12,050 nt of DNA from an uncultured Pseudomonadota bacterium (lineage in GTDB: Bacteria; BMS3Abin14). How positions within the stretch are numbered: position 1 is the stretch's first letter; every line of letters starts with the position of its first letter. Made by a program: the position numbers and the translations under genes. The notes under the pieces are model-generated. The model searched no databases and was not told where the DNA came from. It saw nothing but the letters and a program-made list of their open reading frames with translations. Location: NCBI GenBank assembly GCA_964454175.1, contig CAYVSA010000028.1:1-12050 (forward strand), written 5' to 3'. Positions 1 to 12,050 of this stretch are shown here, one piece after another.

Positions 1-62
1 TTTTTCCAGGCTGATTCTACCAAGTTAAAATACCTTATCCAAGAGGCGATATTGCCCAAGGT

Positions 63-174
63 TGATAGGGTCGCAAAAAGTCCATTATTGGCTTTTTGCT
101 CCTTGGAAAGGAAAACAGTCATTTGTTTGGGCGCCCATACGGGGCGCTTTGATGGACTTTTTACGAGTCCATCA
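63..174. mobile_element. MITE/REP-like short element with 25-bp imperfect terminal inverted repeats
   Basis: Left arm 63-87 (TGATAGGGTCGCAAAAAGTCCATTA) matches the reverse complement of right arm 150-174 (TGATGGACTCGTAAAAAGTCCATCA) at 20/25. There is an internal hairpin GCGCCC-ATACG-GGGCGC (131-147). The element is non-coding and no target-site duplication is evident. Confidence 0.6.
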
Positions 175-268
175 TGATTGGAAACTCATAAATCCTGAAT
201 GCGTATAAAAAACAGATAAACTCGCCAGGCGCACCCGGGGTGATACTGACATTATTTCTTCCTCTATT

Positions 269-1288
269 TTACCTTTGCTTTTCCCTGTTCAGTGAACTTG
301 CAGCCTTCTTGACACTGGGAAGAAGTTTTAGTCCCTTCGATGCCAGCAGGTCCATCATTCTTTCTGCCGTATCGCTGTCATAAGGCCTGAGGATGTAGGC
401 CCTGCGGTAGATTTTTTCAGCATACGGCTCTAGCCTGTCAACAACCTGCCTCTTCTGGCCAGCAGACAGGAGAGGAATGAAAGGCTCGATCAGCCTTGAA
501 GAGCCCTCAATATCGCCGTCACTGAAACGCCTTTCGGATGCCTTCAGGGCTTTTGCCAGTGATACGCTGATATCGTCTTGCTGATGAGAAAAAGATGAAG
601 AGTCCATCTTTAAGCGGAAATGAGTTGCCTTTTTGATGCTGTTTCTATCGGTAGGTGACTGTTTGTGTAAACCCTTTTTTCTGGTCAAGGTCGGTTCAAT
701 GGCCGGTATTTTGGTATTTGCAGATCGGACCGAAGCGATCTCCTGGGAGGAATATTTCTCAAGCTGTGAACCGAGACTCACTGTAACTTCAGGGTTTGCG
801 AGCCCGTGATACTGTGGTTTGGGGGGGTGCGCCATAGCCATCAGAACAGAAAGTGCGGCTGTTCCAATGAGGATTAGAATTATCGTTCTGCCTCTGTTTG
901 CCGTATCACCTGCCGGATAGTTCCTGGTGGAGTCTCCTCTTTCCAGCAGGTAGAGTTTATAACCGAAGAATTTTACCGCCTCGCCCGTCTTGATCTGGTG
1001 GACAAGCCCCCTATCGTTTTCCTTTGCAGAAAATCTTAAAAGCGGCAGCGGATCTGTCACTAATTCGGCAGCTTTTCGAGGGAAATAGGGATCATCAATT
1101 TGAAGGTCAGATTCCGATGAACGCCCAATTAAAACCTTGGGACCGGTTGGTCTGTGAGTAAACTTGACATTTCTTCCCCTCTTAAGAATCACGAAATACC
1201 GTGACCCCTTGCTGTTCTCACCCAGGTCCAGTGGCTGAAAAATTTCGGTAACTTCCTCAAAACCAGACAATTTATTTTTCTGATTCAT
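269..1288 (-). CDS. Membrane-anchored protein with degenerate N-terminal FHA-like domain and helical C-terminus; last gene of the Tad operon
   Basis: VLIGRSSESDLQIDDPYFPRKAAEL resembles the FHA start (G-R...D-l-x-i-x-D). One hydrophobic segment (TIILILIGTAALSVLMAMA) is followed by a low-complexity linker and an amphipathic helical end. ATG at 1288 has AGGA upstream and overlaps the previous stop; the ORF-track start is TTG at 1318. Confidence 0.65.
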   Translation of the reverse strand: MNQKNKLSGFEEVTEIFQPLDLGENSKGSRYFVILKRGRNVKFTHRPTGPKVLIGRSSESDLQIDDPYFPRKAAELVTDPLPLLRFSAKENDRGLVHQIKTGEAVKFFGYKLYLLERGDSTRNYPAGDTANRGRTIILILIGTAALSVLMAMAHPPKPQYHGLANPEVTVSLGSQLEKYSSQEIASVRSANTKIPAIEPTLTRKKGLHKQSPTDRNSIKKATHFRLKMDSSSFSHQQDDISVSLAKALKASERRFSDGDIEGSSRLIEPFIPLLSAGQKRQVVDRLEPYAEKIYRRAYILRPYDSDTAERMMDLLASKGLKLLPSVKKAASSLNREKQR

Positions 1289-2288
1289 CAAAGATCCTGT
1301 GTCCCTGGCGCCATTCAACCGGGATGAGTTTCCTGATCCGGGATAAATGTTTTTTAGCTTCTGGCCAGTTGTCTGATGATCGAAACGATCTGACTATTAA
1401 TAACTCCCTGTCCAGAAACTGTCTGATTCTCTCCTCGGCTTTTTTCCTTTCGTCAAACAGTTTAATTGCCAGCCTGGTGTCCTTCTCTGCTTTTAACCTG
1501 GATGAAAGGCGCTGGAGAACGATCCAGAAATATGGGCTATCTGTTTTCATGTCAGCAAGCCTGAAAAAATCACCTTCATTAATCTGTGAACGTTTACCAC
1601 CGGAATTTGACTCAAGGGCACCGGGGATAAACTTCACATCCCTGACTCCCCAGTGCATTAAAGTATTTGAAGTTTGGATCGTCCTGAACTCAATAATTCG
1701 CGGATCTTGTGTCCTGGATTCCGGGATCTCAATTGCCAATTCCTGTCCCCAACCCTCAGGTATTGGAATTCTGTTTGCGTAAGGTATACCGTCAAGAAGT
1801 AAGAGTAGAGATCCTCCGGCTATTTCACCACCAGGGGTAAAAAGGATTTTTCCGCTATTTTCATGGGAAGCTGGAATAACAACTCTGAGTCCGTAGGGGT
1901 GGCTTTTATCCTGCCTGCAGAATCCGAAAGTTTCATCAGCAGGAAGGCTGACTGGAGTCCAGTCCTGCTTTGGAACTTTATCGTGGAATGCAGAAAACCA
2001 GGTTATACAAAATAAAACCAGCGACACCATTATGAGCGGTATAGTCCTTATGTGGAGTATCTTGATCAGAATATCATGGGATGAATAACTGTGATCGTTT
2101 ATCCTGTTCCCTGATGTCTGGTCTTTGATGATACAGCCATTTTTGACATCAAGACTCCCGTGCTTATTTCCCGGGAAATTCACGATCACATCATCGTCTT
2201 TGGTACAGCCTATTGAAAACGTGCTCTTTCCAACGAAGTGAAATCGTCTTGACCTAAAATTTCTGATACTCACAAGGCATACACCCAT
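1272..2288 (-). CDS. Single-pass membrane protein with highly degenerate FHA-like N-terminus, beta-rich middle domain and TPR-like helical C-terminus
   Basis: 338-aa ORF coupled to the DUF192 gene by a TAATG overlap at 2288. FSIGCTKDDDVIV occupies the FHA 'IGR...D+.+' position. TM segment IPLIMVSLVLFCITWFSAF; helical end WPEAKKHLSRIRKLIP. Confidence 0.6.
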   Translation of the reverse strand: MGVCLVSIRNFRSRRFHFVGKSTFSIGCTKDDDVIVNFPGNKHGSLDVKNGCIIKDQTSGNRINDHSYSSHDILIKILHIRTIPLIMVSLVLFCITWFSAFHDKVPKQDWTPVSLPADETFGFCRQDKSHPYGLRVVIPASHENSGKILFTPGGEIAGGSLLLLLDGIPYANRIPIPEGWGQELAIEIPESRTQDPRIIEFRTIQTSNTLMHWGVRDVKFIPGALESNSGGKRSQINEGDFFRLADMKTDSPYFWIVLQRLSSRLKAEKDTRLAIKLFDERKKAEERIRQFLDRELLIVRSFRSSDNWPEAKKHLSRIRKLIPVEWRQGHRIFDESEK

Positions 2289-2647
2289 TATTTGATCCTC
2301 GCGGAAAGTGAAAAACGGTCTCCAGGCTCCGCATCAAACACAGTGTGTGATGGTTTGTGAGGGACTTCCAGAATGTGTCTGCAACCGCTGGGTGATGAAG
2401 GGATTCGGTTAGGCTTTACACATCGCTCTATCGTTAATAGATGAAGGCCGCTGTCAAAAAAATAAAGATCTAATAAAAAGGACATCCCGAATGTGTGTAT
2501 CCTTGGGGTGTTAATGAGCAGTATGCCATTACAATTTACTACCTGATTTTGCAGCAGATATCCTGTCAAGCGGCCCCAGAAAGAGGTCCTGACTGATATG
2601 TTCTCGAGAATTGTTTGTCCTGTTGTAAAATTAATTAACTTCACCAC
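2288..2647 (-). CDS. DUF192 family protein
   Basis: Characteristic motifs SFWGRLTGYL, GILL...IHTFGMSFLLDLYFFD, VKPNR and HILEVP. Start is GTG at 2647, or GTG at 2644 (GTGA overlap with the tadC stop). Confidence 0.85.
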   Translation of the reverse strand: MVKLINFTTGQTILENISVRTSFWGRLTGYLLQNQVVNCNGILLINTPRIHTFGMSFLLDLYFFDSGLHLLTIERCVKPNRIPSSPSGCRHILEVPHKPSHTVFDAEPGDRFSLSARIK

Positions 2648-3381
2648 GGTGACTGCTCGAATAAAAAAACAATGATAGGGCTTAAAATAACCAGAAACGC
2701 AGCCGGAAAAATGAACAATAAAAGGGGGATAAGTAATTTAATTGAAAGAGTGTTTGCGTATTTTTCACCTTCCATTATTAAAAACTCTCTATTCCTTTCA
2801 GACTGTTCCCGCAAAATTTTCGCTATTGGGGTACCAAGTTTAATGCTCTGGGCAATAGCATCAACAAACAGACTGAACTGTGAACCACTATGATCGGACC
2901 TCATTTTCTCAATGGCCGCTTTTTTTGAAAGCCCAAGTTCCAAGTCGGTTTGCAGGGTAACAATCGCTTCTCTGATGTAGCTATTTTCAGATAAAGTCTT
3001 TTGTGCACCGAAAAAAGCAGGCAGAAGCGACTGTCCTGCCTCGACACTCAAAACCATGGAATCGAGAAGAATTGGAAGGTCCTTTCTCATATGGATTTTT
3101 TTTGTCTGACGTCTGTGCCATTTATACGCCAGACGAAGCATCGGTAACGAAATCAGACAAAGCGCCAGACCTGTGAGGACTTTGTTGATCGATGGAGAAA
3201 TAGCCAGATAAGCCATCCAGAATGCAGTGAGTGAAAAAATGGTACTTAGTAACACTGTGAACTTTCTTTTTCCCCTGCGTGATGAACAACGTTTAAAGTA
3301 AAGATCCTGAAACAGGACAAACAAACCTGATGATGCAAGAAAAATAATTATTGCTGCAAATTGATCGGATAGCCTGCTCAC
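2641..3381 (-). CDS. tadC: TadC inner-membrane platform protein (T2SSF family)
   Basis: DLPILLDSMVLSVEAGQSL, GTPIAKILREQSER and KLLIPLLLFIFPAAFLVILSP are typical of TadC. GTGA overlap with tadB. Confidence 0.9.
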   Translation of the reverse strand: MSRLSDQFAAIIIFLASSGLFVLFQDLYFKRCSSRRGKRKFTVLLSTIFSLTAFWMAYLAISPSINKVLTGLALCLISLPMLRLAYKWHRRQTKKIHMRKDLPILLDSMVLSVEAGQSLLPAFFGAQKTLSENSYIREAIVTLQTDLELGLSKKAAIEKMRSDHSGSQFSLFVDAIAQSIKLGTPIAKILREQSERNREFLIMEGEKYANTLSIKLLIPLLLFIFPAAFLVILSPIIVFLFEQSPW

Positions 3382-4040
3382 AAGAAATCCTTTTTTACAA
3401 TTTGTCGGATAATTAATGCACCCGCCAGCTGCAAAGTGAACGAGAATGACAGCACTGCTCTGCCAACACTATTTTGAAAAACTGGTACAAGAGTTTCGGG
3501 ACTGACAACAAAAAGCCCCAGCATAAACAATGCCGGCACGAGGGAAATAACAAGTCCCTGCAATCTCCCCTGAGCGCTCATCGTATCCAATTTTCGTTTC
3601 AAAGATTCACGGTCCCTGGAAACTTTTGCGAGTAGCTTTAGTGCACCAATGAGATTTGTTCCGGACCTGTGAGCAGAAGCCATGCTGAAAAATACCATCT
3701 TCAACGATCGTTGATGGCAAATTGATGCTGCCCATTCCAGGGATTCATCGATAGTGTGCCCGGACGTTACACGGTTCAGGATCAGACTAAAAACAGGCTT
3801 CAGGGCACAACTCTCAGATTTGCAAGCTTCCTCAATTGATTGCTGCAGGCTGTAACCGGCGCTCATGCCGCTTGCAACTGCCCCAAGGGCTTCAGCAAGC
3901 CCTGCCTCCATCTTTTGGGCGGCTTTTTTTGACAAAATGCCGCCCCGCTGATTTTTCAGGTGTTTGACCATTACTATGATCAGCAGAATTGAGACAGCAC
4001 CGCCTGCCAACGCAGCGCCAATAACCTCAAGAATTATCAA
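3378..4040 (-). CDS. tadB: TadB inner-membrane platform protein (T2SSF family)
   Basis: LAEALGAVASGMSAGYSLQQSI, SGTNL..AL, RKLDTMSAQGRLQGLVISLVP and a C-terminal TM followed by IRQIVK. TTG start with AAAGGA RBS; directly follows tadA. Confidence 0.9.
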   Translation of the reverse strand: MIILEVIGAALAGGAVSILLIIVMVKHLKNQRGGILSKKAAQKMEAGLAEALGAVASGMSAGYSLQQSIEEACKSESCALKPVFSLILNRVTSGHTIDESLEWAASICHQRSLKMVFFSMASAHRSGTNLIGALKLLAKVSRDRESLKRKLDTMSAQGRLQGLVISLVPALFMLGLFVVSPETLVPVFQNSVGRAVLSFSFTLQLAGALIIRQIVKKDFL

Positions 4041-5619
4041 TCAATATCCTTTCCGCCATATCATTTTCCATCGAGTCATACTCGAATAATGATCTGAGGC
4101 CGGTTCCAAGCAGCCTTGCTTTTTTTTCATCCGTGGAAAATTTGAAAATATCCTGTGTGAGTATCTGCCCGCTTTCCACGCGGTCAACTTCCATTATGTT
4201 TCTGACTACTCTCTTGCCTTCTGCGGATCTTGATATATGGACGACCATATGTATGGCGGAAGCCACCTGTTCTCTGACAATTGCGTGGGGGATATCGAGC
4301 CCCGCCATCATGGCCATTGTTTCAATACGCTTCAGAGCGTCTCTGGGAGAATTTGCGTGACACGTGGTCATGGAGCCAGCATGACCGGTGTTCATTGCCT
4401 GGAGCATGTCCAGCGCCTCTTCTCCGCGGCACTCTCCTACAATTATCCTGTCCGGTCTCATCCGCAGGGAGTTCCGGACAAGATCTCTGGTTGTGATCTC
4501 TCCGCTGCCCTCAATATTGGGAGGCCTTGTTTCAAGGCTTACGATATGGTCCTGGTGAAGATTGAGTTCTGCCGCATCTTCAATGGTAATAATTCGTTCG
4601 CTGGATGGTATGAAGCCAGCGACGATATTCATAAATGTAGTTTTCCCAGAACCAGTTCCTCCTGAGATAAGAATGTTTCTTTTTGCTAACACAGCCCGCT
4701 TTAAAAAATCAGAAGCTCTACGGGTGATCGATCCTGATTCAACGAGATCATTCATGGTCAATTTGTTCCGATTAAATTTTCTGATAGTGATAATTGGACC
4801 AGCCAGAGAAACTGGGGGCACCGCAATATTCACACGAGATCCATCGGGAAGCCTGCCGTCGGCATATGGAACACTTTCATCGACCCTGCGTCCTATAGGT
4901 GCGAGGATGCGTTCGATGATGCGATAGAGTTCCTGGTCTTCAGTGAACACTGGATCCTGTAGGCATATTTTACCGTCGATCTCCAGGTAGATCTGCTCAC
5001 AACCGTTGACCATTATTTCACTTACCTGGGGATCGAAGAGCCACTTTTCCAGGGGGCCAAGGCCCATTGACTGTGTGACGGCTTTTTCAAGAAGTTCAGC
5101 AGCATGGTTAAGGTTCATCTGGGGGGGCATAAGCTCAAGGATCTTTTTGTAGAGTAGTTTTTCAGCTCGTGAGGTGACAAGCGCATTGCTCGTATCTTTT
5201 CCCTTTTCATCGGGGACATACATGTCCGGTAAAGAATTTACAGCCTCACGGACAATGGAGTCAGCGACTTCACTGGACATCCAAGCTCCAACACAATTGC
5301 CTGTATTATGATAGGTTTGTGGGGTTGAGCAGATAGTGAATTTAAATGGTCCGATCCCGATAACCTGATCAGGGTAGAGTCGTACTCTGGTGCTAAGCCT
5401 GACTCCATCCACATATGTTCCATTTGCGCTTCTGTGATCTTCGATGACAAGATGTGATTTTTCGTCGATAACAGAGATTACCGCATGTTTTCTTGAAACG
5501 GACGAATGGTCAAGGGATATGCACGAATTACTCTCTCTCCCGATGTCCAGGACATTATTACGGGATTTTATGCGCTTGCTCTCATTTTTAGGTGCTGAAA
5601 AAGACAGAATAAATTCCAC
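4027..5619 (-). CDS. tadA: TadA/CpaF pilus assembly ATPase with N-terminal FHA domain
   Basis: ATPase motifs: [17 protein letters not shown], Walker A GGTGSGKT, Asp box [23 protein letters not shown] (Walker B) and His box [21 protein letters not shown]...VSRKHA...[17 protein letters not shown] start with AAGGAG RBS. Confidence 0.95.
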
Positions 5620-5633
5620 TGAAGCTCCTTTTT

Positions 5634-5655
5634 GGGGGCGGTTTAATCCGCCCCC
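5634..5655. other. Intergenic GC-rich stem-loop between comEA and tadA
   Basis: GGGGGCGG-TTTAAT-CCGCCCCC is a perfect 8-bp stem. On the mRNA strand it is followed by AAAAAGGAG (the tadA RBS), not by a U tract. Confidence 0.7.
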
Positions 5656-5661
5656 TCCAAA

Positions 5662-5976
5662 TTATTTGCCCTGAACAGTTATCATTTCCCTTATGCGATC
5701 GAGCAGCCTGGAGCCGAACCCTTTTACCGCCACAAGATCCTCCGTGCTTGTAAATGGCCCGTTTTCTTCCCGATAGGAAACTATCGCTCTGGCTTTAGCG
5801 CTTCCTATACCTGGCAGCGATGTAAGTTTTTCAACATCAGCTTTGTTGAGATTGATTAACTGCCGGACTTGCTGTCCATCAGCCATTAATGGTTGGGCGC
5901 TCCATGCGATCACCGCAATGCAGATAAGCAGAATAACCATTCCCGTACCGTTTCTGTTGATCAGGTTCCTTGTCAT
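5662..5976 (-). CDS. comEA: ComEA family helix-hairpin-helix DNA-binding protein with N-terminal signal/anchor
   Basis: INLNKADVEKLTSLPGIGSAKARAIVSYREENGPFTSTEDLVAVKGFGSRLLDRIREMITV is a canonical ComEA double HhH. Hydrophobic N-terminus MVILLICIAVIAWSA. AAGGAG RBS lies in the 12-nt gap after the secretin stop. Confidence 0.93.
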   Translation of the reverse strand: MTRNLINRNGTGMVILLICIAVIAWSAQPLMADGQQVRQLINLNKADVEKLTSLPGIGSAKARAIVSYREENGPFTSTEDLVAVKGFGSRLLDRIREMITVQGK

Positions 5977-5988
5977 TGTTTTCTCCTT

Positions 5989-7230
5989 TCAAAGTGTGCC
6001 GGTTCCGCCTGCCGTTTTATCCTGTTTCGCATCCCATTTATCGGGTTGTTCGGATAAGGGGTCGGACGGATCGGCAATTTGGGGGGTTAGGAAGACGAGA
6101 AGCTCCGTCTCACGCTTCCTGAAACTGTGTGATCTAAAAAGCTCTCCGACGATCGGTATGTCTCCCAGCAGTGGTATTTTGCTAATGTTATGGGCATCTT
6201 CGCTGCTGATGAGCCCTGACAATACAGCTGTCTGGCCAGGAGCAAGGCTTAAAAAAGTTGCAACTCTTCTCGATAATATTCCCGGTATTCCATCGATAGA
6301 GTTGGCGTGGTCAATAGTGCTAATCTCTGAGGCGATCCTGGCGTGGATAAGACCGTCATCACCCAACTGCGGTTCGATTTCCAGGATAATTCCGTACCGC
6401 TTCCAGGAAACAGAGAGTTGGCCGTCTTTGTCCTTTTTTGGAATTGCGATCTCACCACCAGCCAGAAACGCTGCTTTCTCCCCGGACCTGCATACGAGTC
6501 GAGGCCGGGAAATAATGCGAGCCTTTCCGTCTTGGGCTGCCATTGAAATAGTCATTTCAAGGGACTTTTCGGGTGATAGCCGTCCCAGCCGGAACCCGCC
6601 TGGGTCACTTAAGGAAACCGAAGCCGGCCATGAGATACCGAAATCTTTGAACGCCTGTTTGTTGACTTCAGTGAAGGCGATCTCGAAAATTACCATCCTG
6701 GGGTTAGTAACCGAGTCTTCTGTGCCATCAATAAATGTTAGCCCCATGGCTTGGCTTATTTTCTGGGTGCGTTTTACGTCATCTTTTGAACTGGGCTTAC
6801 CGGAAAGGAAGAGACTTGTCCCCACAACTCGCATTGATAGATTATCAACCCCTATAGATTTCATCTGACGATTTATAAATACGGCTGAGGTTTCGAGAGC
6901 TTCCCTGTGGAGACTGCATAGATTTATGACATTGGAGAATTTCTCTGCTACCAGACGAACACGTCGTAAGTCCTGGGCCGTCAGTAGTTCACCTTTCAGG
7001 ACAGCTCCTCCAGGGAAAATTTTGATCTGGAGATTTTCAATCTCACTGATGGAATTCAGAATACCAGCCAGGCTCTGGTCCTCAATCAGGTTAAGGGGAA
7101 ATATTTGAGGTGACCTGGTCCTGAATGGCGTGTCAATTTGTGCACTCATGTTTATATCGCTTGCAGAGGACAAATGAGAGGATATGAGAACAAAACCAAT
7201 AGTAATTAGGCGACAAACTACAATCTTCAT
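5989..7230 (-). CDS. rcpA: RcpA/CpaC-type outer-membrane secretin
   Basis: Signal peptide (..SHLSSA-S) and two BON-like segments. Secretin motifs ARIISRPRLVCRSGEKAAFLAGGEIAIP, WKRYGIILEIEP and KIPLLGDIPIVGELFRS...ETELLVFLTP. Confidence 0.93.
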   Translation of the reverse strand: MKIVVCRLITIGFVLISSHLSSASDINMSAQIDTPFRTRSPQIFPLNLIEDQSLAGILNSISEIENLQIKIFPGGAVLKGELLTAQDLRRVRLVAEKFSNVINLCSLHREALETSAVFINRQMKSIGVDNLSMRVVGTSLFLSGKPSSKDDVKRTQKISQAMGLTFIDGTEDSVTNPRMVIFEIAFTEVNKQAFKDFGISWPASVSLSDPGGFRLGRLSPEKSLEMTISMAAQDGKARIISRPRLVCRSGEKAAFLAGGEIAIPKKDKDGQLSVSWKRYGIILEIEPQLGDDGLIHARIASEISTIDHANSIDGIPGILSRRVATFLSLAPGQTAVLSGLISSEDAHNISKIPLLGDIPIVGELFRSHSFRKRETELLVFLTPQIADPSDPLSEQPDKWDAKQDKTAGGTGTL

Positions 7231-7235
7231 GATCT

Positions 7236-7961
7236 TTATCTCTTCCTCTTATCCTTGGTGTGAAGTCCTGACGATTTGGAAATTGAGGCGGGGATGTCTC
7301 CGCGGTACCTTCCGAACAGTATTATTTCCCCGCCCTGTGAAGCCCGGGTTATTTCCAGAGCGAGTTCAGGAGACACGAGAAGTGTAATTGATGATGGAAC
7401 GTCGTTTATGTCACCTGCTATCTCTGCTGCATTCACCCTGGATCCGATTGCAAGAACATAGATACTCTCCCCGATCAGACTGCATTCAATCGAACCGGTA
7501 GCATCGTTAATTCTCGACCATGCGATATCAACCCGGTCTCCAGGGCTCAATAAATGGATCAGTGTCCGGGTCTCATCAGCGGGAAGTGCCAAAGCCCTGT
7601 ATCCCGGGGTGATCTTCTCGGTGGGATAATTAACACGTGGCCCTTCTGGAAGATCAGTCCACAGGATCGGGTCACCAGCGGGAACAGGGTGGGTTAATAC
7701 CCTGTCTATTATAAGTTCGAGGTCTTCGGACCGGATCGCCCTGCTGGGCAGATAGGCGATCGGAATTCGTGAAACGCGAAGATTATTCTCAGACAGTCTT
7801 TCTCCAATTTTCAGCGATTCGGAAGCAGTGAGCATCTCCATGGGCTGTTCAAGACGGGCGATATCGTGCCTGATGGATTGGAGCCTTAGTAAATAACCAG
7901 TTGCAGTCCCCAGTCCGACCAAACAGCATATGATAATTGTAGTGACTTTTTGTGTATTCAA
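7236..7961 (-). CDS. cpaB: Flp pilus assembly protein CpaB/RcpC (SAF + RcpC domains)
   Basis: N-terminal TM, SAF-like segment (LTASESLKIGERLSENNL...PVPAGDPILWTDL), ITPGYRALAL, LSPGDRVDI and SITLLVSPE.A. TTG start with AAGGA RBS. Confidence 0.9.
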   Translation of the reverse strand: MNTQKVTTIIICCLVGLGTATGYLLRLQSIRHDIARLEQPMEMLTASESLKIGERLSENNLRVSRIPIAYLPSRAIRSEDLELIIDRVLTHPVPAGDPILWTDLPEGPRVNYPTEKITPGYRALALPADETRTLIHLLSPGDRVDIAWSRINDATGSIECSLIGESIYVLAIGSRVNAAEIAGDINDVPSSITLLVSPELALEITRASQGGEIILFGRYRGDIPASISKSSGLHTKDKRKR

Positions 7962-7972
7962 CTTGAATCCTT

Positions 7973-8131
7973 TTACGGCAAAGGAAGACTGACGATCTTC
8001 ATAGCGACAGACGTAAGTTTTTCCAGAAGCTGTACCAGAGATCTAACAGTCACCAGCAAACCGACTGCCAGAATTGCGGAAGTAACGATTGTTTCTAAAA
8101 GCGATTGTCCCGATTCATTTTTTAGATTCAT
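7973..8131 (-). CDS. Small (52 aa) Flp/TadE-like minor prepilin
   Basis: MNLKNESG|QSLLETIVTSAILAVGLLVTV is a class III signal with Gly at -1, Glu at +5 and a hydrophobic helix. ATG at 8131 overlaps the preceding gene by 17 nt; the upstream part of the ORF-track call is probably spurious. Confidence 0.75.
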   Translation of the reverse strand: MNLKNESGQSLLETIVTSAILAVGLLVTVRSLVQLLEKLTSVAMKIVSLPLP

Positions 8132-8729
8132 TTTTTTTACCGCTGCTTGCCGAGTCTGGGAGTGCGTTGAAGTTAAGGTGAAACAAACTGATGCCTGACA
8201 TTTCAAGTTGGTTCATAATTCGGCCCATGGTCAGGCCGGACATGAAAACTTTTCGGACACGAATACTCGCATCTTTTTCTGAAAGGTTTTTCTGAGCCGT
8301 AAAGGACATTTTGGCTGTGGCGGATTCATAGCCTTTAAAAACTTTTAGAATGGAAAATGGCGTTCGCTCCATGGTTTTAGACCAGAGGAAATGTCCTGAT
8401 ATATCCAGTCTGTTAATGGGATTTGCCATGTGAAGCGGGAGCGGAAGGACTCTACTTTTGAAGACAGAGCGTTGTACGTCGACCTCGTCCTTGTTGAAAT
8501 AAGGGGGAAGGGAACTGGTTTGCCTGGATCTTCCCACGGCTTCCAGTAGCTTACCGGGGTTTTTATCTGAAAGCTGCAAGGTGAGGATCTCCTCCATCCA
8601 GATCGGGAGACTCGAATACGAAAGTATGCTTACCAGTGCAAATGAAACAAATAGCAGGGCCGGGATGAGAACTATTGCCTCAACCAGCGCCTGGCCAGAT
8701 AAACCATTTGCCAGATTGCGAAGGTTCAA
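8115..8729 (-). CDS. TadE/TadF-like minor pilin
   Basis: SG|QALVEAIVLIPALLFVSFALV prepilin motif (E+5, conserved Pro). TTG start with GGAGG RBS and TTGA overlap with the upstream gene. Confidence 0.8.
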   Translation of the reverse strand: MNLRNLANGLSGQALVEAIVLIPALLFVSFALVSILSYSSLPIWMEEILTLQLSDKNPGKLLEAVGRSRQTSSLPPYFNKDEVDVQRSVFKSRVLPLPLHMANPINRLDISGHFLWSKTMERTPFSILKVFKGYESATAKMSFTAQKNLSEKDASIRVRKVFMSGLTMGRIMNQLEMSGISLFHLNFNALPDSASSGKKNESKK

Positions 8730-9844
8730 TGTCTTACCTCCGCAAGGATGAATTTCGGGATGAATTTTTTTGCCGAACTCTCTTCACGCACCGGAATCAG
8801 ACGGCTGTGCCAGAAGGGATTCAGGAGATTTGCCTTTTCGTCTGGTTTGCCCGGCCTGTTGAAATAGACTGTCCCGGAACTAGCTGCAGTTAGAGTCGGT
8901 AGTTTGTTGTTTTTATCTCCAAGGAAACTGGGAAGTTTTTTCCTGGTTATAAGTGTGTGGGTAAGGGGAATCTCTGAATCTTTTAAAATGAAGATTTTTG
9001 AGGTGTTTCTGTACTTGAAATCGGTTGCTGAAGACTCTGCTGATATGGCTGTTTTCCACTTTTTGCCGAACAGGCTAAATCTTCGGACCTTCAGGATATC
9101 AAACGCCTTATGGTCGGCTGTTTCGACCCTGCTTCCTCCAGTTTTTCTAAAAGGTAGAGATAAAATCCCAGTGCCAAATCGCCAACTTCTGTTAATTGTG
9201 TGTGCATCCATGGTCTTCCTGACAAGCATCTGTGTCTGTTCGGATGAAGCGTATCTGATCCTGTTGGTCAGATTACCGATCCTCCCTATGATCTGTATCT
9301 GGACTGGGTGTATGATCCTGGCTTCAGGGTCAGAAATTTTAAGAGAATCCCTGGCCGATTTAATTGCAGCCAGGGGGAGTTCTTTGAGCATCAGGTTCCT
9401 TTCATGTGCCAGTATCCTGTTCAGGGTGCAGGCAGCAGGGATCAATACAGCGGAGATTTTTTTCAGGGCGATCTCCACAAAGTGTCCCCCTTTAGCCAAA
9501 GCCCCGGCGAGAATGGGCCCGTATCCTGGCAGGAGCTTCAGGATGCTGCTAAAGCCATCTATCAACTTCCGGCTGAAGATACTTTCACTCACCAGCGCGT
9601 TGGCCTGTGCCGTCATGGCTTCGTGGGCCAGTACGGCCCTGTTGCCTATTGCCAGGGAGTTGAGGAAGTTTGATTCGGTATTGAGAGCAGATCTGAGGGC
9701 AAGATCCGTTGCTATTTGCAACTGTATCTTTTCTTGAACGCAATAGGATAGCTTGAAGAGAATTCCGGTCAGGAAGATGCCAGCAGAAATGAAGATCAGA
9801 ACAAGCAGGGCAGTCATTCCAGATGAATTTCGAATCAAATTCAT
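8726..9844 (-). CDS. TadG-like large pilin (putative tip subunit)
   Basis: SSG|MTALLVLIF hydrophobic helix, then EKIQLQIATDLALRSA (degenerate Tad 'LQ.AADAAA' motif) and NSLAIGNRAVLA. C-terminal YFNRP...EKANLLNPFWHSRL resembles ends of TadG-like proteins. ATG at 9844 is 1 nt after the tadE stop, with AGGA upstream; the ORF track starts at 9880. Confidence 0.75.
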   Translation of the reverse strand: MNLIRNSSGMTALLVLIFISAGIFLTGILFKLSYCVQEKIQLQIATDLALRSALNTESNFLNSLAIGNRAVLAHEAMTAQANALVSESIFSRKLIDGFSSILKLLPGYGPILAGALAKGGHFVEIALKKISAVLIPAACTLNRILAHERNLMLKELPLAAIKSARDSLKISDPEARIIHPVQIQIIGRIGNLTNRIRYASSEQTQMLVRKTMDAHTINRSWRFGTGILSLPFRKTGGSRVETADHKAFDILKVRRFSLFGKKWKTAISAESSATDFKYRNTSKIFILKDSEIPLTHTLITRKKLPSFLGDKNNKLPTLTAASSGTVYFNRPGKPDEKANLLNPFWHSRLIPVREESSAKKFIPKFILAEVRH

Positions 9845-9845
9845 A

Positions 9846-10367
9846 TCAGATCCTGTGTGCCGCTGCGGCATGTGTTTCACGAAAAATATTCCAGGAAGCA
9901 GTAAGTTTGATTTTTCGATACCCGGTCACAGATCGCTTCAATGGATTCTTCTGCAGTATTTTCCCGGCCAGCGGGACTATCAGCGGAAAATCCCAGGCTA
10001 CTCTGACCTGAATCGGCAGTACTCTTTTCACAGCTCCCGGTCCATGCTCTCTTTCGTCATCGGATTTAACAGTCGCAATGGTGACCTTGCAAACAGCAGT
10101 GCCTGATGAAAGTGTGCCGGGAACAGATGCCAGGATTCTCTCAGCTGTCTTAGTCATCTCATCAAGATTAAAATCGTTGACCTCGCCAGTACGTGCTGCG
10201 CTGAATGCAGAGTACTGCAGCATGATCTTTCCCATACCGATAAGGGCCACCTGGATCATCAGAGTCGCAGTCAGAAGCAAGACAGGGAGCACGACAAGTG
10301 CTTCGATCGCTCCCTGTCCGCATTCTGAAGCTGAGAGTTTGGGGGAATTTATAAAGAGAGGAGCCAT
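9846..10367 (-). CDS. tadE: TadE family minor pilin
   Basis: CG|QGAIEALVVLPVLLL...LQYSAFSAARTG is the TadE signature; C-terminal VRVAWDFPLIVPL. Confidence 0.88.
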   Translation of the reverse strand: MAPLFINSPKLSASECGQGAIEALVVLPVLLLTATLMIQVALIGMGKIMLQYSAFSAARTGEVNDFNLDEMTKTAERILASVPGTLSSGTAVCKVTIATVKSDDEREHGPGAVKRVLPIQVRVAWDFPLIVPLAGKILQKNPLKRSVTGYRKIKLTASWNIFRETHAAAAHRI

Positions 10368-10380
10368 CAGACTGAAACCT

Positions 10381-10635
10381 CTATCGACCGGATGCCGAAA
10401 AGTCGTCCAGATTTCTACCCCGCTTCTCTCTCTCAGCTTTTTTCACAAACTTCCCTGCATCGCTGTGGGAAGAAGAACCTGCCAGCGAAGCTGTCATATT
10501 GTAAAACTGGTTCCGCACAACATCCCCAAAGAAACCCACAACTGCGATAGCTGCGATGGCTACAAGAGCGACAATAATTATGTACTCGGTCATCCCCTGT
10601 CCCTTTTCACTGTTTCTTCCGAATATCTTTCTCAT
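10381..10635 (-). CDS. flp: Flp family major pilin (84-aa prepilin)
   Basis: KG|QGMTEYIIIVALVAIAAIAVVGFFG carries the Flp E+5/Y+6 motif. Strong RBS AAAGGAGG upstream of ATG at 10635; first gene after the promoter. Confidence 0.92.
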   Translation of the reverse strand: MRKIFGRNSEKGQGMTEYIIIVALVAIAAIAVVGFFGDVVRNQFYNMTASLAGSSSHSDAGKFVKKAEREKRGRNLDDFSASGR

Positions 10636-10665
10636 GGTTTGCCTCCTTTCAGTGCCCTTCATATG

Positions 10666-10680
10666 GCAAGGGACATGCCA
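10666..10680 (-). promoter_or_regulatory. sigma54 (RpoN) -24/-12 promoter for the flp/tad operon
   Basis: Minus strand reads TGGCATGTCCCTTGC (consensus TGGCAC-N5-TTGC) with exact GG-N10-GC spacing, 30 nt upstream of the flp start codon. Confidence 0.85.
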
Positions 10681-10765
10681 TGTGTGTCGGGATGCTGTAT
10701 CGCTTTGAAATTGAAGGGATTTTGATGGATTGACCATCAGTCGTTAAGCTTTAGGTGGCCAGGAT

Positions 10766-10804
10766 GTGTCCGGATTTTGTCCGGAGTGTCCGGATTTCCG
10801 GACA
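10766..10804. promoter_or_regulatory. TGTCCGGA repeat cluster; candidate upstream activating sequences for a sigma54 enhancer-binding protein
   Basis: TGTCCGGA at 10767, 10778 and 10787, with inverted TCCGGACA at 10797. Perfect dyad TGTCCGGA-TT-TCCGGACA (10787-10804). About 110-150 bp upstream of the inferred sigma54 start site. Confidence 0.7.
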
Positions 10805-10838
10805 GTTTACCTGCTTCTTACACCAGCCTTTTCTTTCC

Positions 10839-10868
10839 TTGAGATGGACATGTCCGACCGTATATAAT
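10839..10868 (+). promoter_or_regulatory. sigma70-type promoter for the divergent lipoprotein gene
   Basis: TTGAGA (10839-10844), 18-nt spacer, TATAAT (10863-10868), 60 nt upstream of ATG at 10929. Confidence 0.65.
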
Positions 10869-10928
10869 CACCACTATTGGAATTTACTTAACTCGTACCG
10901 CTTGAGAGAAGAGATAGGGAGGGTAACA

Positions 10929-11411
10929 ATGAAAAAGAGGATGTTCAGGATCTCGGGAGTAGTGATTGTTGTTGTCGGGCTTGTGTTTATTACAGGATGT
11001 TTCACACCCGCACCGCTCAGGTCTGGTATCGGGCTCTACCCGGATCAGCCGACCCCTGTCAAGATCCCAGGTTCAAATAAACAGTTCAGCTCCTCGCGGA
11101 ATTTCCCCTTCTCTTTCGATGACGTCTTCCAGGCAGCCAGCGATATTGCTTTTGAAAAGGGGCTTGTCATCGAAAAGAAAAATGAGGAGGCGGGAACCAT
11201 CACCGGCAACGGTTACTGGCAGTTGATCTGCGGCGCCGGCCCTTGCAATATGAACATAACGTACATCATATATGTCGACGAGGTTGACGATAGTCCTACC
11301 ACAAAGCTGACCTTCATGTTCGACAGATATACAACGACGGGGTGGGGTGGCGAGGCAGGTGTCGCCACCAAATTCCTCATTGCTGTTCAAAAGAAACTGG
11401 CCACATACTAA
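10929..11411 (+). CDS. Putative lipoprotein (160 aa) of unknown function, possibly DUF2242/DUF3568-like
   Basis: GGAGG RBS before ATG at 10929. MKKR, then a hydrophobic stretch and lipobox ITG-C. FSFDDVFQAASDIAFEKGLVIEKKNEEAGTITG recalls small alpha/beta lipoproteins; the family call is tentative. Confidence 0.75.
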   Translation: MKKRMFRISGVVIVVVGLVFITGCFTPAPLRSGIGLYPDQPTPVKIPGSNKQFSSSRNFPFSFDDVFQAASDIAFEKGLVIEKKNEEAGTITGNGYWQLICGAGPCNMNITYIIYVDEVDDSPTTKLTFMFDRYTTTGWGGEAGVATKFLIAVQKKLATY

Positions 11412-11419
11412 CTTGACCT

Positions 11420-12050
11420 ATGAGATACAATTGGTCTCTCATGCCTGCTGTTTTACAGCAATTCAGCTTACCTGCGTTCAGATCTTTTTTCCCGGCGCGG
11501 CGCCTTGCAACAGGCGCTGCGCTCTTTTGTCTGTTACTATCTTCTCCGTCCATAGCCCAGTCATCGGGAATAGCCAAGAAGGTCACTCTGACTACAGATC
11601 CTCCCGGGGCCACAGTGTGCGAGAGGAAAGGGCGTAATCTTGTCTGTCCCGAGATGACACCTGCAAAATTCACGGCAAATTTCAGAAGCGAGAAAAGTAC
11701 CAAGCGCTACTATTTAAAAAAGCTGGGTTACAAACCTGCCTCGGTTACGGTTCGTGTTTCGAACCCCAGGGGCAGCCTCAAACTGAAAAAGAAGAAGATC
11801 CTTCTGGCGCCTGCGAAGCACACTTCCGGGAAAATGAAGTCACTCCAGGGGAAGATCAACAAAGCCCTCGATGCCCTTATCTTCGGAGGCAAACTGGGTC
11901 TTCCCGGCTACGTGTTTATCGGAAAAGTTCAACCTGTGAACATTGCCGGGAAGATATACGTGAAAGTTCAGATTCTCCTTGACGATAATTTCAGGAGAGG
12001 CCCGTATAGAAAGCTTTCCAGGATAAGGAAGGATGCTGAAAAGTATCCGA
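11420..12050 (+). CDS. Secreted PEGA-like domain protein, 3'-truncated by the window edge
   Basis: Hand translation shows an open frame from ATG 11420 (or 11441) to the window end. Signal-like RRLATGAALFCLLLSSPSIA-Q precedes VTLTTDPPGATV...EMTP...YLKKLGYKPASVTVRV (PEGA pattern). It is absent from the ORF track, presumably because there is no stop in the window. Confidence 0.7.
   Translation, partial: MRYNWSLMPAVLQQFSLPAFRSFFPARRLATGAALFCLLLSSPSIAQSSGIAKKVTLTTDPPGATVCERKGRNLVCPEMTPAKFTANFRSEKSTKRYYLKKLGYKPASVTVRVSNPRGSLKLKKKKILLAPAKHTSGKMKSLQGKINKALDALIFGGKLGLPGYVFIGKVQPVNIAGKIYVKVQILLDDNFRRGPYRKLSRIRKDAEKYP

Follow-up and report, generated by a model that had tools for sequence, protein, structure and literature searches.

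A comEA gene fixed within a Tad-type pilus operon of a candidate phylum suggests DNA uptake by the pilus machine

The window (the whole stretch of DNA analysed here) covers bases 1 to 12,050 of a 26.7-kb contig from a 2.17-Mb genome that is 98.5% complete. It carries 14 minus-strand genes in one orientation, running from flp to orf349 (positions 10737 down to 269). The features of the locus, in the order of transcription, are the following:

10666..10680, minus strand: sigma-54-type −24/−12 element (TGGCAY-N5-TTGC), ~30 nt before the flp start
10381..10635, minus strand: flp prepilin gene (longest ORF up to 10737; translation probably begins with the ATG at 10635, behind GGAGG)
9846..10367, minus strand: gene of a TadE-like pseudopilin (Pfam TadE, 26.3 bits, cut-off 22.9), conserved in orthologues
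8726..9880, minus strand: orf384, possibly TadG-like (weak N-terminal match to Pfam Tad, TadE/G-like, E = 0.028)
8115..8729, minus strand: orf204, conserved and pseudopilin-like (N-terminal GQALVE-type hydrophobic segment; orthologues exist)
7973..8206, minus strand: orf77, gene of a small pilin-like protein (Pfam N_methyl, 21.8 bits, cut-off 21.2)
7236..7961, minus strand: cpaB/rcpC (TIGR03177, 91.2 bits, cut-off 71; Pfam RcpC and SAF)
5989..7230, minus strand: gene of a short Tad-type secretin, 413 aa (PF00263, 136.8 bits)
5662..5976, minus strand: comEA, gene of a predicted exported helix-hairpin-helix (HhH) protein, 104 aa (HHH_3 and TIGR00426)
5634..5655, minus strand: GC-rich hairpin in the comEA–tadA spacer (stem of 8 bp and loop of 6 nt, without a U-tract)
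4027..5619, minus strand: tadA, gene of an FHA-fused TadA/CpaF ATPase, 530 aa (FHA, 58.3 bits; T2SSE, 202.5 bits)
3378..4040, minus strand: gene of a TadB-like platform protein (T2SSF, 53.2 bits)
2641..3381, minus strand: gene of a TadC-like platform protein (T2SSF, 44.6 bits)
2288..2647, minus strand: gene of a DUF192-like protein (PF02643, 22.6 bits, under the cut-off of 27; orthologues conserved)
1272..2288, minus strand: orf338, gene of a predicted bitopic membrane protein (AF2 model, mean pLDDT 67.9)
269..1318, minus strand: orf349, gene of a protein with a predicted FHA domain, transmembrane helix and helical-repeat domain (AF2 model)

The Tad/Flp core set is present in this operon, namely the TadA/CpaF ATPase, TadB, TadC, CpaB/RcpC, the secretin and the Flp prepilin. 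The flp product scored 21.6 bits against Pfam Flp_Fap, under the cut-off of 32.2; it contains the Flp processing motif GQG/MTEY (G/xxxxEY type) and is highly conserved among orthologues, the K/R-rich C-terminal tail included. Orthologues of orf384 were detected with E-values of 1e-66 to 1e-87, and orf204 matched no Pfam family. All orthologues of the secretin are short (397–414 aa). Pfam detects the Secretin domain alone in the window's copy, with no N-domain family, and secretin homologues of other phyla are located in cpaB-secretin-tadA operons. Of 80 Tad loci from other phyla, 18 have a homologue of the DUF192-like gene following tadC. The AF2 model of the orf338 product has an N-terminal beta domain, a helix (residues 82–102), a second beta domain (121–222) and a helical C-terminus.

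The gene of main interest, comEA, is placed between the genes of the secretin and of the ATPase. The secretin gene ends with TGA (5989–5991), and 12 nt containing AAGGAG separate it from the comEA start codon (ATG, 5976); the comEA stop codon (5662–5664) is followed by 42 nt and then by the GTG start of the ATPase gene at 5619. The initial annotation had described an intact comEA with an export signal and a ribosome-binding site, in the same orientation as a secretin gene 12 nt upstream and an ATPase gene 42 nt downstream. The distances given are exact, and the profile matches bore out the nature of both neighbours. A simple consensus scan of the minus strand found no promoter- or terminator-like site at either junction of comEA, and no Rfam family was found anywhere in the window. 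Among public sequencing runs, a search with this stretch listed one DNA run, containing a small share of its words, and no RNA run.

The comEA product scored 75.5 bits with Pfam HHH_3 (cut-off 27) and 70.6 bits with NCBIfam TIGR00426, the model of the ComEA HhH repeat region (cut-off 53.1). With the long comE model TIGR01259 it scored 76.2 bits, under the cut-off of 152.35, and model positions 31–120 alone were matched; judged by these profiles, the protein is the short form of ComEA, made up of the HhH domain only. Its N-terminus, read by eye, shows a basic n-region, then a hydrophobic core of 13 residues and a predicted cleavage site PLMA/D, and by inspection the same predicted signal-peptide layout with an AxA-like site is present in 10/10 orthologues. 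Among solved structures, those nearest to it in sequence include the HhH repeats of EEPD1, two ComEA DNA-binding domains (8dss and 8dfk) and Thermus 2duy. A search for homologous proteins with ComEA as the query returned 17 proteins, without genomic context. An HhH domain is not in itself a mark of DNA binding: GspK and PsbU, both of which appeared here as weak matches, have one and do not bind DNA.

Across the ten aligned orthologues there is no variation at the hairpin glycines (G56/G58 and G86/G88) or at R69; eight sequences share I57, and at position 61 nine have K and one has R. Residues were mapped to Vibrio cholerae ComEA by motif position and not through a sequence alignment with it; on this basis G58, K61 and R69 correspond to G60, K63 and R71, substitutions of which impair DNA binding, uptake or transformation in V. 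cholerae (PMC3879209). The predicted DNA-contact residues are retained by this mapping. As for the V. cholerae lysine pair, only the second lysine is kept, the K62 equivalent being A, S, T, I or V in the Tad-linked orthologues. The mature domain is acidic in nine of the ten orthologues (net charge −1 to −4, pI 4.8–5.7), the window's copy being the only basic one. Acidity is a weak argument against DNA binding, since the ComEA domains 8dss and 8dfk, which we take to bind DNA, are likewise net negative over the stretches that align (−3 and −1, respectively, by hand count).

The machine encoded around comEA has several unusual traits. Its TadA/CpaF ATPase scored 324 bits with TIGR03819 (cut-off 373), i.e. 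below the equivalog level, and combines an FHA domain (residues 26–90) with the T2SSE domain (residues 186–464). The phospho-threonine-binding FHA residues G27, R28, S42, R43, H45 and N66 are invariant in 8 sequences. A second FHA domain is predicted in orf349: Foldseek with the N-terminal domain gave 47 PDB matches at E ≤ 1e-3, FHA domains making up most of those listed, and hhalign against the TadA FHA profile gave E = 6.5e-5 (probability 64%). As modelled, this N-terminal domain has the FHA fold and is followed by a transmembrane helix and a confidently predicted helical-repeat domain. The idea that the orf338 product is a further FHA protein found no support (hhalign probability 0.8%; Foldseek gave weak CBM/BcsB-like and miscellaneous beta-sandwich matches only). 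None of the 14 operon ORFs matched ParA, CbiA or AAA_31, as TadZ/CpaE would be expected to; the operon has no TadV/CpaA prepilin peptidase, the single Peptidase_A24 gene of the genome being on contig C3, and neither TadD nor RcpB was detected in it.

CpaF proteins with an FHA domain linked N-terminally to the CpaF core have been designated class III; such fusions are widespread and mostly betaproteobacterial (PMC12019362). Because its ATPase is fused to an FHA domain, a second FHA protein is predicted, and TadZ and TadV are missing from it, the operon is, as far as its sequence tells, not a canonical tad/cpa locus and resembles the Kil-type and class III CpaF systems. The locus had been introduced as a Tad pilus operon; it does encode a Tad machine, but not a canonical one, and its FHA-ATPase/Kil-like kind had been missed.

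The Kil system of Myxococcus xanthus serves the contact-dependent killing of prey rather than DNA uptake (PMC8460266). As it is described there, Kil shares with the operon a single, FHA-fused ATPase, the placement of the secretin gene just before that of the ATPase (KilC-KilF), a further FHA protein with helical repeats (KilD is FHA plus TPR) and the lack of TadZ, TadD and RcpB (PMC8460266). KilC has BON and pilus-N domains according to InterPro, neither of which Pfam finds in the operon's secretin (PMC8460266). A short secretin devoid of the N0 domain also counts among the Kil traits. One may then ask if the operon encodes a contact-dependent machine of attack or attachment (for killing, predation or epibiosis), to which ComEA would be an add-on that captures released DNA or has another periplasmic role. 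Such a machine would agree with the two FHA proteins, with the order of the secretin and FHA-ATPase genes, with the operon in which none of TadZ, TadV, TadD and RcpB was detected, and with a secretin that is short (413 aa) and in which Pfam detects no N-domain family; the invariance of the FHA phospho-binding residues and the presence of five Hanks kinases encoded elsewhere in the genome point the same way. However, class III FHA-CpaF proteins are widespread and not specific to predators (PMC12019362), nothing found here in the 2.2-Mb genome of this anaerobe points to predation, and ComEA, a member of the operon, is absent from the published table of Kil genes, a system compared here by its description only (PMC8460266). 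We consider an attack or attachment machine rather unlikely as an account of the locus.

The place of comEA in the operon was surveyed in 16 species genomes of the phylum, all from one family. Ten of them have an FHA-TadA orthologue: it is full-length in seven (54–58% identity), divided between contigs in another and truncated in a further one, and the tenth genome is the window's own. A small gene with a strong HHH_3 match (66–88 bits, frames of 103–118 aa) is present in exactly the ten operon-bearing genomes and in none of the six genomes without the operon, whose completeness is 71, 77, 78, 80, 81 and 98%. The arrangement first seen in the window holds among the relatives: comEA is not absent from their loci, it directly follows the secretin gene in 10/10, and the order secretin-comEA-tadA is kept in 9/10. 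The complete genome G001 has the operon in two pieces 428 kb apart, with comEA at the end of the piece that carries the pilin, CpaB and secretin genes. The whole 14-gene order is present in five loci. The identity of ComEA across the phylum is only 34–42% in the alignment (40–49% by local match), and therefore the position of the gene has been kept over a long divergence.

ComEC was found in 15 of the 16 genomes, among them all six Tad-less ones, which also keep matches to PilB/GspE-type ATPases. As ComEC is this widespread and strong ComEA occurs solely with the operon, ComEA tracks Tad and not general competence; the 10/0 split may still reflect few events of gain or loss, because kin genomes are not independent. 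The comEA gene is a member of the Tad operon and is inherited together with it. The best explanation is that comEA, far from being a bystander, belongs integrally to a Tad-type (type IVc) pilus machine of the FHA-ATPase kind.

Two putative regulatory elements accompany the operon. The sigma-54-type element upstream of flp is the sole match to TGGCAY-N5-TTGC in the window (at least one match arose in 13 of 200 shuffles). A TGG-N9-TGC element occurs at the equivalent site in 5/5 orthologous loci inspected, and in four of them it fits TGGCAY-N5-TTGC; the operon is probably transcribed from a sigma-54 promoter. The stem-loop between comEA and tadA (−19.5 kcal/mol) lies before the ribosome-binding site of tadA. 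Equivalent stems of 8–12 bp follow comEA in all eight orthologous spacers folded, that of the split G001 locus included; the consensus has 11 pairs, 4 of them with compensatory changes, and genome-wide (2.17 Mb) only 61 hairpins of that strength are found. The stem-loop is probably a stabiliser or a partial terminator, which would divide the transcript into a flp-to-comEA half and a motor half.

The GC content of the operon is 46.6% versus a genome mean of 53.1%, and that of comEA, 47.6%, is in line with the rest of the operon. Low operon GC is not seen in five relatives, and relatives, too, have the genes of a beta-helix lipoprotein and a hybrid kinase upstream of the operon; on these two grounds the idea of a freely mobile island was rejected.

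A search profile built from the ten ComEA orthologues was applied to Tad loci elsewhere. No ComEA-like ORF was found within ~6 kb in 80 TadA loci of other phyla (mostly Acidobacteriota and Chloroflexota), nor up to 1.5 kb away from the 20 best secretin homologues outside the phylum, drawn from 400 diverse genomes; in 13 of these 20 loci tadA directly follows the secretin gene. Six larger regions (4–19 kb) around nine non-phylum Tad loci were likewise devoid of a ComEA-like ORF, and three of the six have the order flp-tadE-...-cpaB-secretin-FHA-tadA-tadB-tadC, i.e. the same order minus comEA. This order is that of the FHA-TadA operons in genomes G039, G025, G346 and G016 of other phyla, whose TadA is 54–58% identical over the ATPase part; they differ from the operon of the window in that tadA adjoins or overlaps the gene of the secretin, 13–14 kb of sequence contain no ComEA-like ORF, and the DUF192-orf338-orf349 tail was not detected. 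These surveys agree with the view of the initial annotation that ComEA does not belong to canonical tad loci.

In a reciprocal comparison, homologues of any other operon gene were found in none of the 80 metagenome loci with the closest relatives of ComEA, many of the contigs being short. Searches of the openly accessible literature turned up no description of a tad locus that contains comEA. The new element is the hard-wiring of comEA into a Tad operon, conserved across one candidate phylum; nothing beyond this hard-wiring is new, because Tad-dependent DNA uptake has been published for Liberibacter crescens and Micrococcus luteus.

The remaining competence and pilus genes of the genome bear on which machine ComEA serves. 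A search for comEC, comF and dprA, genes that the initial annotation had proposed to look for, revealed ComEC, DprA and a ComF-like gene. The genome encodes four secretins, three PilB/GspE-type ATPases and two PilT-type ATPases. It has a complete type IVa pilus (T4aP), identified by Pfam for pilMNOPQ and by gene order and length for pilB and for pilT-pilC-pilS-pilR-pilA, as well as a type II secretion system, whose GspK gives a weak HHH_3 match. Another contig encodes a second ComEA-like protein, which is divergent, membrane-anchored and 203 aa long (HHH_3, 25.6–27.9 bits); in this paralogue and its eight relatives, L or T stands in place of the key lysine (9/9). Thus, of the two things suggested for a search, a separate T4aP and a second comEA, the former exists in complete form with PilQ and PilT, and the latter only as the divergent ComEA-like protein: by sequence criteria the Tad-linked gene encodes the only canonical ComEA of the genome. 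Because a complete T4aP (with PilQ and PilT), which could take up DNA on its own, and a second ComEA-like protein are present, there is more than one candidate for the uptake machine besides or instead of Tad.

With such an inventory, comEA might be the ordinary competence gene of the phylum, serving T4aP and PilQ, that came to reside in the Tad operon by a historical insertion, whether for co-expression or by chance. A genome with a complete T4aP, ComEC, DprA and a ComF-like gene, whose only canonical ComEA is the one in the Tad operon, is what this would predict, and the nearest metagenome relatives of ComEA are Tad-linked in 0/80 loci. Yet ComEA is missing from all six Tad-less genomes, which do have ComEC and PilB/GspE-type ATPases; two of the six are 71–77% complete and one is 98% complete. 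Further, the position after the secretin gene is kept in 10/10 loci, even where the operon is split, and the GC content of comEA matches that of the other operon genes. In our judgement a displaced competence gene of this kind is distinctly improbable.

Tad pili are classically adhesins. This, along with the acidity of most ComEA orthologues, the structural use of HhH-like domains in GspK (seen here as weak T2SSK matches) and the invariable adjacency of comEA to the secretin gene, could speak for a role of ComEA outside uptake, either as a structural or chaperone part of the secretin/CpaB assembly or as a Tad-exported binder of biofilm-matrix DNA; but the protein scores far over the ComEA-domain cut-off and retains the predicted DNA-contact lysine and arginine, and the literature examined gave no precedent for a soluble cargo secreted by Tad, so that we give a role of this sort little credence.

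The fixation of comEA in the Tad operon and its co-inheritance with the operon across the phylum suggest instead that the pilus machine takes up DNA. Three known systems offer points of comparison. V. cholerae ComEA and the Tad-linked ComEA are both small, predicted or known to be exported, and composed of the two-HhH domain alone (PMC3879209). The equivalents of K63 and R71 of V. cholerae, as well as the hairpin-1 glycines, are kept in Tad-linked ComEA, the likeness in ratchet function being assumed (PMC3879209). The V. cholerae gene is regulated with the competence genes and its product works with PilQ and T4aP, whereas the gene described here is encoded in a Tad operon (PMC3879209).

L. crescens, a diderm, has a secretin-containing Tad pilus with a single CpaF motor; its cpaF mutant takes up less dsDNA into the periplasm, and ComEC is needed for transformation (PMC8513845). 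DNA uptake by a secretin-containing Tad machine, an arrangement that the initial annotation did not know as characterised, had therefore already been published. The two organisms differ in that the L. crescens comEA (B488_RS00175) is unlinked to the tad genes, while here it is inside the operon; the L. crescens tad locus includes CpaE/TadZ and CpaA/TadV, with no FHA domain mentioned; and the L. crescens genome is described as having no other type IV pilus, while T4aP coexists with Tad here (PMC8513845). Natural transformation of M. luteus also requires genes of the Tad type (Flp/tad) (PMC4322843). The monoderm M. luteus lacks a secretin, unlike the Tad machine of the window. Its comEA and comEC presumably form a separate operon.

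By analogy with ComEA of V. cholerae and with Tad-dependent uptake in L. crescens and M. luteus, we rate as about evenly balanced the proposition that the Tad machine brings DNA into the periplasm with ComEA as a dedicated component. ComEA would be exported to the periplasm and would reside beneath the Tad secretin. The single CpaF-type motor, acting as a bifunctional one, would retract the Flp pilus through the secretin and so let dsDNA enter; ComEA would bind the incoming DNA and stop it from sliding back, in the manner of the Brownian ratchet proposed for V. cholerae. The DNA could then be handed to ComEC, ComF and DprA, encoded elsewhere in the genome, for transformation, or be degraded for nucleotides. 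Phospho-threonine signalling through the FHA domains would probably gate assembly. Of the Tad machine for DNA import proposed at the outset, the operon membership of comEA and its loss together with the operon stand; import itself is argued by analogy, and T4aP is a candidate for it as well.

A bolder proposal, which we put forward as speculative and rather doubtful, is that of a dedicated DNA-harvesting organelle apart from T4aP, in the form of a nanomachine of the Tad/Kil type. It would be driven by sigma-54 and gated by FHA domains and Ser/Thr kinases; the K/R-rich tail of the pilin would catch DNA, possibly from a contacted or killed neighbour, and excess ComEA, made from the hairpin-delimited half of the transcript, would ratchet the DNA through the short secretin.

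Tad-dependent DNA uptake in diderms rests today on a single organism, L. crescens, where the link between pilus and receptor is only functional. A receptor gene placed behind the Tad secretin gene, and kept or lost jointly with the operon, is about the strongest purely genomic argument for cooperation of Tad and ComEA. The locus provides a system for asking how a pilus with one motor and a short secretin could import DNA, and also whether FHA-gated Tad machines of the Kil type deal with nucleic acid. The organisms are uncultured, and ComEA is open to heterologous testing now. If the harvesting-organelle proposal were true, this would be the first competence receptor hard-wired by the genome into a type IVc machine, possibly a device to 'contact, kill and import'.

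The spacer between comEA and tadA in the Tad-type operon contains a GC-rich stem-loop, which is listed here with the other elements of the window considered below.

5634-5655, minus strand: GC-rich stem-loop with an 8-bp stem and without a U-tract, between comEA and the tadA RBS
269-1318, minus strand: orf349, with an FHA fold followed by a TM helix and then a domain of helical repeats
1272-2288, minus strand: orf338, with a TM helix between its N-terminal beta domain and its beta-sandwich domain
10381-10635, minus strand: Flp pilin, with an unusually long C-terminal tail carrying a conserved K/R-rich patch
10666-10680, minus strand: sigma-54-type -24/-12 promoter element, upstream of flp

A counterpart of the stem-loop was found to be kept in each of the eight other orthologous spacers that were folded. 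Hairpins of this kind number only 61 genome-wide, the one at 5634-5655 among them. The stem-loop is kept even in a same-phylum relative with a split operon (G001, complete genome), where the break falls directly after the hairpin. The two pieces of this operon (loci L072 and L073, near 1.27 and 0.85 Mb of contig C1) lie 428 kb apart: pseudopilin-cpaB-secretin-comEA, a piece in which flp was not detected, and tadA-tadB-tadC. In a second relative (G002), cpaB-secretin-comEA and a truncated tadA of 429 aa are all that remains at C1:722000-741900 (locus L079), and another tadA fragment is present elsewhere on the chromosome; this locus is probably decaying or rearranged.

The operon has a GC content of 46.6-46.8% versus a genome mean of 53.1% (SD 1.7%, 5-kb windows). 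In five relatives the GC content of the orthologous operons does not deviate from that of their own flanks. The operon ends in two conserved bitopic membrane proteins, orf338 and orf349; matches of the orf338 beta-sandwich domain (CBM/BcsB-like) are weak only.

A membrane-anchored ComEA-like paralogue is encoded elsewhere in the window's own genome (contig C74:1844-2455; positions 1084-1695 of locus L002). Here and in eight relatives the protein is 186-245 aa long and has an HhH domain, in which the DNA-contact lysine is replaced by L or T in all nine sequences.

At the flp end, a -24/-12-like element occupies the equivalent place in all five orthologous loci inspected, and four of these elements match TGGCAY-N5-TTGC. 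No gene for an enhancer-binding protein was identified within the window. The Flp pilin sequence shows almost no variation across the phylum; the K/R-rich tail could make the pilus surface positively charged.

Loci L030 and L031 (in G023 and G044) have stop-to-stop frames of 719-733 aa that combine a ParA/CbiA-type domain with the TadA ATPase domain, through fusion of TadZ with TadA or because a pair of genes shares one frame. Of 80 other-phylum Tad loci, 18 have a DUF192 homologue after tadC, an arrangement noted at L138-L172 (Acidobacteriota and others); DUF192 may therefore be a recurrent, unnamed Tad accessory.
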